Assembly (NCBI GenBank): GCA_002499585.1
Contig: DAMH01000002.1
Coordinates: 32,147-96,146, forward strand
Source: Euryarchaeota archaeon UBA552
Lineage (GTDB): Archaea; Thermoplasmatota; Poseidoniia; Poseidoniales; Thalassarchaeaceae
Direction of reading: 5' to 3'
DNA length: 64,000 nucleotides
The position numbers were made by a program, and so were the translations under genes. Every line of letters starts with the position of its first letter. The stretch's first letter is position 1. Shown in pieces: positions 1 through 64,000 of this stretch. Under the pieces are notes generated by a model. That model was not told where the DNA came from. It made no database searches and saw nothing but the letters and a program-made list of their open reading frames with translations.

Positions 1-76
1 AGATCACCCCGAATGCGCCTCGGCGGCCGGAGATACTGAGGAAAGGGATTGTTCCAGAGAACGAGGTAATAGAAGC

Positions 77-1087
77 ATGGATGAAGCTGATCTAAAGTTC
101 TGGAAGGACGCTGGGCACGTCGCACGAAGAACTATTGAGGGGATCAAGGGAGAGATTGTCGCTGGCAAATCATGGGATGATTTAATCGACTCCGCTGAGA
201 GATTTATCAGGCGGCACGGAGGAACCCCCGCTTTCCCCGTTACAATCTCAGTTAATGACATAGCAGCGCATTACACCACCAACTCGATGCTCTCTAAGCC
301 CGAGGGACTCGAAGATGAAATGATATTTCAGAACGGGGATTTGGTCAAACTCGATGTTGGAGTTCACATTAAGGGCGCTCTCGCCGATAATGCCCTGACA
401 GTGGAAGTAGGAAATGGCGGCAATCACACAGATCAGATTAGAGCCGCACGTGATGCGAGAGACGCCTCGATAGAGGCAATGACCCCTGGAAGCACATGGG
501 CCCAGGTTGGTGCAGCCGCTGAACAAATACATCTAGATGCCGGGTTTCAGCCGATCACCAATCTTTGCGGACATAAAATGGAAAGATGGAACTTACATGC
601 TGGTGTTTCAGTACCCTCATTCGATTGTGGAAAGACAAATCCAGGCTTCAAAGGCGGCCCTGAGATAAATTCCTTCTATGCAATTGAACCATTCAATACA
701 ACTGGCAAATCAGGGAAAATAGAGGATATAGAACCCGGCACGTCTTCAAACATTCATAGAGTTACAGGGAATATCACAGTCAGAAAAGCGGTCGCTAAGA
801 AGAAACTTAAGCCACTGGGCGCTACAATGGCACGTTATATAGAGGAGCGATATTCAACTCTCCCGTTCGCTGAAAGATGGGCATACTCGCTATTGGAGAA
901 GCCATTCCCAGGCGAGGATCCCGTCGGTATAAGGAAAAAGTGGAATGCGTTGATAAAAAAACTAACAAGCATCAGATTCTTAGAATCTTACTCAGCGTTA
1001 AGATGCGTCGACAGGGGAAACGTCGCACAGTTTGAACACACTGTATGGATGAGTGATGGTGGCCCAGAAGTCCTCACTGTTGAATAA
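77..1087 (+). CDS. map: Methionine aminopeptidase, type 2 (archaeal/eukaryotic type)
   Basis: 336-aa ORF with pita-bread metal-ligand pattern (DLVKLDVGVH, CGHKMERW, YAIEPF, AQFEHTV); ATG start. Confidence 0.9.
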   Translation: MDEADLKFWKDAGHVARRTIEGIKGEIVAGKSWDDLIDSAERFIRRHGGTPAFPVTISVNDIAAHYTTNSMLSKPEGLEDEMIFQNGDLVKLDVGVHIKGALADNALTVEVGNGGNHTDQIRAARDARDASIEAMTPGSTWAQVGAAAEQIHLDAGFQPITNLCGHKMERWNLHAGVSVPSFDCGKTNPGFKGGPEINSFYAIEPFNTTGKSGKIEDIEPGTSSNIHRVTGNITVRKAVAKKKLKPLGATMARYIEERYSTLPFAERWAYSLLEKPFPGEDPVGIRKKWNALIKKLTSIRFLESYSALRCVDRGNVAQFEHTVWMSDGGPEVLTVE

Positions 1088-1220
1088 TTCGCAGCATTCT
1101 TGGTGTAGTAAGCCTTCACAAGGGTTATCAATGTGAGAAGTTCTTAGCAGGCACGTACAGGGAACTGAGGTTCTCGCTGAGTGCATCCCATCCCCTCGCT
1201 TGTGTCTCTGCCCTGTACAC

Positions 1221-2180
1221 CTAAACTTCCTCCTCGGTAGCCTCCACTGCACCCTTAATTGTAACACCAATCACTGCAATGAGGATGAGCAACATACCTA
1301 TTTTTTGTTGTAGCGATGGATCCTCCCCGAGAAGAAAAACCCCCCAGACTATTGTCAAAACAGGCTGAACTAGGATTGCAAAGGAAGTATGCGCTGCCGG
1401 GAGTCTTGGAAGGGAGTATGTGATTGCCAACCATCCAAAGGACTGGCACATAATTGCTAGCAAAAGCAACCAAGCATGCGAAGGGTAGCTGGGCGTGAAA
1501 ATTATTGGTTCGACATTCAAGCTTTGCAAAGGAATCAACCCAAGGAACAAGAGACCGACCATACCACCAGTAGTAGACTCAAATTGGAGTTTCGTGGCAG
1601 GTGCCAGAGACTTGTTTGCATATCTGTATACTATAAGGAACGAGGAATAGAAAATAGCAGTGAATATTCCTGCTAGTACTCCTGCACCGGGTCTTTCCCC
1701 GTATGCAGCATTGTCCCCAAGTCCCGAAATAAAAACTAGGCCAACCAATACCACCGGAAGTGCCAATATAATCGCCCGATTGGGTTTCTCGCCGAGTAGC
1801 CACCAACTGAGGATGGTCACGATGATAACCTGAGAGTTGCCAATCAAGGTGGCTATGCCGGTTCCAACCCAGTCTATCGCAGTATGATATGTGATGAAGT
1901 CAAGGGCTAAAATGAGACCAGCAAAGAAGGCCATCCACCTCTCCGCACCACCTCTGTTGTCTTCCGAGGTCCATACTTTTGACAAGATCCAAAGCACCGG
2001 CATCGCATATAACATCCTAAAGAAAGCCCCGGTCAGTGGCCCAGATCCAGATAAAGAATACATCAGTGGCGCGAATGATATCATTGTTGCACCAATGAGT
2101 GCTACGGCCATCAACTTCCTGACTTTGACAGTTTCATCCACCATCTTTGTTACCCCGGTGGGTTTGAAACCCTTGTCCAT
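1221..2180 (-). CDS. EamA/DMT-family permease
   Basis: About 10 hydrophobic helices in two EamA-like halves. The track start at 2213 is TTG; internal ATGs lie at 2180 and 2144, so the start is uncertain. Confidence 0.7.
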   Translation of the reverse strand: MDKGFKPTGVTKMVDETVKVRKLMAVALIGATMISFAPLMYSLSGSGPLTGAFFRMLYAMPVLWILSKVWTSEDNRGGAERWMAFFAGLILALDFITYHTAIDWVGTGIATLIGNSQVIIVTILSWWLLGEKPNRAIILALPVVLVGLVFISGLGDNAAYGERPGAGVLAGIFTAIFYSSFLIVYRYANKSLAPATKLQFESTTGGMVGLLFLGLIPLQSLNVEPIIFTPSYPSHAWLLLLAIMCQSFGWLAITYSLPRLPAAHTSFAILVQPVLTIVWGVFLLGEDPSLQQKIGMLLILIAVIGVTIKGAVEATEEEV

Positions 2181-2225
2181 GAGGCATCTTATTTGTATTA
2201 AACAGATATGCAACCTTGCAGGACA

Positions 2226-2891
2226 TCAATCATCATCAATTGCGACCACAGGAGAAATGGATCTGAAAACTAGCGCTGCCATGAGGCCGGCCAAGACCTG
2301 AGGCACGATGTGTAACCAAAGATCTTCAAATTTCAGCACATCTGCCGTCAAAAGCGCACTGGTCACGGCTGGGTTGAATGAGCCACCTGAAATCTCTCCG
2401 ACTGTTAATGCGCCGGCTAGCACTACAAATGCTATGGCGGCCCCAAAATATCCATTACCGCTGTTTGACTCACTGGTCGCGACATTGAGGATTACAAAGA
2501 CTAAGGCAAACGTGTAGAGAAATTCTGCGGTGAAAGCCTGCCAGGTATCCATAACGAGGAGGTTAGGGTTCGGATCAGAAACCAGTGCATTTTGAGAAAC
2601 AATTGCTGCCAAGATCCCCGCAATAACTTGAGTGCCGATGTAAGGTAGAACCTCGTTGTCCGCGCATGCCCCTCTCAACCAGACACCTAACGTCACAGCC
2701 GGATTGAAGTGCGCCCCTGATACATGCCCCAGTGCATAAATCATGACCATTAATGTAGAGGCAATCGCAAATGGAGCAAAAATACCGGCCAAACCATGCA
2801 CTCCGGCGGTGCAAATGGTGAGTACTAGGAAAAAGGTCCCTATGAATTCCGCTGTGAGTTTGTTAGTGAGATTGTATTCATGCATTGTCAT
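2226..2891 (-). CDS. MIP-family channel (aquaporin/aquaglyceroporin)
   Basis: Two NPA boxes (HFNPAVT, SFNPAVT) and six hydrophobic helices. Start trimmed to the ATG at 2891 (or 2885), just overlapping the upstream grx stop. Confidence 0.9.
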   Translation of the reverse strand: MTMHEYNLTNKLTAEFIGTFFLVLTICTAGVHGLAGIFAPFAIASTLMVMIYALGHVSGAHFNPAVTLGVWLRGACADNEVLPYIGTQVIAGILAAIVSQNALVSDPNPNLLVMDTWQAFTAEFLYTFALVFVILNVATSESNSGNGYFGAAIAFVVLAGALTVGEISGGSFNPAVTSALLTADVLKFEDLWLHIVPQVLAGLMAALVFRSISPVVAIDDD

Positions 2892-3210
2892 TCGCACTGG
2901 CAGCAAGTGTTTGAAGTTCTCCACTCTGGAACAACTCAAGGGCAATGTCTGAGCCTCCAACTAACTTTCCGCCGATGAATAATTGGGGCATTGTAGGAAA
3001 TCCGGACCAGTCTCTGAGTGCATTTCTGGCCCTGGGGTCTGACAGAACATTTACGGATGCAAATGGTACACCCAGTTGAGATACTATTGAAGACGCACGG
3101 TTACTAAATCCGCATTGAGGCGCTTCGGGCGTGCCCTTCATGAATAGTACTACACTATTCTCTTCCACTATTTTCTGCAACTCTTCTGGTGTCCAGTTAA
3201 ATTCTGTCAT
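2878..3210 (-). CDS. grxD: Monothiol glutaredoxin (Grx4/GrxD type)
   Basis: CGFS active site (PQCGFS), WPTxPQLFI-like motif (FPTMPQLFIGGKLVGG), 110 aa. Confidence 0.9.
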   Translation of the reverse strand: MTEFNWTPEELQKIVEENSVVLFMKGTPEAPQCGFSNRASSIVSQLGVPFASVNVLSDPRARNALRDWSGFPTMPQLFIGGKLVGGSDIALELFQSGELQTLAASANDNA

Positions 3211-3212
3211 TC

Positions 3213-3548
3213 CTATTTCTCCTTTGGTCTCCTTATGTGTATTCCAAGAAACTGCTTCTCCCCGTCTCCATGTGGATCAAAAACAGTGTCTCCTGCTTTG
3301 CTAGCTTGTTCCGTGGTCATGCATTTGAGATCCAGTGCATGAACGGTGCCGTTCTTGATGAAGGGCATGAAATGATCGAGTATGGGTCTTTGTCTTTCGA
3401 GGGGCATCATACCAATGAATGTGTCTGATATCACACGAACGTGAAAATGATCTCCTGTTCCGTGCAGATCGTTGATTTCAACCAGGGAATCTGGTACAAT
3501 TTTTTCAATCTCAGACTTAACCCAAGCCTCCCCCTTCATGATCATCAA
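3213..3548 (-). CDS. BolA-family protein
   Basis: BolA-like core (GTGDHFHVRVISDTFIGMMPLERQRPI ... VHALDLK). Its stop abuts the grx start, suggesting an operon. Confidence 0.8.
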   Translation of the reverse strand: MMIMKGEAWVKSEIEKIVPDSLVEINDLHGTGDHFHVRVISDTFIGMMPLERQRPILDHFMPFIKNGTVHALDLKCMTTEQASKAGDTVFDPHGDGEKQFLGIHIRRPKEK

Positions 3549-3584
3549 AAGTAGCCATCAGATTTGAAGCCTATCAGTGTATGA

Positions 3585-4262
3585 TTAAGGCAACTCTCGA
3601 ATAATTTTTTGATAATTTTCTGATATGGTGCCCTTGCTGTTTATCAACCCACTTCCGACAACGGAAATATCAACTCCCCAAGACGATACCAAGCCGATAT
3701 TATGTGATTTTATGCCCCCATCTATCATGATTCTGGTCGACTTACCCCCTTTTGATATTTGTTCATCTATAGCAGACTTGAATCTTAGGACCTTGTCCTT
3801 GACTTCAGGCATGAACGACTGACCGCCCTTTCCCGGCACGACAGACATAACCAGAACCAGATCCAGATCTTCAAGGTGAGGAATGACCTCCTCTTCACTT
3901 GTGTCGGGATTAAGGACAATCCCAACCGCAGTACCACTTTCTCGAATTGCTCTGATCAAAGTCTTCGGGGAGTCAACCGCCTCGATGTGAAAGATTACCA
4001 TATCAACACCCGCTTCAACGTACTGCATCCATGTTTCTTCAGCATTCGTTATCATGAGATGGCAGTCCAGGTAAACTTCTGGACCGATCCTCTCCCTGAT
4101 CGATTTGATAACAGCGGGTCCAAAGGTTATGGTTTTGTTAACAACCCAGTTTCCGTCCATGACGTCTAGATGTATCCAACTCATACCGGCCTTCAATGCA
4201 TCATCTAGCACACTTCCAAGCTGAGTGAAGTCTGCGGTGAGAATAGAGGGCGCGATGAGCAT
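3585..4262 (-). CDS. rpe: Ribulose-phosphate 3-epimerase
   Basis: IAPSILTADF, HLDVMDGNWV, PGKGGQSF and IDGGI motifs. The track start at 4274 is GTG; the ATG at 4262 gives the canonical MLIAPSIL N-terminus. Confidence 0.9.
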   Translation of the reverse strand: MLIAPSILTADFTQLGSVLDDALKAGMSWIHLDVMDGNWVVNKTITFGPAVIKSIRERIGPEVYLDCHLMITNAEETWMQYVEAGVDMVIFHIEAVDSPKTLIRAIRESGTAVGIVLNPDTSEEEVIPHLEDLDLVLVMSVVPGKGGQSFMPEVKDKVLRFKSAIDEQISKGGKSTRIMIDGGIKSHNIGLVSSWGVDISVVGSGLINSKGTISENYQKIIRELP

Positions 4263-4375
4263 GAATAATTGCACCTCAACATGATCTGGTTGTCAAGTCT
4301 TCTAAAATTGAGTCCTAATTTGACCCATACGGGCCTCAGCAAGGATTCATACATGAGGGGCGATCTTGGACAACA

Positions 4376-4693
4376 ATGGGCCAAGTAGTGGAAGCCTCCG
4401 ACTCTGACTTTAGTTCGGTCATTTCCGACTCAGAGTGGGTATTGGTAGACTTCTGGGCTCCATGGTGTGGGCCGTGCCGAGCATTGTCACCGGTGTTGAA
4501 TTCGATCGCTGATGAGCGCGAAATAACCATTGCGAAAGTAAACACAGATCAGAACCCCGTGACTCCCGGAGAGTATGGAGTAAGAGGGATTCCGTATCTA
4601 GTCCTGTTCCATAACGGTAAGCCTGTAGATCAACACACTGGAGCTGCACCTAAACCGTACTTCGATGAGTGGCTTAACAGACACATGACATGA
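4376..4693 (+). CDS. trxA: Thioredoxin
   Basis: WCGPC active site, 105 aa, typical Trx length and GIRGIPYLVLF motif. Confidence 0.9.
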   Translation: MGQVVEASDSDFSSVISDSEWVLVDFWAPWCGPCRALSPVLNSIADEREITIAKVNTDQNPVTPGEYGVRGIPYLVLFHNGKPVDQHTGAAPKPYFDEWLNRHMT

Positions 4694-4719
4694 CCTTCTA
4701 CGAATCTACACACGCGTAG

Positions 4720-6207
4720 TCAGTCGAAAACATACATCCTGAGTCTACTCCTTAAAGCCTCGTGGAGCCACATCCCGCCATCCAGTTCAATCATCAAGCC
4801 TCTCGACATGAGGGTTTTCGGCGGCCCCCCGGTAATCCCTGTGGCTCTAGCCAATTCCTCCCAGAGTACAGGCCTGTCCGATTTGGCGAGTTCCATGAGA
4901 ATCATTCTCTCATTTGCCGGCAACACTTCAACGATCTCAGCATCTAGGAATTTTACCCAGTCTCTGTGTTCTATTTCACCATACATCTCTAATAATTCAA
5001 TTGCTAAGGGGTGCCCTCCAGTTCGCTCGTGGAGAATTTTCGATGAGATCCAATCATCGAGGTTCATTGTTGCAATCCATTCCTCAAGTTCTATCTGGCT
5101 TAGTCCTTCTAATGCTATTTCATGGACCCTTCCAAGCGTAAGGACGTCCCTTCGATCGTAGAAATTTGGACACTCCCTAGATATCGTGACTATCTTCGAT
5201 TCAGACGCCTCGGCAACTTGCATCATCGCACCAACCAACATGTTACCACTCTTGTCTAAGTTGTGTACATCATCAAGAATTAAGAACAATTTTTGCTTCT
5301 TGGATAATTCGTCATTCTCGTCAATCATGGTTGCGACCAGCCTTCTCCTGAGCAAATCATAATCTAGGTTGTTACCGGGAGTTGGAAGGGTTGAGACTAG
5401 GTTGTAAGGGTCTTCCCCGGACACACCACTTGGATTCAGGACCCTATGGATGATACTGGTCGCCAGTCCTGTTGCTGTATCCCAGGTTTGGCAAGGGTAA
5501 TACATCACTAAATAGTCACTTGATATTTTTTCTTGCGTGCTAAACCAGTTTGATATCAGAGTAGTTTTTCCACAACCAGCTACACCTGTTATGACACAAA
5601 TATTCGAACTACTGGTAAACCATCTGTCTAACAACTTCTTTTCACGCCTTCTACCATGAATATCCCTCGTTTGAGGCGGCTTCGTGTGATAAGTCGCATG
5701 AGCTCCCGCCATCATTTTTATTGATCCGGGCAGCACCTTCCTTTTTCGTACCGGACCGAATCTAATATCGCCGTAATTCAATGCCCCTTCATATTGCGCA
5801 TGCATCAATATGGATAAAATGTCTAAGTCAGCCCTTAGCCGCTCTGAAGCTTGAGATGCGGGTATTTCCAGCAGATCGCCGCTTCGTGACCTAAGAAGAA
5901 CCATTGTCTCTTCGAGTTTATGTTTGATTGCTGCAGAAACTTCTACACCCAGTGGTGTGAGGTGCCATGTCTTTTGTCTCCGGGACTCTCCTACGACTTG
6001 CCGTGTTGTTTGTCCGACGACCCCTGCGGTGACCAAGTCTCGCATGCTACGAGAGACGTTAGGAGGGTGAATTGCGCACGCCTCAGCTATACCTCGTCGC
6101 GTAACCTCTGGGGTCGCGGTATGCATTTCTGTCTGAAACGAATTATTCAGTAGGTGCAGCAGAATCCTGTCGGAGACAGCGACATTCACCTTTGAGCCCC
6201 TCGCCAT
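4720..6207 (-). CDS. wHTH + P-loop ATPase (archaeal-ATPase/STAND-like) putative regulator
   Basis: N-terminal winged-helix-like segment, Walker A (GVAGCGKTT), Walker B (LFLILDDVH) and a C-terminal HTH-like tail (LWEELARATGI). Confidence 0.6.
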   Translation of the reverse strand: MARGSKVNVAVSDRILLHLLNNSFQTEMHTATPEVTRRGIAEACAIHPPNVSRSMRDLVTAGVVGQTTRQVVGESRRQKTWHLTPLGVEVSAAIKHKLEETMVLLRSRSGDLLEIPASQASERLRADLDILSILMHAQYEGALNYGDIRFGPVRKRKVLPGSIKMMAGAHATYHTKPPQTRDIHGRRREKKLLDRWFTSSSNICVITGVAGCGKTTLISNWFSTQEKISSDYLVMYYPCQTWDTATGLATSIIHRVLNPSGVSGEDPYNLVSTLPTPGNNLDYDLLRRRLVATMIDENDELSKKQKLFLILDDVHNLDKSGNMLVGAMMQVAEASESKIVTISRECPNFYDRRDVLTLGRVHEIALEGLSQIELEEWIATMNLDDWISSKILHERTGGHPLAIELLEMYGEIEHRDWVKFLDAEIVEVLPANERMILMELAKSDRPVLWEELARATGITGGPPKTLMSRGLMIELDGGMWLHEALRSRLRMYVFD

Positions 6208-6329
6208 CGAAAGGTAATGAATGGAAGTTAGACATCAATAATTCCCATGAACTCGACCCAATTAACTAATCAAGTCATTTTTCCAATGGATTCATTAGCC
6301 CCTATCCCTGTTGTCAATCGGTAACTGTT

Positions 6330-6749
6330 ATGGACACAGGAGAGATCATTGAGGCCTTGAACAAGGCATTAGCCTGGGAAATGCGAGCGATTGCGATGTA
6401 TGCACACTACTCTGCATATGTTTCGGGAATTCATCGTCCTCACCTTTCGGTATATTTTTCCAATGAAGTTACAGAGTCGATTAATCATGCTGCTACAGTA
6501 AGATCAGCGATCGTAAAATTAGACGGTAAAGCAACAACCGAGCGGGCCCCATCAGAAATCGTTCATACCTACGATTATTCAGTAATGCTCAATGAGGCTT
6601 ATGGGACAGAAAAAACTGCCAGCCAGACTTATGAAGCGATACTCCCTATGATAGAGGCAATCGGTGATAATGAGCTTTATGATGCGCTTGAGGTAATTTA
6701 CTTTGACGAACTCAGATCAGTAGAAGAATTACGGATGATGCTAAAGTGA
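6330..6749 (+). CDS. Ferritin-like/Dps-like four-helix-bundle protein
   Basis: 139 aa with a LNKALAWEMRAIAMYAHY ... ESINHA ... pattern typical of bacterioferritin/Dps-like di-iron proteins. Confidence 0.65.
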   Translation: MDTGEIIEALNKALAWEMRAIAMYAHYSAYVSGIHRPHLSVYFSNEVTESINHAATVRSAIVKLDGKATTERAPSEIVHTYDYSVMLNEAYGTEKTASQTYEAILPMIEAIGDNELYDALEVIYFDELRSVEELRMMLK

Positions 6750-6813
6750 GCAAACTGAACTTACCAATTATTTTCACACCATCGATTATGTGCTTTGTCC
6801 GCCTGCACTAACC

Positions 6814-8313
6814 ATGGACTACTACCAAGAACTCCTTTTTCGCATGAGGGAGATTGAAATCGCTAGTCAAATCAGGAGCATTTTAAGTTGGGACCAAGAA
6901 GTGATAATGCCAAAAAACGGTGCTGAGAGTCGAGCCGATCATCTCGCTTGGCTATCCAAAACAATTCACAAGAAAGTAACAGACCCCAAGATCGGTGAGA
7001 TAATCTCAGAATTAGAATCGGATAAGCTTGATGAGATACAATCCGCTAATCTGAGAATTACGAAAAAGATGTATCAACGAGCCACATGCCTGCCACCTGA
7101 TTTTGTGGAAAAATTCGCCAGACTTCAATCTCAAGCCCATCACTCCTGGGCGGAGGCTAGAGAAAAAGACGATTTTGAAATATTTAAGCAAGACTTCCAA
7201 AAAATACTTCAAATGACTCGACAGAAGACTGAATATTTGGGGTATGAGAAATCTCCCTATGACGCACTACTAGATCAATATGAGACGGGGCTAACTGTTA
7301 CAAGGCTCGATCCTCTGTTTGACGGGTTGCGAAATGAAATATCACCTATGATTAAGGAAATATCTAGCCAGGGCAAAAATCCGAATTTGGAATGGCTGAG
7401 AGATTCAAACTGGCCGAAACGAGGTCAAGAGATGCTAAGCCAAGAGGTTTCAGAGGCCATTGGATTCAATTTTGAGTCAGGCAGGCGAGACTCGTCCGTG
7501 CATCCGTTTTGCGGCGGCCCAAATCCAAATGATGTACGATGGACCACGAGGTACGATGAATCAGAGCCTTTTGGTTCATTATTCGGGTCGATGCACGAGA
7601 CTGGCCACGGAACTTACGAACAAGGAAGACCATCCGAACTCGCATTCCAACCCGTGGGCAAAGCATGCGGCCTCGGAATACATGAAAGCCAGAGCAGACT
7701 CTGGGAAAATCAGATAGGACGCTCAATCGAATTCTGTGAGTGGGTATTCCCATTGTGGGAAAGGTGCTTCCCCGGAAATATGGAAGGTCTGACGCCAAAA
7801 TTATTGTGGAGAGCCGTAAATATCATGCAACCTAGCCTCATCAGAACAGAATCTGACGAAGCAACATACAACCTCCACATAATGATTAGGTATGAAATTG
7901 AAAAAATTATGATCGAGGATGACATTGAAGTTGATCAGATACCCGACCTCTGGGATTCATTGTACCAGAAGTACCTCGGCATAACTCCTCCCAATCGGAA
8001 ATTGGGGGTCCTGCAGGATATACATTGGTGCATGGGGGCAATAGGATACTTCCCAACCTACACGCTCGGCAATCTCTATGCAGCACAATTATTGGAGGCT
8101 GCGAAGAAGGAAATTCAAGATCATGACGAAAAAATAAGAACAGGAAATTTTAGTCCCTTGCTAAATTGGATGCGGAGAAACATCCATTCCAAGGGGAGCA
8201 TCTTGGAGCCGGCTGAATTAATCGAGGATGCAACTGGTAGCCCACCATCACCAGATCCATTTGTCAGATACCTTTCCGACAAAACTAGTGATTTGTATGG
8301 TATAAATGCATAG
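6814..8313 (+). CDS. Carboxypeptidase Taq (M32) metallopeptidase
   Basis: HETGHGTYE zinc motif (HExxH), HESQSRLWEN and DIHW motifs. The track start at 6790 is GTG; first ATG at 6814. Confidence 0.9.
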   Translation: MDYYQELLFRMREIEIASQIRSILSWDQEVIMPKNGAESRADHLAWLSKTIHKKVTDPKIGEIISELESDKLDEIQSANLRITKKMYQRATCLPPDFVEKFARLQSQAHHSWAEAREKDDFEIFKQDFQKILQMTRQKTEYLGYEKSPYDALLDQYETGLTVTRLDPLFDGLRNEISPMIKEISSQGKNPNLEWLRDSNWPKRGQEMLSQEVSEAIGFNFESGRRDSSVHPFCGGPNPNDVRWTTRYDESEPFGSLFGSMHETGHGTYEQGRPSELAFQPVGKACGLGIHESQSRLWENQIGRSIEFCEWVFPLWERCFPGNMEGLTPKLLWRAVNIMQPSLIRTESDEATYNLHIMIRYEIEKIMIEDDIEVDQIPDLWDSLYQKYLGITPPNRKLGVLQDIHWCMGAIGYFPTYTLGNLYAAQLLEAAKKEIQDHDEKIRTGNFSPLLNWMRRNIHSKGSILEPAELIEDATGSPPSPDPFVRYLSDKTSDLYGINA

Positions 8314-8324
8314 AGAGGAGAAAA

Positions 8325-9389
8325 ATGGACTCACTATACAGCCTCTCGGATATATCTTCGATTGTCAGACAGCTACCATCGAAAGTAACATCGATATTCC
8401 AGAGAGGATCCTACATGGTGGCCGGGGATAAAGATGGATCATTGGCTTGCTGGTCGCTGGACAAAGGTAATCTTAGATGGGAAGTCGCCCTTGACCCATC
8501 TGTATCTGATATCTGCTCCGGTGGTGACTTCTTCATTGTTGCACATGGTGGTAGATTGACTTCGGTTAATATGGAGACCGGGTTATCTAGCTGGTCAACC
8601 AAACTTGATGGCGCTTCTGACTATGTTGTCTGCAACGGACGTAGTATTTGGGTCACGTCTTCAGTTTACGAAGTAGAAATTGGGGATTACACCCACTGCA
8701 AGATAACAGAAGTCGAAAAAGAATCAGGCACGATAATGTCTAGTCATAGTCTGGATTCCAAAGCCTGGGCTTTGGAGATTTTCGGGGAGGGCTGCATGAT
8801 AGGCACGGGCAGACCATCTCCTGGCGCTTACCTCCTAGACAGTGATGGAGATTGTAGAATCATAGATATGGCACCTAAACTCCCGGTCGTCAAATCCATT
8901 TTATCCCCTGAAGGCAGAATATCATTCATGACCTCACTTGGTACTGCATACGAGATTGACCAGTCGTGTAAAATTACCAACATATCGGATGATGTATCAT
9001 GCGTTGGTTATCTGCACAATGGCGATTGGATCGCCCTGTCGCAAAAAGAATACATTGACACCCTCAAAATACCTCAAGAGGACGGACAGGAATATCGATC
9101 AGAGATCATTAGTTCTGAAGAGATGACTATTATAACAAAGTGTTCCAATGAAACGAATGGTATATGGAAATCTCAAGATGATACTGTGTATTGGACCCGA
9201 GAAAGAGACGAATTAACTGCGGTAAGCGGTCAGGACCGTTACATAATCTTGGGATTTTTATCTGGAAAGATATTTGTTCTGGAAAAAGACGTAGTGTCCA
9301 GAAGATCTACTATGGGTGCGTTTTCGATGGGAAATAAATCAGAGATGATCGAAAGGCTTCGAATGTTAAGAATTGAGAAAAATGGGTAA
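8325..9389 (+). CDS. PQQ-like/WD-like beta-propeller repeat protein (function unknown)
   Basis: Repeated G-D-G-x-L-x-W-type blades (GDKDGSLACWSLDKGNLRWE, TGLSSWSTKLDG). GAGGAG Shine-Dalgarno-like sequence 4 nt upstream; no signal peptide seen. Confidence 0.45.
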   Translation: MDSLYSLSDISSIVRQLPSKVTSIFQRGSYMVAGDKDGSLACWSLDKGNLRWEVALDPSVSDICSGGDFFIVAHGGRLTSVNMETGLSSWSTKLDGASDYVVCNGRSIWVTSSVYEVEIGDYTHCKITEVEKESGTIMSSHSLDSKAWALEIFGEGCMIGTGRPSPGAYLLDSDGDCRIIDMAPKLPVVKSILSPEGRISFMTSLGTAYEIDQSCKITNISDDVSCVGYLHNGDWIALSQKEYIDTLKIPQEDGQEYRSEIISSEEMTIITKCSNETNGIWKSQDDTVYWTRERDELTAVSGQDRYIILGFLSGKIFVLEKDVVSRRSTMGAFSMGNKSEMIERLRMLRIEKNG

Positions 9390-9450
9390 ACACTCGAGTA
9401 GAAATATAGGTAGATAATCCCTTATTTCCGGTGGAATGATAGCCATTGAT

Positions 9451-9464
9451 AGAAAGATTTATGG
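9451..9464 (+). promoter_or_regulatory. BRE/TATA-like element upstream of the structured RNA locus
   Basis: AGAAAG followed by ATTTATGG. The predicted start about 25 nt downstream coincides with the first helix strand (CCGCUCCG at 9490). Confidence 0.3.
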
Positions 9465-9484
9465 ACTACCTTCGTCCCTGTTGA

Positions 9485-10140
9485 CCTTGCCGCTCCGGTG
9501 GAGTGGTGTGGGAGGGCTTCGGCGCCTCCCGCGGGCCACAATAACCGATCTAAAAGATCGGAGCGGTGGAACCGGCGGTAAAACGCTGGGGACACACTTT
9601 TTCGCTTGTGGGCGAAAAAGAGGTAGGAGAACTAAGAAAAAGAAAATCTGACGCAAGGAAGAAAATCCAATCTTAGGGAAAGCCGAGGAAAACGCAACCG
9701 AACCCTTCGGGGGGAAAACATAAACCAAACCGGAAAACTATCCTACAGAGGTGTTACGGCAAAAGGGGGAGGAGACAATCCTGGAACCGTAATGCGAGGA
9801 AAATCTGGCGTAAAAACCGGAAAAGAAACGCATCGGGAACAAGAGCGGAGAGATCCGTGGAGGACTGACATCGGACATTGAGGAAATCGAGGATAATACT
9901 CGAAGACTAAACATGTAAACGGGGGTTGTGTTGGAGACTACACGACAATCGGAAAATGATGAAGGTGGACAAGTAGCGCCTAAATCATCTACCCGGGAAC
10001 ACCCGGGCCCTCGGGCCCGGGTGAACCCCAACCGCGGAGTCAGCAGGGGGTCGCTCCCCCATAGGCAGCCCCCTGTTGCTCCCACCTGTCCATTCGGACA
10101 TTATGTGGTCCACTCTGACAGACTATCAATGATTTCCTTT
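9485..10140 (+). ncRNA. Unclassified structured RNA locus (one or several ncRNAs)
   Basis: Lies in a 797-nt ORF-free gap. Two C(UUCG)G hairpins (9510-9530, 9703-9712), a 9-bp hairpin (9597-9620) and an 8-bp CUCG hairpin (10002-10021). Also a 14-bp helix (10036-10082) and the UGUCC-AUUC-GGACA hairpin (10087-10100). Tetraloop sense and purine skew point to the + strand. Class not determined. Confidence 0.4.
9992..10021. repeat. Three clustered CCCGGG palindromes forming nested or alternative hairpins
   Basis: CCCGGG-aaca-CCCGGGCC-CUCG-GGCCCGGG, read directly from the sequence. Confidence 0.7.
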
Positions 10141-10186
10141 CGATCCCATCATACCTGCTCTTTTCGGGGATCTTGGTAACAACCAC

Positions 10187-11782
10187 CTATTCTTTTCGAT
10201 TAGTCATATCTTCTGGAACTACCCACATGTCAAAATCATGACCGCTGATTCCCATTTTGATCGCAGATTCTCGTAAGGTCAAGCCATTCTCATGTGCATG
10301 CTTGGCCACTTTCGCAGCGTTATCGTAACCTATGTGGGGATTTAGCGCGGTCACTAACATCAGTGACCTATCTACAAGCTCTGCAATCCTGTCTTTATTC
10401 GCGGATAGTCCCGCAACGCACCTGATAGCAAATGAATTACAAGAGTCCGTCAGCAATTTGCATGAGTGCAGCACATTGTGAATAATCATGGGCTTGTAGA
10501 CGTTTAGTTCGAAGTTTCCCTGACTGGAACCGATGGTAACTGCGGTGTGATTCCCTATAACCTGGCAAGCAACCATCGTCACCGCCTCTGCTTGTGTTGG
10601 GTTTACCTTACCGGGCATAATGCTCGATCCTGGCTCGTTTTCCGGTAATGACAATTCTCCCAGACCTGACCTCGGACCAGACCCCATCCATCTAATATCA
10701 TTGGCTATTTTCATCATGCTCGTAGCCAGCCCGTTCATGGAACTAGATGCTTCAAGCAAGGCGTCATGCGAAGCAAGTGCGGAAAATTTGTTGTTTGCTG
10801 AATGAAAATTTAAACCGGTTTTCTCAGCGATTCTATCACAAACTAATTCGGAAAAGTTGCTTTTTGCATTGAGTCCAGTTCCAACCGCAGTTCCGCCAAT
10901 AGCTAATGCAAGCAGCGCATCCTTCGACCTCTCGATCCTGTCTAAATCAGAGTCAAGCATTGCTACATAGCCCGAGAATTCTTGTCCCAGAGTGAGAGGA
11001 ACTGCGTCCATAAGGTGTGTTCTACCTATCTTGACGATTTCGTCGAATTCAAGCTCCTTCTTCTCCAACTCATTTCTAAGAAACTTTACGGCTGGCAACA
11101 AGCAATGTTCTATCTCTTCGGCTGCAGCAATGTGCATAGCAGTAGGAAACGTATCATTGCTGGATTGAGATCGATTCACATCATCGTTGGGGTGAACAGG
11201 ATCCTTGCTACCCAGTTCCCCCCCTACAAGTTCTATTGAACGATTAGCAATTACCTCATTTACATTCATGTTGGTTTGGGTTCCAGACCCTGTTTGCCAT
11301 ATCCTTAGTGGGAAGTGAGGGTCCAAGGCACCAGAAATTACCTCTTCGCAAGCCCGGGATATCAATTCCCCGACTTCTTCATTCATGTCACCGAGCTTGA
11401 CATTGATCTCTGCAGTTGATTGTTTGAGTATGCCGAAGGCTCTGATGACTGATCGCGGGATTCTATCCTCTCCGATGTTAAAATTCTTCATTGATCTGGC
11501 AGTTTGTGCTCCATAATAGGCTTTTATTGGAACCTCCACTGTGCCAATCGAATCCACCTCAACCCTGGTATCTCCCTGAGGATCAGTGACAACTGGTGTC
11601 GGTGATGATGAGATTGGAGCGGGAGGTTTGGGGGCGACTAGACCTTCTTCGATCAATCTTGATATAACGGCAGATCTCCCTTTTGTTCGTCCCTTGCCCA
11701 CTTTCCGATCAAGTTTCAATGCAAGCTTTTCAGGTATACTTATGCTTATGATTCGCCTATCGCCGGCGCGGTGCTTAGCCAT
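10187..11782 (-). CDS. fumC: Class II fumarate hydratase with N-terminal ribbon-helix-helix-like extension
   Basis: [13 protein letters not shown] signature, [21 protein letters not shown]. The fumarase core starts near [14 protein letters not shown]. About 70 extra N-terminal aa carry a CopG-like RHH pattern; the ATG at 11782 is the only ATG upstream of the core. Confidence 0.9.
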
Positions 11783-11843
11783 GGACTATACAGGTTGAAA
11801 TAAGTTAATAAATAATTATAGAAGGCAAACTTGGATTTAAAGA

Positions 11844-12362
11844 TCACAGGTTCTCAACTTTAATTTCAATCATCTTCACTGGCTCTGTGAGTTGGCCCGA
11901 GCGACTACCAACAGACTCGATAGCACTTACTACGTCCATACCCTCCAGAACCTTTCCGAAGACTGGATGCTGGGAGGGACTAGTTGAGTCAAACCAGTCT
12001 AGGAAGTTATTGTGTACGGTGTTGACAAAAAACTGGCAGCCGCCGGAATTGGGCCTGCCTGTGTTAGCCATGGATAGGGTACCAACATCATTAGAAAATT
12101 TAGCATTCTGAAGGAACTCATCGGATATGGTCCCGTACGGGGAACTTCCACGTCCGGCCATTCGACTATTGGGGTCTTTTGAATGAGGGCACCCAAACTG
12201 AAGCATGAATCCGGGGATTACCCTGTGGAAATGCAACCCGTCGTAGAAACCCTCGCTCGCCAACCTAAGAAAATTAGCTGCAGTCAACGGCATCTCTTCC
12301 CTGAATATTTCAGCTTTGAAGATTCCTTTTGATGTATTGAAGACGGCGACTGGGTTGGCCAT
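11844..12362 (-). CDS. ppiB: Cyclophilin-type peptidyl-prolyl cis-trans isomerase
   Basis: [30 protein letters not shown]. Start trimmed to the ATG at 12362 ([10 protein letters not shown]) to avoid overlap with the upstream gene. Confidence 0.9.
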
Positions 12363-12399
12363 AGTGCTAGGGAAGAGCCCATACTCAAGAGTCTGGCGG

Positions 12400-12795
12400 T
12401 CATGCGACCATAGAACCCAGAGGGACATCATCAGATACTTCTAGAAGTTTGACACGCCCATCAGGAAGGAGAGCCCCGAGGATGAGAAATTCAGAGACAA
12501 AACCTCCTGGCAGAACCCTATGGCCTATGTTGATAGCACCCACTACTCTCCTTCCATCAAGATCCTCAATTGAGTAATTTGTTATTTGTGCTGATGTTCG
12601 CAGTATCCCCACGGGGCCGAAATCAACTTCAATTTTGTAAGAAGCCTTCTTCATCTCTGGATAATGATGGGTCGAAATGATTCTGCCCACTCTTAGATCA
12701 TTTGAGAAATAACCTTCTGGGCCCACGTTGGGTTTCCTGATCAACTTGGAAGCCTCATACGGCAAGTCAACATCATCGATCACATGACTTGACAT
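12400..12795 (-). CDS. csaA: tRNA-binding domain protein (CsaA/Trbp111-like)
   Basis: OB-fold tRNA-binding pattern (LRVGRI ... KIEVDFGP ... [11 protein letters not shown] ... [10 protein letters not shown]). Confidence 0.75.
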
Positions 12796-13380
12796 TCATC
12801 CACCCGTAATGTCGCTCTTCTTGAACAGGGGTATGAGCGGTATCCCCCTTTTTTCAAATGCTTCAACGCCCCCCTCTTCCCTGTCAAGGATTGTAATGCA
12901 GGCCGTGACGATGCATCCCATCTCTTCCAGTAAATCTGCACACGAAATCGCAGATCCGCCCGTCGTTGTAACATCCTCAAGAAGTACGATCCTGTCCCCA
13001 CTTGAGATGGTCGAACCCTCAACCCCAGGGGGATTCCCGGTCTTTCTACCACCGCGACCCTTTGGTTCTTTTCGGACGATGAATCCCCTTAAGTCGCTTC
13101 CTTTCCCTGACTTCGCAATAACTATTCCTGTCAGGGGAACTGCTCCCAATTCAAGCCCTCCAATTGCATCCACTCCACCTGTGTCTTCTATGATTTGATG
13201 TATCAGCACACCGAGAATGTGAGCGCATTCAGGATTCATCATCACAGGCTTCATATCGAAGAAATGTGGACTCAGACGACCACTCGCGAGTGTGAAGGGC
13301 TCATCCGGAGAATGTAGGTACGCCAACTCTCTGATTAGACGTCTCATCCGATCCCTGTTTTGTTCCAACTCATGCACCAT
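12796..13380 (-). CDS. pyrE: Orotate phosphoribosyltransferase
   Basis: PRPP-binding loop (IVLLEDVTTTGGS) and SGRLSPHFFD motif. Confidence 0.85.
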   Translation of the reverse strand: MVHELEQNRDRMRRLIRELAYLHSPDEPFTLASGRLSPHFFDMKPVMMNPECAHILGVLIHQIIEDTGGVDAIGGLELGAVPLTGIVIAKSGKGSDLRGFIVRKEPKGRGGRKTGNPPGVEGSTISSGDRIVLLEDVTTTGGSAISCADLLEEMGCIVTACITILDREEGGVEAFEKRGIPLIPLFKKSDITGG

Positions 13381-13493
13381 TGTTAATCAACCAAAGGACA
13401 CAATCAATGAACATTGGCAAGATATAAAGCAAAATATTACGAATGTTATAATGCCGTCGAGTCCGTTTACCTAATACACCAACGTTGATTTCC

Positions 13494-16400
13494 ATGACTG
13501 ACACAATTTATCTGCCGAAAGATTTTGAATATCTCTCGTCGGAGTATGAATCATATCTAGAAATGATGGAATCTGAGACAGACAGGGTATACGAAATAGC
13601 AAAGACCGCACGGTCCAAGGGATTGGATTTCAAAACGGAAGTCGAGATCCCGAGAGCAAAGGATTTGGCGAGCAGGACCGTTCGTCTTCTTGACACATAC
13701 CTGAGGCCCGATCAAGATAGCAGCCCAATTCAGATTGAGGACAGATTAAGGGATCTGCTCGACACAATTGACAGGGAATCGGCATCGATTACAATAGCCA
13801 GAGAATCTGCCAAAATGATGCACGAATTGACCGGAGACCTCCAAAAATCAATGGATACTGGATTGAGGGTCGGCCTTGCAGTTTTGACAGAAGCCGTTCT
13901 GGTTGCTCCTTTGGAGGGTATAGGAGAAGTAAGAATACTGAGTAATCATGGCGACGGATCTTCATTCCTGTCCATTGATTTCTGTGGACCTATCAGGGCT
14001 GCAGGAGGCACAGCCCAGGCGATGGGTGTTTTGATTGGGGACATAATAAGAAGAGAACTTGGAATAGATAGGTACCGTCCCAGTGAGGGTGAAGTAGAAC
14101 GAGTAAAAGAGGAATTCGGATTGTATCGAGGGGGCTTACAGTACAAACCTCCACCAGAAGAAGTCGATATGATAGTCCGGGCTTGTCCTGTGATGGTGAA
14201 CGGTGAGGGAACTGAAAGAATCGAGGTGGCCGGATATCGAGAGGTCCCCAACATACAGGGATCCCGAATTCGCCAAGGTGTCCTTTTAGTCATCGCAGAG
14301 GGGCTGTGTCTAAAAGCCCCAAAAATAAAAAAACACACTGATAGATTGGGAGTTGAGGGCTGGGATTTCATAGATAAGATCGCTTCTAAGGGTAAAGAGA
14401 ATCAGAAAGCAGAATCTGAATTCGATTATAGACAACTAAAACCCGATGAAAGATATATGGACGATATAATTGCAGGGAGGCCAGTATTTGGCGAACCCTC
14501 CAAACCCGGGGCTTTCAGGTTACGATACGGACGTAGTCGCACAACAGGCCTAGCCGCCGCAGGATTGAATCCCATAACTATGCATGCTCTGGGAGGATTC
14601 CTTTCAGTAGGGACTCAAATGAAAATTGAAAGACCAGGCAAGGCTTGTGCTGTGACTCCAACATCTGGAATAGATGGGCCCATGGTACTCTTGGAGGATA
14701 AATCATTTGTCAAAATTCAGACTCAGGAGCAATGGAGCCAACTCAAAGATAGAATTGCAGTTATTTGGGACGCCGGTGAGATTCTTATCGGGTATGGAGA
14801 GTTTCTCGAGAATAACAAGAGCCTTGTTCCCTCAGGGTACAACAAAGATTGGTGGGCAAGTGAATTGGCATCTAAGATCGACATGCCAAGTAAATTAGAA
14901 AGATTCCTCTCAATAATAGATCAAGATAGTTCTGACTTCCCACGAGGACTTCCGTTCAACGGGGCTGTAATGCGGGGTGGAGAACAAAAACGTGATCGAG
15001 AAAGAAGGAAAAGGGAATGGAATCGTAAGTTGAAACAATTAGATCTATCATGGGAGCAAGTCAAATCGATCTCCAGAGATTTCGGAACGGCTATACCCCC
15101 GCCATGGAATTTATGGTGGTCAGATTTGCCTGTTGCCCTGATACCCGCGTTCGCAGAGACAGTGAAACATTCAACCGTTACTAACGAAAACTTACTCATC
15201 CCAATTAGCCGAGAAACAGTAAAGATTCAAGGTCTGAACAGTCACCAAGAGATTCTTTTAGAGAAATACGGGCTAGAGAGATTTGCACTCATGTCTTTGG
15301 GTGTAGAGCACAGAATAGAAGGAAATGACCTTGTGGTTGAAACTTGCTGGGAACCCATAGCTGAAATTTTTTCCAAAGGAGAAAACCAGCAGAATGAAGT
15401 AGACATAATACAGATATCGATGGATAGAATCCAACAACTCGATTCAGCCAAGCTATTAGTTGAAGAAGAAGAGAAGAGAGTTGGGGAATTGGAAACTCTG
15501 AAGACCCAAAAGAGAATCAGAGCAGAAACTGAAGCTAGACAGAGAAACCTTGGTGTGGAGGAAACAGAAGCCATTGGGAACGCAGCGGCTTCTGAAATTT
15601 TAGATCCCGGGCCACCGAATCAAAGCGAATTGAATCAAGCACTCATTACACTAGATGACGACCTCGTCGAAAATTCATTGTGGGTAGTCAGGAAAATATC
15701 CAGCTTCAGATGGGAGGACTCAATCCCCACAAGAATCGGGGCTAGGATGGGCCGTCCGGAGAAGGCGCAGAGAAGGGAAATGAAGCAATTCACCCACGCC
15801 TTGTACCCCATAGGAAATAACGGTGGCCCTCAAAGATTGTTGGATGAAATAGGCAAGGGCGCACTGAGCGTCGATGTGAGCATCAGAAGATGCACTGTTT
15901 GTGGTAGAGACACTCATGAAATACAATGCCGTCATGATCACGGTGACGGAGCCGGTCCGTGTAACGGGAGGACGGAAGTCAGAAGGCGTAGGGACACCGA
16001 GCGTAGATTAGGTGAAAAGCGTAATATCCAATTCACAAACCTACTCGAATCTGCAAGGAAGAAACTTAATTTGAATTCCCTGCCTAAACCGATAAAGGCT
16101 ACCAGACAGCTAGAATCTAGATTACAAACTCCCGAACCATTGGAAAAGGGAATATTGAGAGCATTACACGACGTCTCAGTAAACAAAGACGGGACGTCAA
16201 GATTCGACATGATCGATGTCCCCGTGACTCACTTTCGCCCCAGTGAAATTGGAACTCCTTGGCAAAAACTGGTGCAACTGGGATACAAACTAGACATGGA
16301 TGGTAACAAATTGGTATCGGATGAGCAGATACTTGAGATATTCCCCCAGGATATAATTCTGTCATCCAACGCTGAATCACACCTATCCAGGACTTGCAGA

Positions 16401-17417
16401 TTCGTAGACGATGAACTCACCAAAATATACGGGATGGATAAGTTCTACAATTACCAGTCAAAAGGAGACTTGGTTGGGCACCTTGGCATAGGCCTCGCCC
16501 CACACACTTCCGGTGGAGTGCTATGTAGAATAATTGGCTGGAGCGACGCATCAGCAGGGTATGCACATCCATTATTTCACGCGGCAAAAAGGCGTAATTG
16601 TGATGGCGACGAAGACTGTGTTATGTTACTCCTTGAGGGGCTGCTCAACTTTTCAAAGGACATACTTCCCTCAAACAGGGGCGGTCAGATGGATGCCCCG
16701 CTGGTCCTCACAACTCGATTGTTACCAAGCCAAATTGACAAGGAGGCTCTGAATGTTGATTGTTCGTGGGTCTATCCGCCCGAGTTCTATGCTGCAACTC
16801 TAACACAACCCCATCCATCCGAGGTTAAACATATGCTGGACATAGTGGAAAATCGAATCGGAGGCACCGGGGACGTCAGGGGATATGGTTGGACTCATGA
16901 TTCAGCTGGCCTTTCATCTGGTCCCTCCAACTCTCAGTACAAACTCCTCCCTTCGATGGAAAAAAAGATGGATGCCCAGCTTTCACTTGCATCTAAACTT
17001 CGTGCAGTCTCAGTGGAGAGAGTCGCAAAACAAGTCATTGAATCTCATTTTCTGAGAGATATTAGGGGAAACCTAGTCGCATTCACGAGACAGAAGATCC
17101 GTTGCACCAAGTGCAACGCCTCTTATCGAAGAATCCCTCTTGGCGGTTCGTGCATCGCCAAGGTGGCTAAAAATGATCTTTATCAGCGATTGGGAAGTGT
17201 TACAGATTCAGACAATCGTCTCTTCTGCGGCGGAAACCTGACACTCACGGTTTCACCGGGTGCCGTAACCAAGTACATTGGTGTCACTAACAGGGTGATG
17301 GACAAATACGGTATCGATTTGTATACTAGACAGCGAGTTGAGTGGATGCAGGATAGTGTGGATTCACTGCTCAACAATGACAAGGTGACAGTAATGACCC
17401 TGAGCGATTTCATTTGA
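13494..17417 (+). CDS. polC: DNA polymerase II (family D) large subunit DP2
   Basis: 1307 aa from the first ATG (the track start at 13485 is TTG). RIGARMGRPEKA motif, Zn-finger clusters (CTVCG...C, CTKCN), GGQMDAPLVL motif. No intein blocks seen. Confidence 0.95.
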   Translation: MTDTIYLPKDFEYLSSEYESYLEMMESETDRVYEIAKTARSKGLDFKTEVEIPRAKDLASRTVRLLDTYLRPDQDSSPIQIEDRLRDLLDTIDRESASITIARESAKMMHELTGDLQKSMDTGLRVGLAVLTEAVLVAPLEGIGEVRILSNHGDGSSFLSIDFCGPIRAAGGTAQAMGVLIGDIIRRELGIDRYRPSEGEVERVKEEFGLYRGGLQYKPPPEEVDMIVRACPVMVNGEGTERIEVAGYREVPNIQGSRIRQGVLLVIAEGLCLKAPKIKKHTDRLGVEGWDFIDKIASKGKENQKAESEFDYRQLKPDERYMDDIIAGRPVFGEPSKPGAFRLRYGRSRTTGLAAAGLNPITMHALGGFLSVGTQMKIERPGKACAVTPTSGIDGPMVLLEDKSFVKIQTQEQWSQLKDRIAVIWDAGEILIGYGEFLENNKSLVPSGYNKDWWASELASKIDMPSKLERFLSIIDQDSSDFPRGLPFNGAVMRGGEQKRDRERRKREWNRKLKQLDLSWEQVKSISRDFGTAIPPPWNLWWSDLPVALIPAFAETVKHSTVTNENLLIPISRETVKIQGLNSHQEILLEKYGLERFALMSLGVEHRIEGNDLVVETCWEPIAEIFSKGENQQNEVDIIQISMDRIQQLDSAKLLVEEEEKRVGELETLKTQKRIRAETEARQRNLGVEETEAIGNAAASEILDPGPPNQSELNQALITLDDDLVENSLWVVRKISSFRWEDSIPTRIGARMGRPEKAQRREMKQFTHALYPIGNNGGPQRLLDEIGKGALSVDVSIRRCTVCGRDTHEIQCRHDHGDGAGPCNGRTEVRRRRDTERRLGEKRNIQFTNLLESARKKLNLNSLPKPIKATRQLESRLQTPEPLEKGILRALHDVSVNKDGTSRFDMIDVPVTHFRPSEIGTPWQKLVQLGYKLDMDGNKLVSDEQILEIFPQDIILSSNAESHLSRTCRFVDDELTKIYGMDKFYNYQSKGDLVGHLGIGLAPHTSGGVLCRIIGWSDASAGYAHPLFHAAKRRNCDGDEDCVMLLLEGLLNFSKDILPSNRGGQMDAPLVLTTRLLPSQIDKEALNVDCSWVYPPEFYAATLTQPHPSEVKHMLDIVENRIGGTGDVRGYGWTHDSAGLSSGPSNSQYKLLPSMEKKMDAQLSLASKLRAVSVERVAKQVIESHFLRDIRGNLVAFTRQKIRCTKCNASYRRIPLGGSCIAKVAKNDLYQRLGSVTDSDNRLFCGGNLTLTVSPGAVTKYIGVTNRVMDKYGIDLYTRQRVEWMQDSVDSLLNNDKVTVMTLSDFI

Positions 17418-18150
17418 TGTCATCAAAGCCTATTTTGTTTAGTATTCTTTTCATCCACTTTAGCTTCTCGAACTTTCTAATCGGGTCAGTTGCACCTGAG
17501 AAGCGACCGATTTCATCAGACCTAGTCCCAACTAACACAATCCTGTCGAATTTAACTCCCATCGAAAGTGCGATACAGACAGCTCGGTCTCCGTCCGTAA
17601 AACCCCCGGGATTCCTCATTCCTTTGATGTGATACGGAGTCTGATGGGTCAAAGATACATTTTGTTCGCCCATAATTCTGATCAAGGCTTCCAATTCCTT
17701 TCTGTTATCTCCATGAGCGTGGATGATTAGGGGGATGCCTCTCTTGACAGCATCGATCAAACCTTGACCTCCGTCCCCGTCGGTCACAACCCCCACTGTT
17801 AGGTCCCATGCAAGGTCTGGGCGCCTGATATGAGAGAAAACCCCACCAGATCCGTCAGCAATTAGAAACTTGCACCCATTCGCCATGGCATCTTCTATTT
17901 CCGATGCCTGTGCAGCCGCTCCGACAATAACGACATTACCAGACCAAGACAGTAATTCAGACTTCACAAGAGGCCAAGCCGCATCGAATTGACCTTCTTC
18001 GCCTTCAACGAAACTATCGCTTATCAGGCTGTTGACCAACCATTTGGCGTTTGCGTAGTCATCCTCAAGATCCCATTGGAATTCAGATCTTACTTCATCT
18101 TGAACCTGCAGTAAATAGTCTTGCAAGTCGTGCCTGTTCATGCTATCCAC
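17410..18150 (-). CDS. MptE-like 6-hydroxymethylpterin diphosphokinase (DUF115 family)
   Basis: VVTDGDGG ... IIHAHGDN ... NPGGFTDGDRAV motifs recalled from archaeal MptE/DUF115 proteins. Confidence 0.55.
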   Translation of the reverse strand: MDSMNRHDLQDYLLQVQDEVRSEFQWDLEDDYANAKWLVNSLISDSFVEGEEGQFDAAWPLVKSELLSWSGNVVIVGAAAQASEIEDAMANGCKFLIADGSGGVFSHIRRPDLAWDLTVGVVTDGDGGQGLIDAVKRGIPLIIHAHGDNRKELEALIRIMGEQNVSLTHQTPYHIKGMRNPGGFTDGDRAVCIALSMGVKFDRIVLVGTRSDEIGRFSGATDPIRKFEKLKWMKRILNKIGFDDIK

Positions 18151-18164
18151 ACAATGGCGCCATC

Positions 18165-19331
18165 ATGAGCATTCAAGAACCCTGTCGGGCTTCCACGTGT
18201 CCCATGCCCATGCCGACCTCGCCGCCCTCACTCACCAACCCGAGTGTTCTGGCAAGGTACCCATTCCTACCTCAGGCAAGATCACACATGAGGAGCCTAT
18301 TCGAGGAGAACGCTATTGACATAGACTCCATTATTGATCAGGGGTGGCTAGAGGAAGCTAGATCCTTAGGCCGGTTGAGGCTTGTGGAGTCCATCATGCA
18401 CAAATCCGATGCAGACCCAGTATCATCTGTCGACCTTGCCGACGAAGGCTCCAGGCTGTTCTCCGTTGCGGCGTATCAATATGCATTCATGGTGGTATGT
18501 GCATCATTCGATGAGAGGCTAGTCTCTAGGTGGGCAGAGGGCGAATCAAGTCTCGCAGATAGAAACCTCGGCCTGGATTCTGAGTTTTTTGAAGCTATTG
18601 TCAAAACATACATTTCGTCTATGAAAACCGAATTAAAAAACGGACAGGAGGTCCATTCAGTCCCGATTTCTGATTTTTTAGAACTATGCCCAAAGATTTC
18701 AGGATCATACTGGCGACTTGTCAACAGACCGGTGAAAAATGGATGGGTCGCCCTGGAGCCGGCATCAGGAGAGACCAGTGCCCAGCGAGTTGCGAGATTG
18801 GTGAAAGAAAGAGTACGGGAGGAGTTAATCTCGAGAAGTCGCGAAAATATGACAAAGATGTCAGAGAAGTTGGCAGACAGATTGGGCGATGAAGTCACAA
18901 GGGTGACTGAACTTCTTGGTTCGCAGATCAGGTCGGAAGTACCCATTTCAGCCGCAGTACGTGATGATTGGCCACCCTGTTATTCAATTTCGATTGAAGA
19001 ATTGGCTTCCGGTGTCAACGTCAACCATGTCGGTCGAGTCTTCGTCGCAGCTATGGGAAAAAGCATGGGCCTCCCACTTGAAATGACTTGCTCTTTTTTT
19101 GAGGGAGCCCCTGATTACGACCCCCAGACTACTTCGTATCAGGTTAGCCATGTCTATGAAAGGGAGTATACCCCACACGGGTGTGGAGCGCTGAAAGCTG
19201 CAGCAAGGTGCCCTGTTGGCCCGGGCGACGATCGACTATGTGATCAGGAGTGGTTAACCCATCCACTGAAGTACCTTCGAGCAAAACAGAGAACAAGGGC
19301 CAAATTGGAAGCAGGCCTACAGTCGGAGTAA
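18165..19331 (+). CDS. priL: DNA primase large subunit PriL
   Basis: WPPCY...NHVGRVFVA motif and a C-terminal Cys cluster (HGCGALKAAARCP ... RLCDQEW.THPLKY) of the Fe-S domain. Start trimmed to the ATG at 18165 to remove overlap with the opposite-strand gene. Confidence 0.75.
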   Translation: MSIQEPCRASTCPMPMPTSPPSLTNPSVLARYPFLPQARSHMRSLFEENAIDIDSIIDQGWLEEARSLGRLRLVESIMHKSDADPVSSVDLADEGSRLFSVAAYQYAFMVVCASFDERLVSRWAEGESSLADRNLGLDSEFFEAIVKTYISSMKTELKNGQEVHSVPISDFLELCPKISGSYWRLVNRPVKNGWVALEPASGETSAQRVARLVKERVREELISRSRENMTKMSEKLADRLGDEVTRVTELLGSQIRSEVPISAAVRDDWPPCYSISIEELASGVNVNHVGRVFVAAMGKSMGLPLEMTCSFFEGAPDYDPQTTSYQVSHVYEREYTPHGCGALKAAARCPVGPGDDRLCDQEWLTHPLKYLRAKQRTRAKLEAGLQSE

Positions 19332-19399
19332 CCCTCGCTACTCAAACGCACGTGCAAACAATTCAAATCTCCAACCGTTCCTGCCTATATTGAGCCACT

Positions 19400-20518
19400 A
19401 TGGTTAGAACGCTGGTCATCTCGGTTGATCGTGACAATGATCTGGGAGTGAAAGCTGGGGTAAGAGGTCCTGTGATCGGACGAAAAGCTACACTGACAGC
19501 AGCATTGAGACTGGGCATTGCCGATCCAGAAGAGAGCGATACAAACGCAATAATGGGCGCTCTTCATCATCATGACAGACTTGTGGAAAAATCTGACACT
19601 GGTGACGGCGTAGAAGTCGCTATTCTGACAGGTGATGTCAGAGTCGGGCCCAGAAGCGATAGGGCCATTGCAAGCCAGCTCGACGAAGTTATACGACTGT
19701 TTCAACCAGATACAGCAGTACTTGTTACAGATGGTGCCGAGGACGAAGCTTCTCTCCCAATAATCTCATCCAGAGTGAGAATAGACCACATTGAGAAGAT
19801 AATTGTGAGGCAATCTAAAGGGATTGAAAGTACATATTACTACATAGCCAAGGCAATCGAAGATCCAAGATGGCGAGCAAGACTTTTGGTGCCAATAGCG
19901 ACTTTCCTCCTCATCCTTGGTCTAGGGCTAATTTTACCCCGCTACGGCAACATACTGATCGGCTCACTCCCATTAATTATCGGAGGATGGATACTAGCCA
20001 AAGGTCTTGGTTGGGAGCAGCAACTTGAACGGCTATTTGATGACATGAGAAGCAGTGCCTCTGGCGGACTCTTCTCATCGTTGCTTTGGGCAGTATCTGT
20101 GGTTTCCGTTCTTTTCAGCATACTGGCCGCTTTCGATATATTCACGGACAAAGTAGCCTACGGTGATAGATCTAACCTATGGATCTGGGCCAGGGCAATA
20201 GACGAGGCCCTACAGTGGTTAGTGATAGCTGGAGTATGCTTTTCACTATCTTTGGGAGTCTTGCGCTGGAAAGAGGGGACTTTCAGAGGACAGTCAATAC
20301 TCATGATAGGAGTGGGACTCGTAGCTTACACCTTCATTAATGCCACCGTGGACCTATTGCAAGAGTGGCCGAATTACCAACCCTCAGTGTCCACGGTCGT
20401 CGATGACTGGGGGCTACCATTCATGTCTGTCGTGTTTTATTATCTCCTCAGAGTGGTCGTTGACTCTCTGAGAAATGAAGATGAAGACCCCAACGCGAAT
20501 AGACATTGGGGCATTTAA
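19400..20518 (+). CDS. DUF373-family archaeal membrane protein
   Basis: N-terminal soluble domain (LVISVDRDNDLGVKAGVRGPVIGR) followed by about 6 TM helices, matching DUF373 architecture from memory. Confidence 0.5.
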   Translation: MVRTLVISVDRDNDLGVKAGVRGPVIGRKATLTAALRLGIADPEESDTNAIMGALHHHDRLVEKSDTGDGVEVAILTGDVRVGPRSDRAIASQLDEVIRLFQPDTAVLVTDGAEDEASLPIISSRVRIDHIEKIIVRQSKGIESTYYYIAKAIEDPRWRARLLVPIATFLLILGLGLILPRYGNILIGSLPLIIGGWILAKGLGWEQQLERLFDDMRSSASGGLFSSLLWAVSVVSVLFSILAAFDIFTDKVAYGDRSNLWIWARAIDEALQWLVIAGVCFSLSLGVLRWKEGTFRGQSILMIGVGLVAYTFINATVDLLQEWPNYQPSVSTVVDDWGLPFMSVVFYYLLRVVVDSLRNEDEDPNANRHWGI

Positions 20519-20558
20519 TCCAATTTTTGGCATCAACCAGGTTTCCCGGTGAAGACAA

Positions 20559-22214
20559 TCAAAGCAGCCCCCTTGAGCGAATCCTTTCCATGTACCTTGA
20601 ATAGTTACCAGGCCATACGACGACCCTTCCGTCGCCGGGTAGTTCCCAAATCGTATCACAAATCCTATCCAGAAACCACCTGTCGTGACTAACTGTTATT
20701 ATACTTCCATCATAACCATTCAAAGCATCTTCCAGTGCTTCCTTAGCATCGGTATCAAGGTGATTCGTCGGTTCATCCAGAAGCAAGAGATTGTTCTCTT
20801 CTAGGAGCAACTTCAACAGCGCTATCCTTGCCCTTTCCCCTCCACTCAGGGCTTTCAATTTGGTCTGGACCATGTCTTTTGTGAACTGAAATTGCCCTAA
20901 AAGTGCCCTTATATCACCATAATCCATCCTCGGCTTCAAAAACTTGATTTGTTCTACGGGGGTTAGTTCGAAATCGAGTGATCGGTGGTCCTGATGGAAG
21001 TATCCTATTTTGACACCGGGGCGGATGTCTACCTCTCCACTGTCTAATTTTAACTCTCCAATTATCGACCTCAATAGAGTCGTTTTGCCCACACCATTAC
21101 CTCCAACGACCCCAATCTTTTGCCCCCTCCTAACACCAATTTCTATCCCGTTGAAGATCGGGTTATTCATGCCCGTGAAAGAAAGGCTTCCATCACTAAT
21201 GTCTAAAACCTCTAAACTAGATTTCTCGCTAGACTCTAAAGTGAACTTCAAACTTCTTCTGGATCTGGGCCTAAGTGAACGCAGCCACTTCAATTCTCTT
21301 TGTGTCCTGTTGATCATGACATGTTTTTGAGATATCGATTTGTCATATTTGTTCGCCGATTTCATGGATTGCACAGCACCCTTCAGACGACTTAGCTCTT
21401 TCTTTGATTTGGAAATTCGATCTTCCAAAGTACTCAGGAAATGTTTTTTCTGCTTCAAATATGATGAGTAGTCGCCCGTGTATCCAGCGACATGCGCATC
21501 TTGAACTTCCAAGATTGCGTTGCAGACCTTATCGAGAAAATATCTGTCATGGCTAACCACAACAATGGCTCCGTTAAAGTTTGACAAAAACCGCTCCAGC
21601 CAATCGAGAGTCCTAAGATCGAGATGGTTCGTTGGCTCGTCAAGGAAGAACACTTCTATCTCAGACAGACCGACAAGTTGTCTGGCAAGGGCGACCTTTG
21701 CTCTCTCTCCGCCCGAGAGGAATTCAAGCCTCGTATCCATTGGGTGTTGAGACAGGTCAAGTGCCCGAAGGATCTCTTGGGCTTGGCCGGCCACATTGGA
21801 ACCCCCCGATTTAACATTCATACTTTGAAGCTCTTGATATCGATCAATATCTGCTTGCCAATCTCCCTCATAGAACGAGGGATCTGCCATTCTTCGCTCA
21901 ATATCAGCTAGCTCGGAATCTATCTCCTCAAACTGACGACCTTTTCGACTTAACTCCTCCTCCAATGTCGCATTTTCGTCAATGTCCCTTATTTGTGTCA
22001 AAAAGGCTATTCTCAAGCCTGGTGCAAATGTAATTTCCCCCAGGTCCTGGTCTTGTTCTGATATTGTTCTGAGTAACGTCGTCTTCCCAGCACCATTATG
22101 CCCTACGATCCCTATCCTGTCGCCTTCCTCAATTCTGACATTCACACCTTCAAGGACTGTCGTTGGACCGAACGACCTGTGGACGCCTTCAAGGCGTATC
22201 AACTCCCTGACCAT
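20559..22214 (-). CDS. ABC-F family ATPase (two ABC cassettes, no TMD)
   Basis: Two Walker A (GHNGAGKTT, GGNGVGKTT), two LSGGE signatures and two Walker B (FLDEPTNHLD, LLDEPTNHLD). The track start at 22286 is GTG; ATG at 22214. Confidence 0.9.
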   Translation of the reverse strand: MVRELIRLEGVHRSFGPTTVLEGVNVRIEEGDRIGIVGHNGAGKTTLLRTISEQDQDLGEITFAPGLRIAFLTQIRDIDENATLEEELSRKGRQFEEIDSELADIERRMADPSFYEGDWQADIDRYQELQSMNVKSGGSNVAGQAQEILRALDLSQHPMDTRLEFLSGGERAKVALARQLVGLSEIEVFFLDEPTNHLDLRTLDWLERFLSNFNGAIVVVSHDRYFLDKVCNAILEVQDAHVAGYTGDYSSYLKQKKHFLSTLEDRISKSKKELSRLKGAVQSMKSANKYDKSISQKHVMINRTQRELKWLRSLRPRSRRSLKFTLESSEKSSLEVLDISDGSLSFTGMNNPIFNGIEIGVRRGQKIGVVGGNGVGKTTLLRSIIGELKLDSGEVDIRPGVKIGYFHQDHRSLDFELTPVEQIKFLKPRMDYGDIRALLGQFQFTKDMVQTKLKALSGGERARIALLKLLLEENNLLLLDEPTNHLDTDAKEALEDALNGYDGSIITVSHDRWFLDRICDTIWELPGDGRVVVWPGNYSRYMERIRSRGLL

Positions 22215-22295
22215 GACTCTCCGAGCGTTGCCAAGTTGATGTTTGCATCGGTGAATATCAAATGAATCAAAGGCTAATACCCACACGAATACTTC

Positions 22296-22529
22296 ATGGA
22301 ATCCACTATCAAAATTGAATGGAGGGGCAAACGCGAAAAAATAATCAGAGCCATCAACTCAATCAAACCTGATGATCCAGAGTCTTTTTCTGTCGAATTC
22401 ATGGAGGAAAATGAACTCGTGACCGCTATCGTGACAGTCACAGGTAAAACCCTATCAAGCGCGAAAACTACTGCAGATGATATTCTAGCCTGCCTTAGTG
22501 CTGCATCGCTGACAAGTGATTTAATTTAG
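22296..22529 (+). CDS. Small protein, possibly KEOPS subunit Pcc1-like
   Basis: 77 aa with a beta-beta-beta-alpha-like pattern and a C-terminal helix (TTADDILACLSAA) reminiscent of Pcc1. Weak call. Confidence 0.3.
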   Translation: MESTIKIEWRGKREKIIRAINSIKPDDPESFSVEFMEENELVTAIVTVTGKTLSSAKTTADDILACLSAASLTSDLI

Positions 22530-22613
22530 ATAGAAAGATAGAGTTATTTCCCACTGAAGCCATGTTGTTGAAAAAAACACTTGTTAATAGCCCACACGTT
22601 GATGGGGAAGGTT

Positions 22614-22703
22614 ATGAACACGGGACAGATACTCGCATTCTTGATTGGTACTTATGCATCGTTCGCCATAGCTGCTATGGCCGCCACACCATTGCTAGCA
22701 TGA
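22614..22703 (+). CDS. Candidate 29-aa hydrophobic micropeptide
   Basis: ATG preceded by GGGGAAGG. Translation MNTGQILAFLIGTYASFAIAAMAAT PLLA gives a single TM-like helix. Not in the ORF track because it is under 60 aa. Confidence 0.2.
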   Translation: MNTGQILAFLIGTYASFAIAAMAATPLLA

Positions 22704-22756
22704 AAAAACCAAGCAAGATCACGCTCACTGACGATTATATTGGATAACGACCCCAG

Positions 22757-23665
22757 ATGACCATGGGACTGCCTCATGATAGAGCGCATCTTCTCTGGAA
22801 TGATGGCCCAACTAGAAGATTCAAGAAGTCAATAGAATCTTGGGTCAACGCCATGTACACCGATGATCCGTCTATGAGCGAGTCACACGATGTAAGGAGA
22901 GCAAGGTCTACAATTGTTGCAAAATCCAGCGGCGTTCTGTGCGGGGAACCAGTACTCAATCACTTGTTCAATCGATATTGTCACAATCATGAAATGCACT
23001 GGAGATTTCATGAGGGTAGTAAATTTCAGTGTGGGGACGTGTTGCTCGAAGTAACAGGCAACACAGGGGACCTCCTCAAAATCGAAAGGGTTTGCATGAA
23101 TGTAATAACAAGGTTGAGCGGTATAGCAACATCAACTTCCGAATGGCAAGAAAAAACTCATCCAGTTCGCTTAGCGGCTACTAGAAAGACCAACTGGGGC
23201 GTACTGGATAAGTGGGCAGTACATACTGGCGGAGGGTTAACTCATCGGCTCGATCGCTCTGATGGAATCATGATAAAAGAGAATGATTTTGCAGTCTCAG
23301 ACTCGCCTGAATTCTCTCTTATAGAGGCAAAATCGAAATTAACTGATTTTCTTGTTGTCGAGGTTGTTTCTGCTGAGCATGCATTTAGAGCAGCAAAATG
23401 TTGGGAAAAAATTCTTGTCGACCCTGCCTCATGCGATCGAATCACTCTTTTGTTGGATAACCTAGATCCAGATGGTTGCACCGGTATTGCCGACATCGTA
23501 TCCTCCATGGGCCTAAGAGACTCAGTAATCTTGGAGGGTTCCGGGGGGGTGAAGTGGGATAATCTGCATCATTGGGCCAAATCTTCAGTGGACGTAGTAT
23601 CCTCAGGAACGCTTACAATGGAATCCAGTGTTGTGGATATGACGATGTTGATGGAGGCTTGCTGA
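22757..23665 (+). CDS. nadC: Nicotinate-nucleotide (quinolinate) phosphoribosyltransferase-like
   Basis: ATRKT..G..DKWAV.TGGG..HR...SDGIMIKEN pattern of QPRTase. The stop overlaps the next start (TGATG). Confidence 0.75.
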   Translation: MTMGLPHDRAHLLWNDGPTRRFKKSIESWVNAMYTDDPSMSESHDVRRARSTIVAKSSGVLCGEPVLNHLFNRYCHNHEMHWRFHEGSKFQCGDVLLEVTGNTGDLLKIERVCMNVITRLSGIATSTSEWQEKTHPVRLAATRKTNWGVLDKWAVHTGGGLTHRLDRSDGIMIKENDFAVSDSPEFSLIEAKSKLTDFLVVEVVSAEHAFRAAKCWEKILVDPASCDRITLLLDNLDPDGCTGIADIVSSMGLRDSVILEGSGGVKWDNLHHWAKSSVDVVSSGTLTMESSVVDMTMLMEAC

Positions 23666-24468
23666 TGGATATTCATACCGATCATCCGAGAAGAAAATCT
23701 CTGGCTTCGAGACAGAAGATCGTAGATGCACAAGCTGCGGGGATGCTGGCCGACTCAGCTCTGATAGCCCATGGCAGAGGAGAAGCCTTTGACTACCTGC
23801 TGGGAGAGAAAACAATTGATTCAGCCAGGCAATCCCAAAGAGAGGCTGTCAATAGACTATTCTCAGCTCAGGAACCGGTAATTTCAATGAACGGGAACTC
23901 TACGATTTTAGCAGGTAAAAATGCAGTCAGGCTTGCAGCCCTGACAGGGAGCAAACTGGAAGTCAACATATTCTACAGAACAGAAAAAAGAATGAATCTT
24001 CTACTTGAAAAAATGAAGTTTATGAAAGATGAAGTGATGGCATCCCGACCACCAAAACGCTTCACAGTAGTCGAATGGAAGCAGTTAGTAAGTCAAGTTG
24101 AGATACTCGGTGCCCATCAAGACTCCTTAATTCCAGGGCTGGAGGGCCCGAGGGCCCGATGCTGCTCTGGGGGGATATTTCAGTCGGATGTCATTTTAGT
24201 TCCCTTGGAGGATGGAGACAGATGCCAGGCACTGATATCAATGTCCAAACAAGTAATCGTGGTGGATCTCAATCCTCTGTCTCGCACTTCCAGATTTGCA
24301 ACAGTTACGATAGTGGACGAGGTGGCACGTGCTTTCAGCACGATGACAGATATGGCTGTAGAGGGCAAAGGAGATCCAGATATGGATTGGGACAATCAGT
24401 CTGTTCTGGAGAGCGCATTGAATGCGATTGGTAATTCTGCTCATCGAATTTCAGAATTGGACGATTAG
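23665..24468 (+). CDS. 4-phosphopantoate--beta-alanine ligase (archaeal phosphopantothenate synthetase)
   Basis: HPRRKSLASRQKIV ... ALIAHGRGEAFDYLLGEKT motif typical of COG1701/PPS. Start at the internal ATG 23665. Confidence 0.7.
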   Translation: MDIHTDHPRRKSLASRQKIVDAQAAGMLADSALIAHGRGEAFDYLLGEKTIDSARQSQREAVNRLFSAQEPVISMNGNSTILAGKNAVRLAALTGSKLEVNIFYRTEKRMNLLLEKMKFMKDEVMASRPPKRFTVVEWKQLVSQVEILGAHQDSLIPGLEGPRARCCSGGIFQSDVILVPLEDGDRCQALISMSKQVIVVDLNPLSRTSRFATVTIVDEVARAFSTMTDMAVEGKGDPDMDWDNQSVLESALNAIGNSAHRISELDD

Positions 24469-25649
24469 ACATTTGCCTCTTTCAAAAGTCCTTCAACCCT
24501 TGCTGCAATGGCATCACCTACCTCGGATGTGGAACCATTCCCCCCTATATCGTAGGTCTTGGGACCTTCTGATGCTAAGTGTTGGGCGATCGCTTCTTGC
24601 AGAACATTTCCATAGAATTCTAAAGTTGGATCAGATTTTCTAATGGCCAAGTTCTCTAACATCAATTGTAGTGATGAAATCATCGCAATTGGATTCACCC
24701 TATTCATTCCGGCGTGCTTGGGTGATGATCCATGCACTGGTTCAAACATCATGTGCCTGTCACCTAGGTTGGCAGAAGCAGCCATACCCATACCACCTTG
24801 AAGCACCGAAGCTAGATCTGTTGCTATATCCCCAAACATGTTGGGCAATACCACGACATCGAGATCTTCCGGATCTCTGACTAGCCACATTGTAAAAGCG
24901 TCGATGTAAGCTTCTTTTGCACCGATATCGGGGTATGAATTAGAGACTTCGCGAAACACCTTGCGGAATAGCTGACAACCTCTTAGCACGTTTGACTTGT
25001 CAACACACGTCACGCTCTGCGGGGTGCCAAATTTTGACGACCGTCTCTTTGCAAGATCGAAACAGAATCTGTGAATCCGCTCGCTCCCCATGCGTGAAAT
25101 CGGCCTTGGGTCCCAGCGTACTTCTCCCTCCAGTCCCGGGAATTTTTCTATGACTAGCTTCTCGTCCCTCTCACCAATAGCAGATTGGGCCATCCTCCTC
25201 AACAGGGAATGGTAGAGTCCTTCTGTATTCTCTCTGACCATCACAAGGTCGACCAGGGAAGAATCCCATATTTTCTTGTATTTTCCGTGTACTTTGTGGT
25301 TCACACCATCGTACAACTTAACTGGTCTAACATTGGCATACAAGTCAAGGCCGGATCTCAACCCAAGAATCACCTCCCCACCAGCAACGTCGCCGTTGGG
25401 AAGTCTGGCATCCGGCCAACCAATGGCCCCCAGTAGGATCGCGTCGCTCTCATCCCGACAAATTTCAAACGAACCCTCCGGCCATTGCTCTCCGGTCTCC
25501 AGGTAGTGTTGACCACCGCATGGAATAACTCTGATGTCGAATTTGACGGTGCCGTTAACTTGGAAGACGTCTAACACTTTCAGTGCCTCGGCCATGACTT
25601 CTCGGCCGGTCCCGTCTCCGGGGAGGGCGACAATGCGATACGCGGACAT
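24465..25649 (-). CDS. Isocitrate/3-isopropylmalate/tartrate dehydrogenase family enzyme
   Basis: RIVALPGDGTGREV N-terminus, VRENTEGLY, NMFGDIATDLASVLQGGMGMAASAN. Substrate not assignable by eye. Confidence 0.85.
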   Translation of the reverse strand: MSAYRIVALPGDGTGREVMAEALKVLDVFQVNGTVKFDIRVIPCGGQHYLETGEQWPEGSFEICRDESDAILLGAIGWPDARLPNGDVAGGEVILGLRSGLDLYANVRPVKLYDGVNHKVHGKYKKIWDSSLVDLVMVRENTEGLYHSLLRRMAQSAIGERDEKLVIEKFPGLEGEVRWDPRPISRMGSERIHRFCFDLAKRRSSKFGTPQSVTCVDKSNVLRGCQLFRKVFREVSNSYPDIGAKEAYIDAFTMWLVRDPEDLDVVVLPNMFGDIATDLASVLQGGMGMAASANLGDRHMMFEPVHGSSPKHAGMNRVNPIAMISSLQLMLENLAIRKSDPTLEFYGNVLQEAIAQHLASEGPKTYDIGGNGSTSEVGDAIAARVEGLLKEANV

Positions 25650-25747
25650 CGTACCTCCCAGAATGGAACCCTACATCAAGCAACCCCTAGTTCTGTTTAG
25701 GGAAAGGATCCACATTGTTCATAGACGTCCATGCAGAATTGAACCTC

Positions 25748-26350
25748 ATGGGTGGGGACGGCACTGCTGGAAAAAAGAGCCCAATCGATCTTACTGGTTT
25801 ACCTGAATCTGTAACACTGCTTTGCGACACCATGATCAGGATAGATCCCAACTGGAGCCTTGAAGAATGGCTTGATAGGTGTGCAAAAGAGGAACTTGAG
25901 TTGGCCGCATCTCACTTAGGAAGAGAGAAACTCAGATTGGAACAGAGATTGAGCAGAGTGAAGGACATTGCGAGGGATATGGGCAGAGATAACGAAATGA
26001 ATGCCCTAGTCAGGAACGATCCATTTCAGAGGAATTTGTTTGATGTATATGACGGAATTGAAACCACAACAAAGACCGATGTGGCTAAAATTCTGGAATC
26101 CGCTGCCAATGAACATCCTCCAATCACTGACGACGATCCTATGCTAGCGATGATCTCGGCTAGAATCCTCGACATGGCCGAGCAAGCTTCTGCCAACGGC
26201 TCTGACAGTATAACATGGGAGGAGGTCATATCAGAATTGATCCCGTCTGGATTGTTGGAGGAAGAGGTAGACGAAGCTATAGCCCATCTGGTCCAAAATG
26301 GACAGCTAATCGAGTTTAGATTTGGGAATTTCTCCATAAATGACATATGA
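25748..26350 (+). CDS. Acidic hypothetical protein
   Basis: Coding-like composition and no recognisable motifs. The track start at 25715 is TTG; first ATG at 25748. Confidence 0.4.
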   Translation: MGGDGTAGKKSPIDLTGLPESVTLLCDTMIRIDPNWSLEEWLDRCAKEELELAASHLGREKLRLEQRLSRVKDIARDMGRDNEMNALVRNDPFQRNLFDVYDGIETTTKTDVAKILESAANEHPPITDDDPMLAMISARILDMAEQASANGSDSITWEEVISELIPSGLLEEEVDEAIAHLVQNGQLIEFRFGNFSINDI

Positions 26351-26490
26351 TGTCTGTTTACCGAATCCGGAATATAAAGTGTAGAATATGGAATTTAAGA
26401 TATAGCAACAATGGAAGAAGTTAATTCCTATATCCTCTCTACTAGCATACATACTGTGTGGCCTGAAGGTGCAGATTGGAGCGTCCATAA

Positions 26491-27075
26491 ATGGGAATAC
26501 ATCCTAAGATAGGCATTACGGGACTTCCGAAGTCCGGCAAGTCTGCAGTTCTTGAGAAAGTAGTTAACATGATTACCAATGAACGGAAAGAGGAACGAAG
26601 AAGCCGTAATGATAGAACTCAAGGACAACCAATAATCGGTGGTATGAGAACAGAACCTATCTTGGAGGACGGAGTTAGAATCGGCTTCGAATGTGTAGAT
26701 ATCCTCACTGGGGATCGAGCAGTGATGGCACACAGAGACATAGACTCAAGAACTACGATCTTGGGGCTTGGCATCGATCCGACGGGTTTGGACAAGGTTG
26801 CAGTCCCTGCAATACAACGAACCATAGATACCTGCGAGATGCTTGTAATCGATGAAATAGGTAAGTTTTCTGTAGAGTCTGAAGCGTTTGTAAAGGCTGT
26901 TAGAGCCGCTCTTGAGTTCGACATGCCCACAGTCCTGACTCTTCACAAGAAATCTCGCCACCCCCTACTGCAAGACATAAGAAGAAGAGATGATGCACGA
27001 ATACTTGAGGTGACTCCGGTAAACAGAGCACTGCTCCCTTACAAAGTTCACAAACTGGTCAGAGAGACATATTGA
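26491..27075 (+). CDS. THEP1-like nucleoside-triphosphatase (COG1618)
   Basis: Walker A (GLPKSGKS), Walker B-like (LVIDEIGKF), about 190 aa. Confidence 0.6.
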   Translation: MGIHPKIGITGLPKSGKSAVLEKVVNMITNERKEERRSRNDRTQGQPIIGGMRTEPILEDGVRIGFECVDILTGDRAVMAHRDIDSRTTILGLGIDPTGLDKVAVPAIQRTIDTCEMLVIDEIGKFSVESEAFVKAVRAALEFDMPTVLTLHKKSRHPLLQDIRRRDDARILEVTPVNRALLPYKVHKLVRETY

Positions 27076-27113
27076 CCTTACTGATTGACAACCTAAACCC
27101 CCTCCGACCACTC

Positions 27114-27488
27114 ATGCGGACACCCGCTGACCGTGCTCGGAACGTCCTCCTGGGATTCTCATTTGCACTTTCATTAGTCTTAGCACTTGGATTAAGGAGC
27201 AACGCCATTCAACCCTTCGACTGCATATCGGGTAGCTGTTCCTCATCGAATTTGCTGGCTTTCATATTTACATTTTTGATAATCATGTCACTGTATGTAA
27301 GGTGGTCTTTGAATTCGGCTAGAGATGGCCACGCAAACAATTACTGGCTATCCGTCTTCGTGGACATAGACGAAAGGGATCTCTGGCACAGGCTTGAACA
27401 GGAGAGGATCGAGTCGAATGACATAGACAGGATTTCAGATGCATGGGCTCAATTAGAGGCCGGCATCGTAGATGATGAGACGGAGTGA
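27114..27488 (+). CDS. Small membrane protein, unknown function
   Basis: Two hydrophobic helices and an acidic C-terminus. The track start at 27072 is TTG; ATG at 27114. Confidence 0.35.
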   Translation: MRTPADRARNVLLGFSFALSLVLALGLRSNAIQPFDCISGSCSSSNLLAFIFTFLIIMSLYVRWSLNSARDGHANNYWLSVFVDIDERDLWHRLEQERIESNDIDRISDAWAQLEAGIVDDETE

Positions 27489-27531
27489 GCAAGCGAAACC
27501 TTGACCCCCTCATCCCCCTCCGCGAAATTAT

Positions 27532-27912
27532 ATGTCATCCATACCCGAAGGCCTCAGTTACACCGCCGAACACGAATGGGTTCGAATAGAGAATGAAGTT
27601 GCAACAATCGGCGTGACTGACTATGCACAGGATGCTTTGACAGATGTTGTATGGGTCGAATTACCGGTGATTGGAGATGTAGTCAAATCAATGGAGGCGT
27701 TTGCGAGCGTCGAATCTGTCAAATCCGTATCTGAGATATATGCACCTCTATCCGGAGAGGTTGTAGAAGTCAATGACAATCTTGAAACAGCGCCAGAAAC
27801 AATCAACTTGGATCCCTATGGAGAGGGTTGGATTTGCAAAATCAAATTAGACACTGATGACCTTTCAGGATTAATGAATCACGAGAAATACAGAGAATTG
27901 CTCGGTGAATAG
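27532..27912 (+). CDS. gcvH: Glycine cleavage system protein H
   Basis: Lipoyl-lysine motif (SVESVKSVSEIYAPLSGEV), EHEW, PYGEGW. Confidence 0.9.
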   Translation: MSSIPEGLSYTAEHEWVRIENEVATIGVTDYAQDALTDVVWVELPVIGDVVKSMEAFASVESVKSVSEIYAPLSGEVVEVNDNLETAPETINLDPYGEGWICKIKLDTDDLSGLMNHEKYRELLGE

Positions 27913-27915
27913 TCG

Positions 27916-28446
27916 ATGGTTTCCACCTACCTGTATGTTGACGGGTCATGCAGGGAAAATAGGAACGTAAACAGCGAAACAATCGCGGGTTGGGGTGTCT
28001 GCGTTGTTAAGGGAGACTCTGGTACTGGTAAAGGACAAGGGGAAATAGTCAGGGAGATGAGTGGCCGAGTCATAACTGATCCGGATTCATCGGAGTACAT
28101 CGGAGCATTGGTTGGATCCAACAATACTGCTGAGCTAACTGCAATTGCCCATGCACTTAGATGGATCCTTATCGACGGAAAAAACGATTCTGTAACAATA
28201 AAATCTGATTCGCAGTACGCGTCCAATCTAACCTCCGGACTATGGAAACCCAAAGCGAATAAGGAGTTAGTGACGAGGGTAAGGAGATTATGGTTGGAGT
28301 GCCAATCTATTAGATCAGTCAGAATAGAGCACATAAGGGCGCACAGAGGCCACAGGTGGAACGAACGTGCCGACCATCTCGCCTTCAGAGCCATGGAAGG
28401 CAGGAACCCCGAGCCTTTGCAATTTTGGAAGCCCGGCTCTCGCTAG
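27916..28446 (+). CDS. rnhA: Ribonuclease HI
   Basis: DEDD catalytic pattern (VDGSC, NNTAELTA, KSDSQY, HRGHRWNERADHLA). Confidence 0.85.
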   Translation: MVSTYLYVDGSCRENRNVNSETIAGWGVCVVKGDSGTGKGQGEIVREMSGRVITDPDSSEYIGALVGSNNTAELTAIAHALRWILIDGKNDSVTIKSDSQYASNLTSGLWKPKANKELVTRVRRLWLECQSIRSVRIEHIRAHRGHRWNERADHLAFRAMEGRNPEPLQFWKPGSR

Positions 28447-28851
28447 TTAGGATTCCCTCAAATAACCTACACTTAGCAGCGCATATGTACCTTGAAGTAT
28501 CATCAAACATCCAATTAAATTCAGAATGAGACCGCCTGCAGGGGGTATGGAAATTTGCTCCGCAAAGGTCCATGTAAATGCAATAGTTAGAAATCCAGAT
28601 ACAGTAATCCTCAATCCACTTCCCCGGACATCTTTCCAGAGATTTAGCCATGGAACAATACCATATGTTTCAAATTTCCATTTGTACCAAGCAATGTAAA
28701 TCAGTGAAATTGAGATTAACCCGGTGACTCCCACAGAGAAGGAAGCATCGTTCCACGGACCGGCCGGCGCCTTTTCTAAGAACAATACATTCGCCATCAA
28801 AATCCCGCCTAAAATCAGAGGAATCCCCCATGACGAAGAGGAACCGTTCAT
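28447..28851 (-). CDS. Membrane protein, unknown function
   Basis: 134 aa with 4 hydrophobic helices; ATG start. Confidence 0.5.
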   Translation of the reverse strand: MNGSSSSWGIPLILGGILMANVLFLEKAPAGPWNDASFSVGVTGLISISLIYIAWYKWKFETYGIVPWLNLWKDVRGSGLRITVSGFLTIAFTWTFAEQISIPPAGGLILNLIGCLMILQGTYALLSVGYLRES

Positions 28852-28937
28852 GCCCGTCGGTATGCGGCTTAGTTCATGACATCACGGGTCGAGGGGGCAT
28901 AACGGACATTCATACGGTAATCAGTTGGTCCACGCAC

Positions 28938-29216
28938 ATGCGGGACATATTAGCTCCATTGCATGATCACAAAGGGCGCAGGACCCCGAGTGAAGCCTCA
29001 AGGGCTTATTTCTTGTTGGTAATGGTCATGAGTGTTACAGTGGGCTATAATGCCGCAAAGGGAAACCTCCTTCTTGGAGCAGCATGCAGCCTCGGGATAG
29101 CAACAATGCTCCTGAATGTGGGTTGGCTGATCCTAAATACCATCGGAGAGACCAGAACCTCAGTCGCCTTGACAGGAGCAGTTACCCGCATGAATGATAT
29201 GGATGAAGAGGAATAA
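28938..29216 (+). CDS. Small membrane protein, unknown function
   Basis: Two TM helices and an acidic tail. Start uncertain: the ORF opens at 28830 but overlaps the opposite gene, with an internal ATG at 28938. Confidence 0.3.
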   Translation: MRDILAPLHDHKGRRTPSEASRAYFLLVMVMSVTVGYNAAKGNLLLGAACSLGIATMLLNVGWLILNTIGETRTSVALTGAVTRMNDMDEEE

Positions 29217-29222
29217 CCTCCC

Positions 29223-29675
29223 ATGATCGTGCAGTACCGTTGGCTTGATTCCCTCGATGATGCTCACATTGATCTAAGATTCCGAGTCCTGAGAATCGGA
29301 AGACCCAAGAAAACAGCTCTATATCCGGGAATTGACGATGATCCCAGAACTAAATTCATCGGGGCTTTCTTGGGAGCTAAGATGGTTGGATGTGCCACGA
29401 TACAGTACGACCCCAAAGCCGATGCAAGATTAAGGATAAGAGGCATGGCAGTAGATTCTGAATATAGAAACAGGGGAATCGGATCAAAAATAGTTCGAAT
29501 GATTCAAAATTATGCAGAGGAAATGGAAACAGGATTGTGGTGCAACGCGAGGATTAAAGCCGTCACGATGTATCAACGCGCTGGCTTCAATATCACTTCA
29601 GATCTTTTTGAAATAGAGAGTGTCGGACCCCATTTTGAGGTTCGATGGAACCCAAATAATAGAGTTACGGAATGA
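29223..29675 (+). CDS. GNAT-family N-acetyltransferase
   Basis: Acetyl-CoA motif A (RNRGIGSKIV) and a YQRAGF C-terminal motif. Confidence 0.75.
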   Translation: MIVQYRWLDSLDDAHIDLRFRVLRIGRPKKTALYPGIDDDPRTKFIGAFLGAKMVGCATIQYDPKADARLRIRGMAVDSEYRNRGIGSKIVRMIQNYAEEMETGLWCNARIKAVTMYQRAGFNITSDLFEIESVGPHFEVRWNPNNRVTE

Positions 29676-29683
29676 GTTGAATT

Positions 29684-30109
29684 ATGGCTAAAATAAGTTC
29701 AGAAACACTAGAAAAATACCAGATCGGTGCGATGATGGAGAGAGTGAACAGCGTACCAATGATGCACACCCTCAATTTGGAAATTACAGGATTGGAGCAT
29801 GGGGAATGTACTGCGAGGGTCCCAAGAGAAAAGAAATGGGATGGCATCTACCAGACCATGCATGGCGGCATACTCGCAACCATCGCTGACTCGGTTACAT
29901 GCTGGGCCATACTGACTGTGATCGGTGCTAGTCAAAAGGTTGCAACAACGGATTTCAACATAAGATTCCTGAGACCCTGCCTCACGGATGCAATGTGTAA
30001 GGCAAGGGTTGTAAAGATCGGTAAGCGACTGTGCGTAGCTGAAGCAGACATATTTGACGTTGAAGGCAAAAAAGTCGCTGTTGCCCAAGCGACATACGCG
30101 AGGATCTGA
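29684..30109 (+). CDS. PaaI/hotdog-fold thioesterase
   Basis: HGGILATIADSV motif, about 140 aa. Confidence 0.75.
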   Translation: MAKISSETLEKYQIGAMMERVNSVPMMHTLNLEITGLEHGECTARVPREKKWDGIYQTMHGGILATIADSVTCWAILTVIGASQKVATTDFNIRFLRPCLTDAMCKARVVKIGKRLCVAEADIFDVEGKKVAVAQATYARI

Positions 30110-30153
30110 GTGGAAGGCCGATCTAAGTGACCATTAGATATGTGAAATTTAGT

Positions 30154-30227
30154 TGGAGCACGAGCCGGGATTTGCACCCGGGTCCACGGATCTGCAGTCC
30201 GTTGCATAGCTACTCTGCCACTCGTGC
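30154..30227 (-). tRNA. tRNA-Cys (anticodon GCA), CCA encoded
   Basis: Hand-folded. 7-bp acceptor (GCACGAG/CUCGUGC), discriminator U, anticodon arm ACGGA-CUGCAGA-UCCGU, T arm CCGGG-UGCAAAU-CCCGG. The D stem has 3 bp plus a G:A mismatch. D and T loops are non-canonical (see findings). Confidence 0.8.
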
Positions 30228-30308
30228 CTAAACCTCCCAGCATACTTTTCGGTTTCAACACTTCCCGACTAAAGATTTCTCTGCTCGCCAAAGAATACCT
30301 TCTTGGGC

Positions 30309-31478
30309 ATGAAGCAGAACCACATCATCATGCCCGGCGTCGCTACCCGGTTCGATGACCTCGGAGTTGGTTTCGCTCCTTACCTTCAACCACCACCGGA
30401 GGGTGTGATTAGATGGACGGTGGGAGAGCCTGGATTCGAGACCCCAGACCCAGTAATTTCTACTGCAATCAGCGAACTCAAGGCAGGAAAGACGAAATAT
30501 ACTCGTGGTCAAGGCTCCATCAAACTGTGTGAGGCCGTTTCGTCCCATCTAATGAGTACCAGCGGGATATCATACTCCTCAGAAAACATAGTGATAACAC
30601 CGGGTGCTAAGCAAGCCTTGTTGTATGCATACATGACTACTCTGAATCCCGGTGATGAAGCGATATTGCTGACGCCGTGCTGGGCAAGTTATGAACCGAT
30701 GATTTCCATCATAGGAGCCACTCCAGTCAACATTCCCGTTAACCGCACTAATTTTCATCCCGATATCGGCGCAATCCGCTCCGCTGTGACCGACAAAACT
30801 CGGTCGATAATGGTCAATTCACCATGCAATCCAACTGGGGCAGTGTACACCAGACAGGAAATAGAAGAGATAGTTGCGATTGCAGTCGAACACGACCTAT
30901 GGATAATTTCCGATGAAATATACTCTCGATTGATTTGGAATGGAACTGACCATGTCTCTCCTGCAACCATTGAAGGAGGATTAGATAGAACCATAGTTAT
31001 CAGTGGATGGTCAAAAACATGGGCGATGACAGGAATGAGAATAGGTTTCCTTGCTGGCCCCTCTAATGCGGCAAAGGCCGCGGTAAAATGTCAGGCAAAT
31101 TCAGCATCACACGTCCCCACATTCATGATGGAGGCTGCCAGGGCAGCACTAGATTGCGATGATTATGTGGATGATTTTGCCGATGCTTATCGTAAAAGAA
31201 GAGATATGATGCTTAGAGGCCTTGGTGATATACCGGGACTAAGGATCGTAGACCCGGAAGGAGCCTTCTATCTATTTGTAGACGTAACTGGAACAGGAAT
31301 GACCGATGTAGAATTTGCAGACAGGGCATTGGAGGCGGGAGTGCAACTAATTCCAGCTTCCCTTATCACCCACGGTGAGGGGTTTGTCAGAATCTCATAT
31401 GCCGCACCAGAAGAGGATATCAAAGAGGGAATTTCAAGATTGAGATTATGGCTACTAGGTGATTCAAAAACCGACTGA
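30309..31478 (+). CDS. Class I/II pyridoxal-phosphate aminotransferase (aspartate aminotransferase-like)
   Basis: SGWSKTWAMTGMRIGF (PLP lysine), NSPCNPTG. The track start at 30303 is TTG; ATG at 30309. Confidence 0.9.
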   Translation: MKQNHIIMPGVATRFDDLGVGFAPYLQPPPEGVIRWTVGEPGFETPDPVISTAISELKAGKTKYTRGQGSIKLCEAVSSHLMSTSGISYSSENIVITPGAKQALLYAYMTTLNPGDEAILLTPCWASYEPMISIIGATPVNIPVNRTNFHPDIGAIRSAVTDKTRSIMVNSPCNPTGAVYTRQEIEEIVAIAVEHDLWIISDEIYSRLIWNGTDHVSPATIEGGLDRTIVISGWSKTWAMTGMRIGFLAGPSNAAKAAVKCQANSASHVPTFMMEAARAALDCDDYVDDFADAYRKRRDMMLRGLGDIPGLRIVDPEGAFYLFVDVTGTGMTDVEFADRALEAGVQLIPASLITHGEGFVRISYAAPEEDIKEGISRLRLWLLGDSKTD

Positions 31479-31592
31479 CCAACACTCAACCCAAATCAAA
31501 TGACATTGGGCTCGAAATTCACATCTGTGGATGCCTCAGGAGACTTAACAAGAGAATTCCGATAAGGTACCACTAATTCTGGGGAGTCTGTC

Positions 31593-31985
31593 ATGGTCAA
31601 TGCGCACGGCAAGCATGTATTTGCAGATTATACCGGATATCAATACGATGACAAATCAGATGGAGAAAAAATTCTGGAAATTATCCTTGAAGGTGTAGAA
31701 GAGGCGGAAGTGAGACAGGTTCATTCGCATGTTGAGGAGTTTGATGGAGACCTCTCACCACCAGGATTTGCCGCTGTCGTTTTGATAGATGAATCCCATG
31801 TCACTGCCCATTGTTATTATGACAATGGCTGGCTTGCAGTCGATGCATTCACATGCGGCGGCGGTAACCCGGACTTAATTATCGATCACATTCAAGCCCG
31901 GTTGGAGGAGAAGATGCCGAGTCTGAGGTTAATGAGGAGGGAAACAGTATCTCGATTCCTTCACGACCGTAGTGATTCAAAGTAA
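31593..31985 (+). CDS. speH: S-adenosylmethionine decarboxylase proenzyme (SpeH/archaeal-bacterial small type)
   Basis: Self-processing ES motif (LIDESHVTAHCY) and FTCG motif, 130 aa. Confidence 0.8.
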   Translation: MVNAHGKHVFADYTGYQYDDKSDGEKILEIILEGVEEAEVRQVHSHVEEFDGDLSPPGFAAVVLIDESHVTAHCYYDNGWLAVDAFTCGGGNPDLIIDHIQARLEEKMPSLRLMRRETVSRFLHDRSDSK

Positions 31986-32002
31986 TAACGAGGGAATCGA
32001 TA

Positions 32003-32947
32003 ATGAGGGACTTCATCCAACGTCATTTCAAACATTTCAACGCCGGTGCATTAGCAGACTGCATAGAATCATTGAGGGACTTCTTGGATAATGGCGGCCG
32101 ATTAATGATCACACTAGCAGGAGCCATGTCAACGGCCAAGATAGGAAGATCTCTTGCTCCGGCCATAAGATCTCAGAAAATCCATGCAATATGTTGCACA
32201 GGCGCTAATCTCGAGGAGGATTTGTTCAATTTGGTCGCTAGCTCAGATTATGAGCGGATTCCAAATTGGCGGGAAATTACCCCTAAAGAGGATAATGAAC
32301 TTCACATGCGAGGAATGAACAGAGTAACGGATGTAGCAATACCGGAATTGGAGGCTGTCAGATACGTCGAAGAGAAAATACTACCGCTATGGAAGGACGC
32401 TGAAGCGGCTCAAGACAGGAGATTCCCGCACGAGTATATTTACGACTTGATATTACACGGTGATTTGGAATTCGATATTAACCCAGAAGACTCATGGTTG
32501 GTTGCTGCTGCAGATGCGAACTTACCGATATTCACCCCCGGATGGGAGGATTCAACCCTCGGAAACATATTGGTGGCACGGGTCATTGATCTGACCATAG
32601 CATCTCAAGACATAGTATTGGGAGGATTGCATGCAATGCAAGCACTGGCTGATTGGTATCGGGAGGATGACTCTCCGACAGGGCTCCTCCAGATAGGAGG
32701 AGGCATAGCAGGCGATTTCCCGATATGTGTAGTCCCAATGCTACGGCAAGATGTCGGCATCGAGGTTGATCTTTGGTCATGGTTCGCTCAAATTTCGGAA
32801 TCTAGGCCCTCATTTGGAGGATACTCCGGGGCACCGACCTCTGAGAAAATAAGTTGGGGTAAGATTTCTCCCAGCACACCTACGTTTGTAGTGGAGTCAG
32901 ACGCCACACTAGTGCTCCCCCTAATTCTGGAATCCATTTTGGAATAG
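32003..32947 (+). CDS. dys: Deoxyhypusine synthase
   Basis: DHS-like motifs (TLAGAMSTA, CCTGANLEEDL, GGGIAGDF), 314 aa. Confidence 0.8.
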   Translation: MRDFIQRHFKHFNAGALADCIESLRDFLDNGGRLMITLAGAMSTAKIGRSLAPAIRSQKIHAICCTGANLEEDLFNLVASSDYERIPNWREITPKEDNELHMRGMNRVTDVAIPELEAVRYVEEKILPLWKDAEAAQDRRFPHEYIYDLILHGDLEFDINPEDSWLVAAADANLPIFTPGWEDSTLGNILVARVIDLTIASQDIVLGGLHAMQALADWYREDDSPTGLLQIGGGIAGDFPICVVPMLRQDVGIEVDLWSWFAQISESRPSFGGYSGAPTSEKISWGKISPSTPTFVVESDATLVLPLILESILE

Positions 32948-32955
32948 CCAAGTGT

Positions 32956-34206
32956 CTAATGTAATTTAGAATATGGGAGACCATGCTCTTCAATCCTTAG
33001 AAGTTGATTGTATTTGGAGGTACGATCCGATCTGGCTGGAGCACCGGTTTTTATCCAACCACAAGCAGTTCCCACTGATAAATCTGCAATTATGGAGTCG
33101 GAGGTCTCACCAGAGCGATGCGACATGATACAATCGAACCCTGATTCGCCCGCAATCCGCATTACCTCCAGAGTCTCACTTACAGTTCCAATTTGATTCG
33201 GTTTTATCAGAATAGAGTTTGATGCATTATTTGAAATCCCTTTTTTCAGCCTTTCGGGATTGGTCACGTATAGGTCATCTCCGACGATGCGCACACTGTG
33301 GCCCATGTTTGTGAACGATATCCAGGATTCCCAATCGTCTTCATCAAATGGGTCTTCAATCGATATTAATGGATAACAATCAATCCACTCAGAGTAAATC
33401 GAGGACAGTTCATCCCCGTCAATCAACCTCCCGTCAAAAGAGTACTTCCCATCTTCAAAAAATTCTGTAGCAGCAACATCTAATGCAATCCCAATCTCCT
33501 TCGAAGTCGAATACCCTGCTCTCTCAATGGCCTCCACCAAGAGCTTGAGTCCGTCTTCATTCTCTTTCAGTGATGGCGCGAATCCACCTTCGTCACCTAT
33601 CCCACATAACAGACCACGTTCTTTGAGCCCCGTCATTAGGGCCTGATACGTTTCCGTTCCGGCACGAAGTGCTGTCCTGAAGTCCGAGAATCCATATGGC
33701 ACAACCATGAATTCTTGAACATCCACATCTGTTGATGCATGGGCTCCACCGTTTAGAATATTCATCAATGGTATGGGTAACTTAGCATCTCCCCACCCAC
33801 CGGGTATCGAACTCCATACTGGTAAATTCCTCATTGCCGATGACGCTCTCAGAACCGCCATCGAGCATCCCAACAACGAATTTGCGCCAAGGTTTCCCTT
33901 GTTCAGGGTACCATCCGCCTCAATCAAAATCCTATCAACTTCCGACTGATCGTGAACATCGAGTCCTATGAGTGCAGGCCTCAATGATTCGTTTACATTC
34001 GTAACTGATTTTTCAACTCCAGCTCCTCCCCACATATTCCCTCCGTCACGAAGCTCAACCGCTTCGTGTGAACCTGTGCTGGCTCCAGAGGGTACTGCCG
34101 CCCGGCCGGCCAGACCACCTTCCACAAAACAATCCACTTCCACGGTGGGGCGTCCTCTGGAGTCGAGTATGGAGCGAGCGAATATGTCAGTAATCAGGTC
34201 TGCCAC
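32956..34206 (-). CDS. eno: Enolase
   Basis: ILDSRGRPTVEV, SHRSGETSD, IKPNQIGT, GDDLYVTN. Apparent GTG start. Confidence 0.95.
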   Translation of the reverse strand: MADLITDIFARSILDSRGRPTVEVDCFVEGGLAGRAAVPSGASTGSHEAVELRDGGNMWGGAGVEKSVTNVNESLRPALIGLDVHDQSEVDRILIEADGTLNKGNLGANSLLGCSMAVLRASSAMRNLPVWSSIPGGWGDAKLPIPLMNILNGGAHASTDVDVQEFMVVPYGFSDFRTALRAGTETYQALMTGLKERGLLCGIGDEGGFAPSLKENEDGLKLLVEAIERAGYSTSKEIGIALDVAATEFFEDGKYSFDGRLIDGDELSSIYSEWIDCYPLISIEDPFDEDDWESWISFTNMGHSVRIVGDDLYVTNPERLKKGISNNASNSILIKPNQIGTVSETLEVMRIAGESGFDCIMSHRSGETSDSIIADLSVGTACGWIKTGAPARSDRTSKYNQLLRIEEHGLPYSKLH

Positions 34207-34248
34207 ACCCGACCCGTGAGGTGGACGATCTGTGAAGATTCCTGATGA

Positions 34249-34683
34249 TCACGTATTCAACCAACCGAGCCATTTTGCAACTGCAGATTGCAGCGATGGG
34301 ACCTCTAGTTCAGATCTACAGCACCTTTCCCAACACAGTTGCTCTTGTGAGGGGTAGATTGAGAAGAGTTCTGCTTTCAAAAGAATTCCATCTTCTTGGG
34401 AGTTACGTCTACGATAATCGTCGACGAAACAATGAAGCAAGTTTTTCGGGAAATGGTGCATCATTGATGTCTTAGGACAACAAAGAAGGGCACTTTTATC
34501 CAAGAACAAAAGAGAGGATCCGTCTGCATCGTTTATTTCATGTCCGAGAATTTCAGAATTTTGAAGAATAGCTGCAACATCGATGTTATACCAATCGAAT
34601 TGTGATTTTGTCAGTGGTAGATTTGATAATTCATCGAGATATTCCTGGATTCGGCCATGACTGGACTGCGGAGTATCGCGCAT
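34249..34683 (-). CDS. Hypothetical protein (Cys-rich C-terminal half)
   Basis: 144-aa ORF directly upstream of eno on the same strand. No motif recognised. Confidence 0.4.
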   Translation of the reverse strand: MRDTPQSSHGRIQEYLDELSNLPLTKSQFDWYNIDVAAILQNSEILGHEINDADGSSLLFLDKSALLCCPKTSMMHHFPKNLLHCFVDDYRRRNSQEDGILLKAELFSIYPSQEQLCWERCCRSELEVPSLQSAVAKWLGWLNT

Positions 34684-34825
34684 TGTTTTTTCTTAACCGT
34701 CGGGTGATATGAACTCAACCAGTGACAATTTTTGCGATTCATTACACTAATAGATCAAAAAAAAATGTTTTATTTACATATTATGAAACCAATGAACATA
34801 AAAGTAACATTATTCAGGAAATATC

Positions 34826-35248
34826 ATGACACAAGTAGATTCACTCGACAGAGCAATACTTTCAGTTCTCCGTGACCAAGGAAGATCCTCCTATGTTCAA
34901 ATTGCCACGGACACAGGTGTCACGGAAAGGACAGTCAGGGCTAGGATGAAAAGACTAGAGGAAGAGGGCATCATTCGTGGATATACGATCAGAGAAACCG
35001 GCATAGGACTGTCGGCACTCGTAAGACTGAGCGTGGGTCCGGGTATTGAGATCGGTACACTAGCAGGAGAGTACGCTAGCTGGGATGGCATCGAGTCGGT
35101 GTACGAGATCAGCGGTGATGCCGACCTGATAGTTCTCGCTCATGTTGATGACACCGTGGCACTGAGGGAATTGTTGGATAGAATATGGCTGAGTGCTCCG
35201 GGCAGCATAATATCCACAAGGACAGAACTCGTCTTGGAACAGTACTGA
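34826..35248 (+). CDS. Lrp/AsnC-family transcriptional regulator
   Basis: N-terminal HTH (LDRAILSVLRDQGRSSYVQIATDTGVTERTVRARMKRLEEEGII) plus a RAM-like C-domain. AT-rich TATA-like upstream region. Confidence 0.85.
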   Translation: MTQVDSLDRAILSVLRDQGRSSYVQIATDTGVTERTVRARMKRLEEEGIIRGYTIRETGIGLSALVRLSVGPGIEIGTLAGEYASWDGIESVYEISGDADLIVLAHVDDTVALRELLDRIWLSAPGSIISTRTELVLEQY

Positions 35249-35307
35249 TGCCTTTGGAAAATAAGGTCCTACAACAGCCGGAAAATGTTGGTTAGAGGGT
35301 AGAAAAA

Positions 35308-35862
35308 CTAATTCTTCCATTTTACAGAGCAGCCAATGCTATCTGTTCGAGGCACTGAAATCCTCTGTCCTGACACGTACTCTCTTATGGCATCTGCCAG
35401 CTCGGAGGTACTCGCACTAGATGGATCTCTGGGAGAGTCATCTAGTCGACCTCGGTAGATGACATTCCCTTCATTGGATACGAGGTAGAACTCTGGTGTC
35501 CTTTCGGCCCCGTAAGAGGCCGCCACATGCTGGCTTGCATCATGGAGGTACGGATACGACATCCCCTTTTCTGCTCTTTTTACCATGTTTTCCCAATTAT
35601 CTGTTGGATATTTTTCTGGATCATTAGAGTTTATACCAATGAATCCTAACCCGGATGCCCTTGCCATCTCGGCAACTTCCTCGATCCTGCCTTCTGATGC
35701 GACAACATAAGGACAGTGATTGCAAGTGAACATGATTACTCCCCCTCCATCGGCCACCACATTCTTGAGATCAACGTCAGATCCACCGACTTTTTCATTG
35801 GCATTTGATAAGTTGAATTCTGGGGCAATGTCGCCAGGCTCTACTCCGCGCCTCGTTTGCAT
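35308..35862 (-). CDS. Thioredoxin-fold protein (AhpC/TSA-like, CxxC)
   Basis: FTCNHCPYV active-site motif, about 180 aa. Confidence 0.7.
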   Translation of the reverse strand: MQTRRGVEPGDIAPEFNLSNANEKVGGSDVDLKNVVADGGGVIMFTCNHCPYVVASEGRIEEVAEMARASGLGFIGINSNDPEKYPTDNWENMVKRAEKGMSYPYLHDASQHVAASYGAERTPEFYLVSNEGNVIYRGRLDDSPRDPSSASTSELADAIREYVSGQRISVPRTDSIGCSVKWKN

Positions 35863-35877
35863 GATGCTTGGTGAGCA

Positions 35878-38142
35878 TCAACTGACATGAACCCTTTCAG
35901 CCTCGGATGGCATGATAGTTTTGATTATCCTCAACCTAGATCTAGCATGTTGATCTGTTGGATTGACATCTAAAACCTGTCTCCAGCGACGGGAAGCCGC
36001 CCTCAGATCACCATTCCTCTCATCCAATTCAGCAAGCATCATCAACACGTCGTATCTCTTGGGGTCACATTCCCAGGCCTTTTCCAGATCCAAAGCAGCC
36101 TCACGAGTTTTGTTGAACTCAAGATACAATTTCGCTCTGCACGCCCATGTATCACCCATTTGTGGGTTTATTCTTATGGCCTCATTCAACAGATTCTCAG
36201 CCTGCTCACCTCTTTTTGTTCGAAGGAGACATGATGCAAGCAGGGTCTTTGAGGTGATATCCTCATTACCCAGCGATACTGCCCTCTCCAACATTTCGAT
36301 GGCCTCATCCCACATGGAAAGGCCCACTAATGCTTCTCCAGCCCTCCTCAATGCAGCGGGATTTTCAGGATGATTCTGTATTAACAGCGATGAGTGACGT
36401 GCCGCTTCACTGAAATTGTCTTGTATTAGGAATATTGAGATCATATTCAACCTAGCAGAGACATGGTTAGGATCTAATTGTAGCACACTGACGAACTTCC
36501 TCTTAGCCTCGTCCATTCTACCTTCGCGGGCGAAGGCCAGGCCACAGAGTAGCCCCACTTCCACGGGGTCAGCGCGAACCTTGTCACACTCCCTTAGGAT
36601 AGATCTGGCCTCATCAAACTTCATTTCCTCGATCAATATCCTTGCCTCCTCAATCATCACATCCGGGGATTCTTCAGATATCCTCCTCGCCCGAGTGACA
36701 CATATTCTCGCTTCCTCTATGTTTCCACTGATCCTGTTGAAATAAGAGGATGCCAGCCAGCTTCTGTGATCTTCCCGATCTAAGTGTACCATTTTAGAAC
36801 TGCACTCTTCCATCTTCGTCATCAGTTCAACAGGTATCACGCCGTGATCATCTCTTTCACCGTTGATGTTTCTCATAAGGGCCAGTACCTCGGCCTCCAA
36901 GAGGCCCACTGTTTTCTCCAATGAGTCTGCTTGTTCTAGGATGGTTTTCGCTAATTCAAGTTTACCAATAGCAAGAGAAAGTTTGATGCAAGCCTCATAC
37001 AACGAACTACTCTCACTGGAAACAGCCTTCTTCATCAGTTTGTCCAATGCCTCGTCTGGAAGGCCTGCAGATACCAATATGGAGGCTTCCAACAAAACAA
37101 CTTCATCAGATTCAAACTTTATTTCACCCACCAGCCTCCTTGCTAAATTACCCTGGCCTTGCATATGAGCGACTCTCGCCCTGATAAGGAGGACCTCATC
37201 TAGATTCCTATCTTCTATGTTGAGTAAATCAATAATGTCCAAAACCTCATCCAACTTCCCCTGAGTCAACTTTGATCTCGCACGCTGTATTATGACGTCT
37301 GGTGGACTTTCGATGCTCGGACTTCCTGATGCTCGACTCTGTAGTCCCTGAATCGCACCTGAGAAATCCACGTCCATGTCACCATCCCATTCAAGAGAAT
37401 GGAGCCTCTTCCGGTTTCTAGTAGAGCGTGGATCGCTTTCAGGCAATAGACTCAATTGTTCAATCAATGCAGGAATGTCATCAGGCTGTGCAATTATGTG
37501 AGACTCCAAGGTTTCTATCAGCTCATTCCTTGTGCCTATTGCCCTCATTACCCTCAACAGGCCTGACATGGCTGGTAACCTATGTCCGCCCCTCAGCGAG
37601 GCCTCGTAGGCATCCCTGGCTAATCTGTGAAACTTCTGATCTTCAAACAAAGACCCTAGTCGTTCGAATTGACTCGGAGTCAAAGATAAGTCATCAGGTC
37701 TCACTCCACATGATTCGAGTAACTCTTTCAGCCTGCTAGTCAAGCTACTTGAAGCAATGAGGGATTTTTCTGTGTTATGACCGTCGTGTTCCATGGAGTT
37801 CGCCAGCAATCTAGCAGGGTGTGTGATTACTTCACACAGACTGCTTATGCTGGCGCCGTTATGTCTGCTCACTATCCTTTCTGCAGAATCCAATGCACTG
37901 TGAGCAGCAAGGCGATCATGCACCGGATCCCCTCTTTCCAGTACAGAGGCGATACCGTCGTTCACAGTGGATAATTCCCTGTGAACTTCGTTGAACGCGG
38001 ATGCCATGGTATCCAGCTCTGTCTGCATAATCTTGTTTCTACGACGAGCAGTTCTTTGTTTGACGAACACCGAGACGTATGCCAATATGAGTAGGGCGTA
38101 AACCCCTATCACTATCTGCGTCGCCTCTACCATATGCCGCAT
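35878..38142 (-). CDS. Membrane-anchored TPR-repeat protein
   Basis: N-terminal TM helix (IVIGVYALLILAYVSVFV). The C-terminal half has many 34-aa TPR-like repeats (A..Y...L...P....A...L). Confidence 0.7.
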   Translation of the reverse strand: MRHMVEATQIVIGVYALLILAYVSVFVKQRTARRRNKIMQTELDTMASAFNEVHRELSTVNDGIASVLERGDPVHDRLAAHSALDSAERIVSRHNGASISSLCEVITHPARLLANSMEHDGHNTEKSLIASSSLTSRLKELLESCGVRPDDLSLTPSQFERLGSLFEDQKFHRLARDAYEASLRGGHRLPAMSGLLRVMRAIGTRNELIETLESHIIAQPDDIPALIEQLSLLPESDPRSTRNRKRLHSLEWDGDMDVDFSGAIQGLQSRASGSPSIESPPDVIIQRARSKLTQGKLDEVLDIIDLLNIEDRNLDEVLLIRARVAHMQGQGNLARRLVGEIKFESDEVVLLEASILVSAGLPDEALDKLMKKAVSSESSSLYEACIKLSLAIGKLELAKTILEQADSLEKTVGLLEAEVLALMRNINGERDDHGVIPVELMTKMEECSSKMVHLDREDHRSWLASSYFNRISGNIEEARICVTRARRISEESPDVMIEEARILIEEMKFDEARSILRECDKVRADPVEVGLLCGLAFAREGRMDEAKRKFVSVLQLDPNHVSARLNMISIFLIQDNFSEAARHSSLLIQNHPENPAALRRAGEALVGLSMWDEAIEMLERAVSLGNEDITSKTLLASCLLRTKRGEQAENLLNEAIRINPQMGDTWACRAKLYLEFNKTREAALDLEKAWECDPKRYDVLMMLAELDERNGDLRAASRRWRQVLDVNPTDQHARSRLRIIKTIMPSEAERVHVS

Positions 38143-38220
38143 CGGGTTCGATGAGGCTTTGATGCCTTCTATCCTATTGAGTATTTGAAGCTCAATTTAC
38201 GGGTAGTTTCGGATTGCCGA

Positions 38221-39390
38221 TCAGAGGTCTGAGGGAGTGTATGCCGACACTGCCCCTTTCCTCGCAATGTCTCCAACAGAACTAGCTAAAACGTTCTCAA
38301 TCCCGGCTTTGTTAGCCAAATCGAATATGCGGTCACTCATCTTCCCAGCGAAGACCAATCCAATTGCACCTTCTATTTCCTCCAAAGCCTTACCCAGTGC
38401 CGCGGCTCCGAGTGGATCGGTCCCCGAACCATCCTCCAAGATTACAACAGCTTGATTTCTATTTAATCCATCAAGGTGCTGTCCCCAATCGGACATCAAT
38501 TCCGGAGCCTGAACATCTGCCTTCTCTTGCCCAAGAGCGGCATTATCCGCGTTTTCCATTTGTTTTCGGACCCTCTGAACAACTTTGGCCGCAGCCTCTT
38601 TCTGATTCAAGCACTTTGTTATGGTCTTCCCCTCCAGGTGTTCTACTTCCAGACTCTTGGGGGCGAATGCGACGTGGGTGAGCGATTTCTCCAGCGAACC
38701 TGCCAACTCCATCAATAGGAGGCTTCCGCCACGATCACCGTCAAGAAACGCTGTGACATTCTTTTTGGATGAAGCCAACTCTACAAGCTCCTTTGAGACG
38801 CCAGAACCCATCATTGCTATGCCATTTTTGATGCCGTACTTCAGTAGATTTCTGACATCGTTCCTCCCTTCTACGATTATGATTCCATCACTGTTTTTCA
38901 CGTTGGGTCCAGCTGTCATCCCGCTAAGGTTGATTTCGGTATCAACGGTGAGGACTGATCTTACCTCATCCAGTATGTTCTTTGATTCATCAGCGCCAGA
39001 TCCGATCAGTTCCATGAGCAGTCTCTTAGCGCGATCAATGACTACGTCTCTCTTTGCTGAGACTACATTCTCTATTTTTTGGACTCGTATGGACGCCTTG
39101 CAAGGCCCTATTCGATCAATGGTCTCTAGCGCAGCTCCAATCACAGATGTGGACACTTGATCCATTGAGGTAGTGAGCTTTATCTCTCCGTTCACACTGC
39201 CTTTTCGCTGGTTGAGTGAGACATCGACGTGGCCAATCCTGCCGTTCCTCTGCAAGTCCCTCAATTGCAAGTCCTCACCTAGTAGACCCTCAGTCTGGCC
39301 AAATATGGCGCCAACTACATCCTTTCTTTGTACTGTACCATCAGTTCTGATGGTAGCGTGTATGATATATTTCCCTTCATTTTTTGACAT
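38221..39390 (-). CDS. dnaG: Archaeal DnaG-type primase/Toprim protein
   Basis: Toprim core (IIIVEGRNDVRNLLKYGI, FLDGDRGG). Start chosen at the ATG 39390, which has a GGAGG 7 nt upstream; the ORF opens at 39408. Confidence 0.85.
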   Translation of the reverse strand: MSKNEGKYIIHATIRTDGTVQRKDVVGAIFGQTEGLLGEDLQLRDLQRNGRIGHVDVSLNQRKGSVNGEIKLTTSMDQVSTSVIGAALETIDRIGPCKASIRVQKIENVVSAKRDVVIDRAKRLLMELIGSGADESKNILDEVRSVLTVDTEINLSGMTAGPNVKNSDGIIIVEGRNDVRNLLKYGIKNGIAMMGSGVSKELVELASSKKNVTAFLDGDRGGSLLLMELAGSLEKSLTHVAFAPKSLEVEHLEGKTITKCLNQKEAAAKVVQRVRKQMENADNAALGQEKADVQAPELMSDWGQHLDGLNRNQAVVILEDGSGTDPLGAAALGKALEEIEGAIGLVFAGKMSDRIFDLANKAGIENVLASSVGDIARKGAVSAYTPSDL

Positions 39391-39397
39391 TTTATTT

Positions 39398-39402
39398 CCT
39401 CC
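39398..39402 (-). promoter_or_regulatory. Shine-Dalgarno-like GGAGG upstream of dnaG
   Basis: Minus-strand GGAGGAAATAAAATG; 7-nt spacer to the ATG. Confidence 0.4.
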
Positions 39403-39558
39403 GAGCATTCACTTTTCCCAAGCACGGGGTTTCGCGGCCTTTTGCCGCCGTAATTGGCAAGGATGGGTGCTGAACACCCGCGAGTAGGAAAGTGACCTGT
39501 TCGCTATCGCGTCCCATGGTCTGCATTTGAACGCTTTGATGGCGACCCGTCAAAATTT

Positions 39559-40092
39559 ATGTTAATTAGCCTCGTGTATACATTCATGGGTGAAATCCAT
39601 ATCACAAACCTATCATCAGTTAGCATGAATGAAGGGACGCTGGACACCGTTGGCGTTTTCAGGGGAGCAACTACACTCGCACTCCAAGATGGTCACCTAG
39701 ATGATCAAGAGATGAGAATCCTAGCCAGGTTGTCCCACGCACTTAGGCTAGAAGATGGAACCCCGGTTCGGGTCTATGAGGATATCATGGCAACGAGAGA
39801 TAGCGATCCTGGCAGGGTGATTACAAGGTCTGAGGCCATGTTGGCTTACGGGCAAGTCCTAGAGGCATATTGCACCATATCAGAGCCTTCTCAGGAGGCA
39901 GCTTTGCTACTTTCATACATGAGAGCTGTCTTCGACATCAATGAAACCGAGCATCGCGAGTTTGTACGTAGTGTTGACAGGCATTTAGAACAAGTAGTGC
40001 ATAGAAATGTTGCCGCCCAGTTGAGGACTACAATTGACGATGCTATCGAATTAGTGACTAATCCACTTCAAAATCTGAGGATAAAGAAATGA
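39559..40092 (+). CDS. Hypothetical protein, weak TerB-like character
   Basis: DGHLDDQEMRILARLSHALRL pattern resembles TerB/DjlA-N helical domains. Start uncertain. Confidence 0.4.
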   Translation: MLISLVYTFMGEIHITNLSSVSMNEGTLDTVGVFRGATTLALQDGHLDDQEMRILARLSHALRLEDGTPVRVYEDIMATRDSDPGRVITRSEAMLAYGQVLEAYCTISEPSQEAALLLSYMRAVFDINETEHREFVRSVDRHLEQVVHRNVAAQLRTTIDDAIELVTNPLQNLRIKK

Positions 40093-40098
40093 GGTCCA

Positions 40099-40743
40099 AT
40101 GATGGATCTTGACGAATACTTGACCAATGTTCCAGATAGGAAGGCTCGATCCCCCAGATCTCTGCCCAGCATACTAAGAGAAGCCTACACATATGGTGTT
40201 CCTGCACTCATAATGAAGTCAAGCACCGACAGGCTCTCAGCCGATGGAGGGTACTCGTTCTTTCTAGGAACACCCGATGTTGCACTTAGAAGGATCGCTT
40301 CATGGCTCATTACCAAAAATTCAACCAATCCATCGGTATTATGCTCGATACTACGACCCCTATGGTCCAGACACGGACGGGAGGATATTGCAATGTGCGC
40401 TCTTCTTTTAGCCAACCTAGACCATGCTAGGACAGGCACCAGGCCATGGGCCTTGTTGGAAAGCCTGATCCGCCCTCACGAACCCATCGAGGGCTTGCTG
40501 CTCTGTGTGGAAGAGATATTGAGATCAGGCAGACAGGCACCCTCGGAGGATACCCACTGTCAATGGCTCTTAGGCGATGGAGTCATGCCCAGCTTGGCTC
40601 TCCTGTCGATTCACGCATCTATGGTCAGGGGAAGGAATCCAACGAAAAAGGAGGTATCTCAAATAAGAGGGATAACCGTATCTTATCCATCTGACATCAT
40701 CCAAAGAGTGAAGGATAGGATAATCCTCAATGACCAAGTCTAA
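40099..40743 (+). CDS. Hypothetical helical protein
   Basis: 214-aa ORF with coding-like composition and no motif recognised. Confidence 0.4.
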   Translation: MMDLDEYLTNVPDRKARSPRSLPSILREAYTYGVPALIMKSSTDRLSADGGYSFFLGTPDVALRRIASWLITKNSTNPSVLCSILRPLWSRHGREDIAMCALLLANLDHARTGTRPWALLESLIRPHEPIEGLLLCVEEILRSGRQAPSEDTHCQWLLGDGVMPSLALLSIHASMVRGRNPTKKEVSQIRGITVSYPSDIIQRVKDRIILNDQV

Positions 40744-40770
40744 TCACCTCCGATTCCCAAGCCCAATACA

Positions 40771-40980
40771 ATGTCAGAGCGGTTACTACCCTCGGATGAT
40801 CCAGTTGCCGAAGAGGTTCTGGAGTGGACCATAGCCAAAGACGCCCAAGATATAGCACAGATAATGCATTGGTTGGAACAAACAGAAGCGAGGAGAGACA
40901 GGATGGTTTTGATATCCAGAGCAAATGAGCTCATCGAAGAAATGATGCATGCAATGAGAAGGCTCGATGAATTGCGGTGA
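40771..40980 (+). CDS. Small helical hypothetical protein
   Basis: 69 aa, charged and helical. Tightly packed between neighbours. Confidence 0.3.
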   Translation: MSERLLPSDDPVAEEVLEWTIAKDAQDIAQIMHWLEQTEARRDRMVLISRANELIEEMMHAMRRLDELR

Positions 40981-40984
40981 GCCA

Positions 40985-41545
40985 ATGCAAGCGATAGTTC
41001 TTGCAGGCGGAAAATCAACTCGCATGGGCCGAGATAAATCATTGATGGAAGTGAACGGCCGATCCCTGATCCGAATCACTTTGGAGAGGTTAATTGAAAC
41101 AGGCCATTCAAAAATTGTGGTTTATTCAGCAGACAAATCACAAACTTCACGACAGGCTGATTCAATCGGAAACATTTCTGGAAGGATAACATGGCGGCAA
41201 GATCCTTCTCCATACAATGGTGTGATTGAATCACTTAGGCACGCAATGATGAATGAGGAATTCGACTCTGACCGGCCACTCCAAATCTCTCCTGTGGACA
41301 CTCCTGACCTCAATCCTGACATCTACGCAAAACTCAGAAGAAGTTTATTGCCTAATGTAGACGTCGTAGTCCCAATCAGCTCGGTAATTCATCCATTACA
41401 CGCCTTGGTTAGAATAACCCCTTTCCTCGAAGCCCTCGACACTTTGGGTGGACCAATCGCATCTCAGATAAAATCAATGCGTTGGAGGGGTATCCAGACT
41501 AAAGATCACTACCTTCGTAACCTTAATTCACCAGCCGATGTATGA
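40985..41545 (+). CDS. mobA: MobA-like nucleotidyltransferase (molybdenum cofactor guanylyltransferase-like)
   Basis: AIVLAGGKSTRMGRDKSL N-terminal NTP-transferase motif. ATG at 40985 preferred over 40967. Confidence 0.7.
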   Translation: MQAIVLAGGKSTRMGRDKSLMEVNGRSLIRITLERLIETGHSKIVVYSADKSQTSRQADSIGNISGRITWRQDPSPYNGVIESLRHAMMNEEFDSDRPLQISPVDTPDLNPDIYAKLRRSLLPNVDVVVPISSVIHPLHALVRITPFLEALDTLGGPIASQIKSMRWRGIQTKDHYLRNLNSPADV

Positions 41546-42194
41546 ATGATTTGGGGTCTGTGGAATACTCGTCGATTATTCTCGGATAGAGATCGTGTTC
41601 GACCAATTTGATCCTATTCTGAAGGTCATCCACAGAGTCACTTCGGTGCACTGGTACTTCGGACTGAGCCAGAATAGGCCCCGAGTCGACGCCCTCATCA
41701 ACCAAGTGTACTGTACAGCCTGAAACCTTAGCCTGATCTAGCAATGCATCTCTGTGGGCATGAGCACCTGGATATTTCGGGAGAAGCGAAGGATGTATGT
41801 TTAACAGACGTCCCTTCCAATGCCCAACAAATGATGGTGTGAGAATCCTCATATAACCTGCAAGGACGACAAGTTCCACGTGATTTTCAACAAGGCGGCT
41901 ATGGACTGTTCGCTCATGTGCCAGGCGACTTTCCTTCTTGCCCTCAAGTCTCGGCACCGTCAAGCCGATTGTCTTGATACCGTTACTTAGCCCATGACGA
42001 AGTCCAGGAGCCTCTTCAGAATCAGATAATACCAGTACAGTTTTGTAAGCTCGATTGCCCTTTCCTTCGTATTTTATTATAGACGCTAATCCTGATCCTC
42101 CTCCAGAGATCAGCACTGCAACCCTCAGAGGCGCGTCTACAGAACCTCGACGAGGTAACACATAGCCCTCGATCACACCCGATCTGAGATACAA
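41523..42194 (-). CDS. purN: Phosphoribosylglycinamide formyltransferase
   Basis: VLISGGGSGL, NIHPSLLP, GCTVHLVDEGVDSGPI. The track start is TTG; the true start may be a downstream GTG. Confidence 0.85.
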   Translation of the reverse strand: MYLRSGVIEGYVLPRRGSVDAPLRVAVLISGGGSGLASIIKYEGKGNRAYKTVLVLSDSEEAPGLRHGLSNGIKTIGLTVPRLEGKKESRLAHERTVHSRLVENHVELVVLAGYMRILTPSFVGHWKGRLLNIHPSLLPKYPGAHAHRDALLDQAKVSGCTVHLVDEGVDSGPILAQSEVPVHRSDSVDDLQNRIKLVEHDLYPRIIDEYSTDPKSFIHRLVN

Positions 42195-42271
42195 CTCATA
42201 GAAAAAATCAGTGGGTTTCGATAATCACTGATCGATATCAGAAATCTTCCCAATAGCACGAATATACAATT

Positions 42272-42844
42272 TCAACTGACCTTAGAGAATTGGATAAGCC
42301 TGTCTATTGAGATGTGATCTGCCGTATCTTTGCAGTAATGGGCCTCCACGACCTTCCCGGATTCATCTATCAGCACGTCTACTGGAATAGTGGACATTTT
42401 AGAGATTGACATCGTCCTCGGAAAATATCCTTTCAGAGTAGCGCTTAGGAAAGTGAGGGGAGATCTTATTGCACCCCACATAAACCTTGCAAAGGACTTC
42501 TCTACGCTGTATTTTCTAAACAGTGAGTAATCATCGTTAGCGACTATGGCAAAAGGAATCGAACGCCCGGACATCCTCTTTCGTAGGTCTTGGATATCAG
42601 CATCAAATAGTCCCACCATGATTGTACCATCGTCAAATTCATCCCATCTTTTGATAATTCGGTCAATTCTGATGTTGCAGAAAGGGCAACTAGAGAATCT
42701 GAAAAATGTAAGGATTACCTTATTCCCTTTGGTCTTGGACATGTCAAAAATTTGACCATCTATAGATGGTAGCGAAAATTCAGGTGCATCATCACCTATT
42801 CCAATCCTAGACACATGATATTGCACAGCCCTGTCCGTTATCAA
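42272..42844 (-). CDS. Peroxiredoxin-like/redoxin-fold protein
   Basis: FFRFSSCPFC motif and AhpC/TSA-like layout. Non-ATG start (TTG or GTG). Confidence 0.6.
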   Translation of the reverse strand: MITDRAVQYHVSRIGIGDDAPEFSLPSIDGQIFDMSKTKGNKVILTFFRFSSCPFCNIRIDRIIKRWDEFDDGTIMVGLFDADIQDLRKRMSGRSIPFAIVANDDYSLFRKYSVEKSFARFMWGAIRSPLTFLSATLKGYFPRTMSISKMSTIPVDVLIDESGKVVEAHYCKDTADHISIDRLIQFSKVS

Positions 42845-42907
42845 ATCTCACTCTGAACGTATCATGTCATCCTCAAGATGAATAACCAGTTCAACCTCCA
42901 ACGTACC

Positions 42908-43099
42908 ATGGAACAAGGAACTGTGAAGTGGTTCAATCAAAAGAAAGGATATGGATTCATCGAAAGGGAAGGGGCTGACGACCTATTCGTCCACATTTCC
43001 GAGGTCGAAGGAACGATCCGAGACGGGGACTCTGTTGAGTTCGAAGTTGCAGAGGGCCCAAAAGGACTCAATGCAGTAAAAGTCAGCAAAACTGAATAG
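42908..43099 (+). CDS. cspA: Cold-shock protein (CspA family)
   Basis: [15 protein letters not shown] (RNP1) and DLFVHIS (RNP2). ATG at 42908 gives the canonical 63-aa size. Confidence 0.9.
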
Positions 43100-43106
43100 T
43101 CAATGA

Positions 43107-43802
43107 CTATACAGATTTCAAGGCATAGTTGTGCTCTAGGGCATCACCAACACTCACCCAATCCGGGGTGCTTCCATCTATCCATTCATATCGATGACCG
43201 GGTATCATTCTCCAATCATTAGGGAGTCGCTTCAATATCTCTTTCCCCCTCCCGATGCTTCTTACCTGCGAGGATGGATCCGAACCCGGTAGGTCAACCC
43301 TACCCATGCCGTTTGTGAAAAGCAGATCACCTGCGTGGAAGACCTCATGACCGTGCAGTGTGACGTGACCCGGAGCGTGACCAGGGGTATGAGTCACAGT
43401 GAGGTGAATATTACCAACCGACCATTCGACACTTAATAGAGGCGGTTGGGACCAAGTTCTGTTGAAGTCTACTTTTCCAAAAACTGGGAATTCAAGAAGT
43501 TGGGGCACTCGCGCATCCTCATGCCCCCAGACCTCCAGATCGGGGATGAGGCTGACCATCTGAGAATAGCCAGCTGTGTGATCTCTGTGGGTGTGTGTGT
43601 AAAGGATGTGGGTCGGCCTTAACCCCTGTCGCTCTAGCTCACCACACCATGCAAACGCATCAAAAGGATCGATAATTGCAACTAAATCATTGGATCTATC
43701 GATAAATGCCGTATTCATGTTCAAGTACGGACCCATCATGGTAACCCAGACCTCAACATCGCCTTCCACAATTCGTTTGTCGAACTCCCCATCACCTAAC
43801 AT
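43107..43802 (-). CDS. MBL-fold metallo-hydrolase (glyoxalase II-like)
   Basis: THTHRDH motif, HTPGHAPGH. Start trimmed to the ATG at 43802 to remove antisense overlap with leuS. Confidence 0.8.
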   Translation of the reverse strand: MLGDGEFDKRIVEGDVEVWVTMMGPYLNMNTAFIDRSNDLVAIIDPFDAFAWCGELERQGLRPTHILYTHTHRDHTAGYSQMVSLIPDLEVWGHEDARVPQLLEFPVFGKVDFNRTWSQPPLLSVEWSVGNIHLTVTHTPGHAPGHVTLHGHEVFHAGDLLFTNGMGRVDLPGSDPSSQVRSIGRGKEILKRLPNDWRMIPGHRYEWIDGSTPDWVSVGDALEHNYALKSV

Positions 43803-43868
43803 GATGCGTCCGTACCTACGGCACCTCAAAGAGGTGACCTGTGATCCGCAGGGTAAGGGAGGCGTGTA

Positions 43869-46724
43869 ATGGGGTACGATCACACTGAGATCGAGCTTCG
43901 CTGGCAAGAGGAGTGGCAGGCAAGCGGAGTTTTTTCCGCTGACATCGATATGACACGGCCAAAGTTCTACTGTTTGGAGATGTTTCCCTATCCTTCCGGT
44001 CACATGCACATGGGTCACGTCCGGAACTACTCGATAGGGGACGCTATGGCGAGATATCACAGAATGATGGGCAAGAATGTACTATATCCGATGGGTTACG
44101 ACTCCTTCGGAATGCCGGCAGAGAACGCGGCAAAAAAAGAGAAAGGACACCCTGCAAAAGTTACAGATCGGAATATATCCAGCATAAAAAACGATCAGAA
44201 GAGGATGGGATATTCATACGATTGGAGGCGACAAATTGCGACATCTAATGTCGAGTATTATGAATGGAACCAGTCTATGTTCCTTGATCTCTATGAAAAG
44301 GGGTTGGTTGAGAGGAGATCAGCCCCAGTAAATTGGTGTGTGGAATGCGACACGGTACTTGCAAATGAGCAAGTCAAGAACAATCGTTGCTGGCGATGCG
44401 GACTTGAAGTTATCCAACGAGATATGTCTCAGTGGTTCCTTCTTATGACAAAATACTCTGACGAGTTACTTGACTCACTCGAGGAGATAGTCTTCCCAGA
44501 GAATGTTAAGGCCATGCAGCGAAATTGGATAGGTCGATCGAAAGGTGCTGAAATAATATTCAACATTGTAAATAGTAAAGGAAAAATATCCTGTTTCACC
44601 ACTCGCCCAGATACGATTTTTGGTGTTACTTTCATCACCCTCTCTCCAGAACATGAATTATGCCCCGAGTTGTGTGAGGGGACGGAATGGGAAGAGGGGT
44701 GGAGAAACCTAAGGGATGAGTGCGCCAGACTCTCCGAATTTGAGAGAATAAACCTCCTGAAGGAGAAAAAAGGAGTATTCCTTGGAAGTTATGCAATAAA
44801 TCCACTTAGTGGGGAGGAAATCCCTGTCTATGCGGGAAACTTCGTAGTGGCAGGTTACGGCACGGGAGCTGTCATGGGGGTCCCAGGCCATGACCAAAGA
44901 GACTTTGACTTCGCAAAAAAGTACGGTTTGAAGATTCGCTCGGTTATATCCGACGAGAATGAAAAACGACCTCAAAGAGACATGATGTCAGCTTTCTCGG
45001 GATACGGCCCAATGAAGAATTCTGCACGACCTGGCTTGGATGGATTATCCGGAGATGACGCGAAGTCTGCTGTGATAAGAATACTCGAAGAAGAAGCCTC
45101 AGGTATCGGAACCACTCAATATCGACTGAGAGATTGGCTCCTGAGTAGACAGAGATTCTGGGGCACTCCAATACCCATGATACACTGTGATACCTGTGGT
45201 GTAGTGCCAGTGCCAAAGGAAGACCTTCCGGTGACACTGCCAATGGATGTGACATTTTCTGAGGAAGATGGCGGAAATCCGCTGGCCTCACATGATCATT
45301 TCAAACACGTCGCGTGTCCTGTCTGTGAAAATCCAGCCACACGCGAGACCGACACAATGGACACCTTCTATGATTCCTCTTGGTACTTTATGAGATTCTG
45401 TGACGCAGGGAATACACAAGAACCGTTTTCCAAAGAAGCTGTAGATTATTGGATGAGAGGAGGGGTTGATCTCTACATAGGGGGAATTGAACATGCTGTC
45501 ATGCATTTGCTATACGCACGCTTCTTCACCAAGGCAACCAGGGACATGGGGATGAACATCATCGGCGAGCCATTCGGAAGGTTGGTTTGTCAGGGCATGC
45601 TAAACGCACCAGCTCCGTACTGCGCTGATTGCAATGCGGAGTATCATGTCGATTATGAGGGCGATAAGTGCCCTATTTGCAGTGCAGCCCTCAGTACCCG
45701 CTCGGCAAAGATGAGTAAATCACTTGGGAACACAGTAAGCCCGGGAGATATGGTAGAGAAGTATGGCGCAGACACTGTTCGTTTGTTCATACTTTTTGGC
45801 GCGAACCCTGAGGCTGGTATGGAATGGTCAGACAATGCGATAGAATCCAACCATCGTCATTTGATTTCAGTTATCGAGGCATTCAAGCACTCCAAAACGT
45901 TTGACAACAAGTCGAAGGACATCGACAGATGGTTGATTGCCAAGAGTAAAAGGAACTTATACCGATGGAAAGTATGCATGGAAGAAGTCAGTCTGAGAGA
46001 AGGTGTCACGATCAGTCACTACGAGATGTTATCTGATTGGCAATGGTATCTCAGGAGAGGAGGCGCCGACAAACAGACTTCCAACAGATTCATGTCAATT
46101 TGGGCACATATGATAGCCCCAGCGACACCACACATTGCCGAGGAACTTTGGAGGGATCTCGGCGGTGAGAATATGATTGCAGGCAGCATTTTGGAAGTTG
46201 AGGAAATTTCACAAAATGATGAGGAGGAAATAGCAATGGAGAAATACCTGAGATCAGTTATCGACACATCTCGCAACTTAATGTCACTGGCCGCAAAGCA
46301 TACGGACAAACCACTAAGCAGGTTAGTAATACAAACCTCGTCATCTTGGGCGCAGAAGTTGGCAAATGATGCGATTTCATTGGCTGATGGTGGATTTGAT
46401 TTCCAAAAATCTGGGATAAATTACCTGAAAGAACATTCTGCATTCATTTCTTCCAATGACAAAGGACTTGTCATGCAGACTTGGGCGTCCTTAACGATGG
46501 GTAACAAGAAAAGGCGGGGGAAGATACAGACATGGACCGAGGAGGACAAATTCTTAATTTCAGTCGACGGTCTTGAGGCAGATATACTCAGGGACAATTC
46601 GGCTTTCATATCCGATGCCTTGGGAATAGAGAAGGTTGAGGTTTATGAGGCGGGGACTGGTGTTGATGTCGGTGGTAAGGCCAAGTTTGCAATTCCGCTT
46701 GAGCCGGGAATAGCCTTTGTCTGA
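43869..46724 (+). CDS. leuS: Leucyl-tRNA synthetase (archaeal type)
   Basis: PYPSGHMHMGH (HIGH), KMSKSLGN, CP1 editing region, 951 aa. Confidence 0.95.
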   Translation: MGYDHTEIELRWQEEWQASGVFSADIDMTRPKFYCLEMFPYPSGHMHMGHVRNYSIGDAMARYHRMMGKNVLYPMGYDSFGMPAENAAKKEKGHPAKVTDRNISSIKNDQKRMGYSYDWRRQIATSNVEYYEWNQSMFLDLYEKGLVERRSAPVNWCVECDTVLANEQVKNNRCWRCGLEVIQRDMSQWFLLMTKYSDELLDSLEEIVFPENVKAMQRNWIGRSKGAEIIFNIVNSKGKISCFTTRPDTIFGVTFITLSPEHELCPELCEGTEWEEGWRNLRDECARLSEFERINLLKEKKGVFLGSYAINPLSGEEIPVYAGNFVVAGYGTGAVMGVPGHDQRDFDFAKKYGLKIRSVISDENEKRPQRDMMSAFSGYGPMKNSARPGLDGLSGDDAKSAVIRILEEEASGIGTTQYRLRDWLLSRQRFWGTPIPMIHCDTCGVVPVPKEDLPVTLPMDVTFSEEDGGNPLASHDHFKHVACPVCENPATRETDTMDTFYDSSWYFMRFCDAGNTQEPFSKEAVDYWMRGGVDLYIGGIEHAVMHLLYARFFTKATRDMGMNIIGEPFGRLVCQGMLNAPAPYCADCNAEYHVDYEGDKCPICSAALSTRSAKMSKSLGNTVSPGDMVEKYGADTVRLFILFGANPEAGMEWSDNAIESNHRHLISVIEAFKHSKTFDNKSKDIDRWLIAKSKRNLYRWKVCMEEVSLREGVTISHYEMLSDWQWYLRRGGADKQTSNRFMSIWAHMIAPATPHIAEELWRDLGGENMIAGSILEVEEISQNDEEEIAMEKYLRSVIDTSRNLMSLAAKHTDKPLSRLVIQTSSSWAQKLANDAISLADGGFDFQKSGINYLKEHSAFISSNDKGLVMQTWASLTMGNKKRRGKIQTWTEEDKFLISVDGLEADILRDNSAFISDALGIEKVEVYEAGTGVDVGGKAKFAIPLEPGIAFV

Positions 46725-46732
46725 GGTGTAAA

Positions 46733-47068
46733 ATGTCAACGGTAATTTACGATGATTTCTGTGAGTCATGCTCGGCTTGGGCAAAATTCATCGACAAAAG
46801 AAGAGTGAGAGAAATCAATACAGTTGGTCAGGAGACTCAAGAGGGTAAAAAAATCCTGCAAAATAGACCCTCGGAATTCATTGGCGTGGATTCAGTGTTC
46901 CTCATCGATGAAACAGGACAATGGTTCTCAAAGTCGAGTGCAGCGCTTAGAATTGTCACTAGGTTAAGATTTCCATGGCCACTTCTATCAACTGGACTGA
47001 TCGTTCCGAGATTTATCAGAGATTTTGTCTATGACGAATATGCAAAGCGTAGATTTAGGAATTTCTGA
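46733..47068 (+). CDS. DCC-family thiol-disulfide oxidoreductase (DUF393)
   Basis: N-terminal VIYDDFCESC CxxC motif, about 110 aa. Confidence 0.6.
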   Translation: MSTVIYDDFCESCSAWAKFIDKRRVREINTVGQETQEGKKILQNRPSEFIGVDSVFLIDETGQWFSKSSAALRIVTRLRFPWPLLSTGLIVPRFIRDFVYDEYAKRRFRNF

Positions 47069-47119
47069 TTTCTCATACGATACGTGGGGTTCATGTCACA
47101 AACCTCCTAGGGTAGACCG

Positions 47120-48163
47120 TTGACATCAGAGGGCAGAGATAGGCCGGCGAAGAAAAAACAGTTTCGGAACGCCTCTAAGAAAGGGGGGAAACCCTCACCC
47201 GAGGACTCCGAGGCTATCAAAAGGGCGATCGGCAGATTTGAAATGAATCCTCTACCAACTGGTTTACCAGAGTCCATTGATCCCCCTCCTCGAAAAATAG
47301 AGATTGATTGGCCAATTAAGCTCGTTTCCAAGGCCGTACAAGATAGGGTCAGCGAGATTGTAACGAGAAAGGGGGAATTTGGATACTTGCCGCAAAATAG
47401 AGTTGACGAGATAGCAAGTCAGATCGTCGATATGGACATTACTTTGGAGCAGGCACTTTCACTTAGAGCCGCACTGAACCAAGAAAAGAGTGTATTTTCC
47501 CATGGAAGGTTGATGAGGCGATCCAACGAACTACGACGAAGATACGAGGGAGGCGACAGTGTCTTGTCTCTATCAAAGCGTTTCGACGCACCGCCTGTCA
47601 ATACATTCCGGGCTATTCTGACCGGACGGGGCTGGTCTAAAAATAGAATTAAGGAATCTTTGAAGGCCCCAAAGTCCAAGCTCAAACCCAGAGATTACGA
47701 GCAATTCCAGTTAGCAGAAGAAGCAGACAGAGTCAGTTCTGTGAATCAAACGGAAACGCAATCCGCAGCTGAGGTATTTGAGGAGATTCTGTGCACACAT
47801 TTCTCCAATCTGGGTGTGCGTTTCAGAAAACAGGGTGATTTGGAGGTTGAGCAGAAGAAAAACGAAGGTCGGGCAATTATAACTCCTGATCTCTTGTTTT
47901 TGGACGATGTCAGGGTAAATGGGGTTCCATGCGCATGGATAGATGCAAAACATTTCTTTGGGGCCGCACTAAATTTTCAAAGAAAGAAGACTCAGAAACA
48001 GGTCGATAGGTACGTATCCGCTTACGGACAGGGCGCGATAGTATACAGGCACGGTTTTTGCGGGTCACTCAGATTGAGAGGAGCACAGTTGCTAGATTCC
48101 TCGCCACTCAACCTAACACAATTGGATCTATTCCACGAGAACAATAGGGTGTCAGAATTATGA
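47120..48163 (+). CDS. CDIN1/C15orf41-like (TPD-motif) PD-(D/E)XK nuclease-fold protein
   Basis: ITPDLLF ... WIDAKHFFG ... GQGAIVYRHGF gives a PD...DxK core plus the family-typical downstream motif (recalled). Basic N-terminus. The track start is TTG; next ATG at 47243. Confidence 0.5.
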   Translation: MTSEGRDRPAKKKQFRNASKKGGKPSPEDSEAIKRAIGRFEMNPLPTGLPESIDPPPRKIEIDWPIKLVSKAVQDRVSEIVTRKGEFGYLPQNRVDEIASQIVDMDITLEQALSLRAALNQEKSVFSHGRLMRRSNELRRRYEGGDSVLSLSKRFDAPPVNTFRAILTGRGWSKNRIKESLKAPKSKLKPRDYEQFQLAEEADRVSSVNQTETQSAAEVFEEILCTHFSNLGVRFRKQGDLEVEQKKNEGRAIITPDLLFLDDVRVNGVPCAWIDAKHFFGAALNFQRKKTQKQVDRYVSAYGQGAIVYRHGFCGSLRLRGAQLLDSSPLNLTQLDLFHENNRVSEL

Positions 48164-49138
48164 GATGGGTGCTATCCTTACGAGTTTTTTTTCCAGATCA
48201 GCAAGCAGTATTGACTCCTCAATAAGTCGGAAATTAACGGGGACTTCCAATAACTTCTGAGTGACTATGGCACTGTTACCCAATAGGCAAAGTGAGGCAA
48301 CCGCTTCTTGCTCCGAGCGCGTGATTGCGGATTCCACCAAATTCAACATATCACGGCGGCCACTGTCGTCGATTAAACCACAGTCTTCGACAAAATTCCT
48401 CGCAGAAGACAAGAGTGCCGGCCAAGATGCAGGACCCCAATCATCGGTCAGAGACCTTATTGCATCATTTCCAGCGCTGGTTATTTTGATTTTCCACTCC
48501 ATATCATCGATGTAACTTCTGGTATGATGACCTCTCTCTTTTGGCCAGATAAGAAGAATTTCCATGGGGTGAAACCATCCTTTTGATGATCCTGGCCCCC
48601 TCTCAAGATTGTTCCCATGATATGGGGCTCCGGGAGAGGTTCTGATCTCAATACCTCCTGCAGAGATACCACAGACATCCCCGAGACCAGATGACGTTCT
48701 TCTTTCCGAGTTATGTGCATGCAGCAGAGATCTTCTAAGGGACTTCTCATATTCAACTCCAATTGATCGTTGTACGGCCCTCGATGTAGCAATTGCAAGC
48801 GCGGCAGACATGCCGAAGCCTTGTGACGTCGGAAGACCGTTATTCACTGCGATGGTCCAAAACCTGTCTTTGATTTCAGGTAGATCGTCTGAGATGACTT
48901 CCATCACCTCCTTGACAAGCCTTTCAGAGCCTTCAAAACCGTTGAACCTGATGTCTGTTCCCCACTCCCCCAAAACACCTTTCACAGACACTCTACAACC
49001 ATCACTCAGACAGATTCCAGCCCCCCTGCTACCCTGCATGTGCGGGTGCTCAGAGGCATCCTCGACTGTGAAGACCAGTGTCACGTGTCCCCCACATGAG
49101 GCGTGACCGATCGCAGGTATCTGCATCGTTCTACTCAT
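48158..49138 (-). CDS. GHMP-family kinase, pantoate kinase-like (archaeal CoA pathway)
   Basis: GHMP motif (PTSQGFGMSAALAIA), about 320 aa, N-terminal GHASCGGHVTLVF. Substrate inferred from archaeal context. Confidence 0.55.
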   Translation of the reverse strand: MSRTMQIPAIGHASCGGHVTLVFTVEDASEHPHMQGSRGAGICLSDGCRVSVKGVLGEWGTDIRFNGFEGSERLVKEVMEVISDDLPEIKDRFWTIAVNNGLPTSQGFGMSAALAIATSRAVQRSIGVEYEKSLRRSLLHAHNSERRTSSGLGDVCGISAGGIEIRTSPGAPYHGNNLERGPGSSKGWFHPMEILLIWPKERGHHTRSYIDDMEWKIKITSAGNDAIRSLTDDWGPASWPALLSSARNFVEDCGLIDDSGRRDMLNLVESAITRSEQEAVASLCLLGNSAIVTQKLLEVPVNFRLIEESILLADLEKKLVRIAPIS

Positions 49139-49169
49139 CGGGAACTAGTCCTTGAAACCAACTGGCCAT

Positions 49170-50159
49170 TCATGCAAGTACATGTTCAATGTCATCCTTG
49201 ATGGCATTAAAGCGCTGTGATAGCTTGGTGAATGAAGCGTTTAATGCCTCTATCGGGGTCATTGAACCGTCAGTTTCGAAACTGAGGATAAACTCGCCGT
49301 CCACATCTTCAAGTTTTATTGCATCGTCAAAACTTTCAGACATTCCTGTTCCTGCGCCTACGTTGTGCAGGTCTTTCTTGAGATCCATTATTTTCGAGAT
49401 GTCTTTCAGTTGACCAGATTTGAAATCCTTCTTGGACACCCTCAGACCTAGGTCAAAAAGTAATTTTGCTTTCTTCTCGTTTGCTATAGTTGCGATTTGC
49501 CTGGGAAAGAAGGAAACCCCTGCCACGGGAGACCACTTTGCATGATGAACACCGTAACCCATTCGAGCTGTGGCCCATAGTTCAAGCATCTGTCCTTCAA
49601 ATAACCTGGTTATGGGTATGTCTCTGTATGCTTCAGGGACATTTCCAGAATCATCTCCTAGGAAAGTCAGGTCCCTTGCCGTTATGTCTCTGCCTTCTTT
49701 GGACCCAAATGCCCTCAATGTGTAGATCATGTTGCATGTGGGACAGCCCCTGTCTTCCTCCACAAGATCCTTGCAATCAGGACAGTCTTCTTCGAAAGAG
49801 TAAGCCTCCGGATTGGTGGGGATTGGAATCATCGCCATTCTCTGAGCGATCATCTCGTCTGGGATGGCACTGTTAGTTTCCCAAACAATGTAGTCATCAC
49901 CCTCTTTTTCAAATGCAACCCCACACTTTGAGCATCCAGTCCCTCCTGCCGATCGACGTGCAACACCAGCAGGGTTGAGATGCTCACACTTTGAGCACTG
50001 ATCATAAGTTCCCATTTGGAATCTCACGCTGTCAATGGCCATCTTGGGTATGTGCCCCATTAGATTCCTCCTGACTGCGTTCAATAATGCTCGATCTGAG
50101 TCCTTGAAAAGGACCGTTACCATGTCACCTTCTTCTGAAACGATTTCTATTGATACCAC
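49170..50159 (-). CDS. rpoD: DNA-directed RNA polymerase subunit Rpo3 (RpoD)
   Basis: Rpo3-like dimerisation segments (LLNAVRRNLMGHIPKMAIDSV, IPDEMIAQRMAMIPI). Position downstream of uS13-uS4-uS11 matches the conserved archaeal operon. Confidence 0.85.
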   Translation of the reverse strand: MVSIEIVSEEGDMVTVLFKDSDRALLNAVRRNLMGHIPKMAIDSVRFQMGTYDQCSKCEHLNPAGVARRSAGGTGCSKCGVAFEKEGDDYIVWETNSAIPDEMIAQRMAMIPIPTNPEAYSFEEDCPDCKDLVEEDRGCPTCNMIYTLRAFGSKEGRDITARDLTFLGDDSGNVPEAYRDIPITRLFEGQMLELWATARMGYGVHHAKWSPVAGVSFFPRQIATIANEKKAKLLFDLGLRVSKKDFKSGQLKDISKIMDLKKDLHNVGAGTGMSESFDDAIKLEDVDGEFILSFETDGSMTPIEALNASFTKLSQRFNAIKDDIEHVLA

Positions 50160-50168
50160 TCACTCACC

Positions 50169-50552
50169 TCATACTCTCCGGCCACGTCGGCCTCCCTTCT
50201 TCTTTGTCCCATCCGTAGGGATTGGAGTGACATCCTCAATTCTTGATACCTGAATGCCAGCACGAGTCAAGGCTCGGATTGCGGCAGTAGCACCCGGAGC
50301 ATTTGGCGATCGGTTCCCACCAGCACCTCTGTATTTCACTATGACCTGGTCAAATTCTTTTTCAAACAGAAGCTCAGCCATCCTCTCTGCGGACCTCATT
50401 GCTGCGAACTGGCTACTTTTGTCACTTCCCTTCTTGGTTATCATTCCGCCTGAGACCTTACCGATCGTCTCTGCACCCGTGAGATCTGTCGCGGTCATCA
50501 GCACGTTGTTGTAGGTGGTGAATATGTGCAAAACAGCCTTCCTACCCATCAC
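50169..50552 (-). CDS. rps11: 30S ribosomal protein uS11
   Basis: Typical uS11 sequence ([20 protein letters not shown] ... [13 protein letters not shown] ... TPIPTDG). Confidence 0.95.
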
Positions 50553-51217
50553 GCTCCCTCCTCAGGTATCGTGTCTTCTATGGTAGGAGCCGACTCTGCA
50601 TCTGCCTTGACTTGCTCTACGAAATCATCCTCGGGATCTTTTTGGGTATCGTCCTCTGGTGTTCCGCCCGGCATTCTACGCTCTTCCATTTCTCTCCTGA
50701 AGGCGTGATCAGGGTCAATGTATGGAGATCCGGGAGAGTATCCCAATTCCTCCTCTTCCGATCTTAGTATCTTATAACCAGGAACAGTCATCCTTTGGTC
50801 ACCGATGGATATGTGGCCGTGAACTATCAACGACCTTGCTGATCGCATGGAGGGGGCCAGTCCCTTGAAGTAGACAACAGATTGTAATCTTCTCGAGAGC
50901 ATTTGCTCGACAGTAATGGATAGAACATCGTCGAGATTCGAATCTTCGTGTAGCAGGCCCTTGTTGTGGAGAGAGACGAGAAGATCCTGCTTCTCGCGGG
51001 CAAAATGACCCTCCGTGGAGTCCACTCTACCAATTAGCTTCATTGCTTGATTTCTGTGCCTTCGTAGAGCAGATTTCTCCCTCCAAATCTCTTTCATTCC
51101 GCCGACCTTTTTGAGACCAAATTGCTCTTTCAGCCTGTGCTCTTCCTCTATCCTCGCTTCCTTCCAGGGATGCGTGGGCCTATCTGTTTTTGGACGTGCA
51201 AATTTTGGATGCCCCAT
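50549..51217 (-). CDS. rps4: 30S ribosomal protein uS4 with acidic C-terminal extension
   Basis: uS4 N-terminus (GHPKFARPK ... HPW) and S4 RNA-binding domain ([13 protein letters not shown] ... [10 protein letters not shown]). ATGA overlap with rps11. Confidence 0.95.
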
Positions 51218-51228
51218 TTCCGATCACC

Positions 51229-51696
51229 TCACTTCTTCCTCTCTACGCCAAGGGTTGCTCCACGCCTTCCATTTGATCTTAGGCGCTGCCCCCTCAACTT
51301 GTGACCAGATCTGTGCCTTATACCACGATAGCTCTTGGTTGCTGCCAATCTTGCTACATCCTCGTCCTTAGTCAGTCTGACGTCCAATGAGACGAGGTGG
51401 GCGTCCTCGTTTGTTATGAGGTCTCGTTGACGGTTCACCATCCACCATGGTACTTTGGTAGCAAATTCATCTATGGCAGTTCTGAGACGATCTTGTTCGT
51501 CGTCGCCAAGATGACCTGACAGCATGCCAGCGTCAACTCCCGCGATATTGCATATCTGTTCGGCGCTCCTCTCCCCGATACCACGTATCGAGGTTAATCC
51601 CTGTTTGACTTGCTTCAAACCGTCTATATCGCTGTCTGCTATTCTGATGATGTAGGAGAAGTCCTCTCCCAATTGGCTCTCGTCTATCTTTGCCAT
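51229..51696 (-). CDS. rps13: 30S ribosomal protein uS13
   Basis: Typical uS13 (IRIADSDIDG ... LTSIRGIGERSA ... SYRGIRHRSGHKLRGQR). Confidence 0.95.
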   Translation of the reverse strand: MAKIDESQLGEDFSYIIRIADSDIDGLKQVKQGLTSIRGIGERSAEQICNIAGVDAGMLSGHLGDDEQDRLRTAIDEFATKVPWWMVNRQRDLITNEDAHLVSLDVRLTKDEDVARLAATKSYRGIRHRSGHKLRGQRLRSNGRRGATLGVERKK

Positions 51697-51787
51697 AATT
51701 CGGTTCCCCCGTGTTCACCGGTCGCCCAGTGGCTCTCTCAAGCGGGTCTCCGACCTACGGGCCATTTATGAAGGGACCGGAAGATGT

Positions 51788-53068
51788 TTACACAGTCTCT
51801 CTGCAAAAAATCAGGGTATTTGTTTTGCTACCCTCCGTCACAAAACCCCTGTCGCCTTCAACGGGGGAAAGTATGCGATTTAGCCTTGTAGATATTTTTG
51901 AGTGCAGTTTCGGATCGCAGGAACACCTTAGTTGAACACTAGCGATGTTATTCGCCATGGCAATTGATGCAATTCGATCAATCAACATCAAACCTATCTC
52001 CGCGTTCATTTCCTCCAGCACAGCCCCCTGTATTTGCACGAAAGGCTTCATCTCTGAGTTTTGTAGTATCGGCCTGAATAATCGAACTAGTGGCCGCCTG
52101 TCTGACTTCCTTATCCATGTGAGGCTATTACCTTCAGAACTAGCATACCCACCAAAAACATCCTTCAGGCCGGCCATATTCACCACGGGGTCTATCAAAG
52201 CTACTACATCACCCTGGTCGAGTTTCACTGAGGGCCAATCCGAATCAGAGCTGTCTAGTTCAGTGTTTTTCCCACTCAGCACTGTCCAGCGTCCATCCCC
52301 GCTCAGTCGAACACATCTGGCTACGATTCCATCGGTTACAAATGGACCGGTGAACAACGTCAATCTATCGACCCGACCCCCTCCTCTGCTAAGCCATTCC
52401 CATGCCATGCTGACACCAGGGAAGACAGACTGAACAATATCCTCCACCTCTCGCCTCTGGTCCGAAGCAAGCCTAGGTGACAGATCTAGTACCAAGGCTA
52501 CCCCATCTTCACCTTCTTCGATATATTTTGACCAGCATTCCAGTAGTGCATCCAACTGAGGCTCCATTTCTGATATTGAGTGATTTTGTGCGTCCATCGG
52601 ACGAGCAGGATCCACATGGATCATTGAGACGACTGATGAGCCCATGTGCGATTCTGCGATGGACATCGCACCCTCGGCTGCCAAACCATCCCCACAGAGG
52701 ACCAGTGATGGGGTTTTACTGGATAATGCCGACATAGAATCGGCACAGAAAGCTGCTCTCTCGGGGGACATCTCAATTCCTAGACATGACTTTTGGAGCA
52801 TTTCAGCATAAGCCGCTAATTGCCCTCCAGATCCTGCGGCAGGATCAACAACAATGCCCGTGGGGAGCTCGATTAAGGACGCTTGATGGGCACGAAAAGC
52901 GCAAATTTGCCTCGGTGTCAATAAGCGACGTAATTCATCGGGCGGGCGATCTGGAATGGCACCTTGACCCGCTCCGTGTACTACTCTGTGACTCATTATC
53001 CCGGACATGGCTAAAACCAGCATCAACCCAATGGTCCACGATTGATCTCCATTTCGAAACGAAGCCAT
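51788..53068 (-). CDS. Class I SAM-dependent methyltransferase (THUMP-like/RNA MTase-like, unassigned)
   Basis: SAM motif I (VVDPAAGSGGQ) and IHVDPARP motif. Start uncertain (ATGs at 53068, 53008, 52996); the longest form overlaps the upstream gene. Confidence 0.5.
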   Translation of the reverse strand: MASFRNGDQSWTIGLMLVLAMSGIMSHRVVHGAGQGAIPDRPPDELRRLLTPRQICAFRAHQASLIELPTGIVVDPAAGSGGQLAAYAEMLQKSCLGIEMSPERAAFCADSMSALSSKTPSLVLCGDGLAAEGAMSIAESHMGSSVVSMIHVDPARPMDAQNHSISEMEPQLDALLECWSKYIEEGEDGVALVLDLSPRLASDQRREVEDIVQSVFPGVSMAWEWLSRGGGRVDRLTLFTGPFVTDGIVARCVRLSGDGRWTVLSGKNTELDSSDSDWPSVKLDQGDVVALIDPVVNMAGLKDVFGGYASSEGNSLTWIRKSDRRPLVRLFRPILQNSEMKPFVQIQGAVLEEMNAEIGLMLIDRIASIAMANNIASVQLRCSCDPKLHSKISTRLNRILSPVEGDRGFVTEGSKTNTLIFCRETV

Positions 53069-53982
53069 CGATCATTTAACTCGTTATCGCTGCCACCGTA
53101 GGCTAGTGAAGGGGGGAGAAGAGTGGTGTGAGACGTGCCTGAGCTGATACCTGGAATTAAACCTCTGTCGGTATCGATGTCAAGCCCTATCGCTGACCAA
53201 CCGAAACCTTCTATCCACGCAGGGTCATTCCCAGCAGTAACGACAAGGTCTCCTTCATCCAGTTCCTCCTCGGTGTCCGCATCCCAAACCGTGTAGTGGA
53301 CCTCTATCTGATCTCCTTCCTGCACGTGAATGTCCTTTGGTTGGTTTCCAGAAAAGACAGTTACATCGACAAGAACTTGAGCCTCCATTACCTGAAGGTG
53401 AGAAACTATAATTTGAACTTCGTGTTCTGTAACATCCTCTGTCAGGATCAGCTCTAACACAATTGAATCATTTCCCGGCAAGTCGATTACAGATAGGTCC
53501 GGTTCGCCACCGTCGCCAAACACAATCGAGCCTCCGATTATCTCAAGAACGAGATCTAGTGATTGATTACCCCTGTTATGAACAGCAAGTGAAGCCCTGT
53601 CCCCTTGTCCTTGATGCTCCCAATCACATCTGACCTCCCCAGGAAGTAGGAACAAATCATCCTGATCGGACAAAGCCTCAGGCCAATCCCAATCGTCCAT
53701 TCTCGGGGAACATGTATCGAAGAGCAAACCAGCCTCCCAGTACCACCGTTCCGAATCCGGATCCTGGATCAACGACCTGTCTGTGGCATCGAATGCATCT
53801 TGATTGATATCGAGAAACTTCCACAGGCTGTAACCGACAACTACAGTGGAGAGAAAAATCAGTGCAACCATGGACAGAGAGAGTACTATAGCCGCCCTTG
53901 GAATCGCCATTCGGTTGATACCAAGTGGCACGGTAGGGTGCTCAATCTCCTCGGCCGTGTCCGAGATCCAGGGTCCTGTCAC
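53023..53982 (-). CDS. Membrane-anchored protein with degenerate C-terminal FKBP-like domain
   Basis: One N-terminal TM helix (AAIVLSLSMVALIFLSTVVVG). C-terminal GDQIEVHYTVW ... LLPPSLAYGGS resembles the FKBP PPIase pattern. Confidence 0.4.
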   Translation of the reverse strand: MTGPWISDTAEEIEHPTVPLGINRMAIPRAAIVLSLSMVALIFLSTVVVGYSLWKFLDINQDAFDATDRSLIQDPDSERWYWEAGLLFDTCSPRMDDWDWPEALSDQDDLFLLPGEVRCDWEHQGQGDRASLAVHNRGNQSLDLVLEIIGGSIVFGDGGEPDLSVIDLPGNDSIVLELILTEDVTEHEVQIIVSHLQVMEAQVLVDVTVFSGNQPKDIHVQEGDQIEVHYTVWDADTEEELDEGDLVVTAGNDPAWIEGFGWSAIGLDIDTDRGLIPGISSGTSHTTLLPPSLAYGGSDNELNDRWLRFEMEINRGPLG

Positions 53983-54034
53983 AACCCCCTCTCCCCACTC
54001 GCCGCAATCAATATTCGCCCGATTCGATCGAAAA

Positions 54035-57000
54035 TCAGTCGATTTGAAGACTTTGCATGTTTTTCTGACTCAGCCAAAGTACGATCGCCAACTCCATTGA
54101 TACAAAACCAGTCACTGCGAGCAACCAGGCCCCGTCCATGTCCGACAACCAAATCATGATGCCGAACACGGTTGCTAATGCGAGATCGACCAATCCGGTG
54201 ACTCTCAACCCTTTTCTGAATTTGACAACGCCCAGCGACCATGCCAATGAAGAGATAATGAACAAGACAAGAATACCTGATCTAAGACCAAAAATTGCGA
54301 ATGAGCAAACTATCACCAATACATGGGAGGTTTGCAGTGCGGGAACAATCCAACGGTCAAGATCGCGAAACAGGCATGCGAATAGTATGCATATGAATAT
54401 CAACAGTTCCACGACCACAACGTATCCTCCTAGGGACGAGGTTGACGATAGAACAGGCTGGAGAGAGACAATTGAGATTGGTAAAAGCAAGGCCAACGTA
54501 GCAGCAACCCTCTCCCTCCTACCCTTCACAGTACTGTAGACTCCTTTCACAGCTGCTAAAATTCCAGCCGGACCCCATGATAGCACAATCACAGAAAACG
54601 GGAATAATACCTCATCTGCGCCTCGTCTGTGTCCTTCATGGCCCCCTTGGCGGTCAATTAGGAAGTCAAGGAAGATGCATAAGGCTAATACCGCCTCTAG
54701 GAGAACGAATGGATATGTCCAAGATAACATATTTCCGTCAAAGGGATTTACACCAAGTGGGGCTGGAAGTGAACCTATCAGAACAAAACCGATGATTCTA
54801 GTCGATGCCAAAGGATATACGATCCAGTTCAACATGGCCCTGCGCGCTTCAAGGCCTTTGTCACTGTTCCAAAGACTGGACATTGCAATCATGACTGTCA
54901 GCGCAGTGGCCACACCAAAGTCAGTCATATCCCTCACAGATGAAGATGGATTTGTGTGGCCTAATACCACGGCGCAAGAAACCCCGATCACAGCCGTGGC
55001 CGCAGTTGTGTCTGACCCCAGAGTATCAGTCAGTCTGATACCAATTCTTTCTGATCTCTGACCTTCGAGAATGACTATGATCACAAGGAAAGATCCTGCG
55101 CAGAGAAGTAGAAAGGGCGCTGGTCCAGTCAAGAAAGAGTACAACGCAAGTGATATTGAAACAATTCCGATGACACTTATAGCTACGACAGGGAAGTGGC
55201 GAACCTCTTCTATGTATGACTCTCCGTGTGACTCCTTCATGCCTTTTCTTCGACTTTCTTCAACAACGGGATGGTAATCCTGCGACATCGATAAGGAGGC
55301 CTGTGATGCCGCTACTTCCCGTATCCGTCGATTTTTTTCGGAGACAGACTTCAACTCCCTAATCAACTCCCCCTTGGTCACAAACCAAATTGAAGAAGCG
55401 AAGAATGCAGTCAGAGAAAGTGCCACTAAAGTTAGACGACCATCCAAAAATGATAGAATGCTGTTCAAAGTCGTTTGGACGATAATAACAGTGGAAAGAG
55501 GCAGTATTCGTTGCTGCAGAGAAGTCCTTTGCATAGCCGTTATGACTGAAAAAACACCTATGGATACCACACAAGTGGCCGGATCAGGTAGCCATTGCAG
55601 GTCTGAATTAACAACATTCATGCTTGCTGTTTCAGGCATCAATATGAGCACTGGTCCGACTTGGATTAGGAACCCAAGCCAATCTTCTGTCGGATTCCAT
55701 TTTCCTATCGCTATGGGTGTCAGGACTGACAGTCCTACGACCAATATGACAATTGATGCGTCACATCCCAGCCACTGCAGACACATCCCGCCCAAACCCG
55801 TCACGACTGGAATGAAAAGTGTTGATTCTATCCTTGCTCCTACCAATGAGGATAGGGAATGCACCATTGAGATAGAAAACAGAATTATAGGAGCCTCCAC
55901 CGGAGAAAACTGCCCTCCAATGAACAAAATCACAGTACTCGATACTGGTAGCCAGAGAGCCAAATTCCATAGGTTAAATGCATTAGATTGTTTTACAGCC
56001 GCTGAGATTTCGGAAGACCCGGTTACTCCAGAGGATATATTGAGGGAGGCATTTTTGAAATTTGAGCAGATTAGTGCTGCTAATATCGAAGATCCGCACA
56101 AATAACCAATCAAAATTCGATCTCCGATCTCCAACAGGCTACCAATCTTCATTTCTGGATCTGAGTTTACATCAGAAACTGTGGCAATGACCTCATACAC
56201 AGTCAGGATCAACACTGGCCAGATCCAAGGAATCAGGATCGAAACACCTGCTAGGGATGCGGATTTCCTCTTCACGGACAGCAATCCACCGGCGATGTGC
56301 ATGGTTGAGAGGATCATTACGACCAAGAAAAGACCGTTTTCATACGTTCCATCTAAGGGAGTTATGACTAGCACAAGGGCAGTCGAAACTATTGAACCGG
56401 TCCAGAGGACAGTGTCGCTGACCTTGCCTTGGTACCTCCATAGCAAAGAGGCCAGACTGATGCAAGTTCCAGCAGAGAATATCCAGTATGGCCCTACGCC
56501 GATACCCACTAACCCAACTTCAATCCCTGTTGTCAGAGATGACAATATCAGGATGGAGAAAGCGGAGAAAAGCAAAACCTTCGACCTGTTTGTCCCTCTA
56601 ACCACGAGATAGGAAGCGAAATAACATAAAGACAGAAGTGCAACAATTGCGAAAGCAAAGGCAGCATTCTCGCGAACAGAACCCACAACTACGAGAGCTC
56701 CCGACACAGACAGGAGAACTGAGACGCCCCAAAGACCCGGCTTCCCTATCCCCAACAACTCCAAGCCGGAGGAGAACCAGTTCTCAGATGAGGAGAAACG
56801 TGTCGCCATTACAGCATTCAGAGAATTAACAGCGATCAAGGCTAGGAATAATTTCAGTGGACTCTCAAGAGCGACAATCGTCAAGGAACCGACTTCAAAT
56901 CCATCTGTTGCAACATGCATCCCGAACCAAAGATTTGACATCGCAATACCAAGCGCTGCCAAATTTCCAGAAGAGCGGTTAGAGGCAATTGAATGCAACA

Positions 57001-57742
57001 GGAATATGGAGCCAAGTAACATGATTATGACGCCGTTTTCTCCAGCGACTGAGCCAGCAGAGGATCCAATTGCCAACAAAACCAGTGTGGCTTGGGCCGC
57101 TACTGCATCACTATCGTACCTGTAGGACAGCAGGATATTCAGACAGACCAAGGAGCACAGGGCCAAACCAACTTGGGGGAGTGTCAATGGAAGAACAGAT
57201 CCAACAACCCAATTGTCCAGTTCCAGAGCTGCTCCATAAAGGATCTTCATGGATATAATCACCCATGCGATTCCGAGCAATCTTAGATGAACGTCTTTGA
57301 TCCACCTTTCCCCCAGGAACAATCCGATCGAGGCTAGAACGAGCAATATGGGTATTGCAGCCCCCGCATCCATCTCTAATCCGATCAAGAGGCTCAGGGC
57401 ACTGTAGGCAATCACCATAACCGACATCAAAACCCAGTTGACCCGTCGCTCAGTGTCTCTGATCGAGGGTGCCAGATCAAATCGATCTGGAACCTTGTGG
57501 TCTTCCGAGAAGATTTCAGGTATGGGGCCAAGAGCGTCATCGAAGCTGCTTTTTTTATCCACTATTCCTCTATCTTCAAACTTGAAATCCAAGTCTCCTG
57601 AGAGCTCTAGGATACCGTCTGAATCGAAATTTTTTCTGCGCAGGACGACGTCCCGCTCCTTGGGCATGTTAGACCGCTGAATGGGTACCGAGATGAAAGG
57701 TTCGCAATCTTTCGGCCAAAATGCCTCTTCACAATCTTTCAT
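54035..57742 (-). CDS. Giant polytopic integral membrane protein (about 1240 aa), unknown function
   Basis: A soluble N-terminal region of about 100 aa, then near-continuous hydrophobic helices (roughly 30 or more by eye) to the C-terminus. Start trimmed to the ATG at 57742 (alternative 57667) to avoid overlap with pckA. Confidence 0.6.
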   Translation of the reverse strand: MKDCEEAFWPKDCEPFISVPIQRSNMPKERDVVLRRKNFDSDGILELSGDLDFKFEDRGIVDKKSSFDDALGPIPEIFSEDHKVPDRFDLAPSIRDTERRVNWVLMSVMVIAYSALSLLIGLEMDAGAAIPILLVLASIGLFLGERWIKDVHLRLLGIAWVIISMKILYGAALELDNWVVGSVLPLTLPQVGLALCSLVCLNILLSYRYDSDAVAAQATLVLLAIGSSAGSVAGENGVIIMLLGSIFLLHSIASNRSSGNLAALGIAMSNLWFGMHVATDGFEVGSLTIVALESPLKLFLALIAVNSLNAVMATRFSSSENWFSSGLELLGIGKPGLWGVSVLLSVSGALVVVGSVRENAAFAFAIVALLSLCYFASYLVVRGTNRSKVLLFSAFSILILSSLTTGIEVGLVGIGVGPYWIFSAGTCISLASLLWRYQGKVSDTVLWTGSIVSTALVLVITPLDGTYENGLFLVVMILSTMHIAGGLLSVKRKSASLAGVSILIPWIWPVLILTVYEVIATVSDVNSDPEMKIGSLLEIGDRILIGYLCGSSILAALICSNFKNASLNISSGVTGSSEISAAVKQSNAFNLWNLALWLPVSSTVILFIGGQFSPVEAPIILFSISMVHSLSSLVGARIESTLFIPVVTGLGGMCLQWLGCDASIVILVVGLSVLTPIAIGKWNPTEDWLGFLIQVGPVLILMPETASMNVVNSDLQWLPDPATCVVSIGVFSVITAMQRTSLQQRILPLSTVIIVQTTLNSILSFLDGRLTLVALSLTAFFASSIWFVTKGELIRELKSVSEKNRRIREVAASQASLSMSQDYHPVVEESRRKGMKESHGESYIEEVRHFPVVAISVIGIVSISLALYSFLTGPAPFLLLCAGSFLVIIVILEGQRSERIGIRLTDTLGSDTTAATAVIGVSCAVVLGHTNPSSSVRDMTDFGVATALTVMIAMSSLWNSDKGLEARRAMLNWIVYPLASTRIIGFVLIGSLPAPLGVNPFDGNMLSWTYPFVLLEAVLALCIFLDFLIDRQGGHEGHRRGADEVLFPFSVIVLSWGPAGILAAVKGVYSTVKGRRERVAATLALLLPISIVSLQPVLSSTSSLGGYVVVVELLIFICILFACLFRDLDRWIVPALQTSHVLVIVCSFAIFGLRSGILVLFIISSLAWSLGVVKFRKGLRVTGLVDLALATVFGIMIWLSDMDGAWLLAVTGFVSMELAIVLWLSQKNMQSLQID

Positions 57743-57766
57743 ATCCGAAATTCTACTCGGAGGTCC

Positions 57767-59395
57767 ATGAGCGAGCAGACGCCAACGAACTCTGCGACAG
57801 TGTACGCGACACCACTGGGCACACACGGCTTAGATCCAAAGGGAGTAGTTCACTGGAATCTCTCTGGAAAAGAACTCCGAGATATCGCAGTCGAGCGAGG
57901 TGAGGCAACCAAAACTGCCCATGGAGCTCTTCTTGCAACGACAGGAGAACGAACCGGAAGGTCGCCCAATGACAGATTCATCGTAAATGAACCGGGTTTA
58001 TCCTCAGACGTCCATTGGAGCAATGTCAATCGCCCCATTTCGCCCGAGGCTTTCGATCATCTGGTGGAAATGACTCGAGATCACCTCAATTCTGCAGAGA
58101 GACTTTTTGTGAAAGACATGCATTGTGGCGCAGACCCAGAAATAGCAATGCCCGTGAGGTTAGTTAGCGAGAGCGCATGGCATTCTGCATTCATGCACAA
58201 CATGTTCATCCGCTCAGAGAAGGACTCACTGTTTTCGCATGTCCCCGAATTTACAATTCTTCACGCACCCTTTTTGATCGCAAATCCCAAGGAAGACGGA
58301 GTCAATTCAGAGGTTTTCGTTGCAATATCAATGACCAGGGGCTTGGTTCTGATAGGAGGTACGAGGTACGCTGGGGAGATAAAAAAATCCATTTTCACGA
58401 TTATGAACCACATTCTCCCTTCACGCGGCATGTTGCCCATGCACTGCTCGGCAAACACCTCTGACAATGGATCAGCGCTATTCTTTGGACTGTCCGGGAC
58501 CGGTAAAACAACTCTTTCGGCCGATCCAGAAAGGGCATTAGTCGGCGATGATGAACATGGGTGGTCGGACAAGGGAATATTCAATTTCGAAGGAGGATGT
58601 TATGCCAAAATGATCGGCTTGTCAAAAGTGGATGAGCCGGCCATATACGCGACTACGAGGATGGAGTCAACGATCCTGGAGAATGTAATACTTGACGCCG
58701 ATGGAATACCTAATTTTCACGATTCTACCCTAACACAGAACACAAGGGCATCATATCCAATAGAATCCATCGAGAACAGAACAGAAGACTCGACCGCAGG
58801 ACATCCCAAAAATGTGGTATTCCTGACATGTGATGCATTCGGGGTCCTCCCACCCATATCGAGACTATCCCCTGATCAGGCTGCTTATCACTTCATATCC
58901 GGATATACCGCCAAGGTCGCTGGGACAGAGGTGGGCGTCACAGAGCCAATGGCCACTTTTTCGGCATGCTTTGGTGCACCTTTTATGCCGCGTCACCCTA
59001 GCGAATACGCCAATCTCCTGTCTCAGAAAATTGCCGAACATAACGCATCCTGCTGGCTAATTAATACAGGCTGGATCGCAGGAGGGTATGGAGAGAGCAG
59101 CCGAATTAGAATAAAATGGACGCGCACGCTGCTTAATGCAGCTTTGTCTGGGGCGCTTGAAGATGTTGTGTTCGTCACAGATGAGAGATTTGGATTCAAG
59201 ATCCCTGCTACCTGCGATGGGGTCCCCTCCGAGATATTGCAGCCGCGTTCAACATGGGCAGACCCTCAAAGATACGACAATGTCGCGAACGTGCTAGTTC
59301 AGATGTTCAATGAAAACTTCGAAAGCTTTGCTGATGGATGCAGCCCTGAAGTCAGAGCAGCCGGGCCCAAGATATACGAGAATCAGAGTCTTTGA
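57767..59395 (+). CDS. pckA: Phosphoenolpyruvate carboxykinase (ATP)
   Basis: GLSGTGKTTLS kinase-1a, GDDEHGW, RTGRSPNDRF. GGAGG just upstream of the ATG. Confidence 0.95.
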   Translation: MSEQTPTNSATVYATPLGTHGLDPKGVVHWNLSGKELRDIAVERGEATKTAHGALLATTGERTGRSPNDRFIVNEPGLSSDVHWSNVNRPISPEAFDHLVEMTRDHLNSAERLFVKDMHCGADPEIAMPVRLVSESAWHSAFMHNMFIRSEKDSLFSHVPEFTILHAPFLIANPKEDGVNSEVFVAISMTRGLVLIGGTRYAGEIKKSIFTIMNHILPSRGMLPMHCSANTSDNGSALFFGLSGTGKTTLSADPERALVGDDEHGWSDKGIFNFEGGCYAKMIGLSKVDEPAIYATTRMESTILENVILDADGIPNFHDSTLTQNTRASYPIESIENRTEDSTAGHPKNVVFLTCDAFGVLPPISRLSPDQAAYHFISGYTAKVAGTEVGVTEPMATFSACFGAPFMPRHPSEYANLLSQKIAEHNASCWLINTGWIAGGYGESSRIRIKWTRTLLNAALSGALEDVVFVTDERFGFKIPATCDGVPSEILQPRSTWADPQRYDNVANVLVQMFNENFESFADGCSPEVRAAGPKIYENQSL

Positions 59396-61665
59396 GCACT
59401 CATTCTTTGTGCGTCAACGCCGCATATCGCAGCCATATGCACCACTTCCCTGACGCTGTCCCCACGCTGCAAAACGTGCGCTGGTTTCGAAAGCCCGTCC
59501 AGTATAGGGCCGGTCATTTCCGCGCCCGCAAGCCTCTGAAGTAGTTTATATGCAATATTTGCAGATTCCAAGCTTGGACATATCAGGACATTCGCGGGGC
59601 CCTTGAATGTCATGAATGGGAAATCTGCTTGCTGCTCAGACACTAAAGCGGTGTCTGCCTGCATGGGTCCGTCGATTACGATGTCAGGATCTATCTCACG
59701 AGCCATTATAATCGACTCCTCGATTCTTGTGGTTCGCAATTCCCCACTAGATCCAAAATTGGAAAAAGATAACATTGCAACTTTGGGTTTTACGCCGAAT
59801 CGCCTGGCGACTCTGGATGTCCTGACAGCTATCTCAGCAAGGGTCCTTGCATCAGGGTTTATGTTTATAGTAGCATCTGCGATAAACATTACTTGGCCAC
59901 CAACTGTCATCATGTATGACCCCACTACTCTGTGGGCGTCCTCCGAGGTTCCGATGATCTTCAGACATGGTTTCACTATGTCGGGATAATTGTGGCTGAC
60001 TCCTCCTAGGTACCCATCCGCATCCCCCATTCTAACCATCATCGGAGCGAACCATGTCGGTTGTTTGAGAAGCTCAATCGCATCAAGCTGACTTATACCT
60101 CTTCTTCCACGTAATTCATGAAGCTCATCAGCATATTCCCCACGTCTTCTCTTGTCATATCTCGGGTCAATTATCTCACAGTCCAGATCAAGGCCCAAAT
60201 CAACTATAGCACCTCTTATCCTCTTCAATTGGCCAAGCAATATGGGGTGACATATCCCTTCTTGTGCGCAATGAGCGGCTGCTTTGATAATTGTAGGATC
60301 CTCTCCCTCGGAGAAAACAATTCTTTTGGGGTTCAACTTAGCTCGGTTAATGACCGAGCGCATCACTGAGCGGGTCAGCCCTAAACGGCTTTCCAGCTCT
60401 TCTCTGTAATCCTGGATGTTGAAACTTCCCTTGGGTATCCGCGCTACTCCCTCATTTACAGCTGCCTCCGCCACCGCTGATGCCTCCCATATCAGGACCC
60501 TTGCATCGAATGGCTTGGGAATCAGGTAATCAGGACCGTACTGGATCCGGACTCCGTCATAGGCTTCCAGGACATCATCAGGCACAGTTTCCTTTGCTAG
60601 TTTTGACAGTGCCCTGGTCGCAGCCATTTTCATGCCTTCTGTGATGCTTGTAGCCCTTACGTCCAAAGCTCCTCTGAAGATGTAGGGAAATCCTAGAACA
60701 TTGTTAATTTGATTGGGGTAATCACTCCTTCCAGTCGCTATCACGGCGTCGCTTCTTACCTCGCGAACCTCTTCTGGCAATATTTCCGGGTCAGGATTTG
60801 CGAGAGCGAAAATCAACGGTCTTTCCGCCATTGATGCAACCATCTCCTTGTCGACAACCCCTCCTTTGGAGAGTCCTAAGAACACATCTGCGTCCTTCAT
60901 CAATTCCCCGAGGGTGTTGTTTGGTAGATCTTGCGCGAATTGCATCTTGTACTCGTTCAACTCACCCTTATCACCCCTCTTTTTTGTGAGTAGGCCCTTT
61001 GAGTCACACATGAACAAATTGATCGGATCGACACCCAATCTGAGATAATGCCTTGCGCAGGAAATGGCAGAAGCCCCAGCACCGGAGATAACAACTTTGA
61101 CTTTCTCGATGGGCTTCTCAACAACTTCCAATCCGTTCAACAGAGCCGCGCCGCTGATAATGGCGGTGCCGTGTTGATCATCATGCATCACTGGAATATC
61201 TAGCTCTTCCTTGAGCCGCCTCTCTATTTCAAAACATTCTGGAGACTTTATGTCCTCGAGGTTTATCCCGCCGAAAGTCGGAGCAATTGCTTTTACTGCT
61301 TCCACAAAACCCTCGACCGAATTGCGATCTATTTCGATGTCAAACACATCAATGTCTGCAAATGACTTGAACAACAGCCCTTTGCCCTCCATTACAGGCT
61401 TTCCGGCCAGTGCACCTATGTCTCCCAATCCCAAAACAGCTGTACCGTTGCTGATCACACCGACCAGATTCCCCTTAGATGTGTAGGAGAAAGCAAGGTC
61501 CCCATCTTTTTGAATCTCCAAGCATGGATACGCCACACCAGGTGAATATGCCAGCGATAACTCATGGGCTGTTGAATGAGGCTTAGTGGGCTTTGTGCTC
61601 AGTTTACCCGGCACTGGAAGCTTGTGATAGTCGAGTGCCTCCTCGCGCAGCCTGTCGTTCGCCAT
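59383..61665 (-). CDS. maeB: NADP-dependent malic enzyme with C-terminal phosphotransacetylase-like domain (MaeB type)
   Basis: Malic enzyme core ([22 protein letters not shown]) plus a PTA-like domain of about 330 aa; 760 aa. Confidence 0.95.
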
Positions 61666-61810
61666 GTCACTTACCGTCTACTGCCCCATGACCACGTTGA
61701 TATGATGCTATCCCATGCTTTTCACATAAAACAGAGATATCTGCGCGGTAGATTCTCTACGAACATCAACGCATCTTCTTAATTATGGGATGGTGAAGGA
61801 GTGGTGCCTA

Positions 61811-64000
61811 ATGAGGTCAGGCCAGCGGCGGCGCAAAACTGGACAAACCTCCTTCTTGGCCCCGATAATTGCGATCATACTGATGCTATCGATGCCCTGG
61901 TCCGCTTCCCTAGACTTACGAGAAAACCATCAGCCTGCTGAGACAAACGGAATAATTTGGGGCGGGTCCGGATCTGTTGACACTGGTTGGATTACCGTAG
62001 GTTCAGACAACAATGGCACATCAACAACCATAATTCAGCACCCTCCAGGAGCCTCAATCTCAAATCTTTCATTTGAGATAGGGGTCAACGGTTCCAGAGG
62101 CGTTTGCGCACAGGACCCGATCCTTACACTCGTCGATGCCAATCAGGCAATATTCGACGGTTCAGGAATCGGGGGTTTCGGATGTAATCTGGCATATACC
62201 CCCGATCCGATAATCGATGGTTACATGGATCCATATTCTAACTCAGACTCAGGCTTCCTCCTTCCATCTGGAGCTGAGCTGACCGATCTGGTGATCCAGG
62301 CTTTGCGCCCAGCCTCACCGAGGCTGTCAAGCTCTACACCCTCCATGAGTATCCATGATACTTCGTACGATCCATCAACAGATCGGATGTTTCTTCTGGT
62401 TGACGATGACTTGTTGGTTATCGATGAAGATGTCAGCACACCAATAGTCCATGTCGAGGAAATCGCGGGAAGAGCGCTACAAGTCTTACCATCTGAAGAC
62501 CTTTTGTTAGTCATTGATCATGCAGGTCTACTCTCTTCTTACAAGCTCAGCAATACTGAACTGAAATCTACACATAATTTGAGCACAGTGGTAACCTCCA
62601 CAGCCGCCCCACTTTCGTGGAACGCAACTATTCAGACTCAAATTTATTCGGGGCAAGACAATTTCACCTGGGTGGTACATGGTTGTCATGTTTTGTGGAG
62701 GGAAATGGGAATGGCACTCGACACATGGTATAACAGAAATATCTGTATCAATGGAGAAAAACTCAGTATTTCATCAGTCTTCTTCTCCCATCAAACACTG
62801 TACCTGGGGACGGCTGGTGATGGGCTTCTAACATTTGATTACACTACGGACACGAATGGCAATCCAGACCTTATGAACCAGACCATCTACAACACCGAAT
62901 CGTCCCAGGCTCTCGTCTCGGACAGCATCACATCCATCCTGATGATGGGGGATCAGATCCTAATCGCTGGTAACGGAGGTGTCGATCGATTGCATATTCC
63001 GTCACAAACCTGGCTCAGCCCGTGGACTGTGGCGAATTGGCTAGACACGAATGAGGTATCTACACTTATCAGAACTGATAATTTTCTGCATGTTGTTACA
63101 CCGGCCAAAATACACAGATATGACACGAGAGTCCTAGCATTCGACGGAGACATAACTCCTTCCCAAGTGAATCAAACTCAATTTATATCAGCTTTTGATT
63201 GGCCTACATCACAACATGGAATTGTGACCTCCGACGGATCGGGGTCACTCTCCAGAATCGTGGATATGGTTCCAGTCGAACCGCTTGTTATAGCCAGCGG
63301 ACCGTCGATCCTCAACCCGAATGTAGTATCAGTAATTGACACTCCCTCCGGAAAGCAGAGTTGGTTTGCCAAAGACAGTGAAATAGACAGGTTCGATGAA
63401 GAGTCGAAGCGATGGCTCGGTGCTCGGGATTTCGCATCAGATGGAATTACGTCAGAAATAACCGACATCGTCCAAATTGACACATCAATAGTATTGGTAT
63501 CTACAACTGGGCATGGGATTCTGCAATTGGATTCATCCTCTGGAGATCTGCTTGGTACGATATCAGGATCAGACGTAGCCGGGATCAATGAGATGGTGTT
63601 TGATGAGGCCACAAACCTTGTATTTGTTTCCATGCCTGAATTTGGGATCGCTATCGGCAATTCCACTGATTTTGACGACTACGTATTCTACGACGAAGAT
63701 TCGGGTCTGGATTCACTGGAATTTACTGCTATGGCTTCTAGATCTGATATCCTTTTCATTGGCACTTCTGATGCAGGTGTGATAAGGATAGAGATATCCA
63801 CTGAGACTGTTTTGCCATCATGGAGGTCACTTGGGATCGACGATGTCGAAGAAGCTCCTATAGCCTATTTCGACCGTGACGACACGATATTTCTAGGACT
63901 CAAAGGCTTCGGGGTCATTATACTCGATCGATTCACTGGACAAGTCTTGCACATTTGGGATCAGGCCGACGGTTCTTTGCCTGATGATGATGTCAACGAC
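61811..64000 (+). CDS. Large secreted/surface protein, beta-propeller-like repeats (partial, runs off window)
   Basis: Open frame from the ATG at 61811 to the window end (730 codons, hand-translated, absent from the track). Basic N-terminus plus hydrophobic signal/anchor (FLAPIIAIILMLSM). Repeats end in G..LPDDDVN, like two-component-regulator propeller repeats. Confidence 0.65.
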   Translation, partial: MRSGQRRRKTGQTSFLAPIIAIILMLSMPWSASLDLRENHQPAETNGIIWGGSGSVDTGWITVGSDNNGTSTTIIQHPPGASISNLSFEIGVNGSRGVCAQDPILTLVDANQAIFDGSGIGGFGCNLAYTPDPIIDGYMDPYSNSDSGFLLPSGAELTDLVIQALRPASPRLSSSTPSMSIHDTSYDPSTDRMFLLVDDDLLVIDEDVSTPIVHVEEIAGRALQVLPSEDLLLVIDHAGLLSSYKLSNTELKSTHNLSTVVTSTAAPLSWNATIQTQIYSGQDNFTWVVHGCHVLWREMGMALDTWYNRNICINGEKLSISSVFFSHQTLYLGTAGDGLLTFDYTTDTNGNPDLMNQTIYNTESSQALVSDSITSILMMGDQILIAGNGGVDRLHIPSQTWLSPWTVANWLDTNEVSTLIRTDNFLHVVTPAKIHRYDTRVLAFDGDITPSQVNQTQFISAFDWPTSQHGIVTSDGSGSLSRIVDMVPVEPLVIASGPSILNPNVVSVIDTPSGKQSWFAKDSEIDRFDEESKRWLGARDFASDGITSEITDIVQIDTSIVLVSTTGHGILQLDSSSGDLLGTISGSDVAGINEMVFDEATNLVFVSMPEFGIAIGNSTDFDDYVFYDEDSGLDSLEFTAMASRSDILFIGTSDAGVIRIEISTETVLPSWRSLGIDDVEEAPIAYFDRDDTIFLGLKGFGVIILDRFTGQVLHIWDQADGSLPDDDVND

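What the first reader, a model, noticed from the sequence alone, without database searches (positions are those of the whole stretch)
9390..10186. 797-nt ORF-free, hairpin-dense, purine-skewed gap: candidate large structured ncRNA(s) of unknown class
Spacers elsewhere in this window are mostly under 150 nt, yet this gap between two convergent genes (beta-propeller ORF, fumC) is 797 nt. It contains only short ORFs with non-protein-like translations (runs of G/R/K or S/P). The + strand carries many thermodynamically special elements. These include two C(UUCG)G tetraloop hairpins, a perfect 9-bp hairpin, an 8-bp CUCG-capped hairpin, a 14-bp helix and a UGUCC-AUUC-GGACA hairpin. Numerous A-rich GAAA/GUAA-type joiners resemble the tertiary-contact motifs of large ribozyme-like RNAs. 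By eye I could not fit it to tRNA, 5S, RNase P or SRP consensus. It is either a divergent housekeeping RNA or an undescribed large RNA.
Basis: partly seen in the sequence, partly recalled or inferred. Interest (0 to 1): 0.75.

Follow-up and report, generated by a model that had tools for sequence, protein, structure and literature searches.

The report
Large structured RNA of marine archaea
The 797-base gap holds a gene for a roughly 600-nucleotide, intricately folded non-coding RNA that is conserved across Marine Group II archaea (abundant ocean plankton), matches no catalogued RNA family, and has no known function.

Summary
Window 9487-10086 (+) is a single-copy gene for a ~600-nt structured RNA. 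An invariant archaeal BRE/TATA promoter sits 29 nt upstream. The RNA lies in the same place (M32 peptidase - beta-propeller - RNA - fumC, convergent) in more than 35 species-level Poseidoniales (Marine Group II) genomes. It keeps 62-82% nucleotide identity where the neighbouring propeller protein keeps only 25-37%.

A 149-pair, 40-helix structure is 91% base-paired across 27 lineages, against 40-47% in register-shifted controls. It has 66 pairs with compensatory changes, against 21-29 in the controls. G.U versus A.C asymmetry points to the + strand.

The region is not coding: no ORF is conserved, 39 of 45 indels are out of frame, and there is no 3-nt periodicity. No Rfam 15 family matches. MG-II archaea already express canonical RNase P and SRP RNAs according to the literature.

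A deeply divergent clade (660-700 nt) and a ~315-nt relative on an IMG/VR "viral" contig share the promoter, the 5' hairpin, the closing helix and the 3' end.

The function is unknown. My best guess is a stable, trans-acting folded particle. Caveat: it may overlap "Tan1", a 229-nt abundant MG-IIb RNA reported in 2016, whose sequence I could not obtain.

The parts
9419..9429 (+). Conserved T-rich element CCCTTATTTCC just after the propeller stop codon. It is probably the oligo-T terminator of the propeller gene and not part of the RNA.
   Evidence: Conserved in window, L005, L015 and L018. The function is inferred.
9452..9465 (+). Archaeal-type promoter: BRE-like GAAAG followed by the TATA box ATTTATGG
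   Evidence: All 30 distinct upstream sequences have G-35, A-33, A-32 and TTTA at exactly -29 from the TTGCC motif. The same element, offset by 1 nt, is present in the viral-contig relative L084.
9487..10086 (+). The RNA gene (about 600 nt). The 5' end is inferred at about G9489. The 3' end is at or shortly after CUCCCACC (10079-10086).
   Evidence: Conservation begins and ends here in 27-29 lineages. Promoter geometry. Strand from G.U/A.C asymmetry. Covariation.
9489..9507 (+). 5' hairpin GCCGCUCC-GGU-GGAGUGGU (8 bp). It is invariant in all lineages and in L084.
   Evidence: Helix 1 is 100% paired with no variation. It was part of the search pattern, so its invariance among the hits is partly by construction.
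9508..9515 (+). 5' strand of the closing helix GUGGGAG(G), which pairs with 10078-10085
   Evidence: Compensatory differences appear in clade B (GGGGAA/UUCUCC, GGGGGG/CUCUCC) and in L084 (GUGUGCG/CGCCCAC), read.
9516..9528 (+). C(UUCG)G-capped hairpin
   Evidence: helix 3 (GC to CG swap).
9529..9535 (+). 5' strand (CCGCGGG) of a long-range helix that pairs with 10032-10037
   Evidence: helices 4-5, 96-98% paired, little variation.
9544..9621 (+). Three local hairpins of the 5' domain. The third is the 9-bp hairpin at 9598-9618.
   Evidence: helices 7-11. Helix 11 has 5 of 6 pairs with two-sided changes.
9623..9628 (+). 5' strand (GUAGGA) of a long-range helix that pairs with 9741-9746 (UCCUAC)
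   Evidence: helix 12: GC/UA/UG/CG variation, 94% paired.
9647..9662 (+). Module hairpin CU-GA-C(GCAA)G-GAA-G: a GNRA tetraloop above tandem purine-purine pairs. A second copy exists in most relatives.
   Evidence: helices 14-15 (CG/UA/UG). The repeated module is visible.
9683..9733 (+). Sub-domain holding the most conserved block, GGAAAACGCAACCGAACC-C(UUCG)G-GGGGAAAAC
   Evidence: (helices 17-22).
9750..9754 (+). 5' strand (GGUGU) of a long-range helix that pairs with 9868-9872 (ACAUC)
   Evidence: helix 23, AU to GC, 98% paired.
9792..9833 (+). Helix AUGCG/CGCAU enclosing the position of the second module, which is degenerate in this lineage
   Evidence: helix 26, CG to UA.
9834..9867 (+). 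Conserved GGGAACAAGAGC - GAGA-capped hairpin (9845-9858) - GUGGAGGAC
   Evidence: helices 27-29 (AU to GC, GC to AU). Conserved blocks.
9887..9903 (+). Hairpin UCGAG-GAUAAUA-CUCGA with a conserved 7-nt loop
   Evidence: helix 31: all 5 pairs have two-sided changes.
9956..9988 (+). Hairpin domain AUGAU...AUCAU enclosing GGUGG...GCGCC
   Evidence: helices 35-36.
9988..9999 (+). Invariant stretch UCUACCCGGGAA, which contains the palindrome CCCGGG. Its pairing partner is uncertain.
   Evidence: helix 37 only 82% paired, no covariation.
10000..10023 (+). GC-rich CUCG-capped hairpin, replaced by different but still paired sequences in other lineages
   Evidence: helix 38, 5 pairs with two-sided changes.
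10032..10040 (+). 3' strand of the long-range helix (CC-GCGG) plus the invariant GGAGU
10043..10076 (+). 3' terminal hairpin GCAGGGGG...CCCCCUGU
   Evidence: helix 39 (97.6% paired). Fully covarying versions in clade B.
10078..10085 (+). 3' strand of the closing helix, GCUCCCAC
10088..10101 (+). Lineage-specific hairpin UGUCC-AUUC-GGACA just past the conserved 3' end. Other lineages have T-runs here, so this is a possible terminator region.
   Evidence: columns 801-830. The function is inferred.

Best explanation
Window 9487-10086 (+ strand) is an independently transcribed, single-copy gene for a ~600-nt stable non-coding RNA. The RNA belongs to a family specific to Marine Group II archaea (order Poseidoniales) and absent from Rfam. 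An invariant BRE/TATA promoter starts transcription at about G9489. The transcript folds into a closed architecture. An invariant 5' hairpin sits next to a helix that pairs the 5' region with the 3' end. Inside are nested long-range helices that create several multi-way junctions. These carry about 20 hairpins, many capped by GNRA or UUCG loops and joined by A-rich or GAA-rich linkers. I infer, but have not shown, that it acts in trans as a folded particle: a protein-binding scaffold or an RNA-only assembly. I do not think it acts by antisense pairing or by cis-regulating its neighbours. The invariant 5' hairpin, closing helix and 3' end would form the functional or recognition core. The interior modules are expandable, because they are duplicated, lost or replaced between lineages and are reduced to about 315 nt in a relative on a virus-classified contig.
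For: Shown:
- Identical synteny and single copy in all loci recovered.
- The RNA keeps 62-82% nucleotide identity, while the adjacent propeller keeps 25-37% and M32 60-75% amino-acid identity.
- The promoter has TTTA at exactly -29 in 30 of 30 distinct upstream sequences.
- The 149-pair structure is 91.3% paired against 40-47% when partners are slid. It has 66 pairs with two-sided changes against 21-29, and a covariation score of 0.237 against 0.055-0.077. No shuffle of 500 reaches the observed values.
- Strand: 353 G.U cells against 72 A.C cells. Fold z = -4.3 on the + strand against -1.8 on the - strand.
- Not coding.
- No Rfam match.
- RNase P RNA and SRP RNA are already accounted for in MG-II (PMC5069720).
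- The core is retained and the interior varies in clade B, in L030 and L034 and in L084.

Suggestive of transcription:
- A 144-aa 'protein' (ERR1739841_481709, source 'merc') is a translation of the + strand starting at the predicted 5' end.
- From my own knowledge, MERC was assembled from Tara Oceans metatranscriptomes. Its N-terminal 'MG' equals ...ATGGG (a SMART template-switch oligo end) joined to GCCGCUCC.

The RNA lies between convergent genes, downstream of a likely terminator and with its own promoter. That argues against a role as a leader or UTR.
Against: - There is no direct expression data. No read mapping was possible, and the 3' end is only inferred.
- No partner protein, target or activity is known.
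- The 5' hairpin and most of the closing helix are invariant within the main clade. Support for them rests on a few cross-clade differences read by eye.
- Invariance of the 5' hairpin among the hits is partly by construction, because it was the search pattern.
- An alternative pairing of the 3' CUCC with the upstream GGAG (10036-10039) is equally compatible with the sequences.
- 'Scaffold or particle' is a default inference for a large ornate RNA, not a tested mechanism.
- Large, complex, highly conserved RNAs have often turned out to be ribozymes.
Confidence: 0.55

Rival explanations
1. It is the already reported 'Tan1' (Thalassoarchaea ncRNA 1), its precursor, or the full-length form of it. 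Tan1 is a 229-nt, highly abundant MG-IIb ncRNA with a complex predicted structure, found by metatranscriptomic dRNA-seq in the Red Sea. Under this reading the family is partly known. What would be new is its true length, distribution, architecture and viral relative.
For: PMC5069720 describes Tan1 as an unknown ncRNA of MG-II, ranked 5th in RNA-seq. Its homologs occur only in Ca. Thalassoarchaea (MG-IIb) at 75-79% identity, and it has a complex conserved structure. Lineage, identity range and structural complexity all fit. In every MG-IIb lineage the second C(UUCG)G hairpin ends 228-233 nt from the 5' motif, which matches the reported 229 nt. That could be a processing site or a coverage end.
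Against: The lengths differ (229 nt against 600-650 nt). Covariation supports helices that join the first 229 nt to the rest, for example 9623-9628:9741-9746 and the 5'/3' closing helix. With about 20 hairpins in the RNA, one ending near position 229 by chance is not rare (roughly 1 in 6 by my estimate). The Tan1 sequence, coordinates and figure were not retrievable, so no comparison was made.
Confidence: 0.35
2. It is a ribozyme: a large catalytic RNA whose conserved junctions and unpaired blocks (for example GGGAACAAGAGC...GUGGAGGAC, AACCGAACC...GGGGAAAAC) form an active site.
For: The size, the ornate multi-junction fold, the GNRA/UUCG loops and A-rich joiners, and the very high conservation of some unpaired stretches. 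From general knowledge, most large highly structured RNAs whose functions are known are ribozymes.
Against: No known ribozyme family in Rfam matches. There is no obvious substrate context: it is not in an intron, not flanked by exons and not repeated. Whole interior domains are lost or replaced between lineages and in L084. OLE, GOLLD and ROOL show that large ornate RNAs need not be known ribozymes (bioRxiv 10.1101/2024.12.08.627333, listed; the rest is my own knowledge).
Confidence: 0.15
3. It is a cis-acting element of the neighbouring genes: a long structured 3' UTR of the propeller gene, or an antisense or termination insulator for the convergent fumC gene.
For: It is on the same strand as the propeller gene, immediately downstream of it, in every genome. 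It lies between convergent genes.
Against: It has its own invariant promoter at a fixed distance, and a T-rich element lies after the propeller stop. The RNA is far better conserved than the propeller gene. The spacer between the RNA's 3' end and fumC is unconserved and variable. The L084 relative has neither neighbour. In the lineage of L091/L092, fumC exists without the RNA beside it.
Confidence: 0.05
4. It encodes a small G/R/K-rich protein, as some gene callers and one NCBI MAG annotation assume.
For: ORFs of 83-233 aa are called here in several assemblies (P0123-P0133; MAO53897.1 'hypothetical protein').
Against: The longest open frame changes strand and frame between lineages. 39 of 45 distinct indels are not multiples of three. 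Variable columns are spread evenly over the three codon positions (122/122/116 of 200 each). The translations are low-complexity, and no Pfam domain is on record. Base-pair covariation explains the conservation.
Confidence: 0.02
5. It is a highly divergent RNase P RNA or SRP RNA.
For: It is a large, closed (5'/3'-paired), conserved, single-copy RNA in an archaeon.
Against: RF00373, RF01857 and all other models give nothing even at E<=10 on 1.2 kb or in relatives. Canonical RNase P RNA and SRP RNA of MG-II are expressed and match those Rfam models (PMC5069720).
Confidence: 0.02

Closest known systems
Tan1 (Thalassoarchaea ncRNA 1; Hou et al. 2016, Sci Rep 6:35470, PMC5069720)
   Same: An orphan ncRNA of Marine Group IIb archaea with homologs only in that lineage at about 75-79% identity. 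It has a complex conserved secondary structure and unknown function. Its reported length of 229 nt coincides with the end of a conserved UUCG hairpin 228-233 nt into this RNA.
   Different: Tan1 is reported as 229 nt, whereas this RNA is 600-650 nt with covariation-supported helices spanning its whole length. Tan1 is not in Rfam.
OLE RNA (about 610 nt, extremophilic Firmicutes; Rfam RF01071)
   Same: Similar size, ornate multi-helix fold, lineage-restricted, single-copy and highly conserved. It is a trans-acting RNA of still unclear biochemical function that works with partner proteins (my own knowledge).
   Different: No sequence or structure similarity (no Rfam hit). OLE is bacterial and sits in an operon with its partner-protein genes. 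Here the neighbours are a fast-evolving propeller and fumC, with no evident link.
GOLLD and ROOL RNAs (large ornate bacterial RNAs, often in prophages; form RNA-only multimeric cages by cryo-EM, bioRxiv 10.1101/2024.12.08.627333)
   Same: Large (about 580-800 nt) and richly structured, with unknown function. Relatives occur on virus-like DNA; here that is one IMG/VR contig, L084.
   Different: No Rfam match. This RNA is archaeal and sits at a fixed chromosomal locus inherited vertically across an order. There are no adjacent tRNA genes. Multimerisation was not tested.
Archaeal RNase P RNA (RF00373)
   Same: A closed architecture in which the 5' and 3' regions pair. It has multi-way junctions, GNRA loops, a single copy and its own promoter.
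   Different: About twice the size. There is no P4 pseudoknot or CR-I/CR-V signature recognisable to the covariance model. MG-II already has a canonical RNase P RNA.

Membership tests
Archaeal RNase P RNA (RF00373 and other RNase P models) | Match to the covariance model, which encodes the P4 pseudoknot region and the conserved CR-I/CR-V sequences | tested here: not met
   No hit at gathering threshold in the window. No hit at E<=10 on 9200-10400. No hit at E<=5 in four related loci.
Archaeal RNase P RNA | It is the organism's only RNase P RNA, so that role would have to be unfilled | tested here: not met
   PMC5069720 reports nine expressed 292-306-nt MG-II RNAs matching RF00373. I could not scan the whole genome of this organism.
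Archaeal SRP RNA (RF01857) | Match to the covariance model, including the helix 8 SRP54-binding loops and the Alu domain | tested here: not met
   no hit. PMC5069720 reports canonical 305-315-nt SRP RNAs in MG-II.
Group I / group II introns and other known ribozymes in Rfam | Model match (for example group II domain V); intron context or multiple mobile copies | tested here: not met
   No Rfam hit. One copy per genome at a fixed syntenic site. No reverse-transcriptase or homing-endonuclease ORF nearby.
Known large bacterial ncRNAs (OLE, GOLLD, ROOL, HEARO, raiA, IMES) | Match to the Rfam covariance model | tested here: not met
   no hit to any of the 4227 families.
tRNA / tmRNA | Cloverleaf or tmRNA detected by ARAGORN or Rfam | tested here: not met
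   The only tRNA in the window is tRNA-Cys at 30154-30227.
Tan1 (Hou et al. 2016) | Sequence similarity to the published Tan1 sequence | not testable with these tools
   The sequence, figure and Table S5 are not held.
Tan1 (Hou et al. 2016) | Restricted to MG-IIb (Thalassoarchaea), with homologs at about 75-79% identity and a complex conserved structure | tested here: met
   The host lineage is Thalassarchaeaceae by the fumC names. Inter-clade identity is 62-82%. Complex structure.
Tan1 (Hou et al. 2016) | Length 229 nt | tested here: inconclusive
   The conserved RNA is 598-654 nt in most MG-IIb lineages (473 and 575 nt in two), but a conserved hairpin ends at nt 228-233.
Independent structured ncRNA gene (generic) | Own promoter at a fixed distance | tested here: met
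   GAAAgrTTTAw with TTTA at -29 in 30 of 30 distinct sequences.
Independent structured ncRNA gene (generic) | Base-pair covariation beyond controls, with strand asymmetry | tested here: met
Independent structured ncRNA gene (generic) | Transcribed as a discrete RNA | tested here: inconclusive
   Indirect evidence only. The MERC entry ERR1739841_481709 is a translation of the + strand from the predicted 5' end. That MERC derives from metatranscriptomes is from my memory.
Protein-coding gene | Conserved reading frame, in-frame indels and 3-nt periodicity of substitutions | tested here: not met

The most novel reading that the evidence does not exclude
This is the first large 'ornate' non-coding RNA class known from Archaea. 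It is an order-wide, vertically inherited 470-700-nt RNA of the globally abundant Marine Group II plankton. Its conserved core (promoter, 5' hairpin, closing helix, 3' hairpin and CCCACC end) is also carried, in a ~315-nt miniature form, by a putative virus of these archaea. That would imply a function relevant to virus-host interaction, or a self-assembling RNA particle of the kind recently seen for GOLLD and ROOL. It would be distinct from Tan1, or would show Tan1 to be a fragment of it.
Probability: 0.3. Interest if true: 0.9.

Novelty: categorically new. Interest (0 to 1): 0.78.

Why it matters
Large, intricately folded RNAs with no known function are rare. Only a handful of bacterial classes are known, and to my knowledge none is known from Archaea apart from rRNA, RNase P RNA and SRP RNA. 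Historically such RNAs have turned out to be ribozymes, RNP cores or, recently, self-assembling RNA cages.

This one is conserved across an entire order of uncultured archaea that make up a large share of surface-ocean prokaryotes. Whatever it does is therefore likely central to their biology.

The region is currently unannotated, or mis-annotated as hypothetical proteins, in public MAGs. The covariation-supported model and the natural size variants (473 to about 700 nt, plus a ~315-nt relative) define a minimal core. That core can go directly into in vitro folding, cryo-EM and activity assays without culturing the organism. A covariance model would also improve MAG annotation and could serve as a lineage marker.

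Tried and rejected
- Rfam at gathering and permissive thresholds on the window, the region, four related loci and L084 gave nothing relevant. The only hits were chance ones at E of about 1-6 to lncRNA or miRNA fragments.
- ARAGORN found no tRNA or tmRNA in the gap.
- The sigma-70 promoter and intrinsic-terminator scan was uninformative for an archaeon.
- The search for related loci with the propeller protein on genome contigs found no relatives, because the protein evolves too fast.
- The metagenome scan for the divergent clade's 5' motif returned 23 stretches, of which only 3 were real (L061, L066, L075).
- The second viral scan gave four false positives in terminase genes, where the APKEWW peptide encodes the motif.
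- BLAST of the RNA and of L084 against GenBank phages found no match.
- mafft-qinsi was unavailable. The first whole-alignment helix search that included the divergent clade was too noisy, so I redid it on the 25 main-clade sequences.
- Retrieval of the Tan1 sequence from the paper and its supplements failed.
- Literature searches for any description of this RNA found none.
- Ideas considered by eye and dropped:
  - C/D-box sRNA. An AUGAUGA at about 9955 is not conserved.
  - Anti-Shine-Dalgarno mimicry by GGAGUGGUG. The pairing is poor.
  - Group II domain V likeness of the GAGA hairpin. It has only 5 bp and the wrong shape.
  - A G-quadruplex in GGAAGGGGAAGGAAG. It is absent in the window lineage.
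- Short contigs carrying spurious ORFs (L082, L083) were metagenomic, not transcripts.
Full report
**1. The observation**

The propeller-like ORF (8325-9389, +; PQQ_2/beta-propeller Pfam hits) and a class II fumarase gene (10187-11782, -) converge on a 797-nt gap. The gap holds only short ORFs with low-complexity translations. As single-stranded RNA the + strand folds 4.3 sd better than dinucleotide shuffles. The - strand folds only 1.8 sd better. Typical spacers in the window are short: the median is about 40 nt between ORFs of at least 110 aa. Most other apparent gaps contain plausible small genes.

**2. Host and synteny**

PolD (DP2) lies nearby, and the fumarase's closest relatives are named Candidatus Thalassarchaeaceae or Thalassarchaeum. 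All contigs come from marine metagenomes. The host is therefore a Marine Group II (Poseidoniales, MG-IIb) archaeon.

The gene order is M32 carboxypeptidase - propeller - gap - fumC (reverse) - PPIase ... PolD. It recurs in every related contig I fetched. The gap is always about 780-1265 nt.

**3. The gap is conserved as nucleotide sequence, not as protein**

Between the window and the L005 lineage the propeller protein is 25% identical, M32 60%, fumC 68% and PPIase 44%. The gap still aligns at 65% nucleotide identity, with long identical blocks.

A 5' motif pattern found one copy in each of 35 GTDB species-representative genomes. All are Poseidoniales or 'Euryarchaeota archaeon' MAGs. One 3-kb contig is labelled Rhodospirillaceae, but it carries the MG-II neighbours and is misbinned.

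After removing near-duplicates there are 27 distinct sequences (alignment A3). The conserved unit runs from TTGCCGCTCC (window 9487) to CTCCCACC (10079-10086). It is 598-654 nt in most MG-IIb lineages, 473 nt in L030 and 575 nt in L034. It is 660-700 nt in a deeply divergent clade B (L021, L028/L075, L061, L089), whose members are only about 60% identical to each other.

**4. Promoter, ends and strand**

All 30 distinct upstream sequences carry GAAAgrTTTAw, with TTTA exactly 29 nt before TTGCC. This is the geometry of an archaeal BRE/TATA promoter (established knowledge). It places the start at about G9489.

A Plass-assembled 'protein' from source 'merc' (ERR1739841_481709) is a straight translation of the + strand. 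It begins MGPLRGSGVG..., which corresponds to ATG-GGG-CCG-CTC.... From memory, MERC derives from Tara Oceans metatranscriptomes and SMART template-switch oligos end in ...ACATGGG. If both are right, this is a cDNA 5' end at GCCGCUCC. I treat this as suggestive only.

Downstream of CCCACC most lineages have T-runs. The window lineage has a small hairpin instead.

G.U pairs (353 cells) far outnumber A.C pairs (72). The structure is 91.3% canonical on the + strand but would be 83.9% canonical on the - strand. The RNA is therefore on the + strand.

**5. Not coding**

The longest open frame changes strand and frame from lineage to lineage. 39 of 45 distinct indels are not multiples of three. Variable columns are spread equally over the three phases. 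Gene callers nevertheless call G/R/K-rich ORFs here in several assemblies, including one NCBI 'hypothetical protein'. These are mis-annotations.

**6. Structure**

RNAalifold on the 25 main-clade sequences gives a closed, nested architecture. I projected it onto A3 and counted pairs.

| Measure | Proposed structure | Partners slid by 1-3 columns |
|---|---|---|
| Cells forming a standard pair | 91.3% | 40-47% |
| Pairs with changes on both sides | 66 | 21-29 |
| Covariation score | 0.237 | 0.055-0.077 |

The structure has 149 pairs in 40 helices. None of 500 column shuffles reaches the observed values.

Well-supported elements, in window coordinates:
- Hairpins: 9602-9615, 9845-9858 (GAGA loop), 9887-9903 (all five pairs covary), 9956-9988 and about 10000-10023.
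- Long-range helices: 9623-9628:9741-9746, 9750-9754:9868-9872 and 9792-9796:9829-9833.
- 3' hairpin: 10043-10076.

The invariant 5' hairpin (9489-9507) and the long-range helix 9529-9535:10032-10037 are consistent but uninformative within the main clade.

The closing helix 9508-9515:10078-10085 (GUGGGAG/CUCCCAC) is also invariant there. It shows compensatory differences in clade B (GGGGAA/UUCUCC, GGGGGG/CUCUCC) and in L084 (GUGUGCG/CGCCCAC), which I read.

A competing pairing of the 3' CUCC with GGAG at 10036-10039 cannot be excluded.

A small module, CC-GGA-C(GCAA)G-GAA-GG, consists of a GNRA loop over tandem purine-purine pairs. It occurs twice in most lineages. The segment between the two copies is missing in L030, and the second copy is degenerate in the window. 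GAACC and GGAAG are enriched 3-6 fold in the joiners.

**7. A relative outside the locus**

One IMG/VR contig (L084, 72 kb) has the following features:
- AAGGTTTAT at -28, followed by TTGCCGCTCCTGTGGAGTGGTGTG.
- An ORF-free stretch rich in GAGA- and UUCG-capped hairpins.
- About 315 nt downstream, ...ACGCAGGGAAGGACTGCGCCCACC, a shortened version of the 3' hairpin and end.
- None of the MG-II neighbour genes.

Its surroundings are small ORFans plus a NUDIX hydrolase. An array of 15-nt repeats lies just upstream.

The 22-nt match alone could be chance in a database of that size. The promoter at the right distance and the matching 3' end make chance very unlikely; by my estimate each has odds below 1e-4. 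I could not verify that the contig is viral, and it has no GenBank phage relative.

**8. What it is not**

No Rfam 15 family matches, even at E<=10 on the 1.2-kb region. Hou et al. 2016 (PMC5069720) found canonical RNase P RNA and SRP RNA of MG-II expressed in situ, so those roles are taken. The RNA is single-copy and syntenic, so it is not a mobile intron or repeat. It has its own promoter, lies between convergent genes and is better conserved than its neighbours. That argues against a UTR or antisense role. One lineage (L091/L092) has fumC without the RNA beside it.

**9. What it most likely does**

What is shown is a conserved, structured, promoter-equipped RNA gene. What follows is inferred.

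The pattern is an invariant core with interior domains that expand or can be lost, many tetraloops and A-rich junctions, and no conserved complementarity to the neighbours. That pattern fits a stable trans-acting folded particle, either a protein scaffold or an RNA-only assembly, better than a base-pairing regulator. A ribozyme remains a serious alternative. I put about 0.9 on 'genuine independent structured ncRNA gene' and about 0.4-0.5 on 'architectural or RNP particle' given that.

**10. Comparison with the known, and novelty**

The only candidate prior description is Tan1, a 229-nt abundant MG-IIb ncRNA from the same 2016 paper. I could not get its sequence. The conserved second UUCG hairpin ends 228-233 nt from the 5' end in all MG-IIb lineages. 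Tan1 could therefore be the 5' third of this RNA, and I give that about 35%.

Even then the following would be new: the full 600-nt unit, its order-wide distribution, the covariation-supported fold, the divergent clade and the virus-contig relative. Nothing else in the searchable literature describes it.

In kind it resembles the bacterial large ornate RNAs (OLE, GOLLD, ROOL), but it is not a member of any of those families.

**11. Limits**

- No read mapping was possible.
- The family distribution outside the exact 5' motif is unknown.
- The alignments are MAFFT-based rather than structure-based. The structure was derived from the same sequences on which it was counted, which inflates the 'cells paired' measure more than the compensatory-change counts.

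Noticed in passing
window 10187-11782 (-), N-terminal about 50 aa of the product: The class II fumarase carries an N-terminal ribbon-helix-helix (CopG/RHH_1) DNA-binding domain (Pfam E=1.8e-4, above the cut-off). All close MG-II homologs share the same ~530-aa length. This is an enzyme-regulator fusion that I have not seen described.
   Followed up: partly
window 8325-9389 (+): The beta-propeller gene always sits immediately upstream of the RNA on the same strand, but it evolves very fast (25-37% amino-acid identity between lineages where fumC keeps 65-75%). The 5.8-billion-protein search found only one remote homolog cluster.
   Followed up: partly
L084:1326-1469: About 7-10 tandem copies of a 15-nt unit (AAATTTGTAGCCATG) lie immediately upstream of the RNA-like gene on the IMG/VR contig. 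They look like iterons, so this may be an origin or a protein-binding array.
   Followed up: no
L030:2735-3247 and L034:749-1363: Natural deletion variants of the RNA. L030 (473 nt) lacks everything between the two CCGGAC(GCAA)GGAAGG modules, including the most conserved block. L034 (Ca. Thalassarchaeum betae, 575 nt) lacks the GGGAACAAGAGC...GUGGAGGAC region and has an expanded GGAAGGGGAAGG repeat. Repeat collapse during assembly cannot be excluded for L030.
   Followed up: partly
L091 and L092, 4086-6228: In the lineage of fumC P0105, the gene after fumC is a cysteine dioxygenase-like ORF. There is no gap and no 5' motif within 6.6 kb, so the RNA is absent from this locus there (either lost or moved).
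   Followed up: partly
window 43100-43868 and 61666-63177: Two other stretches (about 770 nt and 1.5 kb) lack a convincing ORF of 110 aa or more on either strand. Neither has an Rfam hit. They could be pseudogenes, small genes or further non-coding RNAs.
   Followed up: no
L027 (CAYTJO010000178.1): A 3.2-kb contig binned as 'uncultured Rhodospirillaceae bacterium' carries the MG-II M32 peptidase, the propeller and the RNA's 5' end. It is a misbinned archaeal contig.
   Followed up: yes
RNA region in public MAGs (P0123-P0133; MAO53897.1): Gene callers translate the purine-rich RNA into G/R/K-rich 'hypothetical proteins' of 83-233 aa in several assemblies. These entries are almost certainly spurious.
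   Followed up: yes
window 9469-9486 and homologous positions: The stretch between the TATA box and the inferred start (GCCCTGTTGAC) is 80-97% conserved in the main clade but not in clade B. That is unusual for a spacer and may mark a regulator site or an initiator-proximal element.
   Followed up: no
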